Of a stretch of DNA of 64,000 bases, positions 1 to 64,000 are shown in pieces (the first letter of the stretch is position 1; every line of letters starts with the position of its first letter). A program made the position numbers and the translations under genes. Source of the DNA: Clostridia bacterium. GTDB lineage: Bacteria; Bacillota; Clostridia; Oscillospirales; SIG627. The stretch covers positions 6,294 through 70,293 of the forward strand of contig JAFWBD010000059.1 of assembly GCA_017507325.1 (NCBI GenBank). Direction: 5' to 3'. A model generated the notes under the pieces. That model was not told the DNA's origin, did no database searches, and saw only the letters and a program-made list of their open reading frames with translations.

Positions 1-491
1 TCGAGAGTGGAAAGATCCACCAAGAGGTTGGAGAGCATCAAGGTTTGGTTCTTATCCACGCGGCCGAACATCAGATCGCACACGTAGTCCCCTGCCAGAA
101 GAGGATCCTTGATCTTGGTAATATAGGTGTCACCGGAGGAAGAAACGGGTTGCATCGAAATTTTGCAGTTGTACTTTTCCTCGATCTGAAGGTTACGGGA
201 ATAAACCGCATCGTTAATCTTATCGCCGTTGAATTCCTCGGCATAGATTTCGTGGGTAGCCAGCTGAACACTGGTCAGAGGCCAAGTACCTTTGGCATAA
301 AAAATAAATTCGTGTCCGCCAAGATCCTTAACAGGGGCATCGTACACCGCAGAATAATCCGTGGTGTCGGTCGGAAGCTGAGCTTGCGCTCCCGTTTTCT
401 TCTCGCCCTCATCCCCCTTACAACCGATAAGGCAGCAAGGAAGCAACATAATGAGCGCAAAAAGAAAAGCTAAGATTCTTTTGGTTTTCAT
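1..491 (-). CDS. Extracellular solute-binding lipoprotein, paralog of 694..2214 (runs off the window edge)
   Basis: Not in the ORF track. ATG at 491 reads MKTKRILAFLFALIMLLPCCLIGCKGDE...YDAPVKDLGGHEF...KDPLLAGDYVCDLMFGR, colinear with 694..2214; lipobox LIGC; open to position 1. Confidence 0.9.
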   Translation of the reverse strand, partial: MKTKRILAFLFALIMLLPCCLIGCKGDEGEKKTGAQAQLPTDTTDYSAVYDAPVKDLGGHEFIFYAKGTWPLTSVQLATHEIYAEEFNGDKINDAVYSRNLQIEEKYNCKISMQPVSSSGDTYITKIKDPLLAGDYVCDLMFGRVDKNQTLMLSNLLVDLSTL

Positions 492-543
492 GATATTTCC
501 TTTTCTGAGTTTGTATTTTCCCGTAAAATACGGGAATGCGCTT

Positions 544-572
544 ATTATATCACGACAATATGGAATTGTAAA
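544..572 (-). promoter_or_regulatory. SigA-type promoter of SBP paralog 1
   Basis: Minus strand TTTACA-17 bp-TATAAT with extended TG. Confidence 0.7.
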
Positions 573-626
573 GGGCTTTTTCAAAAAAATATTTAAATTA
601 AACAGCAAGGAGATTTAAATAAAACA

Positions 627-654
627 GAATCGGAAAGGACTTCCTTTCCGATTC
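627..654 (-). terminator. Intrinsic terminator after the 694..2214 gene
   Basis: GAATCGGAAAGG/CCTTTCCGATTC stem, followed by TGTTTTATTT on the minus strand. Confidence 0.8.
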
Positions 655-693
655 CGTAACGATTTCAACGATGGTTTTTATTCAAAATTCGGG

Positions 694-2214
694 TTAAATA
701 CCGGAATTGCGAACTGCCTCCAGGAACTGTTCCATAGCCGTGCGAGCTGCACCGACCTTGGATTCATAGGTGGAGGTGAAGGTATCCCAGTACTCGTCGG
801 TACCGACACCGCCGTTCTTACCGCCGGAGCCGCAATCGTAAAAGATGTTAACGGTTTTACCCCAGTTGAAGAGAACCACGGGGTCAACAATCTTATTCTT
901 GAGGGCCAGAACGACCATTTCCTGAGAATCGGTATCCACCACAGCCTGCTTCAAGCAAACCTGATCGAAGAAGGCGGGGGTGAGAATGGTCATCGAATAG
1001 TAGGAATATGCCTCCAGGAAGTAGGCGGATTGCTCCTCGCCGGATTCGAATCCGTTCTTCTGCCAATCCTTATTGGGATCGTTAGAGGCGGTCACGGGGA
1101 TGGCATAGCCGCAGAAGGAATAATCTTCAACACCGGTGTAATACTCGGCCTGCTCCTCGTTGAGCTTGGGCATGGGAAGCACGCCGTATTCAAAGGGAGC
1201 CTGAGACATGGTCAAGAGAGTACCCGCATTGCAGGCAAAGAAGGTTCCGAGGCTGTTGCGGAAGCGAGTGCCCGAATCAGCCACGTCACGCAAGGGGGTG
1301 CCGAGGATCTTTCTCAGCGCGGTCCAGGAATCCAAAAGATCCTGCTTGGGAGAATCCGGAATGGTAAAGGTTCCGTCTGCATTCTTGATGGAAAGAGTCA
1401 CGTTGCAGGCGTTCACGTGATACCAGTTGGTGGAATACTCGGTAATATAACCGAAGCGGTCGGTTCCGGGGGTCATAGTACCGTCACCGTTGTTATCAAA
1501 CTGGGTGGCTTCCATGATCTCATACATCAGATCGATGGTCCACTTGCCTTCGCGAACCTTCTGATAGAGGTTCACGTCAGGGTCATAGAGAGCCACAAGC
1601 TCTTTGTTGAAATACATAATCCAAGCGGTTCTGTCATCCAGAGTAGCACCGTCACCGATGGCGGTGAAGGCCTTGCCCTCAAAGGTGATTACATCCATAG
1701 AAAAATCATCGTACCAGGCCTTGGAAAGATTCATATTTTCCATGGTATTCAGATCAACCAGAAGATTGGACTGCATCAGCGTAGCGTGCTGAGTGGCACG
1801 GCCGAACATCAGATCGCACACGTAATCCCCTGCCAGAAGAGGATCCTTGATACGGGCAACGTAGTTGCCGTCGTTGACGGTTTCCTGTGTGATGGAGCAG
1901 TTGTACCGATCCTCCAGCTGAAGGTTACGGGTATAGACTGCGTCGTTGATCTTATCGCCGTTGAAAGTTTCGGCATAGATCTCGTGGGTTGCCAAGGTAA
2001 CAGCGGTGATGGTTCTGACCCAGAACTTAAATTCGTGACCGCCAAGATCCTTGATGGGGGCATCGTAGATTTTGGAGGTGTCCACCGTATCGGTGGGAAC
2101 TTCGAGGTTACCGGCTGTTGCGGTTTTCTTTTCATCGCCCTTACAGCCCACCAAACAACAGGACAGCAGCATAACGATGGCAAAGAACAGCGCCATAAAT
2201 CTCTTTGCGTTCAT
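694..2214 (-). CDS. Extracellular solute-binding lipoprotein (carbohydrate ABC SBP-like)
   Basis: 506 aa; lipobox LVGC; motifs YFNKEL, VREGKWTID, YGVLPMPK, AYFLEA typical of clostridial family-1 SBPs; AGGAG RBS. Confidence 0.85.
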   Translation of the reverse strand: MNAKRFMALFFAIVMLLSCCLVGCKGDEKKTATAGNLEVPTDTVDTSKIYDAPIKDLGGHEFKFWVRTITAVTLATHEIYAETFNGDKINDAVYTRNLQLEDRYNCSITQETVNDGNYVARIKDPLLAGDYVCDLMFGRATQHATLMQSNLLVDLNTMENMNLSKAWYDDFSMDVITFEGKAFTAIGDGATLDDRTAWIMYFNKELVALYDPDVNLYQKVREGKWTIDLMYEIMEATQFDNNGDGTMTPGTDRFGYITEYSTNWYHVNACNVTLSIKNADGTFTIPDSPKQDLLDSWTALRKILGTPLRDVADSGTRFRNSLGTFFACNAGTLLTMSQAPFEYGVLPMPKLNEEQAEYYTGVEDYSFCGYAIPVTASNDPNKDWQKNGFESGEEQSAYFLEAYSYYSMTILTPAFFDQVCLKQAVVDTDSQEMVVLALKNKIVDPVVLFNWGKTVNIFYDCGSGGKNGGVGTDEYWDTFTSTYESKVGAARTAMEQFLEAVRNSGI

Positions 2215-2259
2215 AGTTTTCTCCTTTTAAAAATAATCTCCACAATAATGGATATTGTT

Positions 2260-2288
2260 ATATTATCACGGAAATATCAAATAGTAAA
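2260..2288 (-). promoter_or_regulatory. SigA-type promoter of SBP paralog 2, homologous to 544..572
   Basis: TTTACT-17 bp-TAATAT with TG; shares ATCACG..AATAT..AAT.GTAAA with the paralog promoter. Confidence 0.6.
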
Positions 2289-2435
2289 TGCATTTTTTCA
2301 ACAATTCATATAAATTTTTAAATAAAACGTTTTTTTTACAAATTGTTCACTTCTTGAAAACAAGGAAAAATTCTTGCTTTTTTTAAAAAACGTTATATAA
2401 TTAATATGATAGAATTTCACCTTAGGAGGTTTCCC

Positions 2436-3866
2436 GTGATACACAAGCGAAAAAGCGGCGTTTTGCTTCCCGTATTTTCCCTGCCCGGAGATTTTGGCTG
2501 CGGCACCTTTGGCGACAGTGCCTATCGCTGGATCGATATTCTCAGCGAAAGCGGCTTTTCCTATTGGCAGGTTTTGCCCTTCGGGATCTGCGACGATCAC
2601 AATTCCCCGTATATGTCCTATTCCTCCTTTGGAGGCAATCCCCTCTTTATCGATCCCGAGACCCTTTACCGTCAAGGGCTGATCACCAAGGCGGAATTGG
2701 ACTCTCAACGGGTTTCGGATCCCTATCTTTGCCAATATGCTCTGTTAAAGGAAAAACGGATGGACTTTTTTCGCCGCATTTCCGAGACGGTGCGCGACCC
2801 CTCCGATATTCTGGATTTTGCGCAAAAGCATCCCGAGATTCGGGATACCTGCCGTTTTCTCGCTTTAAAAAAGGCAAACAACGGGGCAACCTGGCAGGAA
2901 TGGACCGTAAAGGATCCCGACCCCAAGGAATAATTCGCACAAATATTGATGCAATACCATTTCCATCAGCAATGGGAGCGCCTGCACCGATACGCCGCCT
3001 TGAAGGGCATTTCCGTGATCGGTGATCTTCCCTTTTACGTTTCCCAAAACAGCTACGACGTTTACAGCGCTCCCGACAAGTTTCAATTGGACGAGGCCTA
3101 TGAGCCCGCTTTCGTGGCGGGCGTTCCGCCGGATTATTTTTCCGAAGAGGGACAGCGATGGGGAAATCCCCTTTACCGATGGGAGACAATGAAGGAAGAC
3201 GGCTTTCTTTGGTGGAAAAAGCGCCTTTCTTATATGCTTTCTCTGTTCGACGGTCTTCGCATCGACCATTTTCGCGCCATTGCCGCCTATTGGAGCATTC
3301 CCGCAAGGGAAAAAAGCGCCAAGGCCGGCGAATGGAAAAAGGGCCCCGGACGGGATCTGATCGATGCCATCCGAGAGGTTGCCGGAGAACAATTGATCCT
3401 TGCGGAGGATCTGGGAATCATTGACGAAGCCACAAAAGAGCTTTTGCGCTACAGCGGATTTCCCGGTATGGGAGTCTTTCAGTTCGGCTTTGACGGCAAC
3501 CCGAATTCCGTACACCTCCCCCACAATTACCGGGAGAACCAGGTTGTTTACAGCGGCACGCACGATAACAATACCCTTCTCGGCTTTTTATGGGAGGCAG
3601 ACGACGAATTGCGAGACAGCATTTTGGATTATCTCGGCTACCCGGCGGACGGCTGCGAGGGGGTTCTTCGTGCATTGATGATGAGCCGTGCGGGAATCGT
3701 AATTTTTCCCTTTCAGGATCTGATGAAATTCGGTGCCGACACTCGCATCAACACCCCCGGCAGAGCTGCGGGTAATTGGCAATACCGCATCACACGGGAG
3801 CAAATGGAGAAGCTGGATCGGCAAAAATACCTGCATCTAAACCGAATCTATTCCAGAACCCCATAA
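2436..3866 (+). pseudogene. malQ: 4-alpha-glucanotransferase (amylomaltase, GH77) with in-frame TAA at 2931-2933
   Basis: AGGAGG RBS, GTG at 2436; SGVLLPVFSLP, WQVLP, SPY, IGDLPFY, GVPPD, QRWGNP, RIDHFR, AEDLG, YSGTHDN motifs; ORFs 2406..2933 and 2946..3866 are in the same frame, separated by one stop. Confidence 0.9.
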
Positions 3867-3873
3867 AAAATCG

Positions 3874-3910
3874 AAATCGCCCTCGGATCCGGGATCCGAG
3901 GGCGATTTTT
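3874..3910. terminator. Bidirectional terminator between malQ and DUF4956
   Basis: AAATCGCCCTCGGATC/GATCCGAGGGCGATTT stem between convergent genes. Confidence 0.85.
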
Positions 3911-3924
3911 GATCGGTTTTGATA

Positions 3925-4617
3925 TTAAAGGGTGGTTTGAGCGCCAAAGCTGACGACGCCTGCGTGGAGAACTCCCTCCACCTGACCGAGAGATTCCACT
4001 ATCTCAAGCAGCTCGGGGGTCATTTTGGTCTCCAGGCAAAGCTCAAGAACGTCACCCGAGGCGTTTTTGGACTTGACCTTCATTTTCTTCAGAGCACCGA
4101 GGGCCAATTCCACGTCCTCTCCCTTTTCTCTGCGGTAGCGAACCACCAAAAGATAGGGCGCGGAGCGAGCAGATTTTATCACCAGATAGTAAAGCAGATA
4201 CAGAAGACCAAGGCCCAAGTTGGTAATCAAGGAAATATACACCAGACCCGCACCGGCCATAATGCCGACACTGACCGCCCAGAACATAAACACCGTATCG
4301 GACGGATCCTTCACCGCGGTGCGAAAGCGAACAATGGAGAGGGCCCCCACCATACCCAGGGAAAGGGTAAGGTTTGTGGTAACGGTCATAATGATCGCAG
4401 AGGTTACCATGGAAAGCAGGATCAGAGATAGAGAAAAATTGCGGTTGAACGCCACACCGTGGTAAGTGATGCGATAGATCAAGGTGATAAAGAGAGAAAC
4501 AAAGAACGAAACCAAAAGGCCGACGGCGATGCGATCGCCCGTCATCGTGGTTTGAAATTCGTTCTGAAAGGTGGTCTTGAAAAATTCAACGATCATATCA
4601 AAGCTGAGCTGGTTCAT
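3925..4617 (-). CDS. DUF4956 family membrane protein
   Basis: 230 aa, several TM segments, SLGMVGALSIVRFRT signature; ATGA overlap with the VTC gene. Confidence 0.85.
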   Translation of the reverse strand: MNQLSFDMIVEFFKTTFQNEFQTTMTGDRIAVGLLVSFFVSLFITLIYRITYHGVAFNRNFSLSLILLSMVTSAIIMTVTTNLTLSLGMVGALSIVRFRTAVKDPSDTVFMFWAVSVGIMAGAGLVYISLITNLGLGLLYLLYYLVIKSARSAPYLLVVRYRREKGEDVELALGALKKMKVKSKNASGDVLELCLETKMTPELLEIVESLGQVEGVLHAGVVSFGAQTTL

Positions 4618-5300
4618 ACGTACTCCTTTAACTGTGCCTCAAAGCACAAACAATATTTGGAAATGGCGCAGGCGACCTTGGGAATATCTTCAAACAAGGC
4701 GGAAAGGAAGGGGGGCAAAAAGGCATCGAATTTGATTTCAAGAATGGTATGCTCCGCGGGCAAAACGCATTTTCCGAAGCCTCCCTTCTCCGCGAGAGCC
4801 TCCGAAAAAGGAGATACCGACAAATCGGAATCCAAGGTAATGCGAACGTTTCCCAAGGGATAGCAAAACGCCTTGCGGGTGTAATCCACGTAGAAATACG
4901 GGCGAAAATTTTCGTGACGGCGGCGAAACAGAAACTCTCGAATCAAGGGAGAATCCCCCTCAACCTCATCAAAGGAGCGGGAGCAAAGGAGGCGGGCATC
5001 CACAGCTGAGAGCGGAGTTGACGTTTTGATACAGCCCGAGCCGATCTTTGCCTTTTTTTCAAGACAAACGTAATCAAGTGAGCGGTTATAGAAGCGGATG
5101 CGGTATTTTTCTCGGTTATCGAGCCCCTCCACCTTATCGAAATACGAGGCGGCGGTGAGAGAATCAAAATACAGACTTCGAATGGCATAGCCGCCGAATT
5201 CATCGGTATGGCGATCCCTTTGCATAACCTGTGCCAATCGCAATTCCAAAAGCCTTGCCGTGGCAGAGGCAATATAAAACTTTAATTCGTGACGAAGCAA
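4614..5300 (-). CDS. VTC-domain (polyphosphate polymerase-like, CYTH) protein
   Basis: RHELKF, IRSLYFD, KYRIRFY, LEKKAK, RITLD, ILEIKF, SKYC motifs. Confidence 0.85.
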   Translation of the reverse strand: MLRHELKFYIASATARLLELRLAQVMQRDRHTDEFGGYAIRSLYFDSLTAASYFDKVEGLDNREKYRIRFYNRSLDYVCLEKKAKIGSGCIKTSTPLSAVDARLLCSRSFDEVEGDSPLIREFLFRRRHENFRPYFYVDYTRKAFCYPLGNVRITLDSDLSVSPFSEALAEKGGFGKCVLPAEHTILEIKFDAFLPPFLSALFEDIPKVACAISKYCLCFEAQLKEYV

Positions 5301-5333
5301 CCTTCAAGCCCCTTCCGTTTTTTTCTCACAGAC

Positions 5334-5360
5334 ATACCGAGGCAAATTTCGGAATAAACT
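5334..5360 (+). promoter_or_regulatory. Putative SigE promoter of the 5413 lipoprotein gene
   Basis: ATA(5334-5336)-16 bp-AATAAACT; same gaCATA -35 context as the spoIVA promoter. Confidence 0.5.
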
Positions 5361-5372
5361 GTTCTGACGATT

Positions 5373-5401
5373 ATTTTATCAAAAAGTGACATTCTTGTCA
5401 A
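5373..5401 (-). promoter_or_regulatory. SigA promoter of the VTC-DUF4956 operon
   Basis: TTGACA-17 bp-TAAAAT with TG on the minus strand. Confidence 0.75.
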
Positions 5402-5412
5402 CCGGAGGCCGT

Positions 5413-5949
5413 ATGAAAAAAATCCTTTCAAGGATCCGTCTGATTTCCATCCTTCTTTTCGTTCTTTTCCCGCTCCTTTTCTCCTGCGATCAGAGTCCTC
5501 CCGAAAGCATCTTTCCCGAAAACGCTCCCTGCCGATATGAGGTAAGAGGGCGGCTCGACGGCTTTGAAATCATCGGCACCCTGTTTTTTGATGAAGACGG
5601 CTCGATACGATTTCTTCACCAAAAGGAAAACACCCCTCTTTTCGGAATGGAGGAAGCATTCCGAGACGGAAGGCTTTTCGTTTCCTATCGGGGACTGAGC
5701 TGGGATTCCGACGAGGCGGACACCTCGTTTTACAAGCTGTTTTGTGTTTTGGATGATTTTCGCCGACAAAGCGAGGCTCCTCTTCCTGCCGAGAAGATCG
5801 ACGGAAAGGAGCTCTGCGCCAAAAAAATTCCCTTTCGGGACGGAGAAGTGACGCTGTTTTTCAACAAAAAAGGCCTTACTCCTTATAAAATGATCGCAGG
5901 GGCACGGGAATTGGAGCTTGAACTGTTCTTTTTTGACCCCGCTTCGTAG
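5413..5949 (+). CDS. Lipoprotein, possibly GerS/YdcC (LolA-like) sporulation lipoprotein
   Basis: GGAGG RBS, ATG 5413; signal peptide with LFSC lipobox; beta-rich; GerS-like identity is inferred only from position upstream of mazF and the SigE-like promoter. Confidence 0.6.
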   Translation: MKKILSRIRLISILLFVLFPLLFSCDQSPPESIFPENAPCRYEVRGRLDGFEIIGTLFFDEDGSIRFLHQKENTPLFGMEEAFRDGRLFVSYRGLSWDSDEADTSFYKLFCVLDDFRRQSEAPLPAEKIDGKELCAKKIPFRDGEVTLFFNKKGLTPYKMIAGARELELELFFFDPAS

Positions 5950-6050
5950 AATATCCCCGCCGTTGTGCATACAATATCATCAAACGGAATAAAAGCAAAA
6001 ACGCATGGTAACAATATGAACAAACATCAAATGCGTTTGGAGTGAAAAAA

Positions 6051-6398
6051 TTGACCGTAAAACGAGGAGATATTTATTACGCCGATCTCAGCCCCGTCGT
6101 GGGATCCGAGCAGGGTGGAATCCGCCCCGTTGTCATTGTTCAAAACGACATCGGAAACAAGCACAGTCCCACGGTGATCGCCGCTGCCATCACCAGCAAA
6201 ACGGAAAAAACCAAGTTGCCGACTCACATAGAAGTTGTCGCTTCCGAAAACGGATTAAACAAAAACTCTATTATTCTGTTGGAGCAAATACGTACCATCG
6301 ACAAAAAAAGACTCAAGGAAAAGATGGGTCATCTGGAGGAGGCAACCATGGCACAGGTGAATGCCGCCATTCACATCAGCTTCGGTCTGAACGGATAA
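6051..6398 (+). CDS. ndoA: MazF/PemK family mRNA interferase (EndoA)
   Basis: GGAGTG RBS before TTG 6051; [34 protein letters not shown]...[13 protein letters not shown] closely matches Firmicute EndoA. Confidence 0.95.
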
Positions 6399-6401
6399 AA
6401 A

Positions 6402-7094
6402 TCAGTACAGCATCAAGCCTCTTTCCAAAAAGCGATTTCGGTATTCTCTCTGCATTTCTTCATCCAGCAGGGAGCGTGAGAAATCAAGCATAATACTTTT
6501 GACGGAAGAATACTCCGCACAGAACTCGGCAAGACGGTCGGGGATTTCGCTGTTGATCCCCGCTATCACGGGTATGCGGATCCGAAACGGAATTTCTTTT
6601 CGGCACATCTCCCGCAAGGTGCTTTCAACACCGAACAAAGAATAAAAGGGGCAAAGTTTTTTGAGAACCTCTTGATCGGGCGTATGAAAATTCACCACAA
6701 AAAGATCGCACACCTCCCCGACACTGACCGCAACGTGCCGTTCAACGTCACCGCAGGTCCAGATCTGAAGACTCATTTTCTTCTCCTTCAGAATTCTTCC
6801 GACTTCAAGGCAAAAGCGATCGTGACGAAGCGGCTCGCGCCCCAAAAAGGTGATTCCCAGCTTTTGAGTTGCGCACCACCTTTGCTCATCAAGCAAATAA
6901 GAAGCCAGATCATGGGCGGAATACGAGTTTTTTTCTTCATTCTCCTCCCACAAAGACTCCCGCACGGACGGAAGAAGAGGAAACGGCGTGCAGGAAGCCG
7001 TACACGTTCCGCGGCAAGCAGCAAACACAACGCCCGTTCGCGTTCCCTCTCCCAAATCGGTTCTGTAATGATAAAATCCTTGAATGGGTACCAT
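6402..7094 (-). CDS. Divergent glycyl-radical activating enzyme-like radical SAM protein
   Basis: GGAGG RBS, ATG 7094; GEGTRTGVVFAACRGTCTASC, GITFLGREPL and RIRIPVIAGINS align with PflA-type motifs. Confidence 0.65.
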   Translation of the reverse strand: MVPIQGFYHYRTDLGEGTRTGVVFAACRGTCTASCTPFPLLPSVRESLWEENEEKNSYSAHDLASYLLDEQRWCATQKLGITFLGREPLRHDRFCLEVGRILKEKKMSLQIWTCGDVERHVAVSVGEVCDLFVVNFHTPDQEVLKKLCPFYSLFGVESTLREMCRKEIPFRIRIPVIAGINSEIPDRLAEFCAEYSSVKSIMLDFSRSLLDEEMQREYRNRFLERGLMLY

Positions 7095-7152
7095 CGATTC
7101 ACCTCCTGACCGCATTGTAGCAGATCATCGGAAAAAGGTAAAGAGTTTTGAC

Positions 7153-7179
7153 ATATTCCTTTTTCGCGATGCATACATT
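7153..7179 (+). promoter_or_regulatory. SigE promoter of spoIVA
   Basis: ATA-16 bp-CATACATT, a near-perfect SigE consensus upstream of a known SigE-regulated gene. Confidence 0.8.
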
Positions 7180-7209
7180 CATACAAAGAAAATGCGGAGG
7201 AAATCGGTA

Positions 7210-8691
7210 ATGAAAGCGAACACATCCATTTATCAGGACATTTCGGCAAGAACGAACGGGGATATTTATTTGGGCGTTGTCGGCCCCGTCAGAACGGGAA
7301 AATCGACCTTCATCAAGCGTTTTATGGAGAAGCTGGTTCTCCCTCAAATGGAAGAGGGCTCCGCCAAGGAACGGGCCAAGGATGAAATGCCCCAAAGCGG
7401 ATCGGGAAAGATTGTTATGACCACCGAGCCGAAATTCGTACCGGAGGATGCCGTTCGCATTCAAATCGATGACGGTCTCGGCTTTCGTGTAAAGCTTGTG
7501 GACTGCGTCGGCTTTACAGTTCCGGAGGCATCGGGGCTCACCGATGAGGGCAGTTTTCGGATGGTAAACACTCCGTGGTCCAAAAGTCCCCTCCCCTTTC
7601 CCGAGGCGGCAAGGCTGGGGACGGAGAAGGTGATACGCGAGCATTCCACCATCGGTGTGGTTGTCACCACGGACGGTAGCTTCGGCCAGATTCCGCGGAG
7701 CTCTTATCCCGGCGCCGAGGAGGAAGTCATCAATGCCATGAAGGAAACGGGAAAGCCCTTTGTTATTTTGCTGAATTCCCAGCATCCCGAGGAGGAAGAA
7801 ACGCAAAATCTCGCGACTTTTTTACAGGAAAAGCATAAGGTTCCCGTTTTGGCAAAAAACTGCTTTGCTATGGAGGAGAACGATTTTCTTGACGTTCTCG
7901 GAAAGATCGTATTGGAATTCCCCCTGCGGGAGATTCGGGTACAGCTCCCGACCTGGCTCTTATCGCTTCCCGAGGACCAAGATGAAAAAAAATCCATTTT
8001 GAATGCCGTTTGCCATACCATAGAGGGTCTGCAAAAAACGGGCGAATACTTCACCGCTTTGGAAGAGCTGAGGTCAATCGAAGGAATTCAGCAAATCAAA
8101 CCTCTTGTTTCGGATCTTGGCACGGGCAGGATCAATCTGGGCATGGATACAGACGAGTCCCTTTATTGGAAAATTCTCAGCGAAGGGAGCGGAATTGAGA
8201 TCCGCTCCAAGGAAGAGATGCTCAAAGTCTTTTGCACGCTCGCTCAGAAAAAGCTTCAGCTTGACCGTTTGGAATCGGCTCTTCGGGACGTGGAGGAGAA
8301 CGGCTACGGAATCGTTCCTCCTTCTCTGGAAGAAATGAAGTTGGAGGAGCCGAAGATCGTTAAGCAAGCCGGCGGTTACGGGGTGAAGCTGAAGGCCAGC
8401 GCGCCCTCCATCCATATGATCCGCGCCAATATTGAAGCGGAGATTTCCCCCATTGTCGGCAGTGAACGGCAGTCGGAAGACATCGTAAAATTCCTGCTGG
8501 AGGAATTCACCGAGGATCCCACCAAGATCTGGGATTCCAATCTATTCGGAAAAAGTCTTTACGAATTGGTAAACGAGGGCTTGAACACCAAACTCAACCA
8601 TATGCCCGCCGATGCAAGGCTGAAGCTTTCGGAGACCCTGCAAAAGATCATCAACGACGGAAGCAGCGGATTGATCTGCATCATTTTATAA
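7210..8691 (+). CDS. spoIVA: Stage IV sporulation protein A (coat morphogenetic ATPase)
   Basis: IYLGVVGPVRTGKSTFIK, TTEPKFVP, C-terminal GSSGLICIIL; 493 aa; GGAGG RBS. Confidence 0.98.
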   Translation: MKANTSIYQDISARTNGDIYLGVVGPVRTGKSTFIKRFMEKLVLPQMEEGSAKERAKDEMPQSGSGKIVMTTEPKFVPEDAVRIQIDDGLGFRVKLVDCVGFTVPEASGLTDEGSFRMVNTPWSKSPLPFPEAARLGTEKVIREHSTIGVVVTTDGSFGQIPRSSYPGAEEEVINAMKETGKPFVILLNSQHPEEEETQNLATFLQEKHKVPVLAKNCFAMEENDFLDVLGKIVLEFPLREIRVQLPTWLLSLPEDQDEKKSILNAVCHTIEGLQKTGEYFTALEELRSIEGIQQIKPLVSDLGTGRINLGMDTDESLYWKILSEGSGIEIRSKEEMLKVFCTLAQKKLQLDRLESALRDVEENGYGIVPPSLEEMKLEEPKIVKQAGGYGVKLKASAPSIHMIRANIEAEISPIVGSERQSEDIVKFLLEEFTEDPTKIWDSNLFGKSLYELVNEGLNTKLNHMPADARLKLSETLQKIINDGSSGLICIIL

Positions 8692-8696
8692 GCTGA

Positions 8697-8770
8697 AAGA
8701 TTCCCCGATACCCGCACAGGTCTTTGTACCGCAAGGACACAGAGCACGGGCATCGGGGATCTTCTTTTTT
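8697..8770 (+). terminator. Long hairpin terminator after spoIVA
   Basis: AAGATTCCCCGATACCCG...CGGGCATCGGGGATCTT followed by a T-run. Confidence 0.75.
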
Positions 8771-8835
8771 GTTACTTCTTTCTTTTCAAAATGGATTGAA
8801 TTTATCCGAAGTTCGTGTTATAATAAAGTGAATAT

Positions 8836-9357
8836 TTATTTTTCCGTTTTGGAAAAATACCCCATCGGGTGCTTGCAGACAGGGCAGATTTGCGGTGCCG
8901 AGTCGCCCGTATAATGATGGCCGCAGTTTTGACAGATCCAGATCTTTTCCGTTCCGCCCGAAAACAAGGAATTGTTCTCCAGCTGCAAAAGAAGAGATCG
9001 AAATCGTTTTTCATGCTCTGCTTCGATCTTCCCCACCATTTCAAAGGTGGCGGCAATCTCCTTCAGCCCCTCTCTTTCGGCTTCCGCAGCGAAATCCGGG
9101 TACATGATTCGGTTCTCGTGGAATTCCGCTTCCGCGGCATGCAAAAGATTCTGACTTGTGGTTTGAATGCATTCCAGCAGATCCAAATAGATTTTAGCGT
9201 GGGCCTTTTCGTTTTTGGCCGTTTCCAAGAAAATATCCGACAGTACCGAAAGTCCTTCCTTTCGCGCCCTTTCCGCAAAGAATTCATACAGGAGGGCAGC
9301 GCTCGCCTCTCCGTTTACCGCAGCTCTGAGGTTTTGCTCCGTTTTGGTTCCTTTCAT
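8836..9357 (-). CDS. rbr: Rubrerythrin
   Basis: MKGTKTEQNL, GEASA, NEKAHA, YPDFAAEAEREG, EAEH, WICQNCGH..CPVCKHP. Confidence 0.93.
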   Translation of the reverse strand: MKGTKTEQNLRAAVNGEASAALLYEFFAERARKEGLSVLSDIFLETAKNEKAHAKIYLDLLECIQTTSQNLLHAAEAEFHENRIMYPDFAAEAEREGLKEIAATFEMVGKIEAEHEKRFRSLLLQLENNSLFSGGTEKIWICQNCGHHYTGDSAPQICPVCKHPMGYFSKTEK

Positions 9358-9420
9358 CAAAAACACTCCTTTCCTGCGGTTATTTTTTCCGAAAAACCAT
9401 TCATTATGCAAAGGTGTATT

Positions 9421-10302
9421 ATGAATCTCTATTCCGTAACACAACTAAAGGATCTTTTGGAACGGCACGGATTTTTCTTCAAGAAAAATCTCGGCCAGAA
9501 TTTCCTTTTAAATGAAAGCACAGCCTTGCGTATCGCAAGCTCCGCCTTTGAAACGCTCTCTCACAAGAAAAAGACCTTGGCCGTGGAGATCGGTCCCGGT
9601 GCAGGGGCTCTGACACTGCAGCTCTCGGAGCTTTTTGACCGCGTGGTTGCCATTGAGATCGATCCGCATCTGATTCCGATTCTGGAAGAAAGCCTTGCGG
9701 GAAGGGATAACGTTACCGTTATGAATACCGATGCCCTTCGCTTCGATTACAAGGCCTTGGAGAGGGATTTTCCCGATTACGAAATTGCGGTTTGCTCCAA
9801 CCTGCCCTATTATATCACCAGTGAATTGATTATGCGGTTTTTGGAGAGCGAAGTCCCCTTTGCCTCGGTGACGGTCCTCATTCAAAAGGAAGCCTGCGCC
9901 CGTCTGATCTCAAAGCCCGGCTGTGCCGATTACGGCTCAATCACCGCCGCTGTTTCCTACTATGCCCGAGCGGAAAAGCTTTTCTTGGTGGGGCCCGGAA
10001 ATTTCATCCCGAAGCCGAAGGTGGATTCCGCCGTACTCCGTTTGATCCCTCACGCTCACCCACCCGTTGAAGTAATGCAAGAATCCTTCTTCTTCAAGAT
10101 CATCCGTGCCGCCTTTTCCGCACGCAGAAAAACCCTACCGAATGCTCTCGGGGTTGCCTTGGGGGAGCTCTTCACCAAGGAAGAAATTGCCGCCGCCTTA
10201 GAGGAATGCGGGATCTCGCTGACAGAGAGAGGTGAAAATCTCTCCTTGAATCAATTTGCGGTTTTGTCCAATACGCTTTGTAAAATAAAGGATAGAAAAT
10301 GA
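9421..10302 (+). CDS. rsmA: 16S rRNA m6,2A dimethyltransferase
   Basis: KKNLGQNFL, EIGPGAGALT, AIEID, SNLPYYIT, FIPKPKVDSAV, RRKTL. Confidence 0.96.
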   Translation: MNLYSVTQLKDLLERHGFFFKKNLGQNFLLNESTALRIASSAFETLSHKKKTLAVEIGPGAGALTLQLSELFDRVVAIEIDPHLIPILEESLAGRDNVTVMNTDALRFDYKALERDFPDYEIAVCSNLPYYITSELIMRFLESEVPFASVTVLIQKEACARLISKPGCADYGSITAAVSYYARAEKLFLVGPGNFIPKPKVDSAVLRLIPHAHPPVEVMQESFFFKIIRAAFSARRKTLPNALGVALGELFTKEEIAAALEECGISLTERGENLSLNQFAVLSNTLCKIKDRK

Positions 10303-11651
10303 AAAAAATTACCGTCTTTTTTGCCGCTCTTTTGGCGGTGCTCTCCTTCACCGCGGCCCCCAAGGCCGCTAAAATTGAAAATCTGGAAAGCATTTATGCA
10401 GGCCTTACCGCAAGTATTTATAAGCCCTATTACGAAAAATCGCCTTATTACGAGGCTTATCGGAAGGAAATCGAGGCCTTAAGCGACTTTCTCAAGCAGC
10501 CCGAGCATCCTCAAGAGGAGATCGATCGGCATCACGAGGCCATCCGAATGGCCTTTGCCAATCTGATGCACGACAGCTTTGATTATTCCGCCCTTTTTGA
10601 AATTGCCGAATTTTACAAGAAAATGGATCTTTCCCTTTTCACGGAGGATTCCCGTCGCGGTCTGGAAAAAGCGATGGAAGCTGTGTTCTATGAATTGAAA
10701 ACACCCACGGTATATCAAAGAGGAACCTTCGATACGGAGCTTTCTTACCGAAGCGTTGTTCAAGAAAACATTGATTCGGTCGAGGAGAGCTTTTTGAGGG
10801 CTTACAGCGCTCTTTCCTTCGTGCCACCCGAGGGACCGATCTCAAAAGATAAGCTTGAGGCTGTTTTGAACCTATGCCAAACGACAGCAAGAAAGGATCA
10901 GATGAGCCAAAGTATCAAGTGGCCTGCCTATGAAAAGGCCGTTACCTCCGTTACGGCAACGCTGGAATCGCCCTCGGCCGACGAGGCCTTCTGCGGGGAG
11001 CAGGCTGTGCTGCTTTTGGATGCTTATCGGAATTTGCTTTTGGACGTATTGGATTTTATGCCTGTTTCCAAATACGTCAATTACTTTGCCACCTTTGACC
11101 CCAATACCTACGTTTCCCAAACCTGGAGTCAATTTGCCGCCGCGGTTTTTGCGTTGGAGGACGTTTCGTTACGCTACCATTTCTTTTACACAAGAGAGAG
11201 TTGTGATGCCGCTTCCTTCCGCCGTCAGACCGACCTGTATTTCTCCACCATCACCGCCGAGGCTCAAGAAGCCTTGGAGCAGCTGATTCCCCTCAGCGAC
11301 TTTGAAGCGCTGCACTCTCTTTGCAACCGTTATCGCGGACTAAAGGTCACCGTCGGGCTGGAACTCAAGCACAACAAGGTGATGCTTGCGGTTTCCCGCG
11401 GACTCTCCTTGCTTTCCGATCCCGAAAGCACCGGCAGTGACGTTGCCGCGGCTTTAGCGGATTTACAGGAAATTGTCAGCGAATACGAGAGAGCTTTGGA
11501 ATTTTTAAATGAAAACGGAACGGCCACGGATCTTCAAAACCGAAAAGCCATGCAGTTGACCCTGGTGTTTTCGCTGGTTTCCGTTGTGCTTGCTTTGGGC
11601 TTTGCGGTTTCCGCCTCCTATAAAAAGAACGGAAGGATCGATTTGAACTGA
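10299..11651 (+). CDS. Secreted helical protein with C-terminal membrane anchor (FIVAR-like repeats possible)
   Basis: N-terminal signal peptide (..AAPKA), amphipathic helical segments, C-terminal TM plus basic tail; overlaps both neighbours. Confidence 0.7.
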   Translation: MKKITVFFAALLAVLSFTAAPKAAKIENLESIYAGLTASIYKPYYEKSPYYEAYRKEIEALSDFLKQPEHPQEEIDRHHEAIRMAFANLMHDSFDYSALFEIAEFYKKMDLSLFTEDSRRGLEKAMEAVFYELKTPTVYQRGTFDTELSYRSVVQENIDSVEESFLRAYSALSFVPPEGPISKDKLEAVLNLCQTTARKDQMSQSIKWPAYEKAVTSVTATLESPSADEAFCGEQAVLLLDAYRNLLLDVLDFMPVSKYVNYFATFDPNTYVSQTWSQFAAAVFALEDVSLRYHFFYTRESCDAASFRRQTDLYFSTITAEAQEALEQLIPLSDFEALHSLCNRYRGLKVTVGLELKHNKVMLAVSRGLSLLSDPESTGSDVAAALADLQEIVSEYERALEFLNENGTATDLQNRKAMQLTLVFSLVSVVLALGFAVSASYKKNGRIDLN

Positions 11652-12367
11652 TGGAAAATACGTACAGAATCGCGGAGCTGGTGATTCGGATGAAGCCCGA
11701 ATACGCCCCCCTTCTCCCGCAATCCGAAGCCTATCGCTACGATGGAAGGGAGGAGTATGACTATCGAATTCATATCAGCGAAGAAATGTACCTCGAATAT
11801 GAAAAGAGATTTCCCGAGGCAGATCGACCGCTGATCGAATATATGATGACGGGAGCCCAATTTTATTCCGCGCTGATCCATCGGCAAGGACTTCTGCTCC
11901 ACGCCTCTGCCGTGGAGCTGGACGGCAAAGCCTATTTGTTCTCCGCCCCCAGCGGAACGGGAAAATCTACCCATACCTCCCTTTGGCTGAAGGAATTTGC
12001 TCCCCGTGCTCGGATTTTGAACGACGATAAGCCCGCTTTGCGCCTGCAAGACGGGAAATTCTACGTTTACGGAACCCCTTGGAGCGGAAAATCCGATCAA
12101 AGTCTCAACCTTAAGGTCCCCCTCCAAGGGATCGCCTTTTTATCCCGCGGAGAAGAAAACCGAATTTCTCACGCTTCCTCGCTTTTTGCCATCCGCTCCG
12201 TTTTGGAGCAAACCGTACGCCCCAAGGAGCCCTCGGCGGCCTCCATGCTGATGGATCTGATCAATCAATTGGTGCAATACGTTCCCATTTATACATTGCA
12301 GTGCAATATGGAGCCCGAGGCGGCTCACGTTTCCTATCAAACCATGTTAAAAGGAGAAATGCTATGA
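11651..12367 (+). CDS. HPr kinase-related P-loop kinase (ScmC-like)
   Basis: LLHASAV, Walker A APSGTGKST, LNDD, GTPWSGK. Confidence 0.8.
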   Translation: MENTYRIAELVIRMKPEYAPLLPQSEAYRYDGREEYDYRIHISEEMYLEYEKRFPEADRPLIEYMMTGAQFYSALIHRQGLLLHASAVELDGKAYLFSAPSGTGKSTHTSLWLKEFAPRARILNDDKPALRLQDGKFYVYGTPWSGKSDQSLNLKVPLQGIAFLSRGEENRISHASSLFAIRSVLEQTVRPKEPSAASMLMDLINQLVQYVPIYTLQCNMEPEAAHVSYQTMLKGEML

Positions 12368-12624
12368 AAATCAAGGACGGATACCTGCTAAAGGAGATTG
12401 CGGGAAATCACGTGGTCATTCCCGTGGGAGCACTGGATTTTGACGGTATGATCAGCTTAAACGAAACCGGTGTTTTTCTTTGGCGTCTTTTGGAAAAAGG
12501 ATGTACCCAAGAAGAAGCCGTAGAGAAGCTGCTTCTGGAATACGAGGTTTCCGAGGAAATTGCCGAAAAGGACGTGGGCGCCTTTTTGGAGATGCTGAAA
12601 AAAGAAAACATTCTCCATGAATAA
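12364..12624 (+). CDS. PqqD-family RiPP recognition element (RRE)
   Basis: AGGAG RBS, ATG 12364; LKEIAG..VVIP, ISLNETGVFLW, LLLEYEVSEE.A..DV..FL. Confidence 0.9.
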   Translation: MKIKDGYLLKEIAGNHVVIPVGALDFDGMISLNETGVFLWRLLEKGCTQEEAVEKLLLEYEVSEEIAEKDVGAFLEMLKKENILHE

Positions 12625-13057
12625 AAGCATTCGCTTTGAGGAAATCATCCCCCTCATTCGGGAAGAGATCCAAAAAGGAAATTCATTTTCCTTTACAGCC
12701 TTCGGAAGCAGTATGCATCCCTATATCCGAGGCGGAAAAGATAAGGTCTGCCTTTCACCGCTCACCTCTCCTCCCAAGGAGGGAGACGTTGTTTTTTATC
12801 AACGGGAAAACGGAGCCTTCGTTCTGCACCGTATCATAAAGATCAAAAACGGGCAATATATTATGTGCGGAGACAACCAATTCTCACGGGAATTCGGAAT
12901 TCGCGCAGAGCAGATCATCGCACGGCTTTCCTTTGTGGAACGAAACGGGAAAGCGATTCGTCCCTCCTCCTTCTCTTCCCAATGCTATCGGTTTTTTTTA
13001 CCTCTGAGAAGATTTCTTCTGCATCTGCGCTACGCTTTGAAAAAATTGCTTTCATAG
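12617..13057 (+). CDS. S24/S26 family peptidase (Ser-His type)
   Basis: GSSMHPYI (catalytic Ser), GDVVFY, VLHRII (His), GDNQ; no N-terminal TM. Confidence 0.85.
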   Translation: MNKSIRFEEIIPLIREEIQKGNSFSFTAFGSSMHPYIRGGKDKVCLSPLTSPPKEGDVVFYQRENGAFVLHRIIKIKNGQYIMCGDNQFSREFGIRAEQIIARLSFVERNGKAIRPSSFSSQCYRFFLPLRRFLLHLRYALKKLLS

Positions 13058-13078
13058 CAAGGGCTGCGGAGGATTTAC

Positions 13079-13921
13079 ATGCACATTATCAAAACCGTCA
13101 ACGGGAGCAGAGGAAAATGGATCGAGGGCTTTCTTCGTCATTTATATCACGGGCACGTATTTGAAAGCTCGGCAACCCTCTCCTACTACTTCTTGTTTTC
13201 GGTCTTTCCCTTGGCCATCTTCTTCAGCGCCTCCTTTTCCACCCTGAATCTCAGCGTGGATTCCCAAGGCGTTTTAACGGGCTTCGTGCCCGATCGCATT
13301 CTGGAGGTTTTGGAGAATTATTTGGAGGAGGTCGCCTACGGAAACACCTTTTCGCTGATCCTTTTGAGCTCTTGTCTGACGGTTTATTCCTTGGGAAAGG
13401 CTCTTCAAACCATGCGCAGAAAATTCCGCGCGGCGTATGGCTTGAAGAACCGTTCTCAATCGGTATGGCAATGGATGATATCCTTTGTTTTCGTATGTCT
13501 GCTTTTGATCTCCTTTTACGCCATGCTTTTTATTATTGTGGCGGGAAATTATATTTTTCGCTATTTTCTCGCTCTGTTTCCTCTATTGGAAAAAGCTTTG
13601 CCGTCCTTTCAGTTCCTTCGTTTTTTTGCCGTAACCTGCTATCTCTTTTTCGTTCTTTTGGGGCTGTATTACGCCCTGCCGGGGATCAAACTCCAAACGA
13701 AAGACGTGTTGCCGGGCACCCTGTTTTCTTTGGTTTCGTGGGTCCTCCTTTCCTATCTGTTTTCCCTTTATCTGGATCGCTTCAGTAATTTTCAAACGCT
13801 GTACGGCTCCTTGGGTGCTATGATCGCCCTTTTGACTTGGCTGTTTCTGATCAATCTGATCCTTTTGACCGGAGCCGCTCTGAATTCTTTTTATTTTGTA
13901 AACAAAGGAAGTGCCGCATGA
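13079..13921 (+). CDS. YihY/BrkB family membrane protein
   Basis: LSYYFLFSVFP, LYYALP, LYGSLGAMIALLTWL. Confidence 0.9.
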   Translation: MHIIKTVNGSRGKWIEGFLRHLYHGHVFESSATLSYYFLFSVFPLAIFFSASFSTLNLSVDSQGVLTGFVPDRILEVLENYLEEVAYGNTFSLILLSSCLTVYSLGKALQTMRRKFRAAYGLKNRSQSVWQWMISFVFVCLLLISFYAMLFIIVAGNYIFRYFLALFPLLEKALPSFQFLRFFAVTCYLFFVLLGLYYALPGIKLQTKDVLPGTLFSLVSWVLLSYLFSLYLDRFSNFQTLYGSLGAMIALLTWLFLINLILLTGAALNSFYFVNKGSAA

Positions 13922-14388
13922 TCAACACCACCCTATGTTATTTGGAAAAAGACGGTTCTTATTTGATGCTTCACCGTATCAAAAAGGAAAACGACGTAAA
14001 CCGCGACAAATGGATCGGAATCGGCGGAAAATTTATGGATCGAGAAAGCCCTGAGGAATGCATACGCCGCGAGATCCTTGAAGAAACGGGGCTGATTCCC
14101 GATGCCCTTCGTTATCGTGGGATCATCACCTTTGTTTCGGACCGCTTTGAAACGGAATGGATGCACCTGTTTACCTCTGATCGCTTTCACGGCAATATGA
14201 TCCCCTGCGATGAGGGGGTATTGGAGTGGGTGAAAAAAGAAGAGCTTTCCCGCCTCCCCCTATGGGAGGGTGATCATATTTTTTTGGATCTGATCCAAAA
14301 AGACTGCCCCTTTTTTTCTCTGAAATTGGTTTATCGGGGAGATCGCCTTCACTCGGCTGTTTTAAATGAAAAGGAAATTTTGCGATGA
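13918..14388 (+). CDS. NUDIX hydrolase (MutT-like 8-oxo-dGTPase)
   Basis: TTLCYLE, KWIGIGGK, Nudix box ESPEECIRREILEETG, LWEGD. Confidence 0.9.
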   Translation: MINTTLCYLEKDGSYLMLHRIKKENDVNRDKWIGIGGKFMDRESPEECIRREILEETGLIPDALRYRGIITFVSDRFETEWMHLFTSDRFHGNMIPCDEGVLEWVKKEELSRLPLWEGDHIFLDLIQKDCPFFSLKLVYRGDRLHSAVLNEKEILR

Positions 14389-14404
14389 TTTCGCATTTCT
14401 TACT

Positions 14405-14431
14405 GTCCCGCCTTTCGGCGGGGCTTTTTTT
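14405..14431 (+). terminator. Terminator of the rsmA...NUDIX operon
   Basis: GTCCCGCC-TTTC-GGCGGGGC followed by T7. Confidence 0.85.
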
Positions 14432-14485
14432 GTTCTGAAAAAGAGAAGCGGCGCATATAGTGTATCAGATTGTGAGGAACCAAAA

Positions 14486-15394
14486 ATGAACGGACTGAAA
14501 AAGCACATCGCCTTTTTTCCACCGAGGATCCGCAAAGCGCTGGAGGCCTATCCCGATTGGGGCTGCATTTCGGAGATCCGCCTTCGCGGAGATATGCCCC
14601 TTTCTCTGACCCACTTTCGGGGAAACGTATTTTTAAACGAAAGCGGAGAGCAGGAAACGCCCCAAAATGCCTTACGCGCCACAAAGGAGGAGATTCGGCT
14701 TTTTGTATTGGCCTTTTGTCGCGGAAACGTTTATCGGTATTTCGACACCTTCAAGGACGGCTTTTTGGTTGATGAGGACGGATATCGCTTGGGGCTGAGC
14801 CCCGGAAAAAAGCAGCGCTCTTTCCGCTTGCCCGAGGACTTTGAGGGAGTGAACCTGCGGATTCCGCGAATGATACGCGGCGCCGCCAAGGAGCTGTTAA
14901 CGCATTTTTCTCATCAAAAGCTTGAATCCACCCTCCTCCTCTCCGCCCCCGGTGCCGGCAAAACCACCTTACTGAGAGATCTTGCCATCACCCTTTCCGT
15001 GGAAAGCGCTCCTTGGCAAGCCAAGCGTGTCTGCGTCATCGACGAGCGGGAGGAGCTGTTTCCCGATGCATTTCGGGCATCTGCGGGGCTTTGCGATATT
15101 CTGAGCGGTTATTCCAAGGCTGAAGGAATTGAAATTGCCACGAGGCTTTTTTCTCCCGAGGTGATGATTCTGGACGAGATCGGCGGCCAAGAAGATGCAT
15201 CTGCCATATTATCCGTTTGCAGCAGCGGATGCATCTTTTTTGCCTCGGCCCACGCCCGCACACTGCAGGAGGCAAAGCAGAGGCCTTTTTTGAAGCTCCT
15301 TTTGGAAGCGGGGGTGTTTTGTCATTTGGCACTTCTTGAAAAATCCGACACCGCCGATTTTCACAGCCGCATTTATTTTTCAAGTGCCTTATGA
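14486..15394 (+). CDS. spoIIIAA: Stage III sporulation protein AA
   Basis: EIRLR, Walker A SAPGAGKTTLLRD, IDEREE, SPEVMILDEIG, ASAH; CATATAGT SigE-like -10 at 14454. Confidence 0.93.
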   Translation: MNGLKKHIAFFPPRIRKALEAYPDWGCISEIRLRGDMPLSLTHFRGNVFLNESGEQETPQNALRATKEEIRLFVLAFCRGNVYRYFDTFKDGFLVDEDGYRLGLSPGKKQRSFRLPEDFEGVNLRIPRMIRGAAKELLTHFSHQKLESTLLLSAPGAGKTTLLRDLAITLSVESAPWQAKRVCVIDEREELFPDAFRASAGLCDILSGYSKAEGIEIATRLFSPEVMILDEIGGQEDASAILSVCSSGCIFFASAHARTLQEAKQRPFLKLLLEAGVFCHLALLEKSDTADFHSRIYFSSAL

Positions 15395-15891
15395 AGCTCT
15401 TCGGAATTCTTTTTCTTTCACTGATCCCGATTCTCCTGGGACTCTTTCGAAGAAGCGCCATCATCAAAAACGGCGGGATCCGCAAGGGCCTGATTTTATT
15501 GTTCGAAAGCATCCAATTTGAGATCGATACCTTTTTGCGCCCTCAGGAGGAGATTTTCACCAGATTCCAAAATCGGGACTTGGAGGAAATCGGCTTCCTA
15601 CCGCTCTTGCGGCAAGAGGTACGAAGCGATCCTTGCTTTGCTCTGAAGCGCTGTGCCGAGCTTCTGTTGGCAGAGGGATCCTTTACCGAGCGGGAAAGAG
15701 AGATGCTCTCGGATTTTTGCGAGCATTTCGGAACCCAGTCCAAAGCCGCCCAATCAGAGGACTGTCAAAGGCTTCTTTCGGTACTGCGGGAGGAGGAAGT
15801 GCGGGAACGCGAAAAGGGAAAGACCGATGCCTCGGTTTCTTTGGCGGGAGGGATCTGTCTCGGAATTGCTTTGTTTATTCTACTGATCTGA
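15391..15891 (+). CDS. spoIIIAB: Stage III sporulation protein AB
   Basis: Operon position; N- and C-terminal TM; ends GICLGIALFILLI. Confidence 0.85.
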   Translation: MKLFGILFLSLIPILLGLFRRSAIIKNGGIRKGLILLFESIQFEIDTFLRPQEEIFTRFQNRDLEEIGFLPLLRQEVRSDPCFALKRCAELLLAEGSFTEREREMLSDFCEHFGTQSKAAQSEDCQRLLSVLREEEVREREKGKTDASVSLAGGICLGIALFILLI

Positions 15892-15904
15892 TAAGGAGAA
15901 AACA

Positions 15905-16099
15905 ATGGACGTAACCTTGATGTTGAAAATCGCGGGAGTCGGAATGCTTTCGGGGGTTTTATGTCAGATTCTGAAAAGCAACGGAAAAGAGGAGCAGGCA
16001 GGATTCGTTACCTTAGGCGGGATTATTTTGGTGCTTTTGATGCTGATCGGAGAAATCTCCGCTCTCATCAATACGGTACGCAACACGTTTGGCATATGA
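15905..16099 (+). CDS. spoIIIAC: Stage III sporulation protein AC
   Basis: MDVTLMLKIAGVG..QILKSNGKEEQA; 64 aa. Confidence 0.93.
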   Translation: MDVTLMLKIAGVGMLSGVLCQILKSNGKEEQAGFVTLGGIILVLLMLIGEISALINTVRNTFGI

Positions 16100-16482
16100 A
16101 CGCTGTATTTTCGGCTTGCTTTTTTGCCATTTTTACGGTGATTCTTCTGGGGATCTCCGAGCACATTTCCCCTCGCTTCAAGGCTCCGATGCTGGCGGGA
16201 GCCGGTATTCTCCTTTTTTTGATCATGCTTTATTACTTTGCTCCGGTTTTGAAAAAGCTCAGAGAAATCGCAGATTACGCCGCCATGGGAGAAGGATTTT
16301 CTATACTTTGGAAGGGTCTCGGTGTTTCCCTTGCGGTCTCCGTTACCGCATCCTTTTGCCGCGATCTTGGAGAAGAAGGCGTGGCCTCCAAGCTGGAAAT
16401 GTGCGGTAAGGGAGCGGTGCTTTCGCTGACCCTTCCGATTCTGGAGGACGTTTTGGATCTGATCGGGGAGATGCTGGGATGA
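16096..16482 (+). CDS. spoIIIAD: Stage III sporulation protein AD
   Basis: ATGA overlap; KGLGVS..ASFCRDLGEEGVASKLEMCGK..LPIL. Confidence 0.9.
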   Translation: MNAVFSACFFAIFTVILLGISEHISPRFKAPMLAGAGILLFLIMLYYFAPVLKKLREIADYAAMGEGFSILWKGLGVSLAVSVTASFCRDLGEEGVASKLEMCGKGAVLSLTLPILEDVLDLIGEMLG

Positions 16483-17588
16483 AACGAATACGGATCGGAA
16501 TTTTTATCATCGCCGCGATGCTCTTTGTGCTTCCCTTCTCCGTCTCTGCGGCCCAAGATGACGATATCCGAGCGTTTTCGGATTTTGATTCTCTTTGGGA
16601 CGCGCTTCCTTCCGAAGTCGAGTGGGAAGGCGTTCAAGCTCTTTTGGAGGGAGAGGATCCCAAGGGAATCTTTGCGTATTTCGGAGAAAAGATCTTGGCA
16701 TACTGCAAGGAAGGCTTTCAAAAGCAGATCGGCTTTTTCATCGGTCTTTGCCTGATTCTTTTGATCAGCGCCGTAACCGAAAGCGTCAAGGACAGCTTTT
16801 CCCCTTCGCTTCGCGGAGCCTTCGATCTTCTGTTTCTTCTTTCGGCAACGGTGTTTTCCTATGAGCATTTTTCCGAAACTCTCTCGGAGGCCGCAATGGC
16901 CACCGAGGGGATCGCATCCTTTATGATCGCCGTGCTTCCCGTTAACGCCATGCTTCTGACCCTTTCGGGCTCCGTAAAAACCGCCGTTGCTCAAAACACC
17001 AATATCAGCCTTGTACTTTCCATATTTTCCACCTTAATCCACAGCGTTCTGATGCCCCTTTGCAAAGCGCTTTTCTGTTTTTCCTTCCTATCGGGTCAAG
17101 AGAAGTCCCCCTTGAAGGGTATGATCGTCTTTGGTAAAAAGACCGTCAAAACCATCTGCATTTTCTGCTTTTCCACCTTGCTTGGTATTCTGGGACTGAC
17201 TCACGCGCTGGCAAGCTCGGCCGATTCGGTGGCCATGCGCTCCGTTCGCTTTGCGGCAGGAACCTTCATTCCCATTATCGGATCCGCCGTGGGTGAGGGC
17301 AGCAAAACCCTCGGTGCCTCACTCCGACTTGTAAAAACACAGTGCGGAGTGCTTTGTATCGCGGTGCTTGCGATTCTGATCCTAAAGCCATTGTTGCTTC
17401 TGTACATACAAAAGCTGTTTCTGAGCTTTGCCGCCTCCGTGGGTGAAATTCTGGGGGAGAGCCGTTGCAGCGGATTTTTCCGATCCATCGGACAAGTATT
17501 GGATCTGATCGCGGCTCTTCTGATCTCGCAAGGCTGCTATTTGATCTTTTATATCACTCTTTTTATCAACAGCGGAGGAAATCTGTAA
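16479..17588 (+). CDS. spoIIIAE: Stage III sporulation protein AE
   Basis: Polytopic membrane protein; RFAAGTFIPIIG motif; operon position. Confidence 0.9.
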   Translation: MKRIRIGIFIIAAMLFVLPFSVSAAQDDDIRAFSDFDSLWDALPSEVEWEGVQALLEGEDPKGIFAYFGEKILAYCKEGFQKQIGFFIGLCLILLISAVTESVKDSFSPSLRGAFDLLFLLSATVFSYEHFSETLSEAAMATEGIASFMIAVLPVNAMLLTLSGSVKTAVAQNTNISLVLSIFSTLIHSVLMPLCKALFCFSFLSGQEKSPLKGMIVFGKKTVKTICIFCFSTLLGILGLTHALASSADSVAMRSVRFAAGTFIPIIGSAVGEGSKTLGASLRLVKTQCGVLCIAVLAILILKPLLLLYIQKLFLSFAASVGEILGESRCSGFFRSIGQVLDLIAALLISQGCYLIFYITLFINSGGNL

Positions 17589-18029
17589 ATGGAACGCTTC
17601 TCCTACGTACTGATCCTGTATTCCGTTCTTTCGGTACTTCTGCGTTTCTTTTTTCCGAAAGAGGAAAAATCGCCTCTTTATCCTCCCCTGCAATTTCTCC
17701 TTTCTCTCTTGGTACTGCTGTCCATTTTCTCTCCCATCACTTCCCTGTTCCGAAATAACCCCTTTGAAAACTTGCAGCTCCCCGAAGAAATCACAGAGGA
17801 GGACAGCAGTCACAGAAGGCTTTTGGAAAAGACCTTAACTCGTATGCAGGAAAGCGCTCAACGGGCCTTTCCCGAGAAGGAATTTCACCTGACGATGACC
17901 GTGAGCGAAGGACAGATCCCCCTTGGGATCACCGTTCATTGCAAAACCGAAGAAACGGGGCTTGCCGTAGCCGGCTTTTTGGAAGCCAACTATTCCCTGT
18001 TCTGCACTTATCAAACCGAGGAAACGTAA
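17589..18029 (+). CDS. spoIIIAF: Stage III sporulation protein AF
   Basis: Two N-terminal TMs then IFSPI; operon position. Confidence 0.75.
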   Translation: MERFSYVLILYSVLSVLLRFFFPKEEKSPLYPPLQFLLSLLVLLSIFSPITSLFRNNPFENLQLPEEITEEDSSHRRLLEKTLTRMQESAQRAFPEKEFHLTMTVSEGQIPLGITVHCKTEETGLAVAGFLEANYSLFCTYQTEET

Positions 18030-18524
18030 ATGAAAGATACGAAAATTAAAATCCATCAAAAAAACATGCCGATTTTGATCATTTGTTTATGCTTGGGAAT
18101 CATTTTTCTCTTTCTTTCCGAATATCATTTGGATGAGGAGAGAGGCGATCTCTCAGATGATTTCGACGAGGATGCCTACACCGCTATTTTGGAAGACAAG
18201 CTGAAAAACATCTTGGAGGAGATGGATGGAGTCAGTCAGGTAAACGTGATGATTACGCTGGAGGGCGGAAGATATTACCGCTACGCCATCGGATCCAGCA
18301 AAAGCCTGAACGGCTCGTTGGAAAGCTCCGAGACCTTTTTGCAGCTTCAGAAGGACTCGGGAGGCAATTCCGCTCCGATTCTTACAGAGGTTCTTCTTCC
18401 CAAGGTAAAAGGAGTCAGCGTGGTTTGCCAAGGAGCCGAGGACGATGCGATTCGCGGGAGAATGATCCGACTGATCGCCAGCACTCTTGATCTCAATGCC
18501 AATCAAATCTATGTGACAAAATAA
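18030..18524 (+). CDS. spoIIIAG: Stage III sporulation protein AG
   Basis: LEDKLKNILEEMDGVSQVNVMITL, PKVKGVSVVCQGA. Confidence 0.92.
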   Translation: MKDTKIKIHQKNMPILIICLCLGIIFLFLSEYHLDEERGDLSDDFDEDAYTAILEDKLKNILEEMDGVSQVNVMITLEGGRYYRYAIGSSKSLNGSLESSETFLQLQKDSGGNSAPILTEVLLPKVKGVSVVCQGAEDDAIRGRMIRLIASTLDLNANQIYVTK

Positions 18525-18538
18525 GGAGGCTACATACC

Positions 18539-19228
18539 ATGAAAAAGCTAAAAAAAATGCATCTTATCGACCCCATCGAGGAAGCAACATCGGAGGAAAC
18601 TGCCCTGGAGGCGGTTGAGGAGGCAATGGAAGCCGAGGAGGCGGCCTTTCCCGACATCGGAAAATGGTTTGAAAGGGTGAAGGAAAAAATCAAGCCCTTT
18701 CCCTGGAAAAAGATCAATGCCAAAAATGCCCTGATCGTCGGTTGTCTCGTTCTGGTGGCGGTGGCCGGCTATCTGAATGCCCGCTTCGGTGCTCCCACAG
18801 AGAATCCCGAGGTCAACGATCCGCCCGAGAGCCCCGTGGTGGAAAATACCGAAAACGAGAATTTCTTTGCTACAGCCGTCATTGACCGAGAGAGAGCACG
18901 CGGCGAAGCGCTGGAGGTTTTGGTAAACATCACCGAGGATGAGGCTGCCAGCGAAAGCGCCAAGAGCGATGCTTTTACCCAAATGGAGCGCATCGCCAAC
19001 GAAACCAGCTGGGAGATCGACATTGAAAATCTGGTCAAAGCCAAGGGCTTTCAGGAATGCGTTGCCATCATCAACAACGATACCGCCAACATCGTGGTGG
19101 AATCCGACGGTTTGACGGCGGGACAGATCGCCCAGATCAAGGAAATCGTCTATCTGGAATCCTCCATCCAGCCGAAGGATATTAAAATCATCGAAAGAAG
19201 CGGAACGGGTACCGGAACCGCCTCTTAA
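18539..19228 (+). CDS. spoIIIAH: Stage III sporulation protein AH
   Basis: VAGYLN TM, FFATAVIDRERAR, IENLVKAKGF, QIKEIV. Confidence 0.92.
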   Translation: MKKLKKMHLIDPIEEATSEETALEAVEEAMEAEEAAFPDIGKWFERVKEKIKPFPWKKINAKNALIVGCLVLVAVAGYLNARFGAPTENPEVNDPPESPVVENTENENFFATAVIDRERARGEALEVLVNITEDEAASESAKSDAFTQMERIANETSWEIDIENLVKAKGFQECVAIINNDTANIVVESDGLTAGQIAQIKEIVYLESSIQPKDIKIIERSGTGTGTAS

Positions 19229-19264
19229 AAAAAATGAGCAACCGAAAATGGTTGCTCATTTTTA
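19229..19264. terminator. Bidirectional terminator
   Basis: AAAAAATGAGCAACC/GGTTGCTCATTTTTT between convergent genes. Confidence 0.9.
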
Positions 19265-19270
19265 CGTAAT

Positions 19271-19687
19271 TCACTTAAACTCTTTGGTAAAGGTATTTTT
19301 GCATTTTTGACAGCGGATGTCAAATAGGCCGCTGCGCTTGGGCATTTTGATCGGCGCCTTACAATGAGGGCACTTAAAAAACCGCATGGTCTTGCGCTCG
19401 CGAAAACGATAGGAAATATGGCGGAAGAAAAGCTTTACTTTTTGCAACAGGCTGTAATACCGCGCATTTTCCCGACGTCGTTTCAACAGATCCTTGGAAA
19501 ACATCCGAAAGAAAACCAGAAAAATCAGCACCCACTCCAGCGTGGAAACAGCAAAGCTTCGGAGAGGAAGATTGATAACGGCAAGGCCGAGAGCGGCAAA
19601 CAGAAGATGACGGTTCAAGGTATCCGTTCCGTATCGTCCGTTCATAAAACGCAAAAAAGATATGCGAAGGCGGGAAAAAAAGCTCAT
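19271..19687 (-). CDS. Conserved membrane protein with C-terminal Zn-ribbon
   Basis: FMNGRYGTDTLN, two TMs, CPHC...CQKC. Confidence 0.8.
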   Translation of the reverse strand: MSFFSRLRISFLRFMNGRYGTDTLNRHLLFAALGLAVINLPLRSFAVSTLEWVLIFLVFFRMFSKDLLKRRRENARYYSLLQKVKLFFRHISYRFRERKTMRFFKCPHCKAPIKMPKRSGLFDIRCQKCKNTFTKEFK

Positions 19688-20409
19688 CTCCTTCTCCTTC
19701 CTCCCGAAACCAGTGCCAACAGCCTGAGAAACTGAAGCAAGGTATACGCCAATGCCGCAACGTAGGTCATGGCCGCCGCCGTTAAGGTCTTTCTTGCTCC
19801 CACCAGTTCCTCCCCCACCAAGAGATTTCCTTCTCGAATGGCGCTCATGGCACGGTGTGAGGCATCCAGCTCCGTGGGGAGGGTAACCAGCTGAAAGACC
19901 ACGCTGAGACCGAAAAAGAGCACTCCCGCCATGGCAATCGGATAACCGTAGGGAAAGGCGGCGACACCGCTTAAAAGAAGCCCAATCAAAATCATGGGAA
20001 CGGAGAGCTTGGTGCCGATATTGGCAATGGGAACAATGGCGGTGCGAATGCGAACCGGAACGTAGTTTTTCGCATGCTGAACAGCGTGTCCCGCCTCGTG
20101 AGAGGCTACCCCGATGGCGGCGGTGGATTTGGAATCGTAGACCGAATCCGAAAGGTACACGGTATTGTCCCGCGGGTCATAATGATCGGTAAGGTTTCCC
20201 GAAACACGCTCTACACGAACTCCGAATACGCCGTTCTGCTCCATCACACGGCGAGCCGCCTCCGCTCCCGTGATCCCCATGGAGGAGATCTGAGCGGAAT
20301 ACTTTCGGAAGGTGCTGTTCACCAGCGAGGCGGCAATCATCGAGCCGATGGATGCCAAAACGACAAACAAATATCCGAATACTTCAAAAAAATACAAAAA
20401 TTCTCCCAT
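19684..20409 (-). CDS. YugP-like membrane zinc metallopeptidase
   Basis: LTDHYDP, ASHEAGHAVQH, TLPTELDAS, AAAMTYVA. Confidence 0.92.
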   Translation of the reverse strand: MGEFLYFFEVFGYLFVVLASIGSMIAASLVNSTFRKYSAQISSMGITGAEAARRVMEQNGVFGVRVERVSGNLTDHYDPRDNTVYLSDSVYDSKSTAAIGVASHEAGHAVQHAKNYVPVRIRTAIVPIANIGTKLSVPMILIGLLLSGVAAFPYGYPIAMAGVLFFGLSVVFQLVTLPTELDASHRAMSAIREGNLLVGEELVGARKTLTAAAMTYVAALAYTLLQFLRLLALVSGGRRRR

Positions 20410-20424
20410 AATGCTCCTTTCCCG

Positions 20425-20721
20425 TTACGGCAGTTGAATCTTGGGCTTTTTACTGCTCTTTTTGTACAAAACGAATTTATTCCCGATGGTCTGAACACCG
20501 CAGCATCCCAAAAGCTCACAAATATGATCGGACACCTCGCGGGGGGATTCATCCGAATTTTCAAGAACGGTCACCTTGATCAATTCATTTTTTTCCAAGC
20601 CCTCCCGAAGCTGTGTTAAAAAAGCATCGTCCAAATAGCCTGCCTTCCCCACTTGATATTTTGCGGGAAGTGCATTGGCAAGACCTCTTAAATATGCTCT
20701 CTGTTTTCCTGTTAATTCCAT
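20425..20721 (-). CDS. yhbY: CRM-domain RNA-binding protein YhbY
   Basis: LTGKQRAYLRGLA, QVGKAG, ELIKVTVL, VQTIGN. Confidence 0.95.
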   Translation of the reverse strand: MELTGKQRAYLRGLANALPAKYQVGKAGYLDDAFLTQLREGLEKNELIKVTVLENSDESPREVSDHICELLGCCGVQTIGNKFVLYKKSSKKPKIQLP

Positions 20722-20757
20722 AAAATTCTCCGTAGCTATAATTACTCATTTTTTAAT

Positions 20758-20786
20758 ATTTTATCCCTTTCTTTCTTCTTTGTCAA
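20758..20786 (-). promoter_or_regulatory. SigA promoter of the yhbY operon
   Basis: TTGACA-17 bp-TAAAAT. Confidence 0.75.
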
Positions 20787-20941
20787 CCGCAGGATCTTGA
20801 ACTTTCCGAAACGCGGCTGTTTACAAGATGAGAAATTCTTGTAAAAATCCAAAAAAATACGGAAAATGCAACAATTATTCATAACGGGTTAAAATAGATT
20901 TGTTAGAATCTTGCTTATTAAATTTGATGAAAGGGATTACT

Positions 20942-23929
20942 ATGCTCAACCTTATCGACGTCAAAAAAGACTATCTTTCCGCAAGCGATACGATAAAGGC
21001 CTTAAAGAGTGTTTCTCTGCGCTTTCGTGAAAGTGAATTCGTCTCCATTTTAGGCCCCTCGGGTTGCGGTAAAACCACTCTTCTGAACATCATCGGCGGC
21101 TTGGATCACTATACCTCGGGAGATCTGGTTATCAACGGACGAAGCACCAAGGATTTTCGCGATTCCGATTGGGATACCTACCGCAATCACTCCATCGGCT
21201 TTGTTTTCCAAAGCTACAACCTCATTCCGCACCAAAGCGTTTTGGCCAACGTGGAATTGGCTCTGACGCTCTCGGGCGTTTCCAAGTCCGAGCGGAGGAA
21301 AAAGGCCATTGCCGCCTTGGATAAGGTCGGTTTGAAGGATCAGATCAAAAAAAGACCCAATCAGCTTTCGGGCGGCCAGATGCAGCGCGTTGCCATTGCC
21401 CGCGCACTGGTCAACAATCCCGACATTCTCCTGGCTGACGAGCCCACGGGAGCCTTGGATTCCGTAACCAGCATTCAGATTATGGAATTGCTCAAGGAAA
21501 TCTCGAAGGAAAAGCTGGTGATTATGGTTACCCATAACCCCGGTCTTGCCGAGGAATACTCCACCCGTATCATCAAGCTTTTGGACGGCAAGGTGGTGGA
21601 TGACACCGCGCCCGTCACGGAGGAAGAGATCCGCCAAGCCGAGATCAAAAAAGGCTCCCGAAGCGCTGTCAAAGAAAAAAAGCCCTCTATGTCTCTTTTC
21701 ACCGCTCTTTCCCTTTCCATGAACAATCTGATGACCAAAAAGGGGCGTACGATTCTGACATCCTTTGCCGGCTCCATCGGTATCATCGGAATTGCTATGA
21801 TCCTCTCTCTTTCCAACGGAATCAACGCCTATATTCATGCCGTCCAAGAAGAAACCCTCTCCAGCTACCCCATTGCCATTCAAGCGGAATCGGTGGATAT
21901 GACGGCTTTGATGATTTCCCTGATGGGAATCAATCAGAAGGAATCCGAAAACGCCCACGATCTGGACGCGGTGTATTCCTCCAGCGTTATGAGCGAAATG
22001 ATCAATTCTCTTAACAGCGCCAAGATGCAGACCAATAATCTGACCTTGTTCAAAAAGTTTTTGGAGGAAAACGAGGAGATCCGTGAATACATCTCCAACA
22101 TTCAGTATTCCTACGATCTGAATATGCAGATCTACACCAAGGATGAAAACGGCGCCATCGTCAAAAGCGACGTTGAGGAAATGATGACCCGAATTATGGA
22201 GGGTATGGGCTTTGATGGCAGCTTGATGGGCACCGGCTCCTCCGCTCAGAGCTTCGGATCCATTCCCCTTTGGCAGGAAATGCTCGCCGAAAGGGACGGA
22301 ACGGGAATCAGCTCCCTTGTGAAGGATCAGTACGATCTGGTTTACGGCGCCTGGCCGAACGAATACAACGAGGTTGTACTTGTGGTCAACGATCGCAACG
22401 AATTGAGCGATTTGGTGCTTTGCGGCCTCGGCTTGATCTCCACTGAGGAAATCTTGGAGGAAATGATCGCTTCCGGCAAGGGTGAAATGCTGGACACCGC
22501 CGTCAAATCTTGGAGCTATGAGGACATTTGCTCCAAAAAATTCAAGATCTTTTTGCCCTCGGAGCTGTATCAAAAGAACCCCGCAGGCGGCTATACTCTC
22601 TTGACCGAAACCCAAAACGGAATGGAATATTTGTTTGGCGGAGATCGCGGAGTTGACATCCGTATCAGCGGTATCATCCGTCAAAACGAGGACGCAGGCT
22701 CGGGTATGCTGACGGGGGCCTTGGGCTACACCGCCGATCTTACAAAGCATCTTTTGAACAAGATCGAATCCAATTCGCTGATCCGCGAGCAGCTTGAAAA
22801 TCCGGACCGCGACGTCTTATTGAACCTTCCCTTCCTTCCCGAAGATTACGTGGAGGAGGCGGATGACGTAAAGATTCAGAAGATCCGCGATTATTTGAAC
22901 TCTCTTTCAACCGAGCAAAAGGCAGAGATCTTCATTGAATTTTCCTCCGTTCCCACCAAGGAGTATTTGGATCTTGCCGTACAATCCGCGATGGCCAATC
23001 TGACCACCCGCCAGGACATTGAAAAGATGGTAATGGATGCTCTGACCTCGCAGGAGCAGGCAGGCACCGACGTTTCCTACATTATGGATTACATCAAGCA
23101 GTTGAGCGACGATCAGCTCCGGGAAATGGTTCGAGGCGAAATCGAAAAACAGATTGCCGAGCAATACGCCAAAGGAATCCGCGACAGCTTTTCCCGTATG
23201 CCCACCGAGCAGGTTGCCGCGCTCCTTGCCGCAAAACTGATGCCCGGGGAGCAAGGCTTTACCGCTCCGGAGCTTCTTCGTCTTTACGACGACTATATGC
23301 CTGCCAGCTATTCGATGGAGAACAGTGAAAAGATTTTGGAGAAACTGGGTCTGACAAGCGAAGACAGCCCCAGCGTGATCCAAATCTATACCGACACCTT
23401 CGAAAACAAGGAGACCATTTCCGATCTGATCAAAAAATACAACAAGAATCAGGAAGAGGAGGATCAGATCGAATATACCGATTACATTGCACTGGCTCTT
23501 TCCGGTGTTGCGACCATCATCAACGCCATCTCCTACGTTTTGGTTGCCTTCGTTTCCATTTCCTTGGTGGTATCTTCGATTATGATCGGTATCATCACCT
23601 ACATTTCCGTTTTGGAAAGAACCAAGGAGATCGGTATTCTTCGCGCTGTGGGCGCCTCCAAGAAGGACGTTTCCCGCGTGTTCAACGCCGAAAGCGTAAT
23701 CGAGGGCTTCGCAGCCGGTGTGATGGGCATCGGAATCACACTTTTGCTTTTGATCCCCACAAACTTCATCATTCAGGCTCTCACCGATATTCCTTCCCTG
23801 AAGGCATTTCTCCCCGCAGGCGGATACCTTTTGATTCTGGTCAGCGTTCTCCTCTCCTTCTTTGCAGGACTGGTTCCCTCACGTTTCGCCGCCAAGAAGG
23901 ACCCCGTGGAGGCCTTACGAACCGAGTAA
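20942..23929 (+). CDS. MacB/FtsX-type fused ABC ATPase-permease
   Basis: [43 protein letters not shown]-terminal DPVEALRTE; large extracytoplasmic region. Confidence 0.93.
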
Positions 23930-23945
23930 CAATCCGTTTTACGAA

Positions 23946-23978
23946 CGGCACCCCATGAATGGGGTGCCGCCTTTTTTT
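23946..23978 (+). terminator. Intrinsic terminator
   Basis: CGGCACCCCA/TGGGGTGCCG followed by T7. Confidence 0.85.
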
Positions 23979-24036
23979 CCTAAAACCATACAAGGACGTT
24001 TTTTTGATTTTACACGGCTTTTTGCAAAACAAGTCT

Positions 24037-24065
24037 TTGACAAAGGCGAAAAGCTATGATATACT
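24037..24065 (+). promoter_or_regulatory. SigA promoter of darA-holB
   Basis: TTGACA-17 bp-TATACT with TG. Confidence 0.8.
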
Positions 24066-24124
24066 ATAAGCGAGATATTATATACTCCAATATTCTCAAA
24101 TTGAACACATAGGAGGAACCTGTT

Positions 24125-24451
24125 ATGAAAATGATTTTTGCGATCGTAAACAACGATGATGCCCCGGACGTGATGAAAACCTTGAACCAAGAGCGAATCC
24201 CCGTAACTAAGTTGGCATCCACAGGCGGCTTCCTGATGAAGGGCAATACCACCTTTATCTCCGGTGTGGAGGACAATATGGTGGATCACGTGATCGAGCT
24301 GATCAAGGAGCATTCCAAGAGGAGAACCCAGCTGATGCCCATTGATTACAGTCATTACAACGCCGGTGTTTCCACACCCTATCCGGTGGAGATCACCATA
24401 GGCGGTGCCACGGTTTTTGTGGTAGACATCGAAAAATACGAAAAGGCATAA
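24125..24451 (+). CDS. darA: PII-like cyclic-di-AMP receptor
   Basis: MKMIFAIVNNDDA, TKLASTGGFL..GNTT, GGATVFV. Confidence 0.93.
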   Translation: MKMIFAIVNNDDAPDVMKTLNQERIPVTKLASTGGFLMKGNTTFISGVEDNMVDHVIELIKEHSKRRTQLMPIDYSHYNAGVSTPYPVEITIGGATVFVVDIEKYEKA

Positions 24452-24463
24452 GGCTTCGCTTCC

Positions 24464-25462
24464 ATGGGTCCGATTCTGGGAAACGAAAAGCTTCTTGATG
24501 CTCTTTTTTCCTCCATTCGCCAAAACCGTTTGGCGGGTTGCTACATTTTGGAGGGTGCCAAGGGGACGGGGAAACGAAGTATTGCCCGTTTTGTGGCTGC
24601 ATCTCTTCTCTGTCCCAACCGCAATGCAAAGGGAGAGGCCTGCCTGCAGTGCCCCTCCTGCCGACGGGTTTTGGCAGGAAATCATATTGACGTATTTGAA
24701 CTGACCCCCGAGGAAAAGGGCAAAAGAATCCCCGTTTCGGCAGTCAGAGAAATGCTTCGAAACAGCTACGTTCTCCCTTGCGAGGGTGATTGGCGGATAT
24801 TTATTCTTTGCGACAGCGAAGCCATGAAAAAGGAAGCGCAGAATGCCTTACTCAAGAGCATAGAGGAACCCCGTGATCAAACGGTCTTCTTTCTTTTAAC
24901 GGCCGATGCCTCCCGTCTCCTTCCCACCGTTCGAAGTCGAGCTGTCAAATTCAAAACGGAGCCTCTCCCGAAGGACGTGATCCGCGAGGCTCTGAAAGAA
25001 AACAAACCCGCTTCCGAGATTTCGGAGGAAGCGATTTTGCTGTGCGGCGGTTCTCTGGGGAGAGCCTTGGAAATTTTGGGTGATGCCGAATTTCACGCGG
25101 CACGGCAAGTGGTACTGAAATATTTTGAGGCGCTGTTTTCCGGCGCCAGCTTTACCAAGTTGTGCTTGATTGTTTCCCCGGCTGAATGGAGCCGAGCCAA
25201 ATTTTCGATCATTTTGCCGATGGTCAAATTGGCTCTTCGGGATCTGATCTGTGCTCATTTCGGTTTTGATTTTTCACCGGAATTTTTCACAAATTCCGCT
25301 TTTCTGCACGACTTTGCGGAAATCATTTCCCCTACCGAAGCGATTCGTCTTTATGAAATGACGGAGGCTTTGGAGGGTGCCACCGAGCAAAACGCCAATC
25401 TGTATGCAATGCTCTCCACCTTCCATTTGCGCTTTCAGAAATTAACCCAAAGCCTCGCATAG
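24464..25462 (+). CDS. holB: DNA polymerase III delta-prime subunit
   Basis: EGAKGTGK, Zn motif C..CLQCPSC, AQNALLKSIEEP, LLPTVRSR; follows darA. Confidence 0.9.
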   Translation: MGPILGNEKLLDALFSSIRQNRLAGCYILEGAKGTGKRSIARFVAASLLCPNRNAKGEACLQCPSCRRVLAGNHIDVFELTPEEKGKRIPVSAVREMLRNSYVLPCEGDWRIFILCDSEAMKKEAQNALLKSIEEPRDQTVFFLLTADASRLLPTVRSRAVKFKTEPLPKDVIREALKENKPASEISEEAILLCGGSLGRALEILGDAEFHAARQVVLKYFEALFSGASFTKLCLIVSPAEWSRAKFSIILPMVKLALRDLICAHFGFDFSPEFFTNSAFLHDFAEIISPTEAIRLYEMTEALEGATEQNANLYAMLSTFHLRFQKLTQSLA

Positions 25463-25559
25463 CCATTCACTTTTTCCCCCGTTTTTCATATGATGGTGAT
25501 ATAGAACGATCCGAATCCGATCGTTGTAAAAAAATGGACTGCGAAATGGGCCTATTCTC

Positions 25560-25588
25560 TTGAAATCAAAACACTTTTTTGATATAAT
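25560..25588 (+). promoter_or_regulatory. SigA promoter of murA
   Basis: TTGAAA-17 bp-TATAAT with TG. Confidence 0.75.
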
Positions 25589-25649
25589 AGTCTTCGTATC
25601 TGTTTTTGACTGAAAAAAGTACTTGTGAAAGGATCGAAACCTTTTTACT

Positions 25650-26954
25650 ATGGATATCAACACAGGAAAAATCATCATTTCCGGCGGCAAGCCCTTGGAG
25701 GGTGAGATTCCCGTTTCCGGCATGAAGAATGCGGCGGTGGCAATTGTTTTTTCCACCATTTTGACGGAAGATAAATGCATCATTGAAAACCTTCCCGACA
25801 TCAGTGACGTAAACGTTTCACTGCAGATCTTGGAATCCATCGGGGTAAAGGTAAACAAGCTGGATAAAAACACGGTAGAGATCGATTCCTCCTTCGTGGC
25901 ACCCGGCATTGCTCCCTTTGATCTGGTCAGCAAAATGCGTGCCTCCTACTATCTGATCGGCGCGGAGCTCGGGCGCTTTGGCCGTGCCTTTGTGGGATTG
26001 CCCGGTGGATGCGATTTCGGAGCCCGTCCCATTGACCAGCACATTAAGGGTTTTGAAGCCCTGGGGTGCGACGTGAAGGCGGAGGGCGATTACGTGGAGG
26101 CCACTGCCAAGGACGGTTCTCTCCACGGGGCCTCGGTTTATATGGATATGGTTACCGTCGGCGGCACCATCAACGTGATGCTGGCCGCTGTAAAGGCGGA
26201 GGGCGTTACGGTAATCGAGAATGCCGCTCACGAGCCTCATATTGTTGACACAGCCAACTTTTTGAATGCCTGCGGCGCCGATATCAGCGGTGCCGGTACC
26301 GACGTGATCAAGATCCGCGGAGTCAAAAAGCTTCACGGTGTTACATATACCATCATTCCCGATATGATCGAAGCAGGAACCTTCATGATCCTGGCGGCCG
26401 CAACGGGCGGAAATTTAAGGATCACCAACCTGATCCCCAAGCATTTGGATTCCGTTACGGCAAAGCTGTGCGAAATGGGCGTCGAGATCGAGGAGGAGGG
26501 CGATTCCCTTACGGTAAGGCGCAAGGAAGGCCCTTTGAAGAAGATCAACGTAAAAACGCTTCCCTACCCCGGCTTTCCCACGGATATGAACCCGCAAATG
26601 TGTGTGCTTCTTTGCTTGGCAGAGGGGCTTTCCCGATTGACTGAGAGTGTTTGGGAATCCCGTTTCCGCTACGTAGAGGAGCTGAAGCGTATGGGTGCCA
26701 AGATCAACATCAACGGCCGCTGTGCCGAGGTGGAGGGGGTTCCCTATTTAAAGGGCGCTTCTGTTCGCGCCGTGGATCTGAGAGCGGGATGCGCCATGGT
26801 CATTGCCGGCCTTGCCGCCGAAGGGATCACAGAGATCGACGAAATCTATCATATTTTCCGCGGATACGAAAACCTGATCGGAAAATTGCAAGGAGTGGGC
26901 GCCGATATCAAGGTGGTATACCCCAAAAGCCTACAATATATTGACTACGAATAA
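25650..26954 (+). CDS. murA: UDP-N-acetylglucosamine 1-carboxyvinyltransferase (MurAB-like)
   Basis: SGMKNAA, KMRASYY, LPGGCDFGARPIDQH, PYPGFPTD, DLRAG. Confidence 0.96.
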   Translation: MDINTGKIIISGGKPLEGEIPVSGMKNAAVAIVFSTILTEDKCIIENLPDISDVNVSLQILESIGVKVNKLDKNTVEIDSSFVAPGIAPFDLVSKMRASYYLIGAELGRFGRAFVGLPGGCDFGARPIDQHIKGFEALGCDVKAEGDYVEATAKDGSLHGASVYMDMVTVGGTINVMLAAVKAEGVTVIENAAHEPHIVDTANFLNACGADISGAGTDVIKIRGVKKLHGVTYTIIPDMIEAGTFMILAAATGGNLRITNLIPKHLDSVTAKLCEMGVEIEEEGDSLTVRRKEGPLKKINVKTLPYPGFPTDMNPQMCVLLCLAEGLSRLTESVWESRFRYVEELKRMGAKININGRCAEVEGVPYLKGASVRAVDLRAGCAMVIAGLAAEGITEIDEIYHIFRGYENLIGKLQGVGADIKVVYPKSLQYIDYE

Positions 26955-26963
26955 TTTCAAGGA

Positions 26964-28097
26964 TTGCTATGGATCAAGAAAACAAAGGAAAACAACAAAG
27001 CAAAAAAAAAGAATTACCGTCCCTGGTATCGCCGCAAAAAGAATCACAAAAAGAGCGATAAGCCCGTCGAAGGCGGCGCCCTTGCAAAGGATCCGACACT
27101 CAAGGAAACGACAGATACCTCTGTTGATAAGAGTGCTGTTCCCACCGTTTCCGGCGCCGAAAACCGGGCAATCCCTTACCCCTCCTTTTTGATGTGTGAG
27201 GAAAAAGAGCCTCAGCCCGCCCCCGAAGAGGAGCGCTACGAGGTGGTCTGTGTTCGATTCCGCCCCGTGGGAAAGAATTATTCCTTTGATCCCAACGGGC
27301 TTGTATTCACCATGGGGGAAAGTGTCATTGTGGAGACCAGCCAAGGGCAGGAATTCGGTACGGTCAGCGTTACCAATAAGATCGTGGGCAAAAAGGAAGT
27401 CGTTCTTCCCTTAAAGAAGGTTTTGCGCCGCGCCGACGAAAGGGACCTGAAGCGCAACGCCGAAAACAAGGAGCTTGAAAACCGCGCTCGCAAGGTCTTT
27501 CAGGAAAAAAACGCACAGCACAAATTGGATATGGCTCTTTCCGACGTGGAATGCTCCTTTGACCGCTCCAAGCTGATTTTCTATTTCACCTCGGAGGGGC
27601 GCGTGGATTTCAGAGAATTTGTAAAGGACGTTGCTTCCGTATTCAAAACCCGCATTGAATTGAGACAGATCGGCGTTCGGGACGAGGCCAAGCAACTGGG
27701 CGGTCTCGGTATTTGCGGAAGACCTCTTTGTTGCAGTTCTTTTTTGGATGATTTTCAGCAGGTTTCCATAAAAATGGCAAAGGAACAAAATCTTTCCTTG
27801 AACCCCACCAAAATCAGCGGTACCTGCGGAAGATTGATGTGCTGTCTTCGCTATGAAAACGACGTTTACGTGGAAGCCTCCAAGCGCTGTCCCAAGGTTG
27901 ACAGCGCCGTACAAACACCCCAAGGACGTGGCGTTGTGGTGGAGACCAACGTTCTGTGCGGTCGGTGCAAGGTAAAGCTGGATTCGGATCCGGAAAACGT
28001 TCTCGTATTCCAAGCCGACCAGTTAAAAAGCCTTTCCCGCGGAAAAAAATCGCAAAATTCACCGAATGAATCGGATTCCAACGGAAACGACGCTTAA
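26964..28097 (+). CDS. ricT: PSP1-domain protein YaaT/RicT; start uncertain
   Basis: FYFTSEGRVDFRE, RIELRQIGVRDEAK, GICGRPLCC, KISGTCGRLMCCL. Confidence 0.93.
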   Translation: MLWIKKTKENNKAKKKNYRPWYRRKKNHKKSDKPVEGGALAKDPTLKETTDTSVDKSAVPTVSGAENRAIPYPSFLMCEEKEPQPAPEEERYEVVCVRFRPVGKNYSFDPNGLVFTMGESVIVETSQGQEFGTVSVTNKIVGKKEVVLPLKKVLRRADERDLKRNAENKELENRARKVFQEKNAQHKLDMALSDVECSFDRSKLIFYFTSEGRVDFREFVKDVASVFKTRIELRQIGVRDEAKQLGGLGICGRPLCCSSFLDDFQQVSIKMAKEQNLSLNPTKISGTCGRLMCCLRYENDVYVEASKRCPKVDSAVQTPQGRGVVVETNVLCGRCKVKLDSDPENVLVFQADQLKSLSRGKKSQNSPNESDSNGNDA

Positions 28098-28122
28098 TTT
28101 TTCAGTTTTTTTGCAAAAGCAC

Positions 28123-28150
28123 TTGAAAAATTATAGAGAAGTGCTATAAT
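28123..28150 (+). promoter_or_regulatory. SigA promoter of the ferredoxin gene
   Basis: TTGAAA-16 bp-TATAAT with extended TG. Confidence 0.65.
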
Positions 28151-28182
28151 GTCAGTACCAATATTTCATGGAGGTATTTCAA

Positions 28183-28356
28183 ATGGCTTACATCATTTCT
28201 GACGAATGCATGGGTTGCATGGCTTGTGTTGACGAGTGCCCCATTTCTGCAATTTCCGAGAAAGACGGCAAAGCATTCATTGACAAGGATACTTGCATTG
28301 AGTGCGGCGCTTGCGCAGGCGTTTGCCCCGTTGAGGCTCCCCAGCCCGAGGCATAA
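28183..28356 (+). CDS. fdx: 2[4Fe-4S] clostridial-type ferredoxin
   Basis: MAYIISDECMGCMACVDECP...CIECGACAGVCP; GGAGG RBS. Confidence 0.95.
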   Translation: MAYIISDECMGCMACVDECPISAISEKDGKAFIDKDTCIECGACAGVCPVEAPQPEA

Positions 28357-28368
28357 GTCCTACAAAAG

Positions 28369-28405
28369 AAAAGACAGCTTCCTTTACGGGAGGCTGTCTT
28401 TTTTT
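28369..28405. terminator. Bidirectional terminator
   Basis: AAAAGACAGCTTCC/GGAGGCTGTCTTTT. Confidence 0.85.
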
Positions 28406-28692
28406 ATGCCAAGCAAGGGATCGTCTTTCAAAAACGGAAGCAGCTTTTTTGCTTTGTCTTCTTCCTCTTGTTTTTGATAGATGCGAAGAATAAAATAGAG
28501 CAGTAAATTTTGGATTTGAGGGATTTTGGCAATTTTGTGGTAGCGCCTCAGATCCTCCAAAAAGCGACGGCTGTTCCAAAAGCGTTTAAAATCCCGAGAA
28601 AGCCTTCTTTGAAGCAGAAGCAAGGCACCAAAGTACAAAAACAAAAGGAAAAACAGGATGGTTAGAATAAAGAAAAAGTAATAAAGAGTCAT
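28384..28692 (-). CDS. Small membrane-anchored hypothetical protein
   Basis: GGAGG RBS; N-terminal TM; 102 aa. Confidence 0.6.
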   Translation of the reverse strand: MTLYYFFFILTILFFLLFLYFGALLLLQRRLSRDFKRFWNSRRFLEDLRRYHKIAKIPQIQNLLLYFILRIYQKQEEEDKAKKLLPFLKDDPLLGIKKDSLP

Positions 28693-28740
28693 AGCTCCTC
28701 CCGTGCCTACGATTTCATTTTGCCGACGACATAGGCAAAT

Positions 28741-30042
28741 TCAAGATCCATAGAAATCCTGCAAATCCCCCGCAAGATTTCGCGTGTTGGCCAAAATGGC
28801 GGCATAGCCGTATTGAATGCTTCCCCCAAAGCCGCGATAGGAGCGGGCAAGGGTGATCTGATCGGTAATTTCCTTCGAACCGAGGGCAAAGCCCTCCACC
28901 TTATAGGCGGCGTGGGATACGAAAAGCTTGACGCCTGTCCCATCTACCCGATCGCTCCACCAGCGCACAAGAACGTCGAAGGATGCGGCGCTGTATCCCG
29001 TTTCCCAATAGATCTGCGGAGCGATATAATCTACGTATCCACCGCGAATCCAAGCCAATGCATCGCAATATAACGAATGGTAGGCCTCAAGTCCTCTCGT
29101 TGCGCTTCCCTCGGGATCGGAGGAGGCATTCTTCCAGATCCCGAAGGGGCTGACCCCGAAGCTAAGCCGTTGGGAAACGGATTTTACGGTATCATAGCTT
29201 TGCTTTACCATTCGGTTTACGTTTTCCCTGCGCCAATCCTCGCGGCTCATTCCTTGGGGAGCGAGATCCGAGAAGGCTTTATCGTCCCCAAAGCTCTCTC
29301 CGCTGACGGGATAAGGATAAAAATAGTCGTCATACAAAATTCCCTTAACCCCATAGCCTTCGCATATCTCCCGAAGACCTGCGGCGATCAAATCCGATAC
29401 GGATGGCAAAGCGGGATTATAATAGAGCCTGCCGCCGTAGAAAACGGTCCAATCGGGATGTTGCTTTGCGGGATTTTTCTCCGAAAGGGAGGCGAGTGCG
29501 GCCTCCTTGGAGGGAAAGGATGAGGAGGTTATGCGATAGGGATTGACCCAAGCCACCACGTCGATCCCCAAAAAAGTCGCCTTTTCCACCAAATACGCCA
29601 AGGGATCAAGCGGCAAGGCCCCACCCTCGGCGGCGGCAAGATAGCGGGAAACGGGGAAAATCCTTGAGGCATACAGTGCATCGCCCGTTGGGCGAACTTG
29701 AAAGTACAGGGTATTGAAGCCGATGCGATGGCAATGATCCAGGATCGCATCCAATTCCGCTTGGAGCTGATCCGAGGAAAGCCCCGACCTTGTGGGAAAA
29801 TTAATGTTATGAACCGAGGCAATATAGACACCGCGCACCTCCCGATCAAAGACGGGAGAAGGGCTTTCGGAAGAAATCGGAGCCTCGGTTGCACCCTGGC
29901 CGCTCTTGAGAACCGAATCGCGGGAGGACAACCACAAGAGCCCGGCAAAAGCCGAGGTGCACAGGATGACAAGGATCAGAAAATAGAGGGCAAGGGAACG
30001 AAGTGCCGCGATCCATCCCTTGTACCGACGGTGCTTTCTCAA
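28741..30042 (-). CDS. Glycosyl hydrolase-like 10 (YngK/YddW-like) membrane-anchored protein
   Basis: EVRGVYIAS, FQVRPTGDALY, AWVNPYR, YDDYFYPY, GVSPFGIW, VDYIAPQIYW. Confidence 0.9.
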   Translation of the reverse strand: MRKHRRYKGWIAALRSLALYFLILVILCTSAFAGLLWLSSRDSVLKSGQGATEAPISSESPSPVFDREVRGVYIASVHNINFPTRSGLSSDQLQAELDAILDHCHRIGFNTLYFQVRPTGDALYASRIFPVSRYLAAAEGGALPLDPLAYLVEKATFLGIDVVAWVNPYRITSSSFPSKEAALASLSEKNPAKQHPDWTVFYGGRLYYNPALPSVSDLIAAGLREICEGYGVKGILYDDYFYPYPVSGESFGDDKAFSDLAPQGMSREDWRRENVNRMVKQSYDTVKSVSQRLSFGVSPFGIWKNASSDPEGSATRGLEAYHSLYCDALAWIRGGYVDYIAPQIYWETGYSAASFDVLVRWWSDRVDGTGVKLFVSHAAYKVEGFALGSKEITDQITLARSYRGFGGSIQYGYAAILANTRNLAGDLQDFYGS

Positions 30043-30152
30043 TAAAACTCCCTCCTCTTTTCTTCAGTATATCAAAAAAATCAATACATTTCAAGGGTTC
30101 AAATTCCCGACTGTAAAATTTTATTCTTCGGAAAAAAATAAGATTCCGGTTC

Positions 30153-30181
30153 TTGACGGAAAGTAGATTTCATAATATAAT
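30153..30181 (+). promoter_or_regulatory. SigA promoter of cysK
   Basis: TTGACG-17 bp-TATAAT. Confidence 0.8.
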
Positions 30182-30211
30182 AGTATCAGACAAATTCAGA
30201 AAGGTTTTACC

Positions 30212-31141
30212 ATGATACAACAAAGTGTTGCAGATTGCATCGGAAAGACACCTCTTTTGCGTCTTCGGAGAGTAGAAGCGGAAATTTCCGCCCACGGAAT
30301 CCTTTTGGTCAAGGCGGAATGCATGAATCCCGCCGGGAGTGCCAAGGACCGCGTTGCACTGCAAATGATTCGGGATGCCGAAAGCAAAGGACTGATCTCT
30401 CCCGGTGATACCATCATTGAGCCTACCAGCGGGAATACGGGAATTGGTTTGGCTTCCTTGGCCGCCGCTATGGGCTACCGTGTCATTCTGACCATGCCCG
30501 ATTCTATGAGTGTGGAAAGAAGGCTTCTCTTAAAGGCATACGGAGCCGAAATCGTTTTGACAGAAGGAAAAGATGGAATGGCGGGTGCCATTCAAAAGGC
30601 TGAAGAATTACACAGAGCCATTCCCAAGAGCTTTCTCCCCGATCAGTTTTCCAATCCCTCCAACCCCAAGGCACACTATCTCACTACAGGTCCCGAAATT
30701 TGGGCGGATGCGGAAGGAAAGGTGGACGTTTTCATTTCCGCAGTAGGAACCGGCGGTACCATCAGCGGCTGCGGAGCCTTTCTGAAGGAAATGAACCCCA
30801 AAATTCAAATCATTGCGGTGGAACCCCGAGATTCTGCCGTTCTTTCGGGTAAAAAGGCGGGTCCCCACAAGATTCAAGGCATTGGAGCGGGCTTTATTCC
30901 CAAGACCTTAAATACCGATATTTACGATAAAATTTTCACGGTAAGCGAATCGGAGGCCTACGAGGCTTCCCGACTTTTGGCAAAAAAGGAAGGGCTCTTG
31001 ACCGGAATCTCCTCCGGCGCGGCCTTAAGCGTTGGTATGGCCTTAGCCAAAAAGGAAGAGTATCTCGGCAAATCCATTGTGGTGCTTTTGCCCGATTCGG
31101 GTGAGCGTTATTTATCCACCCCTCTTTTCGGGGAAGAATAA
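30212..31141 (+). CDS. cysK: Cysteine synthase A
   Basis: NPAGSAKDR, EPTSGNTG, GTGGT, HKIQGIG, PDSGERYLST. Confidence 0.96.
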   Translation: MIQQSVADCIGKTPLLRLRRVEAEISAHGILLVKAECMNPAGSAKDRVALQMIRDAESKGLISPGDTIIEPTSGNTGIGLASLAAAMGYRVILTMPDSMSVERRLLLKAYGAEIVLTEGKDGMAGAIQKAEELHRAIPKSFLPDQFSNPSNPKAHYLTTGPEIWADAEGKVDVFISAVGTGGTISGCGAFLKEMNPKIQIIAVEPRDSAVLSGKKAGPHKIQGIGAGFIPKTLNTDIYDKIFTVSESEAYEASRLLAKKEGLLTGISSGAALSVGMALAKKEEYLGKSIVVLLPDSGERYLSTPLFGEE

Positions 31142-31178
31142 GTCTCCCGAATGCCGAGGCACCCGAGAGACCATCTCA

Positions 31179-31646
31179 TTAAAGCAGATCCATACTGATC
31201 TTAATTACGCATTTTCTGACGGTAGCAGTCTCCTCACCGACCTTCAGACAAGGACGGTGTGCATCCCAAGGGAAAAAGAGTGCAAAAGAATCGGCGGTGG
31301 CGACAATAAAGTTTTCGTTTTCCACGTTTTCCAGCAATTGATAATCGGCGGAGGCATCCTCCTTTACCACCTTTTCCGTTCCGAGGAAAGGGGCGACGCC
31401 GATGCGCTCGGCTCCCTCGGGCCAATACATCAGATCAATATATTGACGATGCACCTCGGGAAAAGAGCCCTCAAAGTTACGGGGGGTCATATCCATCACG
31501 TTGACGTAAAGCGCCTCCCCCTCAATCAGGTGCTTACCCTTCTCCATTTTGCGAATATCGTGTTGCTTCAGATACTCCAGCGCTCTCTGAACCGCCTTTG
31601 GATAAGTTTGAAGATTATCATTGGAATGCAATTTTGATAAAATCAT
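31179..31646 (-). CDS. YhcH/YjgK/YiaL (DUF386) family protein
   Basis: EVHRQYIDL..GAERI, FFPWDAHRP, KCVIKI. Confidence 0.9.
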   Translation of the reverse strand: MILSKLHSNDNLQTYPKAVQRALEYLKQHDIRKMEKGKHLIEGEALYVNVMDMTPRNFEGSFPEVHRQYIDLMYWPEGAERIGVAPFLGTEKVVKEDASADYQLLENVENENFIVATADSFALFFPWDAHRPCLKVGEETATVRKCVIKISMDLL

Positions 31647-31793
31647 TTTTTACTCCTCTTTTCTCGATCATTCGGGAATTATTCTTGAGTCCATATTATA
31701 CCAAAACGCTTTGGATTGCAACAGTTTTTCAAAACTTTTTGTGCTTTTCCCCATTTAAAACCTCAGTTCTTTTTACCAAAGGAGAGTTTTGCT

Positions 31794-33065
31794 TTGGCTG
31801 ACGAAACAATTTGCTTATTGAACGATTCTTTTCCCCCGCTCATTGATGGGGTTGCCAATACCGTTTGCAATTACGCCCTCCACATTCAAAAGGCGGGCCT
31901 TGAGCCGATCGTCATCACCCCTTCGCATCCGAAGGCGGAGGACTCGGCCTTTCCCTATAAGGTGGTTCGCTACAAGAGCGTTAATTTCTCCAAACGCGAC
32001 GGATATATGGCAGGTGTTCCCTTTTCTCCCGAAGCGGCACGACAGATTTCCGAGAAAAACGTTTCCGTGCTGCACAGTCATTGTCCCATCATGTCTACGG
32101 TGCTTGCCCGTGCCATGCGCCAGATCTCGGGTGCTCCCATCATTCTGACGTATCACACAAAATTCGACGTAGATATTGCCAACGTCATCAAAAATCCGAT
32201 GCTGCAATCCGCTTCCATCAAGGCTCTCGTTTCCAACATTGAAGCCTGCGACGAGGTTTGGACCGTCAGCCGCGGTGCCGGCGAGAACCTGCGCTCCCTC
32301 GGCTATGAAGGTGACTATCTTGTGATGCCGAACGGAGTGGATCTCCCGCACGGTACAATCTCCACTCACAAGATCAATGCAGCCACGGCGGGTCTCGACC
32401 TTCCCGAGGGGGTTCCGGTGTTTCTCTTTGTGGGCCGAATGATGTGGTATAAAGGGATCCGATTGATTCTGGATGCCTTAGCAAAGCTGCACCGCGACCA
32501 CGTGGATTTTCGTTTGATGATGATCGGTGGCGGCGATGAGCTTCCCGAAATTCAAAATTATGCCGAAGAAAGCGGTTTGGGTGCAAAATGCATTTTCACC
32601 GGCCCGATCTTTGACCGCGAGGTTTTGCGTGCCCATTATCAAAGAGCCGATCTGTTTTTGTTTCCCTCCACCTACGATACCAACGGACTTGTGGTGAGAG
32701 AAGCGGCGGCCGGCGATCTTGCCTCGGTTTTGATCCGCTCCTCCTGTGCCTCCGAGGGCGTGACCGACGGAGTCAACGGTTTTTTGGTGGATGAAAATGC
32801 CGACAGCTTGTATCAGACGCTTTCCCGATTGGCCAAAAATCTCGATCTGTGCCGAGAGGTTGGAATCGGTGCGGGAAGGGATCTGTATATTTCCTGGGAG
32901 GACTCCGTGAAAATGGCCATGCAACGCTATGAGGTCGTGGTTGAAAACAACAAGCGCGGTCTCTATCGGCGACAAACGAAATTGGTTGAGGGCTTTCTTA
33001 AGGCCAACGGCGAATTGATGGAGGCTTTGGCCAAAATATCAAAATTCAAAAACAGCTGGCGATAA
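31794..33065 (+). CDS. GT4 family glycosyltransferase
   Basis: GGAG RBS, TTG 31794; NDSFPPLIDGV, TYHTK, FVGR..KG, FLFPSTYDTNGLVVREA. Confidence 0.9.
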   Translation: MADETICLLNDSFPPLIDGVANTVCNYALHIQKAGLEPIVITPSHPKAEDSAFPYKVVRYKSVNFSKRDGYMAGVPFSPEAARQISEKNVSVLHSHCPIMSTVLARAMRQISGAPIILTYHTKFDVDIANVIKNPMLQSASIKALVSNIEACDEVWTVSRGAGENLRSLGYEGDYLVMPNGVDLPHGTISTHKINAATAGLDLPEGVPVFLFVGRMMWYKGIRLILDALAKLHRDHVDFRLMMIGGGDELPEIQNYAEESGLGAKCIFTGPIFDREVLRAHYQRADLFLFPSTYDTNGLVVREAAAGDLASVLIRSSCASEGVTDGVNGFLVDENADSLYQTLSRLAKNLDLCREVGIGAGRDLYISWEDSVKMAMQRYEVVVENNKRGLYRRQTKLVEGFLKANGELMEALAKISKFKNSWR

Positions 33066-33117
33066 AAATTCCCCGTTTTCACAAGACCGAAAGGTCCGGT
33101 GAGAACGGGGTTTTCTT
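33065..33117. terminator. Bidirectional long hairpin terminator
   Basis: CCCCGTTTTCAC..GACC-GAAA-GGTC..GTGAGAACGGGG between convergent genes. Confidence 0.75.
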
Positions 33118-34566
33118 TCAGCGATCGCAGATCAAAAGGGCCAATTTATCCAAGGATTTGGCCGCCATACGGTGAAACAGATCATAATCCTTCACACGAT
33201 GTACGTTCCACGTTCTTTCCGATAAAGCCGCGGCATTCTCCATAGCAGGACAGATCTCTTGATCATAGGTTCCCTCCCACAGCGAGAGCTGCGCTCCCAG
33301 CACGTCATCCCTCGGCTCCAGATGGATGGGGTTTAAATACGCCTCGGACTGATCCCACCAATGATACCAGCTGTGAGGATCCCAATCGTACACTTCTTTT
33401 TGAGACCAGTGCAAATAATTACGAACCACGTAAAGAGGCTTCCAAGAACCGTTGATGATCCGAAAGCCCTCCTTTAAGAGATCTTGCGGCATATGATAAT
33501 GGGTTTCCCAGGCAATCACAACAGTCTCTTTTGGGATACGGCAGGCTCCCTTTTGAGGAAAACCTTCCCACACGATGGGGGTTCGCCCAAGGCTCAGAAC
33601 GTGGGAGGCGACCCGCGATACGTATTCGGAATACAATTCATAGCGATCCGAAATTCCCTTTTCCTTCATATATTCCCGACAGCAAGGGCAATGATCCCAA
33701 ACCTTGATGTACGCTTCATCCCCGCCGATATGAATATAATGAGATTCGGGAAAAAGAGATACCAGCTCGGAAAATAATTTGCAAATGGCATCAAAGCAGA
33801 CTTTGCTTCCCGCACAGATGATATCATCCGTTTGAATCCTTTCACCGGTTTCGCTGAGGATCGCCCCGCTTTCCCCATGATCCTCCAAGGAATTGGCAAA
33901 CACCTCAGGGTAATGTTTGACCAGCTGCCTTGCGTGCCCCGGAATATCAAATTCGGGAATCAATTCCACACCGCGAGCGGCAGCATATTCCCGCATCGTG
34001 GCAATCTCCTCGTAAGAATAAGAATCGTGATGGGCAAGCTTCGGAAATCTTGCCGAGGGGATACGGCAAGCTTGATTGTCGATCAAATGCAAATGCACGT
34101 AAGACAGTTTCAAGAAAAAAGCCAAATCGATCATATGCAGAACCTTATCCAAGGGATGCCACTTTCTGGCAAGATCCAGCATCAGCGTGCGGAAGGGCTT
34201 ATCCGCATAATCCTCGATCACAGCCCGCTCACAGCGAAGGCCGTTCTCGTCTCTCTCCAGCATCATCAGAGCGGTGGCAATCCCGTGAGCCATCCCCCCA
34301 TCGGTAGAGGCGGAAACCACAAGAGAATCCTCTGCTGTGATGCGATAGGAATCCTTTTTCAGATCGGGATCATAGGAAAGGACGATCCCCTCCCGATCGT
34401 TCGGAAGGGCGCAAGGATCCAAATCAAAAATTTTGGCCGCAGACTCCGCAAGCGTATTGACAAATTTTTTCCAAGGCTCATACCCTGTTGTAACCGAAAA
34501 CGGAACGAAACAGCTCCCTTCCTTCATTTGGATCTCCTTCGGCGTGGGAATGATATGTCTGATCAT
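33118..34566 (-). CDS. GH20 beta-N-acetylhexosaminidase, no signal peptide
   Basis: IIPTPK, MLDLAR, HLHLID, PEFDIPGH, HIGGDEA, VLGAQLSLWE; AGGAGG RBS. Confidence 0.9.
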   Translation of the reverse strand: MIRHIIPTPKEIQMKEGSCFVPFSVTTGYEPWKKFVNTLAESAAKIFDLDPCALPNDREGIVLSYDPDLKKDSYRITAEDSLVVSASTDGGMAHGIATALMMLERDENGLRCERAVIEDYADKPFRTLMLDLARKWHPLDKVLHMIDLAFFLKLSYVHLHLIDNQACRIPSARFPKLAHHDSYSYEEIATMREYAAARGVELIPEFDIPGHARQLVKHYPEVFANSLEDHGESGAILSETGERIQTDDIICAGSKVCFDAICKLFSELVSLFPESHYIHIGGDEAYIKVWDHCPCCREYMKEKGISDRYELYSEYVSRVASHVLSLGRTPIVWEGFPQKGACRIPKETVVIAWETHYHMPQDLLKEGFRIINGSWKPLYVVRNYLHWSQKEVYDWDPHSWYHWWDQSEAYLNPIHLEPRDDVLGAQLSLWEGTYDQEICPAMENAAALSERTWNVHRVKDYDLFHRMAAKSLDKLALLICDR

Positions 34567-34617
34567 CTGATATAACCTCCTGAACTTGTAAGCACACTGC
34601 TCATTTTTGTATGCTGC

Positions 34618-34647
34618 AAAGAACCCCAACCGCTTCAGTTGGGGTTC
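34618..34647 (-). terminator. Terminator after rubredoxin
   Basis: GAACCCCAAC/GTTGGGGTTC stem, TTT on the minus strand. Confidence 0.7.
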
Positions 34648-34666
34648 CTCGGCTTTGCGTATCTTT

Positions 34667-34825
34667 TTATTCTTCGGGAGCGAACTGATCCTTCCCTACC
34701 GCGCAAATGGGGCAAACCCACTCTTCGGGAAGCTCCGACCATTCGGTGCCGGCTTCAATGCCGTTATCGGGATCGCCGATTTCCTCATCATAAACGTAAC
34801 CGCAAACTTCACATACGTATTTCAT
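34667..34825 (-). CDS. rd: Rubredoxin (52 aa; absent from the ORF track)
   Basis: [52 protein letters not shown]; AAGGAG RBS. Confidence 0.97.
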
Positions 34826-34852
34826 TGTGTTTTTCTCCTTCAAAAATTGAAT

Positions 34853-35995
34853 TTATAAAAGCTCCTTTGCCAATTGCAAAACAGCCTTTTGACTATTTTC
34901 ATCAAGCGAAGCGTGGATCGTAACCACAGTTTCGGTAAAGGAGAGGTTTTTGCACCCCTCCAGCAAGGCCCGCATACGCTTGGCCGCAACGGGCGCCCAG
35001 CTTCCGTTCTCCATCAGAGCAACGGTCCTCCCCTGAAAACCGCGCTCGGTGAGAGCATGAATAAAATGGCTCATAAAGGGGAAAACGTCGCCGTTATACG
35101 TTGTGGTGGCCAAAACGATTCGATCGTAGCGGAAGGCATCCGCCACAGCCTTTGCCAAATCGGATCGGGCAAGATCATAAAGAGTAACGCTTTCGCAACC
35201 AAGCCTTTTCAGCTCCGCCTCCAAGGCCAAAGACGCTTCCTCGGTGTGGCCGTAAACCGAGGTATAGAAGATCGCAACGCCCTTTTCCTCCGGCGAGTAC
35301 GAGGACCAAATTTGATACAAATTCAAATAGTAGGAAAGATCCTCCTTTAAAACGGGGCCGTGCAAGGGGCAAATCTCACGGATTTCAAGGGCAGAAAGCT
35401 TTTTCAAAATGCTCTGTACCTGAACGCCGTATTTACCCACGATTCCGATATAATAACGGCGCGCCTCATCGATCCAAGGCTCATTCTCATCCAAGGCGCC
35501 GAATTTACCGAAGGCATCTGCAGAAAACAGAATTCCCTCCGATTCCTCATAGCTCATCATCACCTCGGGCCAATGAACCATCGGAGCGGAATAGAAGACC
35601 AATTTCCGACTTCCCAGTGTTAAGCTGTCCTTCTCCTTAACGACCAAGCGACGAGAGGCAAAATCCTCCCCGAAATACTTTTTCATCATTCCAAAGGCCT
35701 GAGCGGTGGCTACCAAAGTGGCCTCGGGGTATTCCTTGGCAAAAAGCATAATTCCCGCAGAATGATCCGGCTCCATATGCTGAACCACCAGGTAATCGGG
35801 CTTTCTTCCGCCAAGTGCCTTTTTAAGATTCGAAAGCCAAACGGAAGTAAAGTGCGCATCCACCGTATCCATAACGGCAATTTTTTCATCCGAAATTACG
35901 TATGAATTATAGGACATCCCCTTGGGGACCGCATACTGCCCTTCAAACAGATCCAAATGATGATCGTTCACACCAATATACAAAACATCGTTCAT
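34853..35995 (-). CDS. fprA: Flavodiiron protein (FprA)
   Basis: FEGQY, SYNSY, HMEPDHS, PMVHWPE, SADAFG, PLHG, flavodoxin domain YTSVYGHTE. Confidence 0.95.
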   Translation of the reverse strand: MNDVLYIGVNDHHLDLFEGQYAVPKGMSYNSYVISDEKIAVMDTVDAHFTSVWLSNLKKALGGRKPDYLVVQHMEPDHSAGIMLFAKEYPEATLVATAQAFGMMKKYFGEDFASRRLVVKEKDSLTLGSRKLVFYSAPMVHWPEVMMSYEESEGILFSADAFGKFGALDENEPWIDEARRYYIGIVGKYGVQVQSILKKLSALEIREICPLHGPVLKEDLSYYLNLYQIWSSYSPEEKGVAIFYTSVYGHTEEASLALEAELKRLGCESVTLYDLARSDLAKAVADAFRYDRIVLATTTYNGDVFPFMSHFIHALTERGFQGRTVALMENGSWAPVAAKRMRALLEGCKNLSFTETVVTIHASLDENSQKAVLQLAKELL

Positions 35996-36005
35996 TGACA
36001 GCTCC

Positions 36006-36764
36006 TTATCCCAAAAAATAGTCAAAAACAAGCATTAAAGAAAACCCGCACAGCAAGGAATACGTTGCGCCTCGCTGACTGCCGTGAGAATGGGTTTCGG
36101 GGATCATTTCATCACTGATCACATACAGCATGGTTCCGCCCGCAAAGGCCAGTGCAAAGGGCAGGATCGCATTGGACAGAGAAACCGCAAGGTAGCCGAT
36201 CAAGGTACCCGCAACCTCAACAATGCCCGTGAAAAGAGCCACCAAAACGGTTTTGGAATAACTGATGCCCGCGCCAAGCATCGGCGCAATGATAACCATC
36301 CCCTCCGGGATATTTTGCAGGGCAATTCCCCCGGCGATCACCAGCGCCTCAGAGGTATTCTCCGTACCGAAGCTGACCCCCGCGGCAATCCCCTCCGGAA
36401 GGTTGTGGATGGCAATGGCAATGACAAAGAGTAGCACCTTGTTCAATTTTTCCTGTCCGTTGGGATGCGTTTCAAAATCCACCCCTGCAATCTTATGCAG
36501 ATGGGGAACAGCCCGATCCATCAGATTCACACAAAGAGCGCCGCAGAAAATACCCGCCAGCGTAACGGGAAGGGCAAAGCGGCCGCCCGATTCCAAGGAA
36601 GGCAGAATCAATCCAAAGGCCGCAGCCGCCAGCATCACCCCTGCCGCAAAGGACAGCATAACGTCATGAAAGCGATGATCGGCCTTACGAAACCAAAAAC
36701 CCAGAAATGCCCCGATCACAGAGGCTCCGCCCACACCGAGGGCAACCGGTAATACGATTCCCAT
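36006..36764 (-). CDS. ZIP family metal transporter (ZupT/GufA-like)
   Basis: FAAGVML, AIAIHNLPEG, IALQNIPEG, DEMIPE. Confidence 0.93.
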   Translation of the reverse strand: MGIVLPVALGVGGASVIGAFLGFWFRKADHRFHDVMLSFAAGVMLAAAAFGLILPSLESGGRFALPVTLAGIFCGALCVNLMDRAVPHLHKIAGVDFETHPNGQEKLNKVLLFVIAIAIHNLPEGIAAGVSFGTENTSEALVIAGGIALQNIPEGMVIIAPMLGAGISYSKTVLVALFTGIVEVAGTLIGYLAVSLSNAILPFALAFAGGTMLYVISDEMIPETHSHGSQRGATYSLLCGFSLMLVFDYFLG

Positions 36765-36857
36765 TGATTTCCTTTCCAAAGAGTCTGTGCTCTTTTTTCT
36801 TTTTGCACCACTATTTTCCCACAAAGATAGGATTCTGTCAAGAGATTTCGGAAAAAA

Positions 36858-36880
36858 TTATTGATAAAAATTATCAATAA
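36858..36880. promoter_or_regulatory. Fur-family operator (Fur box-like)
   Basis: Perfect inverted repeat TTATTGATAA-AAA-TTATCAATAA; core TGATAAAAATTATCA is one mismatch from TGATAATnATTATCA; just upstream of the minus-strand TTGACA at 36836-36841. Confidence 0.75.
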
Positions 36881-36886
36881 GGAATC

Positions 36887-37525
36887 TCAAAGCAAATCCA
36901 ATAGCTGTGAAAATTCCTCGACATAATAATGGCACGATCTCTTCATTTCGGAGGCAGCATCGGCAGAGCTTTCGTCGAAAATACCGCAGACGCGCATTCC
37001 CGCACCCTTGGCGCAAAGGTCCGCGTGGATGTTGTCATCCACAAAAAGGATCTGCTCGATGGGAAGGCCGATCCGCTCGGCTACCGAGTGATAAATGCTC
37101 GGATCGGATTTGGTGGTTCCGAAATCATCGCAGGACCAAACGTTTCCGAAGAAATCATACAGCCCCAGCCGCTTCAAGCAGGGATCCAGAGTAATATGGG
37201 GGCTCGCCGTTAAAACGTGGAGCCCGTAGCCGCGCTCGGAGAGCTTCCTCAAGGTTTCCGCAACGCCCGCTTTGGAGGGGATCCTTTCGCTGTAGGCCAA
37301 AATCATTCCCTCGCCCATCATCATCAGAATTTCTTCCGTGGATTTGTTCACTCCGATTTTTTTGAAATATTCCGCCGTTCCCATGGTTCCCAAGGGCGTG
37401 ATGGTTTTGATGATATCATCCGCATATGAAACGCCGCAACGGTCTAAAATTCCCAGCATGGTTTCCGCATAGATGGGCATGGAATCCACGAGGGTGCCGT
37501 CAAAATCGAATAAAACCGCTTTCAT
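36887..37525 (-). CDS. HAD family phosphatase
   Basis: FDFDGTLVDS, LTAS, KSDPSIY, FVDD. Confidence 0.92.
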   Translation of the reverse strand: MKAVLFDFDGTLVDSMPIYAETMLGILDRCGVSYADDIIKTITPLGTMGTAEYFKKIGVNKSTEEILMMMGEGMILAYSERIPSKAGVAETLRKLSERGYGLHVLTASPHITLDPCLKRLGLYDFFGNVWSCDDFGTTKSDPSIYHSVAERIGLPIEQILFVDDNIHADLCAKGAGMRVCGIFDESSADAASEMKRSCHYYVEEFSQLLDLL

Positions 37526-38436
37526 ACGTGATCGCTCCCCTCCTCAAGACACAAATCCTTCTCTGAAATCCCGAACAGCGCCATCGCATTGCGGAAAAAG
37601 ATTCTTTCCCACAGCTCCTCGGAAATCTCATCCTCCTCCAGAAGCTGATCCAAAAAGGCAATCAATTGAAACGGAAAGGTGACGGTAGGACTTGTGATAT
37701 CACATCCGAACAGAATTCGATCGGAAAACTCGTTTAGGAATTTTACCGTATATTCCCGATCCCGCATCATAGCGTTGGAACCGCTTCCGGCGGAAAGATC
37801 ACAGTACAGATTGGGATTTTGGCGCATTATTTCTGCAAGCCGCCCCTCCGTAACCTTCTCCTTTATGCGCCTTTTTCGATCCTCGGGGCTTTCCAAAACG
37901 GAGATCTCGCTCCAGAACGGAACGGCGTGGCCAACAAATCTTGCCCTCGGGTGACGCTGAAGCATACGCTCCATTTGGGGCAGGCCCGCATCATCCACAA
38001 CACCGTATGCATCCTCAAAATCTGCGGCAAGATGGAACAGCATGGGCAAGTCCAATTCCTCACAGCAGGAAAAGAGCATTTCCACCTGCGGGGAATCAAA
38101 TCTGAATTTGGAAGTGATCTCCCCCACCCCCTTGGCACCCGCCTTCTTTTCGCTCTCCAAAAAGCCCATCATTTTCTCTCGCGACCAATTCTCCTCCAGA
38201 TCCAAGGTCGTAAACCAAAAGAAGCGATCGGGGTATCGCTCGGAAAGTGCTCTCGCATTTTCAGCGGTTAACACCCCCGGCTTTGACTTCAAGGAAATAA
38301 AGGGCAATAGGATCCCCCGCCGAATCCCCGCTTTTTCATACATCAGAAGAAGCTCCTCGGGCGTGGGCATCTTAGAAGGTGCCGCATCATCGGGCCTCAA
38401 ATGAGCGTGTATATCAATACGAAATTGTGTTACCAT
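37522..38436 (-). CDS. Amidohydrolase family protein (Amidohydro_2-like)
   Basis: IDIHAH, KGVGE, LFH, FVGH, CDLSAGSG, LFGCD, NA..LF. Confidence 0.88.
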   Translation of the reverse strand: MVTQFRIDIHAHLRPDDAAPSKMPTPEELLLMYEKAGIRRGILLPFISLKSKPGVLTAENARALSERYPDRFFWFTTLDLEENWSREKMMGFLESEKKAGAKGVGEITSKFRFDSPQVEMLFSCCEELDLPMLFHLAADFEDAYGVVDDAGLPQMERMLQRHPRARFVGHAVPFWSEISVLESPEDRKRRIKEKVTEGRLAEIMRQNPNLYCDLSAGSGSNAMMRDREYTVKFLNEFSDRILFGCDITSPTVTFPFQLIAFLDQLLEEDEISEELWERIFFRNAMALFGISEKDLCLEEGSDHV

Positions 38437-38470
38437 AAATATCTCCGAAATCCATTTGACAAAGCAGGAA

Positions 38471-39226
38471 TTAACCCGTCACCTCGATCTTCTTTTCCTT
38501 TTTGTATTGAGACAAGATCCAATAGGCGGCCTGGCGCATATCCAAATGGTGACCGCCGTCAAAAATATCCAAATAGACCGTGGAGCGAGGATATTTTGCC
38601 ATCATCTCTTGAAAGAAGGAAATGCTTTGACCCACAGGAACCACAGGATCGAATTTTCCGTGGAAAATTTTCACGTTGGCCTTGGCAATGGTATCCAAAT
38701 ATGTAATGGGAGAGCGCTTGGCCATTTCTTCGCGGCTGTCCTCGCAGCAGGCCGCAATATGCTTCTGATAGCTTCCGCACACGTCATACCACGCATTCAA
38801 ATCCGTAATAGGAACAAAGGCTCCGATGGCCTTGAAATATTCGGGACATTTTCCTGCCATTAAAAGTGCCATATGTCCGCCGCCGCTGGACCCCAATAAA
38901 AAGACGTTTTCCCGATCGACGTTCTCGTTTTCGATCACGTAGTCAATGGCATCCTGAATGTCCTGCTTGGCAAATTCCGAACCGCAAGCCTTGACACAAT
39001 CGGGATTTTTCCTCTTGTTATTACCTCTGAAATTGGGTAAAAGCAAATTAAAATCGTTTTTCTCCGCAAAGGGGAGCATATTTTTCACTTGATTGAAGCG
39101 GTCAAAGCTCCAAGTATGCAGACCCACCAAAAGAGGCCGTTTTTCCTCGGAGGCAGAGCCGTAAAACAGCGACGGCTGGAGGGTTCCGTCCAAAGTGGAT
39201 TCGATCCAAAGTTCCCTTTGTTCCAT
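38471..39226 (-). CDS. Alpha/beta hydrolase (S9/prolyl oligopeptidase-like)
   Basis: LHTWS, GSSGGG nucleophile, HGKFDPVV, GGH. Confidence 0.88.
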   Translation of the reverse strand: MEQRELWIESTLDGTLQPSLFYGSASEEKRPLLVGLHTWSFDRFNQVKNMLPFAEKNDFNLLLPNFRGNNKRKNPDCVKACGSEFAKQDIQDAIDYVIENENVDRENVFLLGSSGGGHMALLMAGKCPEYFKAIGAFVPITDLNAWYDVCGSYQKHIAACCEDSREEMAKRSPITYLDTIAKANVKIFHGKFDPVVPVGQSISFFQEMMAKYPRSTVYLDIFDGGHHLDMRQAAYWILSQYKKEKKIEVTG

Positions 39227-39273
39227 TTTATATTCTCCTTTTATTCTCCTCATAGGGGTTTGAACTTTTATTC

Positions 39274-39302
39274 ATTGTACCACGCAATTTCTGAGATTTC
39301 AA
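39274..39302 (-). promoter_or_regulatory. SigA promoter of the hydrolase operon
   Basis: TTGAAA-17 bp-TACAAT with TG. Confidence 0.7.
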
Positions 39303-39365
39303 CACTTTTCTGCTAAGATTTAAGATGCTTTGTTAAATCATGAAAGCCAAAAAGCAGTTCATCCC

Positions 39366-39394
39366 TTGACACAGCTTGACCAAGCAGGTATAAT
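39366..39394 (+). promoter_or_regulatory. Perfect-consensus SigA promoter of the 791-aa gene
   Basis: TTGACA-17 bp-TATAAT. Confidence 0.85.
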
Positions 39395-39445
39395 TGAAAA
39401 AATTAAAAATGTGCACCATGCGCGACAAAGAAAAGGAGATTCCAA

Positions 39446-41821
39446 ATGACTTTTTCCGAAACTGTTGTATCCAAAGTGCCGGATCCCTCTCTAAAAGAGC
39501 AATTAGCAGCCATCCCCTTGGCCAAAAAAGGAACCGCACCCGATCTGCTCCGCAAAATTTGTCTGGATTATATGAAGCTCCAGATCTCGTTTCAATGGAA
39601 GCCCTCTCAGGATTATAATTATACGGTGGTTTCGCAAAAATATCCGGTCAGCTTGAAAAAAGACACCCTGCACGGCGGAATTCCCTACGTGACCATCGGA
39701 ACGGGAAACCTTTACCGCGTTGCCGAATATTACGATGCAGAAACAGGAACGGTGGACGTTGGCGAGCTTGGAGAAGAAATGGAGATCTTCGGCAACGCTT
39801 GCTCGGGAGCTGCCTCCTCTGCTTGGGCCAGATGCATTACCTCCGCAAAATTGGGCTTTACCTTCGATATGACCCAATACAACGGTTATATCAACGTTGG
39901 TCCCTATACGTATCCGAAGGACTTGAAGCAGTTTATCACCAAGGATTTCCACCACGGTCACAAGAGATATTCTCCCGACGAGATCTGTTTGGAAAACGGT
40001 GCGGAAATCATGTTCGAATCCTACGCCAAGGCTCTCCCCGCAGACGGTCTTGTTAATCACGGACACGTTCGTATGGTCTCCTCGGCCCCCACGGTATTCC
40101 GCAACGCCGACGGCACCATTAACGGAAAAAACAGCTTTCTCTTATACTGCGATCAGGTTTGCTACGAAAACGCGCCTCATCACCTTAAGGCCGCAGACGG
40201 AGAAGATGCTCCTCTTTATAAGGTACACGGCGGACTTGACGTCAAAATCAGCTTTGCAGAGCTGTTTGAAACGGGCTATATTCCCGTTACCTTCAAGGAA
40301 TTTTTGGGTGAGGCCGACGTAAAAAAGCCTTACTTCAATATGAATCATTACAAAACCACCTTTTCTGTCGAAGAGCTTAAGGAGCTTGAGCTGATCTGTA
40401 ATTACCCGATGTCGGACTTTTTCATTACGGTAAGCGATCCCAACGGAAAGGTGCTCTATCGCCGTACCACAAGGCTCAAAGCCTCCTCTCCCGAGGAATG
40501 GGATCTGTATCGAGTGGCACTGCCCCGCATTCTTCCCTTGGACGAATTAAAGCCCTTCGAGGAGGCCTGCAACAATCACCTAAACATTGATGCGCAGACC
40601 CTCAAGGGATCCGTTGTCAAGGCGATGGACGGTATTCTCATGCCCGGAACCGTTGCTAAGAAGGTATTTGAGCCTCTGACACCCGAAAGGCTTGCCGCCA
40701 TCCCTTTGGCAACCCCCGATATGACCCCCGATGAACTGCGCAAAATCGTTTTGGATTTTATGCACCTTCAGCTCTCCTTCCAATATATGCCGAGCGAGGA
40801 TTACCATTATCCCGCCATCTCCATCCACCACTGCCTTTTGAAAGGCGGATGTGTCACCGCAGGCCTTCCCTATATCACAATCGGAAGCGGAAGTCTTTAC
40901 CGCATTATGGATTATATGGATCCCAAAACCGGCATTTTGGACGTAAGCGAATTCAAAAAGCTGCATCAGTGCTATTTGGGGAACGCTTGCTCCGGCGGTG
41001 CGGGTATTTCTTGGTCGCGCTGTATTTCCTCCGCAAATCTTACCTGGTGTGGCAGTATGACCAAGAAAAACGGCTATCTGCCCATAGCTCCCTGCGATTA
41101 CAATTTTGACGGTGCTAATTTTATTAAAGATCCAAAATCTCCCCGACACTTCATTCCCCGCACGGTTTGTGCTCAAAACGGCGAGCAAACCATGTTTGAA
41201 TCCTATGCCAATGCCAAGCTTGCGGACGGACTTGTCAGCGGTTCGGGCGGACATATTCGACTGGTATCGGGTGTGGCAACGGTGGTACGGCGTGATGACG
41301 GAAGCATTGACGGAGATAAAAGCTTTTTACTTTACAGCGATCAAGCCCACTACACGGGCTCTTGGGAGCGCCACCACGCGCAAAAGACACCCGATGGCAA
41401 CCATTACACCGTTCAGGGCGGCGTTCGGGTGAAGGAAAGCTTTGCAACGCTGTTTTCCAAGGGCTACATTCCCGTAACCTTCAAGGAATTTTTGGGAGAA
41501 GCAAAGGTTTCTCTCCCCAAGATCGAAACCAATATTGCGTTGGAGAAGATCTCTCTTCCCCTCCTTTCGCAAGTTCGTTTTGTTTCCAACTACGGCGTTT
41601 CCGATATCTTTACCACCGTTATCGATGAAAACGGAACTGAGCTTTATCGTGGAATTTACCGTTCTCAACTCTTCACCGAAAAAAGATTCAAGGGCAAGGA
41701 TTTTCTGGAATCGGAAAAGATTGCTCCCTTCGCCAAGAGCGGAAAGAATCGAATCAGAATTCAATTCCGTCTCTATTACGGCACCACGGAAACCGCCTAC
41801 GATGCTCTTTTGACGGAATAA
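39446..41821 (+). CDS. Hypothetical protein with two tandem NlpC/P60-like (papain-fold) domains
   Basis: AAGGAG RBS; internal duplication of ~395 aa; each copy has G(I/L)PY, GNACSG, ADGLV, GH(V/I)R, Y(C/S)DQ, GYIPVTFKEFLGEA. Confidence 0.75.
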   Translation: MTFSETVVSKVPDPSLKEQLAAIPLAKKGTAPDLLRKICLDYMKLQISFQWKPSQDYNYTVVSQKYPVSLKKDTLHGGIPYVTIGTGNLYRVAEYYDAETGTVDVGELGEEMEIFGNACSGAASSAWARCITSAKLGFTFDMTQYNGYINVGPYTYPKDLKQFITKDFHHGHKRYSPDEICLENGAEIMFESYAKALPADGLVNHGHVRMVSSAPTVFRNADGTINGKNSFLLYCDQVCYENAPHHLKAADGEDAPLYKVHGGLDVKISFAELFETGYIPVTFKEFLGEADVKKPYFNMNHYKTTFSVEELKELELICNYPMSDFFITVSDPNGKVLYRRTTRLKASSPEEWDLYRVALPRILPLDELKPFEEACNNHLNIDAQTLKGSVVKAMDGILMPGTVAKKVFEPLTPERLAAIPLATPDMTPDELRKIVLDFMHLQLSFQYMPSEDYHYPAISIHHCLLKGGCVTAGLPYITIGSGSLYRIMDYMDPKTGILDVSEFKKLHQCYLGNACSGGAGISWSRCISSANLTWCGSMTKKNGYLPIAPCDYNFDGANFIKDPKSPRHFIPRTVCAQNGEQTMFESYANAKLADGLVSGSGGHIRLVSGVATVVRRDDGSIDGDKSFLLYSDQAHYTGSWERHHAQKTPDGNHYTVQGGVRVKESFATLFSKGYIPVTFKEFLGEAKVSLPKIETNIALEKISLPLLSQVRFVSNYGVSDIFTTVIDENGTELYRGIYRSQLFTEKRFKGKDFLESEKIAPFAKSGKNRIRIQFRLYYGTTETAYDALLTE

Positions 41822-41834
41822 GCGCATAAAAATC

Positions 41835-41870
41835 ACGTCTCCCGCTGAAAATCAGACGGGAGACGTTTTC
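41835..41870. terminator. Bidirectional terminator
   Basis: ACGTCTCCCG-CTGA-AAA-TCAG-A-CGGGAGACGT. Confidence 0.8.
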
Positions 41871-41886
41871 TTTTGAATCTCGTATT

Positions 41887-42768
41887 CTACTTTTTTTGTT
41901 TGGGCGAATCCTTCAATTGAATGAAAATTCCGAGAATGATAATCAGAAATCCAATGATATTGGACAGTCTGAAGGGCTCGCGAAGGACGATGGAGGTCCA
42001 CACAAGGGACATAACGGGTGTGATATATGCAAGATTTGATATTTTTTCGGGCTTTCCCGCATTCAGTGCGGCGGTCCAGGTAATGTTCGCCAGCGCCATG
42101 GTAAAAATACCATTCCAAGCCATTCCGATCGAAGGCAGTAGCTTGGGGAGAAACAGCTCGCCGCGAGCAAAATTCCAAATCGAGGTCAATGAAAAGGTAG
42201 CAAAATAGCTGAGCATCAAAAGCAAAGCGCGATCGTAGCTGTATTTTTGTGATAGGGCGGTATACAAGCCGTAGGAGACCGCTCCCAAAAAGCAACAAAA
42301 AGATCCCAGAAGAACACCTTGATTGGACGAAGTAAGATCCCCGCAGACCACCACCGCAACGCCCGCGAAAGAAAGAATCAGGGCAAATATCTTCTTTGGG
42401 GTCATCCTTCTTTTCAAAACCAGGCAGGTAAAGACAATGCTCATAATCGGCCAAAGATAATTGACGATAAAGGCCTGGGAAGCAAGCATACGGTCGGTAC
42501 CGGCATAATAAAACACGTAATACCAAAAGGTACCAAGACAGCCGATCGAGGCCATTTTGGCAAAATCCTTGAATCGGTATTCCTTCAACTTGCGTATTCT
42601 TCCCGTTACCAAATGATACAGCAAGAGAAATAGGAACGCAAAAAAGGAGCTGATCCAAAGAATCTGCATACTTGTGAATTGATTCAGCAAAAGCTTCGAA
42701 ATCACGGAAACCGTAGACCAGCAAAGAATGGAAACCGAAGCAAGAAAATATTCTTTCTTCAATTTCAT
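41887..42768 (-). CDS. EamA/DMT family transporter
   Basis: ~10 TMs, SILCWST, VNYLWP, NLAYITP. Confidence 0.9.
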   Translation of the reverse strand: MKLKKEYFLASVSILCWSTVSVISKLLLNQFTSMQILWISSFFAFLFLLLYHLVTGRIRKLKEYRFKDFAKMASIGCLGTFWYYVFYYAGTDRMLASQAFIVNYLWPIMSIVFTCLVLKRRMTPKKIFALILSFAGVAVVVCGDLTSSNQGVLLGSFCCFLGAVSYGLYTALSQKYSYDRALLLMLSYFATFSLTSIWNFARGELFLPKLLPSIGMAWNGIFTMALANITWTAALNAGKPEKISNLAYITPVMSLVWTSIVLREPFRLSNIIGFLIIILGIFIQLKDSPKQKK

Positions 42769-43226
42769 ACCGATTCTCCTCTTTCAGAAGAGGAAATTTT
42801 CCGTTCCATCCGAACGTGAGGAATCCCCTCCTCCATAAATTCCTCCGAAACTGCCGTAAAGCCGCATTTTTCATAAAAGCCGCGTGCTTGGGCCTGCGCA
42901 TCCACCACAACGACCTCGGGATCGAATTGCTCCGAAATGGCTGCAAGGCTCCTTTCCATAAGGCTTTTTCCCACGCCTTTGCCGCGGCTCAGGGTCAGAA
43001 CCCTTCCGATCTTCACCTTCCCCGTTTCCGAAAGAGGAAAGGCTCTCAAATAGGCTGTGACTCTCCCCTCCTCTACGGAGAAAATATGCAGGCTTTCATA
43101 GTCCGTATCATCCATATCCAAGCATCGGATGTTCTGCTCCAGGGCAAAGACTAAGGCTCTGGCCTTCAAGATTTCATAAACCTCCCGAGGGGTCAATTCA
43201 TCGAACTTCTTTACAACAAGCATCAT
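42765..43226 (-). CDS. GNAT acetyltransferase (ElaA-like)
   Basis: KKFDELT, KIGRVL, RGKGVG, AQAQARGFYEKCGF, EEGIPH. Confidence 0.92.
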   Translation of the reverse strand: MMLVVKKFDELTPREVYEILKARALVFALEQNIRCLDMDDTDYESLHIFSVEEGRVTAYLRAFPLSETGKVKIGRVLTLSRGKGVGKSLMERSLAAISEQFDPEVVVVDAQAQARGFYEKCGFTAVSEEFMEEGIPHVRMERKISSSERGESV

Positions 43227-43313
43227 ATCATTCCTTTGTTTTTTTCACTCTGATCGCTGAGTATCATACCACAGCGAAAAACAAATTTCAACTGCTCCGC
43301 ACATTTTTAATGC

Positions 43314-43347
43314 AAAAAATCTCCCGATTATTTACGGGAGATTTTTT
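43314..43347. terminator. Terminator after sortase B
   Basis: AAAAAATCTCCCG/CGGGAGATTTTTT. Confidence 0.85.
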
Positions 43348-43355
43348 GGATATCT

Positions 43356-44171
43356 TTAAATTTCCACCAGCTTTAAAAAGACAACAAAGCGCTTGGGGCT
43401 TGTATTTCCCGTGGAGCAGGTGGTCAAAACCAGAACCGTATCGTCCTTGGTGACCGAGATTCCCGAGGAAAAGACCGATCTTGCATACACGTACCGAAGG
43501 TATTCCTCGATTTCTTCATCGCTGTCGGGCATGGAAAAGACAAGGGTATCGGTGGTGGTATGAATGGCGGCAAAAACCTCACCTCGATAGGTTTTTTCGG
43601 GAGTAAAATAGAACATATAAGGGTTTTCCTTGAAATATTCCTCATAGCGATAATTCATCAAGGGCCCGAACATCGTCCCGTTTTTCATATTGTGGCCGTA
43701 CAGAATATGACCCCATTGAGAAAGATCCGCAGGATCGCGGTAATCCATAAAAAGACTTCCCGCGCGGTTTTCCTTTCCATCGGGCAAGCGGTGAACAAAA
43801 TAAGCGTTATCCTCAGCCTGCATAACCGGCTCGTGAATGATGCTGTCCTGCATATAAAGCCAACCGATCATTTTGCCGTACTGCTTCTTTAAAAGATCAA
43901 AATCAACCGTAATATCGGGCGTCAGCAGAATGTTTTTTTCAACGGTTTTGCCTTCATCATCCGCCTTAATGGGGACCCGAATCTCCTCTGGAGAGGAGCT
44001 TGCCGAGGTAACGCCCTTTTTGATCAAATCGGATTTGACGGATTTTTGAACCGATTCCTCATAAACGTATTCCACCACTTGATATCCGGAAAACAGAAAT
44101 ACAGAGCCAAAGACCAAGAGAGCCAGCACAAAGACGATTTTTTTTAGCAATGAGCCGCTTTTCCTTTTCAA
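43356..44171 (-). CDS. srtB: Class B sortase
   Basis: N-terminal TM, VDFDLL, PVMQAEDN, GSLFMD, LYGHNMKNGTMFG, LTTC...KRFVV. Confidence 0.9.
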   Translation of the reverse strand: MKRKSGSLLKKIVFVLALLVFGSVFLFSGYQVVEYVYEESVQKSVKSDLIKKGVTSASSSPEEIRVPIKADDEGKTVEKNILLTPDITVDFDLLKKQYGKMIGWLYMQDSIIHEPVMQAEDNAYFVHRLPDGKENRAGSLFMDYRDPADLSQWGHILYGHNMKNGTMFGPLMNYRYEEYFKENPYMFYFTPEKTYRGEVFAAIHTTTDTLVFSMPDSDEEIEEYLRYVYARSVFSSGISVTKDDTVLVLTTCSTGNTSPKRFVVFLKLVEI

Positions 44172-44207
44172 CGGATCCCCCCCTTTCTCTTTTTCCGAAA
44201 AAAAGCT

Positions 44208-45125
44208 TTACTGAATCTGATCGATATCATACGGTGTGGATTGATACACAAAATAATTCAGCCAATTGATAAAAAGCAGACTTCCGTGAGAACGCCAACG
44301 AACCATCGGCGGCTTTGTGGGGTCATCCTCCGGATAGTAATTCTCCGGCAGAGCCGTATCAAGCCCTTGCAAGCGATCGCGGCGGTATTCCGCATCCAAG
44401 GTCAAGGGGTCGTATTCGGAATGTCCCATCAAAAAGAACTGTCTGCCGCCGTTTTTAGCAACAATATGAACACCTGCTTTTTCCGAGGAAGCCAGAATCT
44501 TCAATTCCGGCACGGCCTCGATCTGCCTCCGATCCACGGTGGTATAACGGGAATGGGGCACGTAAAACTCGCTGTCAAAGCCACGCAGCAGCATGGAATG
44601 GGGATGATCCGCACGATGGGAATACACACCGAAAAGCTTTTGCGGAAGCTCCTTTTTGTCGATATGGTAATGATAATACAGACCCGCCTGAGCGCCCCAG
44701 CAAATATGCATCACGCTGTGAACGTGGCTCTTGCTCCACTCCATAATCTCACAGAGCTCCTCCCAATAATCCACCTCTTCAAAGGGCTTCAATTCCACGG
44801 GAGCGCCCGTTATGATCATACCGTCATACTTTTCCGCCTTGATCTGATCGAAGGTTTTATAAAAAGCAAGCAGATGCTCCTGCGCGGTGTTTTGGGAGAC
44901 GTGGGTTGCCATTCGGATCAGAGTCAGATCGATCTGGAGGGGTGTATTTCCCAAGAGGCGGGAAAACTGGGTTTCCGTTTCAATCTTTTTGGGCATCAAA
45001 TTTAAAAGCAAAATGCGGAGGGGGCGAATATCCTGCGTAATGGCGCGCTTTTCCGTCATCACAAAAATATTCTCGTCAGCCAGAGTCTGCACGGCGGGCA
45101 ACCCGTCCGGAATTTTAATGGGCAT
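44208..45125 (-). CDS. metA: Homoserine O-acyltransferase
   Basis: [38 protein letters not shown]. Confidence 0.96.
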
Positions 45126-45138
45126 GGATCTACCTCCG

Positions 45139-46422
45139 TCAGACCTGCGCCAAGGCCTGCTCCAGATCGGCGATCAGATCCTCGGCATCCTCAAGTCCTA
45201 CGGAAAGACGGACCAGATCGGGCGAGACACCGCAGGCAACAAGCTCGGCATCGCTGAGCTGACGGTGCGTGGTGGTAGCAGGATGCAAACAGCAGGATCT
45301 GGCATCAGCCACGTGGGTTTCAATGGCGACCAGCTGCAATTTTTCCATAAAGGCACCTGCCGCAGCTCTGCCGCCCTTTACACCGAAGCTGATCACACCG
45401 CAGCTTCCGTTTGGCAAATACTTCTGAGCCAAGGCATAGTCCTTACAGGAGGGCAAGGAGGGACAGCATACCCAGGAGATCTTCTCGTGCTTCTCCAAAT
45501 ACTCGGCAATCTTCACGGCGCTTTCACTGTGGCGCTTCATTCTGACGTGAAGACTTTCGAGGCCGAGGTTTAACAGATACGCACTCATCGGTGCGGGCGT
45601 TACGCCGAGATCACGCATCAACTGTGCGGTTGCCTTGGTAATAAAGGCACCGGCCAGGCCAAAGCGCTCCGTATAGGTGATGCCGTGATAGCTTTCATCG
45701 GGAGTGCAAAGACCCGCAAAGCGCTCGGGATAGCGCGTCCAATCAAATTTTCCCGAATCCACAATGGCACCGCCCACGGCACTGCCGTGGCCGTCCATAT
45801 ATTTGGTGGTGGAATGAGTCACGATATCGGCTCCCCACTCGATGGGACGACAGTTTACGGGTGTGGGGAATGTATTATCCACAATCAAGGGAAGTCCGTT
45901 TTTATGAGAAAATCCGGCAAAGCGCTCAATATCCAGCACCTTCAGTGCAGGATTGGCAATGGTTTCGCCAAAGACCGCCTTGGTTTCGGGACGAACAGCC
46001 GCCTGCAGCTCTTCCTCCGTAGCATCGGGAGAGACAAAGGTCACATCGATTCCCATACGCTTCATGGTAACGGAAAAGAGATTGAAGGTTCCGCCGTAAA
46101 TGGAGGCGCAGGAAATGAAGTGGTCTCCTGCTCCGCAGAGGTTAAAGATTGCCAAGAAATTGGCGGCCTGACCCGAAGAGGTCAGCATAGCGGCGGTGCC
46201 GCCCTCCAATTCGCAGATCTTGGCGGCAACGGTATCGGCAGTGGGATTTTGAAGGCGGGAATAGAAATAGCCGCTGGCCTCCAAATCAAAAAGCTTTCCC
46301 ATCGCCTCGCCGGTATCATATTTAAAGGTGGTGCTTTGGATGATCGGGATCTGTCTGGGTTCGCCGTTTCCCGGGCGATATCCTCCTTGAACGCAGGAGG
46401 TTCCAATATTTCTTTTAGCCAT
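45139..46422 (-). CDS. metY: O-acetylhomoserine sulfhydrylase
   Basis: [42 protein letters not shown]. Confidence 0.93.
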
Positions 46423-46448
46423 TCTGTTTTCTCCTTATAATTTCATCG

Positions 46449-47444
46449 TTATGCGAGGGTTGCCATCATCACGGCCTTGATGGTATGCATACGGTTTTCC
46501 GCTTCATCAAACACAATGGAGGCGGGACTTTCGAAGACCTCATCGGTCACTTCCATACAGTCGATTCCGAATTTATCGAAAATTTGCTTTCCTACGGTGG
46601 TTTTCAGATCGTGGAAGGCGGGCAGACAATGCATAAAGCGGCACTGCTCACCGGCACATTTCATAATCTCGGAGGTGACGCGGTAGGGGGTCAATTCACG
46701 GATCCTTTCCTCCCACACGCCGTCGGGCTCACCCATGGAAACCCACACGTCGGTATAGATCACGTGGGCCCCGCGGACAGCTTCCTTCGGGTCCTCGATG
46801 AATTCCAGAACAGCACCCGTTTTGGCGGCGATGCGCTGTGCGGTTTCTCTCAGATCTGAATTGGGAAAATACTTTTTCGGAGCACAGGCTACAAAATGCA
46901 TTCCCATTTTGGCGCATCCGATCATAAGAGAATTGCCCATATTATAACGGGCATCACCCATATATACCAGTTTCTTTCCGTTCAGAGAGCCGAAATTCTC
47001 CCGAATGGTGAGAAAATCCGCCAGGATCTGGGTGGGATGGAATTCATTGGTCAAGCCGTTCCAAACGGGAACACCGGCAAAATGAGCCAATTCCTCCACG
47101 ATTTCCTGCCCAAAGCCGCGGTATTCGATTCCGTCAAACATTCTGCCGAGGACCCGAGCCGTATCGGCAATGCTTTCCTTTTTGCCCAGCTGAGATCCCG
47201 TAGGATCCAGATAAACGGGGTGCATTCCCAGATCAAAGCCCGCCACCTCAAAGGCACAACGGGTGCGGGTGCTGGATTTTTCAAACACAAGGGCAATGTT
47301 TTTTCCCTCGCAAGCCTTGTGAGGGACACCGTTTTTCTTTTTTTCCTTCAATTCGGCCGCAAGATCCAAAAGACCTTCGATCTCTTCGGGGGAGAAATCC
47401 AAGAGCTTTAAAAAGCTCTTACCCTTTAAATTCAATTCTTTCAT
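46449..47444 (-). CDS. argF: Ornithine carbamoyltransferase
   Basis: [32 protein letters not shown]. Confidence 0.97.
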
Positions 47445-47458
47445 GATGATTACTCCTT

Positions 47459-48625
47459 TTATTCGGCGCAAACCGAGACGATAACGGACAAGGCCTCTTT
47501 CAATACCTCGGTAGGGATATTCAATGCGGGCAACAAACGAACCTTGGTTTTGGCTGTCAAGCAAAGAACGCCACGCTCCATACAAGCGGCCACCACGTCC
47601 TTGGCGTTCTTTTCCGTTTCAATTCCGACCATCAATCCGAGACCCGAAACGGAACGGATCCCCTTGGCATTCTGCAGGGTACGGAAGATCAAATCACTTT
47701 TCTCATTGACCTCGGCAAGGAAGGCATCATCCATCCGTTCCAGAATACTCACAGCCCCGGCACAGCAAACGGGATTGCCGCCGAAGGTAGAGCCGTGGTC
47801 GCCGAAGCCCAGAACGTTTTCCACCTTTTCACCTAGCAGCGCGGCTCCCAAGGGGAGACCTCCGCCAATGCCCTTGGCGGTACTGACAAGATCGGGCTGA
47901 ATCCCGAAGCGCTGATAGGAATAAAACGCGCCGCACCGGCCGTTTCCCGTCTGCACCTCATCCACAATAAGAAGGATATCGTTTTCACGGGCAAATTCTG
48001 CGGTTTTGCGGACAAAATCCTCGTCCAGCTTGATCACACCGCCCTCTCCCTGAACGCATTCCAGCATCACGGCACACACGCGGTTTTCCTCGCACAGCTT
48101 TTTCAGGGCGGGAAAATCCCCTGCGGGGGTATGCAAAAATCCTTCGGTCAGAGGAAGAAACTTTTGATGGAAAACGTCCTGACCCGTGGCCGCAAGGGTG
48201 GTAACGGTTCTGCCGTGAAAGCTTCCGTTCAAGGTTACAATCTGATGGTACCCTGCGCCCTTTTTCTCCACGCCGTACTGTCTGGCAACCTTGATGACGC
48301 ATTCGTTGGCCTCAGCGCCCGAATTGGAGAAGAAGACCTTTTTCATCCCGCTTTTTTCGCAAAGCAATTTGGCAAGACGGGTGCAGGGCTCCGTGTAATA
48401 GAGGTTTGACATATGCTGAACACGGTTCAGCTGATCGGTTACGGCCTTTACCCAAGTGTCATCGGAGATGCCGAAGGAGGTAACGCCGATTCCCGAACCG
48501 AGATCGATGTAACGCTTTCCGTTTTCATCAAAAACCTCAGATCCCTTTCCCCTCACGATGGTTAAGGGGAAACGGGCATAGGTTCCCGCAACGTATTTTT
48601 TATCATTTTGTACAATTTGGTTCAT
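47459..48625 (-). CDS. argD: Acetylornithine aminotransferase
   Basis: [40 protein letters not shown]. Confidence 0.95.
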
Positions 48626-48626
48626 T

Positions 48627-49490
48627 TTACTCTCCTGTAACCATGGTTCCTGCGCCTTCATCGGTCAAAAGCTCCATCAAAATGGAATGAGGCACTCTTC
48701 CATCCATAATAACGACGTTTTTCACACCCTCGCGGATGGCCTCGATACAGCACTCCACCTTGGGGATCATTCCGCCGGAGACAATTCCCTGCTCCTTCAA
48801 GGTCTGCGCTTCCTTGATGCTGACGTAGTGGATCAGGGAGGAAGGATCCTCTCTGTCCTTTAAGATGCCCGCAATATCGGTCATCATAATCAAACGCTCC
48901 GCACCCAAGGCGCCCGCAATATGAGCGGCGGCCGTATCGCCGTTGATGTTATAGGAATTCCCCTCTCTGTCACAGCCGATGGTGGAGATCACGGGGATAT
49001 AGTTCTTTTCCAAAAGGTCGGTGATGGGGCGGGTATTCACCTTGGTGATCTTTCCGACGTAGCCCAAGCGCTCATCCTTAATCTTGGCCTCGATGAGTCT
49101 TCCGTCCATACCGGAGATTCCCATGGCTCTGCCGCCCTTGGATTCGATCAGATTGACCAGCGTTTTATTCACCTTGCCCGCCAAAACCATTTGCACAATA
49201 TCAACGGTTTCCTTATCGGTTACACGAAGACCATCCTCAAAAACGGCCTTCTTTCCCAATTTTTCCATCATTTCGCTGATCTCGGGTCCGCCACCGTGAA
49301 CCAGAACGATCTTCACACCGATCAGCCAAAGAAGAGCGACGTCCTCCATCACCTGCATTTTCAGGTTTTCATCGATCATAGCGTTGCCGCCGTATTTTAC
49401 CACAACGATCTTCCCGTTATAGCGCTTGATGTGGGGCAGCGCCTCCACCAAAACCTCGGCACGCTGTGCATTTGAAATAAACTGTTCCAT
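48627..49490 (-). CDS. argB: Acetylglutamate kinase
   Basis: VKYGGNAM, VHGGGP, GLRVTD, GGMIPK. Confidence 0.97.
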   Translation of the reverse strand: MEQFISNAQRAEVLVEALPHIKRYNGKIVVVKYGGNAMIDENLKMQVMEDVALLWLIGVKIVLVHGGGPEISEMMEKLGKKAVFEDGLRVTDKETVDIVQMVLAGKVNKTLVNLIESKGGRAMGISGMDGRLIEAKIKDERLGYVGKITKVNTRPITDLLEKNYIPVISTIGCDREGNSYNINGDTAAAHIAGALGAERLIMMTDIAGILKDREDPSSLIHYVSIKEAQTLKEQGIVSGGMIPKVECCIEAIREGVKNVVIMDGRVPHSILMELLTDEGAGTMVTGE

Positions 49491-49500
49491 TCAATACTCC

Positions 49501-50715
49501 TCAAGTACGGTAGTCACCGTTAATTTTCACGTAATCGTATGTCAGATCACAGCCCCAGGCAGAAGCGGCAGCCTCACCGTCACCCAGCCCAACGGCAATG
49601 GTGATCTCATTTTCCAAAAGGATCTTTTTCGCTTCCTCCTCGGAAAACGGAACGCCTGCGCCGTTTTGGCACACGCAGACCGAGCCTTGGCAGCTCTCAA
49701 AAGAAACCGAAACGCGGGATATATCCACCTCGGCACCGCTGTAGCCAATGGCACACAGCACTCTTCCCCAATTGGCATCGGCCCCGAACATAGCTGCCTT
49801 GAAAAGGCTGGAGCAAATCACGCTCTTGGCCACGATTTTGGCGGCCTTCTCATCCTTGGCACCCGTAACGGAGCACTCCAAAAGCTTGGTGGCGCCCTCA
49901 CCGTCTGCGGCAATGGCGCGGCACAGATACACATTGACCGTATTCAAGGCCTTCATAAAGGCGTTGAAATCCTCCCCCTCCTCGGAGATGACGGGATTTT
50001 CGGCCAAGCCGTTTGCCAGAACCGTCACCGTATCGTTGGTGGAGGTATCTCCGTCCACGCTGATCATATTGAAGGTGTTTTGGATATCGGTGGAGAGTGC
50101 CTTTTGCAACATTTCTCCCGTAATGGCGGCATCGGTGGTGATAAACACCAGCATCGTGGCCATATTGGGATGGATCATACCGCTTCCCTTGGCAATTCCG
50201 CCGATGTGGCAGATCTTTCCGCCGATCTCGAATTCCACGGCAATCTGCTTTTTCTTCAGATCCGTTGTCATAATGCCCTCAGCAGCATCATCGCTTCCGT
50301 CGGTCGAAAGCGCGCCGACCAGAGGAGCGATCCCCTCGCGAATGGGATCCAAATTCAAGGGCTGACCGATCACGCCCGTGGAGGCCACCAATACCTCTTG
50401 GGGCAAAACATTCAGCCTCTGTGCCGCAAGAGCACACATTGCTTCGGCAACCTCAACACCGTTCGCGTTGCAGGTATTGGCATTGCCGCTGTTGCAGATC
50501 ACGGCGCGAACGGGGCCGCGGGCAATGTGATCCTTCGTGACAAGAAGCGGTGCCCCCTTGACCAGATTTTGCGTATAAACAGCCGCCGCACAGCAAGGTG
50601 CCTCGCTATAGATCAAGGAAAGATCCTTCTTGGTTCGATTTTTACGAATGCCGCAATGAATGCCTGCGGCCTTGAATCCTTTTGCGGCACAAACGCCGCC
50701 CGAAACAGTTTTCAT
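49501..50715 (-). CDS. argJ: Ornithine acetyltransferase
   Basis: NSGNAN, STGVIG, KGSGMIHPNMATML, DGDTSTND, DGEGATK. Confidence 0.97.
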   Translation of the reverse strand: MKTVSGGVCAAKGFKAAGIHCGIRKNRTKKDLSLIYSEAPCCAAAVYTQNLVKGAPLLVTKDHIARGPVRAVICNSGNANTCNANGVEVAEAMCALAAQRLNVLPQEVLVASTGVIGQPLNLDPIREGIAPLVGALSTDGSDDAAEGIMTTDLKKKQIAVEFEIGGKICHIGGIAKGSGMIHPNMATMLVFITTDAAITGEMLQKALSTDIQNTFNMISVDGDTSTNDTVTVLANGLAENPVISEEGEDFNAFMKALNTVNVYLCRAIAADGEGATKLLECSVTGAKDEKAAKIVAKSVICSSLFKAAMFGADANWGRVLCAIGYSGAEVDISRVSVSFESCQGSVCVCQNGAGVPFSEEEAKKILLENEITIAVGLGDGEAAASAWGCDLTYDYVKINGDYRT

Positions 50716-50728
50716 TTTTTAACCTCCG

Positions 50729-51652
50729 TTATGCGATCAGTCCTGTTTTTTCATCACAACCGAGCACAATGTTCATATTTTGAATGGCGGCACCGCTGGC
50801 ACCCTTACCAAGATTGTCAAAACGGGAAACCAGCATAATCCGTTCCTCATTTCCCGTCACCGTAATCTGCATATCGTCACGCCCCGAGAAGGCGGCCGCC
50901 GAAAGGAAGCCCTCCTCATCGGCCTTTTCGGCAAAGCGAACCAGCCCCTCGCCGTAAATGCTCCGATACAAATCGGAAAGATCGCCGATCTTGCAGGTCA
51001 AGGCATCTCGTGAGAGCATAATGCAGGTTTCCATTCCGCTGTAAAAATTACAAACGATGGGGCTGAAAAGCGGAGCCCTTGAAAGCCCGCAAACGTGCAC
51101 GATCTCTTTTAAATGCTTATGCTCCTGCCCCAACGCATAGGCACGGGGGGCACAAAGCAAGGGATTTTCACGGTCGGCCTCGTACTGAGCGATCATATTT
51201 TTACCGCCACCCGAATAGCCGGTCAGAGAATAGGCGGAAAGAGGTGCATCGGGGAGCAAAAGTCCCTCTCGAATCAAGGGCTCGGCCAAGGCCACAAAGC
51301 CGCTGGCGTGACAGCCGGGATTTGCAATTCTTTTGGATGTACGGATCTTTTCCCTCTGTCCGGAAAGCTCCGCAAAGCCGTAGGCCCAGCCGTCGGCTGT
51401 TCTGTGAGCGGTAGAGGTGTCGATCACCACGGTATCGGGATTTTCCATCATACTCACCGCTTCCACCGCTGCTGCATCGGGCAAGCAAAGGAAAGCTACG
51501 TCGGCACGGTTCAGCGCATCCTTTCTGGCGGCGGGATCCTTTCGATTTTCCTCGGAAAGAGTGATCAATTCCAAATCAGCACGCCCTGCCAATCTCTGAT
51601 GGATTCTCAGACCCGTGGTACCGGCGCTTCCGTCAATAAAAACCTTCGTCAT
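50729..51652 (-). CDS. argC: N-acetyl-gamma-glutamyl-phosphate reductase (short type)
   Basis: IDGSAGTTG, DTSTAHR, ANPGCHA, DNLGKGASGAA. Confidence 0.96.
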   Translation of the reverse strand: MTKVFIDGSAGTTGLRIHQRLAGRADLELITLSEENRKDPAARKDALNRADVAFLCLPDAAAVEAVSMMENPDTVVIDTSTAHRTADGWAYGFAELSGQREKIRTSKRIANPGCHASGFVALAEPLIREGLLLPDAPLSAYSLTGYSGGGKNMIAQYEADRENPLLCAPRAYALGQEHKHLKEIVHVCGLSRAPLFSPIVCNFYSGMETCIMLSRDALTCKIGDLSDLYRSIYGEGLVRFAEKADEEGFLSAAAFSGRDDMQITVTGNEERIMLVSRFDNLGKGASGAAIQNMNIVLGCDEKTGLIA

Positions 51653-53037
51653 TTTTCAATTCCTCCCATTAAGCTGCCTCTGACAACGCGGATCTGCTCC
51701 GCAACGGATTCGAAGGAGGTTCCGCCCTCGCTGATCCTCTTTTCCACACAGCGCTCAAGATCAATAAAGCGGTAAACCTCTTCATCGAAGAGCTCCGAGT
51801 GGCTTTGATATTCCTCCAAGGTCAGATTCTCCAGAACCTTCCCGTTTTCAATACAGTAAGCAACGATTTGCCCCGAAATTTTGTAGGCAGATCGGAAGGG
51901 CAACCCGCGCCCTACCAAATAATCAGCCAGATCCGTTGCGTTGATGAATCCCCCTTGAGCCGCCTTCAGCATTGCCTTCGGGTTGGCTTTGAGTCCGCTG
52001 AGCATTCCGCTGAAAACGTCCAAACACATTTTAACGGTATCGCAAGCGTCGAAAACGCTTTCCTTGTCCTCCTGCATATCCTTGTTATAGGCCAGAGGAA
52101 GCCCCTTGAGGGTGGTCAAAAGAGCCATCAGATCTCCGTAAACACGACCCGTTTTACCACGGATCAATTCCGCCATATCGGGATTTTTCTTCTGGGGCAT
52201 AATAGAGGAGCCCGTGGTATAACTGTCAGACAGCTCCACAAAGCGGAATTCCCAGCTGCACCACAAAATGATCTCCTCGCAGAAGCGGGACAGATGCATC
52301 ATCAGAATCGAAAGATCGGAAAGGAGCTCCAGCGCAAAATCGCGGTCGGAAACACCGTCCAGCGAGTTCAAACAGGGAGAGTCAAATCCCAAAAGCTTTG
52401 CCTCGTAGCGGCGGTCGGTATCATAGGTGGTCCCGGCAAGAGCGCAGGAGCCGATGGGAGAAACGTTGGTTCTTCTCCGACAGCCCTGCAAGCGATCCAG
52501 ATCGCGAAGGAGCATCATCCCGTATGCCATCAAATGATGGCCGAAGGTGATGGGCTGAGCTCTTTGCAGGTGGGTATACCCGGGCATAATGGTCTTCTGA
52601 TATTCCTCCGCTTTGTTGCAGAGGATCTCCAGCAAATTCACGATCTGAGAGGAAATCCCATCGATCTCGTTTTTCAAATACATTCTCAGATCCAAGGCCA
52701 CCTGATCGTTTCGGCTGCGGGCGGTATGAAGCTTCTTTCCCGCATCGCCGATCTTTTGGGTCAGAATCTGCTCAACAAACATATGAATGTCTTCGCTGTC
52801 GGGATCAAAGGCGAGCGCACCGCTTTCCAATTCCTCCAAAATGATCCCCAAGCCCTCTGTGATCTTTTCTGCCTCCTCGGCGGTGATGATGCCTTGTTTG
52901 GCAAGCATCGCGGCATGCGCCATACTGCCGCGAATATCCTCACGGAACATTCGGCAGTCAAAATGAATGGATGAATTAAAATCATCCGCAAGCTTATCGG
53001 TCTTGCCGTCGGTACGGCCCGCCCACATCTTTGTCAT
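51649..53037 (-). CDS. argH: Argininosuccinate lyase
   Basis: LHTARSRNDQ, GYTHLQRAQP, GSSIMPQKKNPD, YNKDMQEDK. Confidence 0.97.
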   Translation of the reverse strand: MTKMWAGRTDGKTDKLADDFNSSIHFDCRMFREDIRGSMAHAAMLAKQGIITAEEAEKITEGLGIILEELESGALAFDPDSEDIHMFVEQILTQKIGDAGKKLHTARSRNDQVALDLRMYLKNEIDGISSQIVNLLEILCNKAEEYQKTIMPGYTHLQRAQPITFGHHLMAYGMMLLRDLDRLQGCRRRTNVSPIGSCALAGTTYDTDRRYEAKLLGFDSPCLNSLDGVSDRDFALELLSDLSILMMHLSRFCEEIILWCSWEFRFVELSDSYTTGSSIMPQKKNPDMAELIRGKTGRVYGDLMALLTTLKGLPLAYNKDMQEDKESVFDACDTVKMCLDVFSGMLSGLKANPKAMLKAAQGGFINATDLADYLVGRGLPFRSAYKISGQIVAYCIENGKVLENLTLEEYQSHSELFDEEVYRFIDLERCVEKRISEGGTSFESVAEQIRVVRGSLMGGIEK

Positions 53038-53064
53038 ATGCTTCTGTCTCCTCAAACGGTCATA

Positions 53065-53089
53065 CAATCAATCAATCAATCAAATCAAT
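53065..53089. repeat. (CAAT)n microsatellite in the argH 5' leader
   Basis: CAATCAATCAATCAATCAAATCAAT. Confidence 0.7.
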
Positions 53090-53101
53090 GAATAATATAC
53101 A
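53089..53101. promoter_or_regulatory. ARG-box-like operator (13-bp variant); second copy at 53235-53247
   Basis: TGAATAATATACA and TGTATAATATACA flank the arg promoter. Confidence 0.55.
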
Positions 53102-53123
53102 TCCAATCGTATTACGGTATAAT

Positions 53124-53152
53124 AGTATACCTCCGATCCTCTTTTTTGTCAA
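53124..53152 (-). promoter_or_regulatory. SigA promoter of the arg operon
   Basis: TTGACA-17 bp-TATACT. Confidence 0.8.
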
Positions 53153-53197
53153 TATTATCAAAGAAAGTCTTTCCCTCAATTCATAAACAATTTACAA

Positions 53198-53235
53198 AAA
53201 AATTCACCCGATTGAATAATCTCGGGTGAATTTTT
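53198..53235 (-). terminator. his operon terminator
   Basis: AAAAATTCACCCGA/TCGGGTGAATTTTT. Confidence 0.85.
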
Positions 53236-53251
53236 GTATAATATACATTTT

Positions 53252-53905
53252 TTAGTTACCGGTCATTTTTTCCTGCTTTACTTTTTTATCGATAACGTGG
53301 CGGGAAGCCAATTCTCTGTGAATATCCTCCAAGGAGATTCCCATTTGAATCATCAGAACCATCACGTGGTAGGCGAGATCGGCGATCTCGTAAACGGTTT
53401 CCTTTTTATCGTCCGCTTTCGCGGCAATGATGACCTCGGTGCTCTCTTCGCCTACCTTTTTGAGAATCTTATCGGTCCCCTTTTCAAAAAGATAGGTGGT
53501 ATAGGAGCCCTCCTTTTTCTCCGTTTTTCTGCCCTCGATGAGCTTCATCAGCCCTTCCAAGGAAAATTCGCTCAATTCTTCGTTTTCCCACAGTGTATTC
53601 TCAAAGCAGCTTTCGGTTCCCAGGTGGCAGGCGGGGCCATCCTTCTCCACCATCACCACCAAGGCATCACCGTCACAATCGGCGGTTATGGAAACAACGT
53701 GTTGATGGTTTCCGCTGGTTTCCCCCTTCAGCCACAATTCCTGACGGGAGCGACTGAAAAAGCAAGTGAGCTTTTTCTCCATGGTAATTTGAAGGCTCTC
53801 CTTATTCATATACGCCAAGGTAAGCACCTTTTTGGATACGGCATCCACCACGATTGCGGGGATCAAGCCCTTTTCGTCAAATTTCAGTTGATTGATATCG
53901 ACCAT
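53252..53905 (-). CDS. hisIE: Bifunctional PR-AMP cyclohydrolase / PR-ATP pyrophosphatase
   Basis: [37 protein letters not shown]. Confidence 0.96.
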
Positions 53906-53915
53906 TTTACTTCTC

Positions 53916-54674
53916 CTATTCTCTGACCGAGATGTTGTTTTGTTTGCAAATTTTCTTCAGATCGGAAATTTCCACCTCACCGAAATGGAAAATAGAGGCG
54001 GCAAGACCGGCATCGACCTTGGGCAGTGCTTGGAACAGCTCCACAAAATGCGCCGCGCTTCCCGCACCGCCGGAGGCGATAACGGGAACGGAAACCGCAT
54101 CGCAGACCTTTTCCAGCATTTCCAGATCAAATCCGTTTTTCACGCCGTCGGTATCGATGGAATTGACCACGATCTCCCCTGCACCGTTTTCCACGCCGCG
54201 ACGGATCCATTCAATGGCCTCCATTCCCGTGTTTTCTCGGCCACCCTTGGCAAACACGCGAAATACGCCGTCCACGCGCTTGATATCCACCGAAAGCACC
54301 ACGCATTGATCGCCGTAGCGCTTGGCCGCCTGCGGGATCAGATCGGGGTTTGCAATGGCGCCGGAATTGACGCTGACCTTATCGGCACCGCATTTTAACA
54401 CACGGTCAAAATCCGCAAGGCTGCGGATCCCGCCGCCGACGGTTAACGGAATGAAGATTTGGGAGGCAACCTCCTTTAAAATATCGGTAAACAAGGATCT
54501 TTTTTCCGAAGACGCGGTGATGTCGTAGAAAACCAACTCATCCGCCCCGTGGCTGCTGTAATAGGCCGCAAGAGAGACGGGTGAGGAAACGTCCTGCAGA
54601 CCCAAGAAATTTTTTCCCTTGACAACTCTTCCGTCCTTCACGTCAAGGCAAGGGATGATTCGTTTTGTTATCAT
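53916..54674 (-). CDS. hisF: IGP synthase cyclase subunit
   Basis: [31 protein letters not shown]. Confidence 0.97.
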
Positions 54675-55384
54675 TTGGACACCTCGATGGCTTCTTTCAG
54701 GTCAATGGCCCCGGTGTAATAGGCTTTTCCGATAATAGCACCGTACAGATCCAATTCTCTCAGCCGTTTGACGTCCTCCATGGTAGAAACACCGCCCGAA
54801 GCAATGATACGAAGCGAAAACCGCTCGCTCATTTCTCGGTACAGCCCAACGTTGGTTCCCTTCATGGCTCCGTCCTTGGAGATATCGGTACAGATCAGCG
54901 TGGAAACACCGATCTTCTGCATTCTCTCACAAAAGGAGAAGGCGCTCTGATCCGAAACCTCGGTCCAGCCCTTAATGGCCACAAGGCCGTCCTTCAGATC
55001 CACACCCACTGCTATTTTGTCTCCGTAGCGCTCAACCGCTTCCTCCAAAAAATGCGGATCGGTGACGGCGGCAGTCCCCAGAATCACCCGTCGGACGCCG
55101 CACGACAAATACGCCGAGACGGTTTTGATATCCCGAATGCCGCCGCCGATCTCCAATTTCAGATCGGTATTTTCGCAAACCGACCGCACGACCTCGAAAT
55201 TGGGCGTGGAGCCGAATTTGGCTCCCTCCAGATCCACCATATGGATCCATTCGGCACCGCAAAGGGCAAAATCACGAGCAACTGTCAAAGGAGAGTTGCT
55301 GTAAACGGTCATATTTTGATAATCGCCCTTCAAAAGGCGAACCGCTTTTTGTTCAAACAAATCAATTGCCGGAAAAATCAGCAC
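54671..55384 (-). CDS. hisA: ProFAR isomerase
   Basis: IFPAIDL, VDLEGA, GGGIR, TDISKDG, ASGG. Confidence 0.96.
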   Translation of the reverse strand: MLIFPAIDLFEQKAVRLLKGDYQNMTVYSNSPLTVARDFALCGAEWIHMVDLEGAKFGSTPNFEVVRSVCENTDLKLEIGGGIRDIKTVSAYLSCGVRRVILGTAAVTDPHFLEEAVERYGDKIAVGVDLKDGLVAIKGWTEVSDQSAFSFCERMQKIGVSTLICTDISKDGAMKGTNVGLYREMSERFSLRIIASGGVSTMEDVKRLRELDLYGAIIGKAYYTGAIDLKEAIEVSK

Positions 55385-56001
55385 GTGCTTCCCTCCAATT
55401 CACAAAACGCTTTTAAGATTTTCAGTCCCACCTCACCGCTTTTTTCGGGATGGAATTGACAGCCGTAAACGTTCCCGTTTTGCACGGCCGCTGTCAAAGA
55501 AGCCCCGTACTCTGTGGTAGCGGTCACCGAAGCCTCACACTCCGCCCCGTAAAAGGAATGAACGAAATATACAAAATCGCCCTCTTTCAGATAGCGGAAA
55601 ATATAGGAGGGTTTGGGAAAACTCAGTGCATTCCAGCCGATATGGGGAATTTTGTAATCCTTCGGGATCACATCGGCAATGGGAAGCACCTTTCCCGGAA
55701 CAAGACCCAGCCCCTTATGCACGCCGTACTCATGACTTTCATCAAACAAAAGCTGCATTCCGAGGCAAATCCCCAAAAAGGGCTTTCCTTTTTTGACCTC
55801 TTCCTTCAAAACGGGAATCAGACCGCTTTCCTCCAGCTTGGCAATGGCATCGGAAAAGGCACCCACCCCCGGAAGAACGATGTGATCCGCACGGCGCAGG
55901 GTCTCGGGATCGGAGGTGATACAAACCTTTTGACCGATAAAGGCAAAGGAGCCGGAAAGGGAAAAAAGATTTCCCACTCCGTAATCAACGATAGCGACCA
56001 T
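55378..56001 (-). CDS. hisH: IGP synthase glutaminase subunit
   Basis: DYGVGNL, PGVG, GICLGMQ, FVHS, QFHPEKS. Confidence 0.96.
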   Translation of the reverse strand: MVAIVDYGVGNLFSLSGSFAFIGQKVCITSDPETLRRADHIVLPGVGAFSDAIAKLEESGLIPVLKEEVKKGKPFLGICLGMQLLFDESHEYGVHKGLGLVPGKVLPIADVIPKDYKIPHIGWNALSFPKPSYIFRYLKEGDFVYFVHSFYGAECEASVTATTEYGASLTAAVQNGNVYGCQFHPEKSGEVGLKILKAFCELEGSTC

Positions 56002-56588
56002 CAAAGCACCCCTTTTGTCGAAGGAATACGGTCGCGGTTCTTTTCATCGATGGCAACGGCCGCCTTCAAGGATCTGGCAACCGATTTGAAAGCTCCCTCT
56101 GCCAGGTGATGAGAATTTCTCCCCGCAAGAGAGCGGATATGCAAAGCCATCGGGCAATTTCTTACGAAGGAAACGAAAAATTCCTCGATCAATTCCGTGT
56201 CAAAGCTGCCGATCTTTTTGGCACGGATGCCGAGATCGAAATTCAGACAGCTCCGTCCCGAAAGATCCACGGCAGACAGAATCAGAGCTTCATCCATAGG
56301 AAGGATCATGGAGCCGTAGCGCACGATCCCGCGCTTATCGGCCAAGGCTTTTTCAAAGGCCATACCGAGACAAATGCCGATATCCTCCACGCTGTGATGA
56401 TCGTCCACCACGGTATCTCCCACGCATTCAAGCCTCAGATCGAATCCCCCGTGGGAGGCAAAAAGGGTCAGCATATGATCCAAAAAGCCGCACCCCGACC
56501 GAACGGAGGATTTTCCTTCCCCGTCCAGATTCAAATACAAATCGATATCGGTTTCCGCGGTTTTCCGCTTGATTTCAATTTCTCTCAT
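56001..56588 (-). CDS. hisB: Imidazoleglycerol-phosphate dehydratase
   Basis: FLDHML, DDHHSVED, PMDE, NSHHLAE, PSTKG. Confidence 0.96.
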   Translation of the reverse strand: MREIEIKRKTAETDIDLYLNLDGEGKSSVRSGCGFLDHMLTLFASHGGFDLRLECVGDTVVDDHHSVEDIGICLGMAFEKALADKRGIVRYGSMILPMDEALILSAVDLSGRSCLNFDLGIRAKKIGSFDTELIEEFFVSFVRNCPMALHIRSLAGRNSHHLAEGAFKSVARSLKAAVAIDEKNRDRIPSTKGVL

Positions 56589-57648
56589 CCGACCACCTCC
56601 AAAATCTTTTTCACCGAGGCGCAGAAGGCCTCCATTTCTTCTTTAGAGCCGATTGTAATTCTGCAATAATCCGAGATCCTCTCCCGAGAGAAATGACGGA
56701 CCAGATTGCCCTCCTCCTTCAAGCGGCGATACAATTCTCCTCCGCTGACGGAAGCGTGACGGGCAAAGAGAAAATTGGCCGAGGAATCGGTAACGAAAAA
56801 GCCCATCTTCTCCAATTCTTTTTTGGTAAACTCACGGTTTTCCATCACCGTTCGGACGTTGCGGCGGGTATACTCCCCGTCTGCGAGCGTTCCGATGCCC
56901 GCGGCCATGGTCATGGAATTGATGCAATAGGGATTGATGGTATATTTGACCACGTTCAGATCCCGAATCAAATCGGGACAGCCGATGGCAAAGCCCAAAC
57001 GAGCCCCGGCCATGGAACGGGATTTGGAAAAGGTTTGCGTCACCAAAAGGTTGTCGTAACGCGCAACCAAGGGAACACAGCTATCCGCTCCGAAATCCAC
57101 GTAGGCTTCATCGATTACCACCACGTGATCGGGATTGTGGATCAAAATTTCTTCCACCTCGAAAGGTGAAAGCGTAAGCCCCGTGGGGGCGTTGGGATTG
57201 GCAATGAAGATCGTATGGGAAAGGCCGAAATAATCCTCTGCCTTCACCGAAAAATCCTCCCGAAGGGGGATCTCGCGATACGAAATACCGCAGGCTTCGG
57301 CAAAAACCGAATAAAAGCCGTAGGTAATATCGGGGAAAGCGGCGGGGGTCTTTTCATCGCAAAAGGCCATAAAGGCAAAATTCAAAACGTCATCCGAGCC
57401 GTTGGTGCAAAGGACCTGACAGGGCTCCACGCCGTACTCTGTGCCAAGGCCGCTGTCAACGCCTTACACTCGGGATCGGGATACAGCTGAAGAGAGGCGG
57501 CAGCCTTTCGTGCGGCCTCCAAAGCTACGGGAGACGGTGGGAAGGGGGATTCGTTGGTGTTGAGCTTAATGTACTGTCTCTCTTTGGGCTGTTCCCCGGG
57601 GGTATAGGTTTGAAGAGAGGAATACCGCTCGTTTAAAAATCGACTCAT
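56585..57648 (-). pseudogene. hisC: Histidinol-phosphate aminotransferase, frameshifted near 57437-57441
   Basis: N-part (YTPGEQP, KLNTNESP, YPDP) and C-part (NGSDD, NPNAPTG, DEAY, TFSKS) are in different frames; adding one base restores ALAQEYGVEP. Confidence 0.9.
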
Positions 57649-58924
57649 GCTTTCTCCTCGCCGCGGATCACGGCACTTCTGGCGTGGGCGGTCAAGCCCT
57701 CCTTTTGGGCAAAAAGGGCAACGCTGTCGGCAACCTTTTCCAAGGCATTTTTCGTAAAATAGGTATACTGGGTCTTCTTGATAAAATCATCCACCGACAA
57801 GGGACTGGAAAACTTTGCGGTTCCGCCGGTGGGAAGGGTGTGGTTGGGGCCCGCCAAATAGTCTCCCAAGGCCTCGGGGCAATATTTTCCCATAAAGACT
57901 GAGCCCGCATGGCGAATGGAATCCAAATAATCGAAGGGATTATCCACACAGAGCTCCAAATGCTCCGGCGCGATCTCATTGGCAATATCGATCCCTGCAC
58001 GCAGATCGGGAGCCACGATGATCTTTCCGTTGTCATCAATGGAAGCACGGGCAATTTCCGCGCGCTCCAAAAGCACGAGCTGACGCTCGATCTCTTCTTG
58101 AACCTTCTCGGCCAGATCAAGGCTATCCGTTACCAAAACGGCGCCGGCCAATTTGTCGTGCTCTGCCTGAGAAAGAAGATCGGCCGCCACGTATCGGGGA
58201 TCGGCGCTCTCATCGGCAAGAACCAGAATTTCGCTGGGGCCTGCGATCATATCGATGGATACCTGACCGAAGACCTGCTTTTTGGCCTCTGCTACAAAGG
58301 CATTTCCCGGACCGACAATCTTATCCACCTGGGGAATGCTTTCGGTTCCGTAGGCCAAGGCGGCCACAGCCTGCGCACCGCCCACCTTGAAAATACGATC
58401 CACCCCCGCTACGGAGGCGGCGGCCAAAATGGCGGGAGAGATCTTTCCCTCTCGATTCGGAGGAGAAACCATCACGACCTCGCGACAGCCCGCAAGCTTT
58501 GCGGGGATGGCATTCATCAGAACCGTGGAGGGATAGGTGGCGGTACCGCCCGGAACGTAGATCCCCGCACGGTCCAAGGGAATGATCTTCTGTCCCATAA
58601 CCACACCCTCGGATTCATTGAGAATGAAGCCCTGACGCAGCTGCTTGGAATGGAACAGACGAATGTTCTCTGCGGCAAGCTTTAAAACCTCCAAAAGGAG
58701 TCCTCCACCTGCAAAAGCGCCTCCCCTATTTCCTCCTTGCTGACAGCAAGAGAGGAAAGCTCTGCCCCGTCAAAGCGACGGGTGTATTCCAGCAGGGCAC
58801 GGTCCTTGTTTTCCTTTACGTTTTCAATAATCTCCCGAACGATGGATTGCACGTCCACCTTGGGCTGTACTCTGGAAAAGATTTCTTCGTTTTGTACCTC
58901 TCCGTATTTTAAAATACGAATCAT
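57645..58924 (-). pseudogene. hisD: Histidinol dehydrogenase, frameshifted at the T4 run 58693-58696
   Basis: N-part (ALLEYTRRFD) and C-part (GIYVPGG, KVGGAQA, AGPSE, QAEHD, PEHL, GPNHTLP) join as DSFLEVLK if one T is added. Confidence 0.9.
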
Positions 58925-59556
58925 TCTGCTTCCCCCTTTGAAAGCTGCTCCGAAAGACCCGCCACAAGGCGCATAATTTCGGAATTCTTAAACTTATAAC
59001 CCGATTTATTGGCAATGAGACGGGCGCTGATGGGAACGATATCCTGCGTTACCTCAAGGTTGTTTTCCTTCAAGGTCTTTCCGGTCTCCACAATGTCCAC
59101 GATCACATCGGTCAAGCCGAGGATGGGCGCGATTTCAATGGAGCCGTTCAAATGGACGATATCGATCTCCCGCCCCATTTTCAAATAATAATCCCGCGCA
59201 ATATTGGTAAACTTGGTGGCAACGCGCAGCGTTCTGCGGGGATCGTCGCGAAAGCCGACGGGAGCGGCAACCGCCATTTTACACCTCCCCGTTTTGAGAT
59301 CCAAAAGCTCATATACATCGGGGGTGTATTCCAAAAGGATATCCTTTCCCGCAACACCGATATCCGCCGCGCCTCGCTCCACGTAGATGGCAACGTCCGA
59401 GGGCTTCACCCAAAAATAACGAACGGCGCATTCTTCATTTTCAAAAATCAATTTACGGGTATTTTCCAAAAGCTGAGGGCAGGAAAAGCCTGCACGATCA
59501 AACATGGCATAAACCCGTTCTCCCAATCTTCCCTTCGGGAGGGCAACGTTAAGCAT
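58921..59556 (-). CDS. hisG: ATP phosphoribosyltransferase (short form)
   Basis: ALPKGRL, ATKF, GSIEIAP, DIVETGKTL. Confidence 0.96.
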   Translation of the reverse strand: MLNVALPKGRLGERVYAMFDRAGFSCPQLLENTRKLIFENEECAVRYFWVKPSDVAIYVERGAADIGVAGKDILLEYTPDVYELLDLKTGRCKMAVAAPVGFRDDPRRTLRVATKFTNIARDYYLKMGREIDIVHLNGSIEIAPILGLTDVIVDIVETGKTLKENNLEVTQDIVPISARLIANKSGYKFKNSEIMRLVAGLSEQLSKGEAE

Positions 59557-60676
59557 TTGTTTCAAGAAGCTCCACCCCACTTTCCGTCACACGGTAAAGA
59601 GACCGATAGCGAATCCTCTTCGGGATCTGCTTTTGAGCCGTAACGCTCTTATTCTGCAAAACAAAATCCTGAACCGCCCGTTCCACCGACTCGGAGGATA
59701 CGTCCTTGCTGTAGAGTAAAACGGCATCCAGATCAAAATTTTTCTTTTCAAAGAACATATCCTCCAGAAGGTCCAAATAGACCGCAAAGCCAACGGCCTT
59801 GGAGGCACTGCCCATTTTTTTCATCAGGCGGTCATACTGTCCGCCCGAAAGAACGGCGGTGGGAACCCCGCGGACAAAGCCCTTGAAAACGATTCCGTTG
59901 TAATAATCGATGTGATTGACAACGGAAAAATCGATCCGAACCATATCCGAAAAGCCCGCACGGGACAGAGAATCCAAAACGCCCTCCAAAAGCGCAAGCG
60001 AAGAAGAAAGCCCCTTCTTTTCCAAAAGGCTATGAACACGGGGCAAAACAAGCTTTGCCTCCCCGTAGAGCCCCGCAAGCTCAGCAAGAATGGCACCGTC
60101 CTCCTCGCTGACTCCGACCTTGCGGCAGATGCGCATCGTATCGTGAGGATTCTTTTCACCGATGGTCTTCAGTATCTCCTTTTTTTGATCGGAGGTAGCC
60201 TCCAGACCGTTTACCAAGTCGAAGACCAGGCCGAAATCGGAGAGGTCCAAAACGCTGTCGGGAGAAAGCAGGCGCAAGCTTTTGGCGGCCAGGATCAAAA
60301 CCTCGGAAAGGCAATAGGAATCCACGTCTCCGATGCATTCAATTCCCACCTGCATAATTTCCCGAAAGGAATGGGTTCCCGAGGAAACGCGGTAAACGTT
60401 CTCATCGTAATAGACCTTTTCCACTCCGCCTTCACCGACAGCGGCGTGCTTCACAATGGACAGGGTCACGTCCGGCTTCAGGGCAAGAAGCTTTCCATTG
60501 GTATCGGTAAAGGTGATGATGCTGTCGGAAATGAGGAAATCCTTATTTCGAACGTACAGATCATATTCCTCGAATTTACTCATTTTAAACTGAGAATAGC
60601 CGTGCTTCTGATATAAATCCCGAAGACGGTAAACGGCTTCCTCTTCTTTTCTCAAATCAATGCTTGAAATACTCAT
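59549..60676 (-). CDS. hisZ: ATP phosphoribosyltransferase regulatory subunit
   Basis: LKPDVTLSI, EIMQVGIE, YYNGIVF, GGQYD; precedes the short hisG. Confidence 0.93.
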   Translation of the reverse strand: MSISSIDLRKEEEAVYRLRDLYQKHGYSQFKMSKFEEYDLYVRNKDFLISDSIITFTDTNGKLLALKPDVTLSIVKHAAVGEGGVEKVYYDENVYRVSSGTHSFREIMQVGIECIGDVDSYCLSEVLILAAKSLRLLSPDSVLDLSDFGLVFDLVNGLEATSDQKKEILKTIGEKNPHDTMRICRKVGVSEEDGAILAELAGLYGEAKLVLPRVHSLLEKKGLSSSLALLEGVLDSLSRAGFSDMVRIDFSVVNHIDYYNGIVFKGFVRGVPTAVLSGGQYDRLMKKMGSASKAVGFAVYLDLLEDMFFEKKNFDLDAVLLYSKDVSSESVERAVQDFVLQNKSVTAQKQIPKRIRYRSLYRVTESGVELLETNA

Positions 60677-60969
60677 TGCTGTTCCGTATCCTCCAAAAGG
60701 TCGATGGCCGCCCGATAGCCGCCGTTCCCGTAAGAGAGGCACTTGTTCACACGGCTGATGGTGGCGGTGCTGGCACCGCAGATTCGATTGATTTCCTGAT
60801 AATTGGTTCCCTTTTTCAAAAGGATTGCAACCTCCAGTCGCTGAGACATATCCATAATCTCCCGTATGGTGCAAAGATCCTCCAAAAAGGCATAGCAGTC
60901 ATTTTTATCGGAAAGAGCGGATAAAACTTCCACCAAGCGATCGGTGGCCTTGTTTTGCCAATGATTCAT
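60673..60969 (-). CDS. yerC: YerC/YecD TrpR-like regulator (probable HisR)
   Basis: FLEDLCTIREI, QRLEVA, GASTATISRVNKCL.YG. Confidence 0.92.
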   Translation of the reverse strand: MNHWQNKATDRLVEVLSALSDKNDCYAFLEDLCTIREIMDMSQRLEVAILLKKGTNYQEINRICGASTATISRVNKCLSYGNGGYRAAIDLLEDTEQQ

Positions 60970-60996
60970 AGCAATCTCCCTTATTCGTAGTTTTGA

Positions 60997-61026
60997 CATT
61001 TTAACACGCTAAAGCAATAAAGTCAA
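60997..61026 (-). promoter_or_regulatory. his operon SigA promoter with overlapping HisR-type palindrome
   Basis: TTGACT-17 bp-TAAAAT; CTTTA-GCGTGT-TAAAA overlaps the spacer and -10. Confidence 0.75.
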
Positions 61027-61057
61027 TAGGGATCCTTGAACAATCTGTAAATTTCCC

Positions 61058-61089
61058 AAAAAATGCGGATCCCCTTGAGAGGATCCGCA
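61058..61089 (-). terminator. Terminator after the ligase fusion gene
   Basis: TGCGGATCC/GGATCCGCA stem followed by T6 on the minus strand. Confidence 0.85.
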
Positions 61090-61099
61090 CCGAACGAAA

Positions 61100-63607
61100 T
61101 TACTTCACCGCAATGCCGAGCTTTTGAACCGCTTCCTCGCGCATTTTGTATTTTAAGATCTTTCCTGCCGCGTTCATGGGGAAAGCATCCACAAAATCCA
61201 CATAGCGCGGAACCTTATGGCGCGCCATGCTGGCGGATACAAATTCCTTCAGTTCAGCTTCTGTCATATGTTCGCCGTCCTTCAGGATGATGCAAGCCAT
61301 AATCTCTTCTCCGTACTGCCGATCGGGAACGCCGATGACCTGAACGTCTCTGACCTTGGGGTTGGTATAGATAAATTCCTCAATTTCCTTGGGGTAAATA
61401 TTTTCACCGCCGCGGATGATCATATCCTTCAAGCGGCCCGTGATCAAATAATTGCCCTCGGGCGTTCTGCAGGCAAGATCTCCCGTATGAAGCCATCCCT
61501 CGCTGTCAATGGTGGAGGCGGTGGCATCGGGCATTTTATAATACCCCTTCATCAGATTATAGCCTCTGGCAACAAATTCGCCGTTGACACCGTCGGGACA
61601 GTCCTTTCCGGTTTCGGGATCCACGATCTTGCATTCCACGTTGGCAAAGGCACTTCCGACGGTTTCCGTGCTAACCTCAAGAGAATCGTAGTAGCTGCTC
61701 ATGGTACAGCCGGGGCTGGCCTCGGTCTGACCGTATACGGATACGATCTCCTTCATGTTCATCACAACCGTTGCCTTTTTCATCAGATCGGCGGGGCAGT
61801 TGGCACCTGCCATAATACCGGTACGAATATGGGAAAAATCGGTCTTTTCAAAGTCGGGGTGCTGCATCATGGCAATGAACATCGTCGGAACCCCGTTAAA
61901 GGTGGTGATATGCTCATTGTGAATACAAGACAGCGCAGGCTTAGGTGAAAAATAAGGAAGCGGGTACATAGTGGCACCGTGAGTCATAGCAGCGGTCATG
62001 GAAAGCACCATACCGAAGCAATGGAACATAGGAACCTGGATCATCATACGGTCGGCAGTGGAAAGATCCATATGGTCACCGATGTATTTTCCGTTGTTGA
62101 CCACGTTGTAGTGGGTCAGCATAACGCCCTTGGGGAAGCCCGTGGTTCCCGAGGTGTACTGCATATTGCAAACGTCATCCTTATTGACGGCGGCGGCCAT
62201 ACGGCGCACCTCCTCTGCGGGAATGCGCTGTGCATACTCCAAAGCCTCGCTCCAGGTATAACAGCCCTTCTGACGGAAGCCCACGGTAATAACGTTTCTC
62301 AAAAACGGCAGTCTTCTGGCGTGAAGGGTCTTCTCCTTTTTCAATTCGGCAAGCTCGGGACAAAGCTCGGCAATGATTTTGCCGTAATGCGTATCCTTGG
62401 CTCCCTCGGTCATTACCAAGGTATGGGTATCGGATTGACGCAACAGATATTCCACCTCGTGGATCTTATAGGCGGTATTGACCGTAACCAAAACGGCACC
62501 GATCTTAACGGTGGCCCAAAAGGCAATAAACCACTGGGGAACGTTAGAGGCCCAAACGGCCACGTGAGTTCCCGCTTTAACGCCCATGGCAATCAGCGAA
62601 CGGGCAAAGGTATCCACGTCATCGCGAAATTCGCTGTAGGTACGGGTATAATCCAGCGTGGTGTATTTAAATGCGTACTGATCGGGAAATTCCTCTACCA
62701 TACGGTCCAAAACGTCGGAGAAGGTAGCATCGATCAGCAGATCCTTCTTCCAAACGAATTTGCCGCTATGAGCGCGGTTATAATACAAAGCTCTTTCGTT
62801 ACGGGAGGTATCTCCGAACTGCCGCATAAATCCCACGAATTGAGAGAAGATGATCTCCATATCATCCAATTCGGGGCACCATTCGGGATTCCACACCAAG
62901 GAAACGAAGCCGTCGTAATTGACGGAGGAAAGCGCTCTCATCATCTCTCGAATGGGAAGACAGCCCTCCCCTGCCAAGCAATATTCAATGCCGTTTTCGG
63001 TTTTTCTGGCGTCATTGAACTGAACGTGGCGGATATAGGCACCGAGATTCTTGATGACGTCATCCGGAGATTGGCCACCGGTAAAATATTGAGCGGACAT
63101 CTGCCAAAGGGCGGCCAGATAATCGCTGGCAAAAAAGTCCAGAAGATCGCGCAGAACCTTGGTATCGGCAAAGGGACCCGTGGTCTCCACCAGCAAAGCG
63201 ACTCCTTCCTTTTCGGCCAAGGGAAGGACGTTTTCCATCAGTTTCCGCACGTTTTCCACCGCCGCTGCGCCGTCCTCACACTGATTGGCGCGCAAACGGA
63301 TGAAGGGAATATGGAGATTTGCGGCGATGGTCAAGCAGGAGCGGATCTCATCCACACACTTTTGAAATTCAGATGCAACGCCCACGTCCGAAACGGTATC
63401 GATACAAGGAATGCGCAGTTTTTTCTCATACAGCCTCCGCAGAGTGGAGGCGGCGGTATAATCGTGGAAGGCTCCTTCCTTATCGGTGAAGAGACGATTA
63501 TAGATGTTATGGAGCTCAATCCCCTGAAAATGGAGCTCCTCGGCAATATTGCAAAATTCCTCAAACGAATTGTTATGCCACCCCTTGGTGGAAAAAGAAA
63601 GCTTCAT
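61100..63607 (-). CDS. Fusion of a xylose isomerase-like TIM barrel and an AMP-dependent acyl-CoA synthetase
   Basis: N-terminal MKLSFST..GIEL..LLVET..GEG.LP; C-terminal QYTSGTTGFPKG, YGQTE, GWLHTGD, GRLKDMIIRGGEN, GKILK. Confidence 0.88.
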   Translation of the reverse strand: MKLSFSTKGWHNNSFEEFCNIAEELHFQGIELHNIYNRLFTDKEGAFHDYTAASTLRRLYEKKLRIPCIDTVSDVGVASEFQKCVDEIRSCLTIAANLHIPFIRLRANQCEDGAAAVENVRKLMENVLPLAEKEGVALLVETTGPFADTKVLRDLLDFFASDYLAALWQMSAQYFTGGQSPDDVIKNLGAYIRHVQFNDARKTENGIEYCLAGEGCLPIREMMRALSSVNYDGFVSLVWNPEWCPELDDMEIIFSQFVGFMRQFGDTSRNERALYYNRAHSGKFVWKKDLLIDATFSDVLDRMVEEFPDQYAFKYTTLDYTRTYSEFRDDVDTFARSLIAMGVKAGTHVAVWASNVPQWFIAFWATVKIGAVLVTVNTAYKIHEVEYLLRQSDTHTLVMTEGAKDTHYGKIIAELCPELAELKKEKTLHARRLPFLRNVITVGFRQKGCYTWSEALEYAQRIPAEEVRRMAAAVNKDDVCNMQYTSGTTGFPKGVMLTHYNVVNNGKYIGDHMDLSTADRMMIQVPMFHCFGMVLSMTAAMTHGATMYPLPYFSPKPALSCIHNEHITTFNGVPTMFIAMMQHPDFEKTDFSHIRTGIMAGANCPADLMKKATVVMNMKEIVSVYGQTEASPGCTMSSYYDSLEVSTETVGSAFANVECKIVDPETGKDCPDGVNGEFVARGYNLMKGYYKMPDATASTIDSEGWLHTGDLACRTPEGNYLITGRLKDMIIRGGENIYPKEIEEFIYTNPKVRDVQVIGVPDRQYGEEIMACIILKDGEHMTEAELKEFVSASMARHKVPRYVDFVDAFPMNAAGKILKYKMREEAVQKLGIAVK

Positions 63608-63609
63608 TC

Positions 63610-64000
63610 TTAGGCCTCCTCATAGATAATCTTATTCACGGCACTCAAATAGGCGCGAATGCTGGCTCCGATGATATCGGTGGAGATTCCGTTTCCGGAA
63701 TACAGTTTTCCTCCCGCTCTGAGCTTCACCAAGGCGGAGCCCATAGCTTCCTTTCCCTCAGTAACGGACTGGATCTGGAAATCATCCAGCTCATAGTGAT
63801 GACCGACAATCTGATCGATGGCACGGAAGGCGGCATCTACGGGGCCGTCGCCGATGCAGACCCCTTGCAGAAGATTTTCACCCTGATAAAGCGAGATCTG
63901 CGCACTGGCACTGATGATGTTGCCGTTATTGACAACGTAGCTTTCCAAGCGGTAGGTTGCGGGAACCTGCAGGGCTGCACTGGCCACGATGGCATCCAGT
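63610..64000 (-). CDS. C-terminal allosteric domain of a 2-isopropylmalate synthase-like protein (partial)
   Basis: GDGPVDAAF, QSVTEGKEAMG, GISTDIIGASIRAYLSAVNK; frame open to the window edge. Confidence 0.85.
   Translation of the reverse strand, partial: LDAIVASAALQVPATYRLESYVVNNGNIISASAQISLYQGENLLQGVCIGDGPVDAAFRAIDQIVGHHYELDDFQIQSVTEGKEAMGSALVKLRAGGKLYSGNGISTDIIGASIRAYLSAVNKIIYEEA

Follow-up and report, generated by a model that had tools for sequence, protein, structure and literature searches.

What can a kinase, a leader-binding protein and a leader peptidase do together at a locus where no peptide for them to mature is seen? This question is raised by three genes at positions 11651–13057 of a 64,000-nt stretch of a Clostridia bacterium contig, here called the window. 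They lie in a tightly packed run headed by rsmA (9439–10302, + strand; 16S rRNA dimethyltransferase, TIGR00755 at 1.3e-70), the stop of which overlaps the start of a gene (10299–11651, +) for a 450-aa protein that belongs to no Pfam or NCBIfam family and has a signal-peptide-like N-terminus and a C-terminal hydrophobic anchor. Then come an HPr-kinase-like P-loop kinase (11651–12367, +; 238 aa), a stand-alone PqqD-type RiPP recognition element (RRE; 12364–12624, +; 86 aa) and an anchorless S26 leader peptidase of the SipW/archaeal type (12617–13057, +; 146 aa). A YihY/BrkB-family membrane protein (13079–13921, +; PF03631 at 3e-44) and a NUDIX hydrolase (13915–14388, +; PF00293 at 6.4e-17) follow, the latter being the final gene; like rsmA, it is given for context only. 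The run is closed by a terminator-like hairpin with a T-run (14405–14424, +; 8 pairs, 7 of them G-C, then TTTTTTTGTT), which is the top-scoring site of this kind within 8600–15000. The 450-aa gene and the kinase gene share TGATG, the kinase and PqqD genes share ATGA, and the PqqD and S26 genes overlap by 8 nt; the kinase, PqqD and S26 genes are translationally coupled. The ORFs and the hairpin thus bear out the sequence-only reading of three overlapping genes in an rsmA-led run ending at 14405. The neighbourhood of the trio consists of housekeeping and sporulation genes. According to the ORF list and Pfam, no cyclase, radical SAM enzyme, exporter or NTP_transf_5 protein is encoded between rsmA and the NUDIX gene, and no leader-like frame is found across the whole window at E<=0.01.

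The identities given to the three proteins from the sequence alone held when HMMs, invariant residues and the AF2 fold were considered. The kinase has no Pfam match, and its NCBIfam matches to ScmC (5.8e-9; 35.7 bits against a cut-off of 125) and HprK_rel_A (1.3e-6; 27.8 against 200) are sub-threshold. Using a 13-sequence profile, the best PDB match is the HPr kinase 1ko7 (E 0.0013), and H84 as well as the P-loop residues S101, G102, G104, K105 and T107 are invariant. Across the genus, kinase identity is only 53–63%. The PqqD protein passes the PF05402 cut-off (7.2e-19), and its ATG at 12364 agrees with the MKIK start in homologues, while a longer frame that would begin with a GTG at 12301 is unlikely to be used. 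A second PqqD match in the genome is a 121-aa frame on contig C23, beside an oligopeptide-transporter-like gene, with no adjoining kinase or peptidase in the 3.2 kb read.

For the peptidase, family models score below their cut-offs: Pfam Peptidase_S24 at 0.0029 (17.7 bits against 23.3), the NCBIfam archaeal-type signal peptidase I model sigpep_I_arch at 4.3e-8 (33.2 bits against 51.85) and the SipW model at 20.5 bits against 190. The proposed Ser/His type is supported by S32, H71 and D86, which are invariant among 9 homologues, and the AF2 model (pLDDT 86.6) resembles SpsB, SipA and human SEC11. In fold and in its catalytic Ser, His and Asp, the window protein agrees with SipW and the archaeal-eukaryal signal peptidases I (S26B). 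It differs from these, however, in that it has no membrane anchor, its N-terminus being a charged amphipathic helix without hydrophobic span in both the sequence and the AF2 model, in that a long C-terminal helix is predicted, and in that its gene is coupled to those of an RRE and a kinase. A housekeeping SipW-type signal peptidase I was therefore rejected, with no membrane anchor and no score above the family cut-off.

Such a set of enzymes does not represent an undescribed logic, since it corresponds to the linear polyphosphorylated peptide (LPP) RiPP system reported in May 2026 (Popov et al., Nat Commun 2026; PMC13381572). That paper describes LPP mainly from Bacilli, with the lppA-K-B-S-D-N cluster of Paenibacillus alginolyticus, and gives as its core the precursor LppA, the HprK-like kinase LppK, the RRE LppB, the SipW-like peptidase LppS, LppD as exporter and LppN as NTP transferase (PMC13381572). 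As described there, LppB is required for cleavage by LppS (catalytic S29, H68 and D93), Ser3 of the core is polyphosphorylated by LppK, LppD is an MsbA-like exporter inside the cluster, and each cluster has 1–3 precursor genes with the leader YxxPxVLxHQxIxFETxxS (PMC13381572). The window proteins are LppK-like, LppB-like and LppS-like, with an HprK-like kinase, a discrete Tyr-type RRE and a SipW-like Ser/His/Asp peptidase encoded in the shared order K-B-S, and there is no cyclase in either system. S32, H71 and D86 of the window peptidase correspond to S29, H68 and D93 of LppS. In the RRE, N33, Y60, D70 and F74 are present and near-invariant in 16 sequences, and these equal the LppB residues which hold the Tyr and Pro of the leader (PMC13381572).

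Scanning with the published leader motif in back-translated form yielded 48 Bacilli loci, and HMMs of the trio were built solely from the window proteins and Clostridial relatives of these. The peptidase HMM matches in 38 of the 48 loci, and kinase, PqqD and S26 are all found in 37 of them, in the order A-K-B-S. Against one Paenibacillus LPP locus, the trio proteins show 28–29% identity with E values from 2e-14 to 3e-11 (kinase 29%, E 2e-14; peptidase against the LppS-position protein 28%, E 6e-13). An RRE profile has LppB (9x8z, 2.8e-18) as its best PDB match, in a profile that includes 4 Bacilli LppB-position sequences. The single RRE sequence retrieves TbiB1 (4.3e-5) and PbaB1 (0.0085), both lasso B1 proteins, as well as LppB (0.0097); on this sequence comparison LppB is no nearer than the lasso B1 proteins. 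In a quick peptidase tree with SH-aLRT support, the window protein falls in a Clostridial clade that is separate from the Bacilli clade. Clostridial homologues may already be among the LPP members in Supplementary Data 1–2 of PMC13381572.

The trio is widely conserved, as its predicted co-occurrence across Clostridia would have it. All three genes are found in 40 of 60 sampled Clostridial loci, and the order 450-aa gene, K, B, S, YihY is kept in 11 of 11 same-genus loci examined. An adjoining precursor is absent at 46 of 69 related loci. Directly upstream of precursor and kinase, many other Clostridia have a gene for a secreted protein; the 450-aa gene, the family of which is limited to the genus in our sample, fills the place that is taken in many relatives by such a gene and then a precursor.

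Where, then, is the substrate? A leader family was found by clustering small ORFs around the 69 loci, and its HMM was run on the 41,309 frames of the genome. This genome-wide search for small leader-bearing ORFs, proposed together with the first reading, gave a single match at E 5.7e-4 (the runner-up being at 4.6), for a family that is partly circular because the ORFs used for the HMM had been taken from beside that same family of genes. The candidate precursor is an ORF of 35 codons on contig C38, MKKEYQKPQAEIIHFKTEEILKDSIVVLPEHEIDP. It begins 16 nt past the gene for a 1631-aa LRR protein, with a Shine-Dalgarno-like GGAAAAG 7 nt upstream. On its 3' side, folding gives a hairpin of -23.4 kcal/mol (z -4.9) and a weak second hairpin (z -1.95), the former not called by a simple terminator scan. 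The peptide has every conserved position of a 55-peptide motif, follows the leader pattern Y-x-x-P ... F-x-T-E-E-h-L-x-x-S and contains no cysteine; its Y-x-x-P and F-x-T elements are shared with LPP leaders. The published Bacilli leader pattern has no match in the genome or in Clostridial loci L016–L117, and a looser form gives 3 chance matches in the genome. No NCBIfam family is hit by the peptide, the best value among 17 members of the leader family being 0.19. This is the one precursor candidate in a genome that is itself 63% complete, and in the genus 1–6 leader-bearing peptides per genome are found, scattered. Among 40 relatives, kinase and peptide occur together in 20, the kinase only in 4, the peptide only in 3 and neither in 13, a table that overstates the association since the relatives are not independent. 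Of the 7 discordant relatives, all except G022 and G031 either fall short of 90% completeness or carry further components of the system. A small leader-bearing peptide of the ordinary kind, predicted on another contig, is the likely substrate.

The bolder part of the first proposal was that a full-size protein is matured by the trio. The likeliest candidate would be the secreted 450-aa protein, co-translated from the gene upstream, and RiPP logic would then serve protein maturation. The 450-aa gene does overlap the kinase start (TGATG) and precedes the kinase at every same-genus locus examined, a secreted protein gene often holds a similar place in other Clostridia, and LPP precursors reach 200 aa (PMC13381572). 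However, this protein opens with a signal-peptide-like segment and has no leader-like motif of the Y-x-x-P type, no frame of contig C44 is among the best 25 leader-HMM matches, which reach E 100, the 450-aa family is genus-restricted in the sample, and a small precursor of the typical kind is present elsewhere in the genome. We consider a full-size substrate quite unlikely, and this half of the first proposal found no support. The other half, a leader-directed system that would cleave and phosphorylate a substrate encoded elsewhere, is favoured by the LPP match and the C38 candidate peptide.

The remaining LPP components were looked for in the same genome. One NTP_transf_5 gene, LppN-like by family, lies on C38, 7.4 kb upstream of the peptide ORF, in a sugar-activation locus beside a sugar kinase and a sugar-1-phosphate nucleotidyltransferase, and an association with sugar or polysaccharide genes is shared with LPP. 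NTP_transf_5 occurs in 24 of 24 kinase-positive relatives, and within the genus it is never on the contig of the trio. The absence of precursor, exporter and nucleotidyltransferase noted in the sequence-only reading therefore stands for the window, but for the genome it fails with the C38 candidate peptide and the NTP_transf_5 gene. Eight full-length ABC exporters are encoded in the genome; the best matches of cluster-linked exporters to this genome (G000) have a median of 184 bits and 27% identity, against a within-group median of 294 bits, and neither an LppD-like pump near the trio nor a dedicated exporter in the 63%-complete genome was found. YihY was tried as a stand-in exporter and rejected as unsupported, since beyond the genus it is near the trio in only 1 of 69 clustered loci.

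A window without precursor, LppD or LppN could also hold a decaying, non-functional LPP remnant, and the 46 related loci that lack an adjoining precursor would fit such decay. However, across a genus in which the kinases are just 53–63% identical, the reading frames remain open, the catalytic residues are maintained and the gene starts still overlap, and leader-bearing peptides and NTP_transf_5 are retained in the same genomes, so we regard decay as very unlikely.

HPrK-related kinases are also paired with PqqD-family proteins in SynChlorMet (ScmC/ScmD) and GeoRSP (HprK-related kinase A/B, PqqD) systems, and the best NCBIfam matches of our kinase are ScmC and HprK_rel_A. Moreover, 9 of 69 related loci combine Cys-rich precursors with a radical SAM gene, and the trio might thus be a cassette of one of these types, or of the Cys-rich Clostridial type, with its radical SAM enzyme encoded elsewhere. 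That has a slender chance at best: SynChlorMet and GeoRSP are defined with radical SAM/SPASM enzymes, whereas no radical SAM gene is in the window run; the kinase and PqqD scores are far under the cut-offs of these families (35.7 against 125, 27.8 against 200 and 32.2 against 100); the C38 candidate precursor has no cysteine; and the radical-SAM loci sit on other branches of the peptidase tree.

Lasso systems require a macrolactam cyclase and the cysteine protease B2. In paeninodin-type lasso clusters, an HPrK-like kinase phosphorylates a Ser of the precursor, the RRE is discrete and an NTP transferase serves as tailoring enzyme (PMC13381572), and proteins of these kinds are encoded here too. 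There is next to no prospect that the trio belongs to a split cluster of this type with cyclase, B2 peptidase and precursor elsewhere, for all that the RRE matches lasso B1 proteins in the PDB and the genome is merely 63% complete: B2 (Transglut_core3) is absent from this genome and from 19 of 19 same-genus genomes and present in 1 of 41 overall, a kinase-negative one, the sole Asn_synthase match (contig C14; 20.2 bits) is under the cut-off and is dismissed as a cyclase on that ground, the S26-type peptidase is tied to LPP clusters without cyclase, and the lasso RRE favours W-x-x-P and is without Asp at the D70 position (PMC13381572). The lack of a lasso cyclase and B2 reported at the start was thus confirmed beyond the window.

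We conclude that the trio is a Clostridial, dispersed variant of the known LPP system, stripped to its core. It is very probably an LPP-type maturation core at a fixed locus, serving small leader-bearing peptides in trans. The variant differs from LPP in several respects: its peptidase forms a Clostridial clade at 28–29% identity to the Paenibacillus proteins, its candidate precursor and its NTP_transf_5 gene are unlinked to the trio, no exporter adjoins it, and it sits among housekeeping and sporulation genes whereas LPP sits in a capsule locus.

Such a core could work in four steps. Judging by its pocket residues, the RRE would bind the Y-x-x-P motif of a precursor such as the 35-aa C38 product, a mode of binding shown for LppB only. 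The HPrK-like kinase, if it acts like LppK, would then put at least one phosphate on the conserved Ser 19 residues past the Tyr. The S26 peptidase, given the leader by the RRE, would cleave after F-x-T, the counterpart of F-E-T in LppA; the conserved Ser is 7 residues past F-x-T here versus 3 in the LPP leader, which leaves both the cleavage position and the Ser target as guesses. More speculatively, the NTP_transf_5 protein of C38 may decorate the phosphate, LppN itself having no activity shown in the available part of PMC13381572.

What could these peptides be for? One tentative reading, which we hold to be possible but doubtful, is that LPP-type peptides in this clade are companions of giant surface proteins, with one K-B-S core, single-copy and housekeeping-like, serving the dispersed precursors. 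Each precursor gene may then start a few bases behind the stop codon of a gene for a large secreted protein, and a similar C-terminal helix (type A-A-L-V-Y-I-Q-A-A) may recur in many of these upstream proteins. At the envelope, the acidic peptide, phosphorylated and perhaps decorated with sugar, may work together with its upstream protein, for instance as an anchor, an adaptor or a maturation factor. If true, this would be the first clue to the purpose of LPP.

In summary, Clostridia carry this set of enzymes very often, its peptidase family being found in 177 of 399 sampled genomes of the class at E<=1e-5 by genome search with the peptidase alignment. Annotators can label the three genes, on sequence grounds, as putative LPP-type kinase, RRE and leader peptidase. 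The trio is able to stand as a core alone, its substrates being encoded elsewhere; this would account for many "orphan RRE" cassettes, which tools for genome mining would overlook or misclassify. As the substrate genes are tied to genes for giant surface proteins and sugar activation, they offer a testable lead to a function in the cell envelope.

The three genes lie in a tightly packed forward-strand run of the window, which begins with rsmA (9439-10302) and continues with genes for a 450-aa protein whose start resembles a signal peptide and whose C-terminus carries an anchor (10299-11651), the HPr-kinase-like protein (11651-12367), the PqqD/RRE protein (12364-12624), the S26-like peptidase (12617-13057), a YihY/BrkB membrane protein (13079-13921) and finally a NUDIX hydrolase (13915-14388). 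Consecutive genes overlap by 1-8 nt, with one 21-nt gap as the sole exception, and the run is closed by a terminator-like hairpin (14405-14424), the strongest such site in the region. Upstream lies spoIVA and downstream a 342-aa ATPase-like ORF, by eye the start of the spoIIIA genes, and therefore the trio is located among sporulation genes. The flanks comprise spoIVA (7084-8691), an opposite-strand rubrerythrin-like gene (8836-9444) and the apparent spoIIIA operon (14366-17588). The 450-aa protein is without family; translational coupling links its gene to rsmA on one side and to the kinase gene on the other, and all 11 of 11 loci in the genus retain it.

The RRE has a clear PqqD family match (PF05402, 7.2e-19). 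For the kinase, the Pfam search gave no match, weak matches were obtained to ScmC and HprK-related kinase A, and HPr kinase/phosphatase came first in a PDB search with a profile of 13 sequences, all of which keep His84 and the P-loop. The peptidase matches archaeal-type signal peptidase I weakly and keeps Ser32, His71 and Asp86 in 9 of 9 aligned homologues; its AF2 model (pLDDT 86.6) has a beta core between a helix at the N-terminus and a long one at the C-terminus, and resembles SpsB, SipA and human SEC11. These assignments confirm the kinase, RRE and S26 enzymology proposed in the sequence-only reading. Its absence of a lasso cyclase also stood: neither B2 nor an above-cut-off cyclase was found in the genome (1.64 Mb, 72 contigs, rated 63% complete; the window is on contig C44), and B2 was found in 0 of 19 same-genus genomes and 1 of 41 overall.

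A cyclase-free system with these enzymes is described by Popov et al. (Nat Commun 2026, PMC13381572), the linear polyphosphorylated peptide (LPP) system. Its core genes encode the precursor LppA (35-200 aa, leader YxxPxVLxHQxIxFETxxS), the HprK-like kinase LppK, the RRE LppB, the SipW-like peptidase LppS (S29, H68, D93), the MsbA-like pump LppD and the NTP transferase LppN, and the clusters often lie within capsule loci. Core Ser3 receives several phosphates from LppK, LppS cleaves after Thr-1 and requires LppB, and the leader Tyr and Pro are held by LppB N33, Y60, D70 and F74; the paper assigns neither an end product nor a biological role.

The published leader was back-translated and scanned against one genome per species, giving 48 loci, all in Bacilli. 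HMMs trained solely on the window proteins and their Clostridial relatives recovered kinase, PqqD and S26 jointly in 37 of these 48 loci, in the order precursor-K-B-S, while the others had PqqD alone (7), kinase alone (1), S26 and kinase (1) or none (2). The window proteins share 28-29% identity with those of one Paenibacillus locus. The window RRE has N33, Y60, D70 and F74, positions that hardly vary among 16 aligned sequences; the profile of these sequences, four of them from Bacilli, ranked LppB (9x8z) first, and as a single sequence the window RRE is no closer to LppB than to lasso B1 proteins. A quick tree built from 107 peptidases unites 36 of the 38 Bacilli sequences in one group (SH-aLRT 95) and places the window with all Clostridial sequences except a fragmentary one in another (SH-aLRT 99), with a long branch between. 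From HMM recovery, identities, RRE residues and tree, we conclude that the trio is LppK-B-S-like, homologous to those proteins and in a separate Clostridial branch, and by analogy it would work in the same way. The suggestion of an undescribed logic thus gives way to a match with the published LppK-B-S.

The trio is also conserved as a neighbourhood. Within the genus, 17 of 19 genomes carry the kinase; among more distant relatives, 7 of 21 do. All 11 same-genus loci fetched with a kinase have the order 450-aa gene, kinase, PqqD, S26, YihY. In the class, the peptidase family was found in 177 of 399 scored genomes (HMM, E<=1e-5), of which the weakest matches may be ordinary signal peptidases. 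Among the listed matches, 60 loci were picked for spread over genera; they contain the peptidase (60/60), PqqD (51/60) and kinase (43/60); 40 have the three inside about 8 kb, and 19 a compact same-strand trio resembling that of the window. Natural fusions occur, joining kinase to PqqD (about 392 aa; L022:6648-7826, and loci L100, L103 and L111) or kinase to S26 (L017:7355-8482, 375 aa), which argues that the three proteins may act as one complex.

Recurrent neighbours in 69 clustered loci include an ABC exporter (31), NTP_transf_5 (12), radical SAM (9), an SLH-domain protein (9) and the capsule genes Wzz and CpsB. One larger, recurrent layout (L059, L062, L075, L081, L086, L108, L113) runs in the order PqqD, S26, ABC exporter, secreted protein (571 aa in L075, mostly about 300-360 aa), precursor, kinase and lastly the SLH-domain protein (about 520-550 aa; a cluster of nine loci). 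A radical-SAM-linked version of the kinase, PqqD and S26 set, with Cys-rich precursor cores (L022, L019, L078, L084, L089, L109), is arranged as PqqD, radical SAM, precursor(s), kinase, S26; it seems to form a distinct sub-family, apparently not yet characterised.

When small ORFs near the 69 loci were clustered, a peptide family starting M-K-K-x-Y-x-x-P emerged. Counted from Tyr in 55 distinct peptides, its motif is Y0 (53), P3 (55), E6 (29), F/L10 (48), T/V12 (33), E13 (37), E/D14 (49), L/I16 (44) and S19 (35). The motif is detectable beside the enzymes in at least 23 of 69 loci, a lower bound because the leader HMM was derived from those very loci. This HMM found no leader-like peptide in the 64-kb window, and among all 41,309 frames of the genome it gave a single match at E 5.7e-4 (runner-up 4.6), a 35-codon ORF on contig C38 (32139-32246; L118:12140-12247; P0001). 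This candidate precursor satisfies all conserved motif positions, and is preceded by a Shine-Dalgarno-like GGAAAAG and followed by a strong hairpin. Of the two substrates that had been envisaged, one encoded elsewhere was thus borne out, and a full-size protein was not.

The sole NTP_transf_5 gene of the genome lies 7.4 kb upstream of the candidate on the same strand, preceded by a flippase-like gene, an epimerase/dehydratase, a GHMP sugar kinase and a sugar-1-phosphate nucleotidyltransferase (L118:33-5086), a set that could supply activated sugar for the transferase. Among eight ABC exporters in the genome, none stands out as the cluster-linked type. Downstream of the peptide are a Sel1-repeat protein (L118:12518-13000) and an ORF of >1346 aa with a weak RHS-repeat match that runs off the contig (L118:14996-19033). 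A second PqqD-family frame (121 aa, 36.8 bits; L002:1489-1854, reverse strand, contig C23) lies beside a 445-aa membrane protein gene, with no kinase or peptidase nearby.

A search with the precursor alignment found scattered peptide genes, 1-6 per genome in the genus, in 23 of 40 relatives, among them 17 of the 19 same-genus genomes. Kinase and peptide occur together in 20 of these 40, kinase only in 4, peptide only in 3 and neither in 13, counts in which related genomes are not independent. Every one of the 24 kinase-positive relatives has NTP_transf_5, which within the genus is never on the contig of the trio. Taken together, the cassette is, judged from sequence, a real, conserved, stripped-down LPP-type maturation core.

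In this genome, a 1631-aa BspA-type LRR protein with a signal peptide (L118:7228-12123) ends 16 nt before the candidate ORF. We collected 30 peptide loci from this genome (L118) and its relatives (L121-L148) and analysed 28, two being dropped as the start was not located. A long ORF on the same strand ends -1 to 41 nt before the peptide in 23 of the 28; 20 of these 23 ORFs are at least 376 aa, and most extend beyond the 1.5-kb flank. One is a radical SAM gene, about 15 have a similar C-terminal helix by eye, and several show weak mutual similarity (23-30% identity) with no Pfam family. Kinase-adjacent precursor loci have a like order of secreted protein, precursor and kinase. Since the peptide genes directly trail giant secreted-protein genes, this arrangement suggests that the leader peptide and the surface protein are made together.
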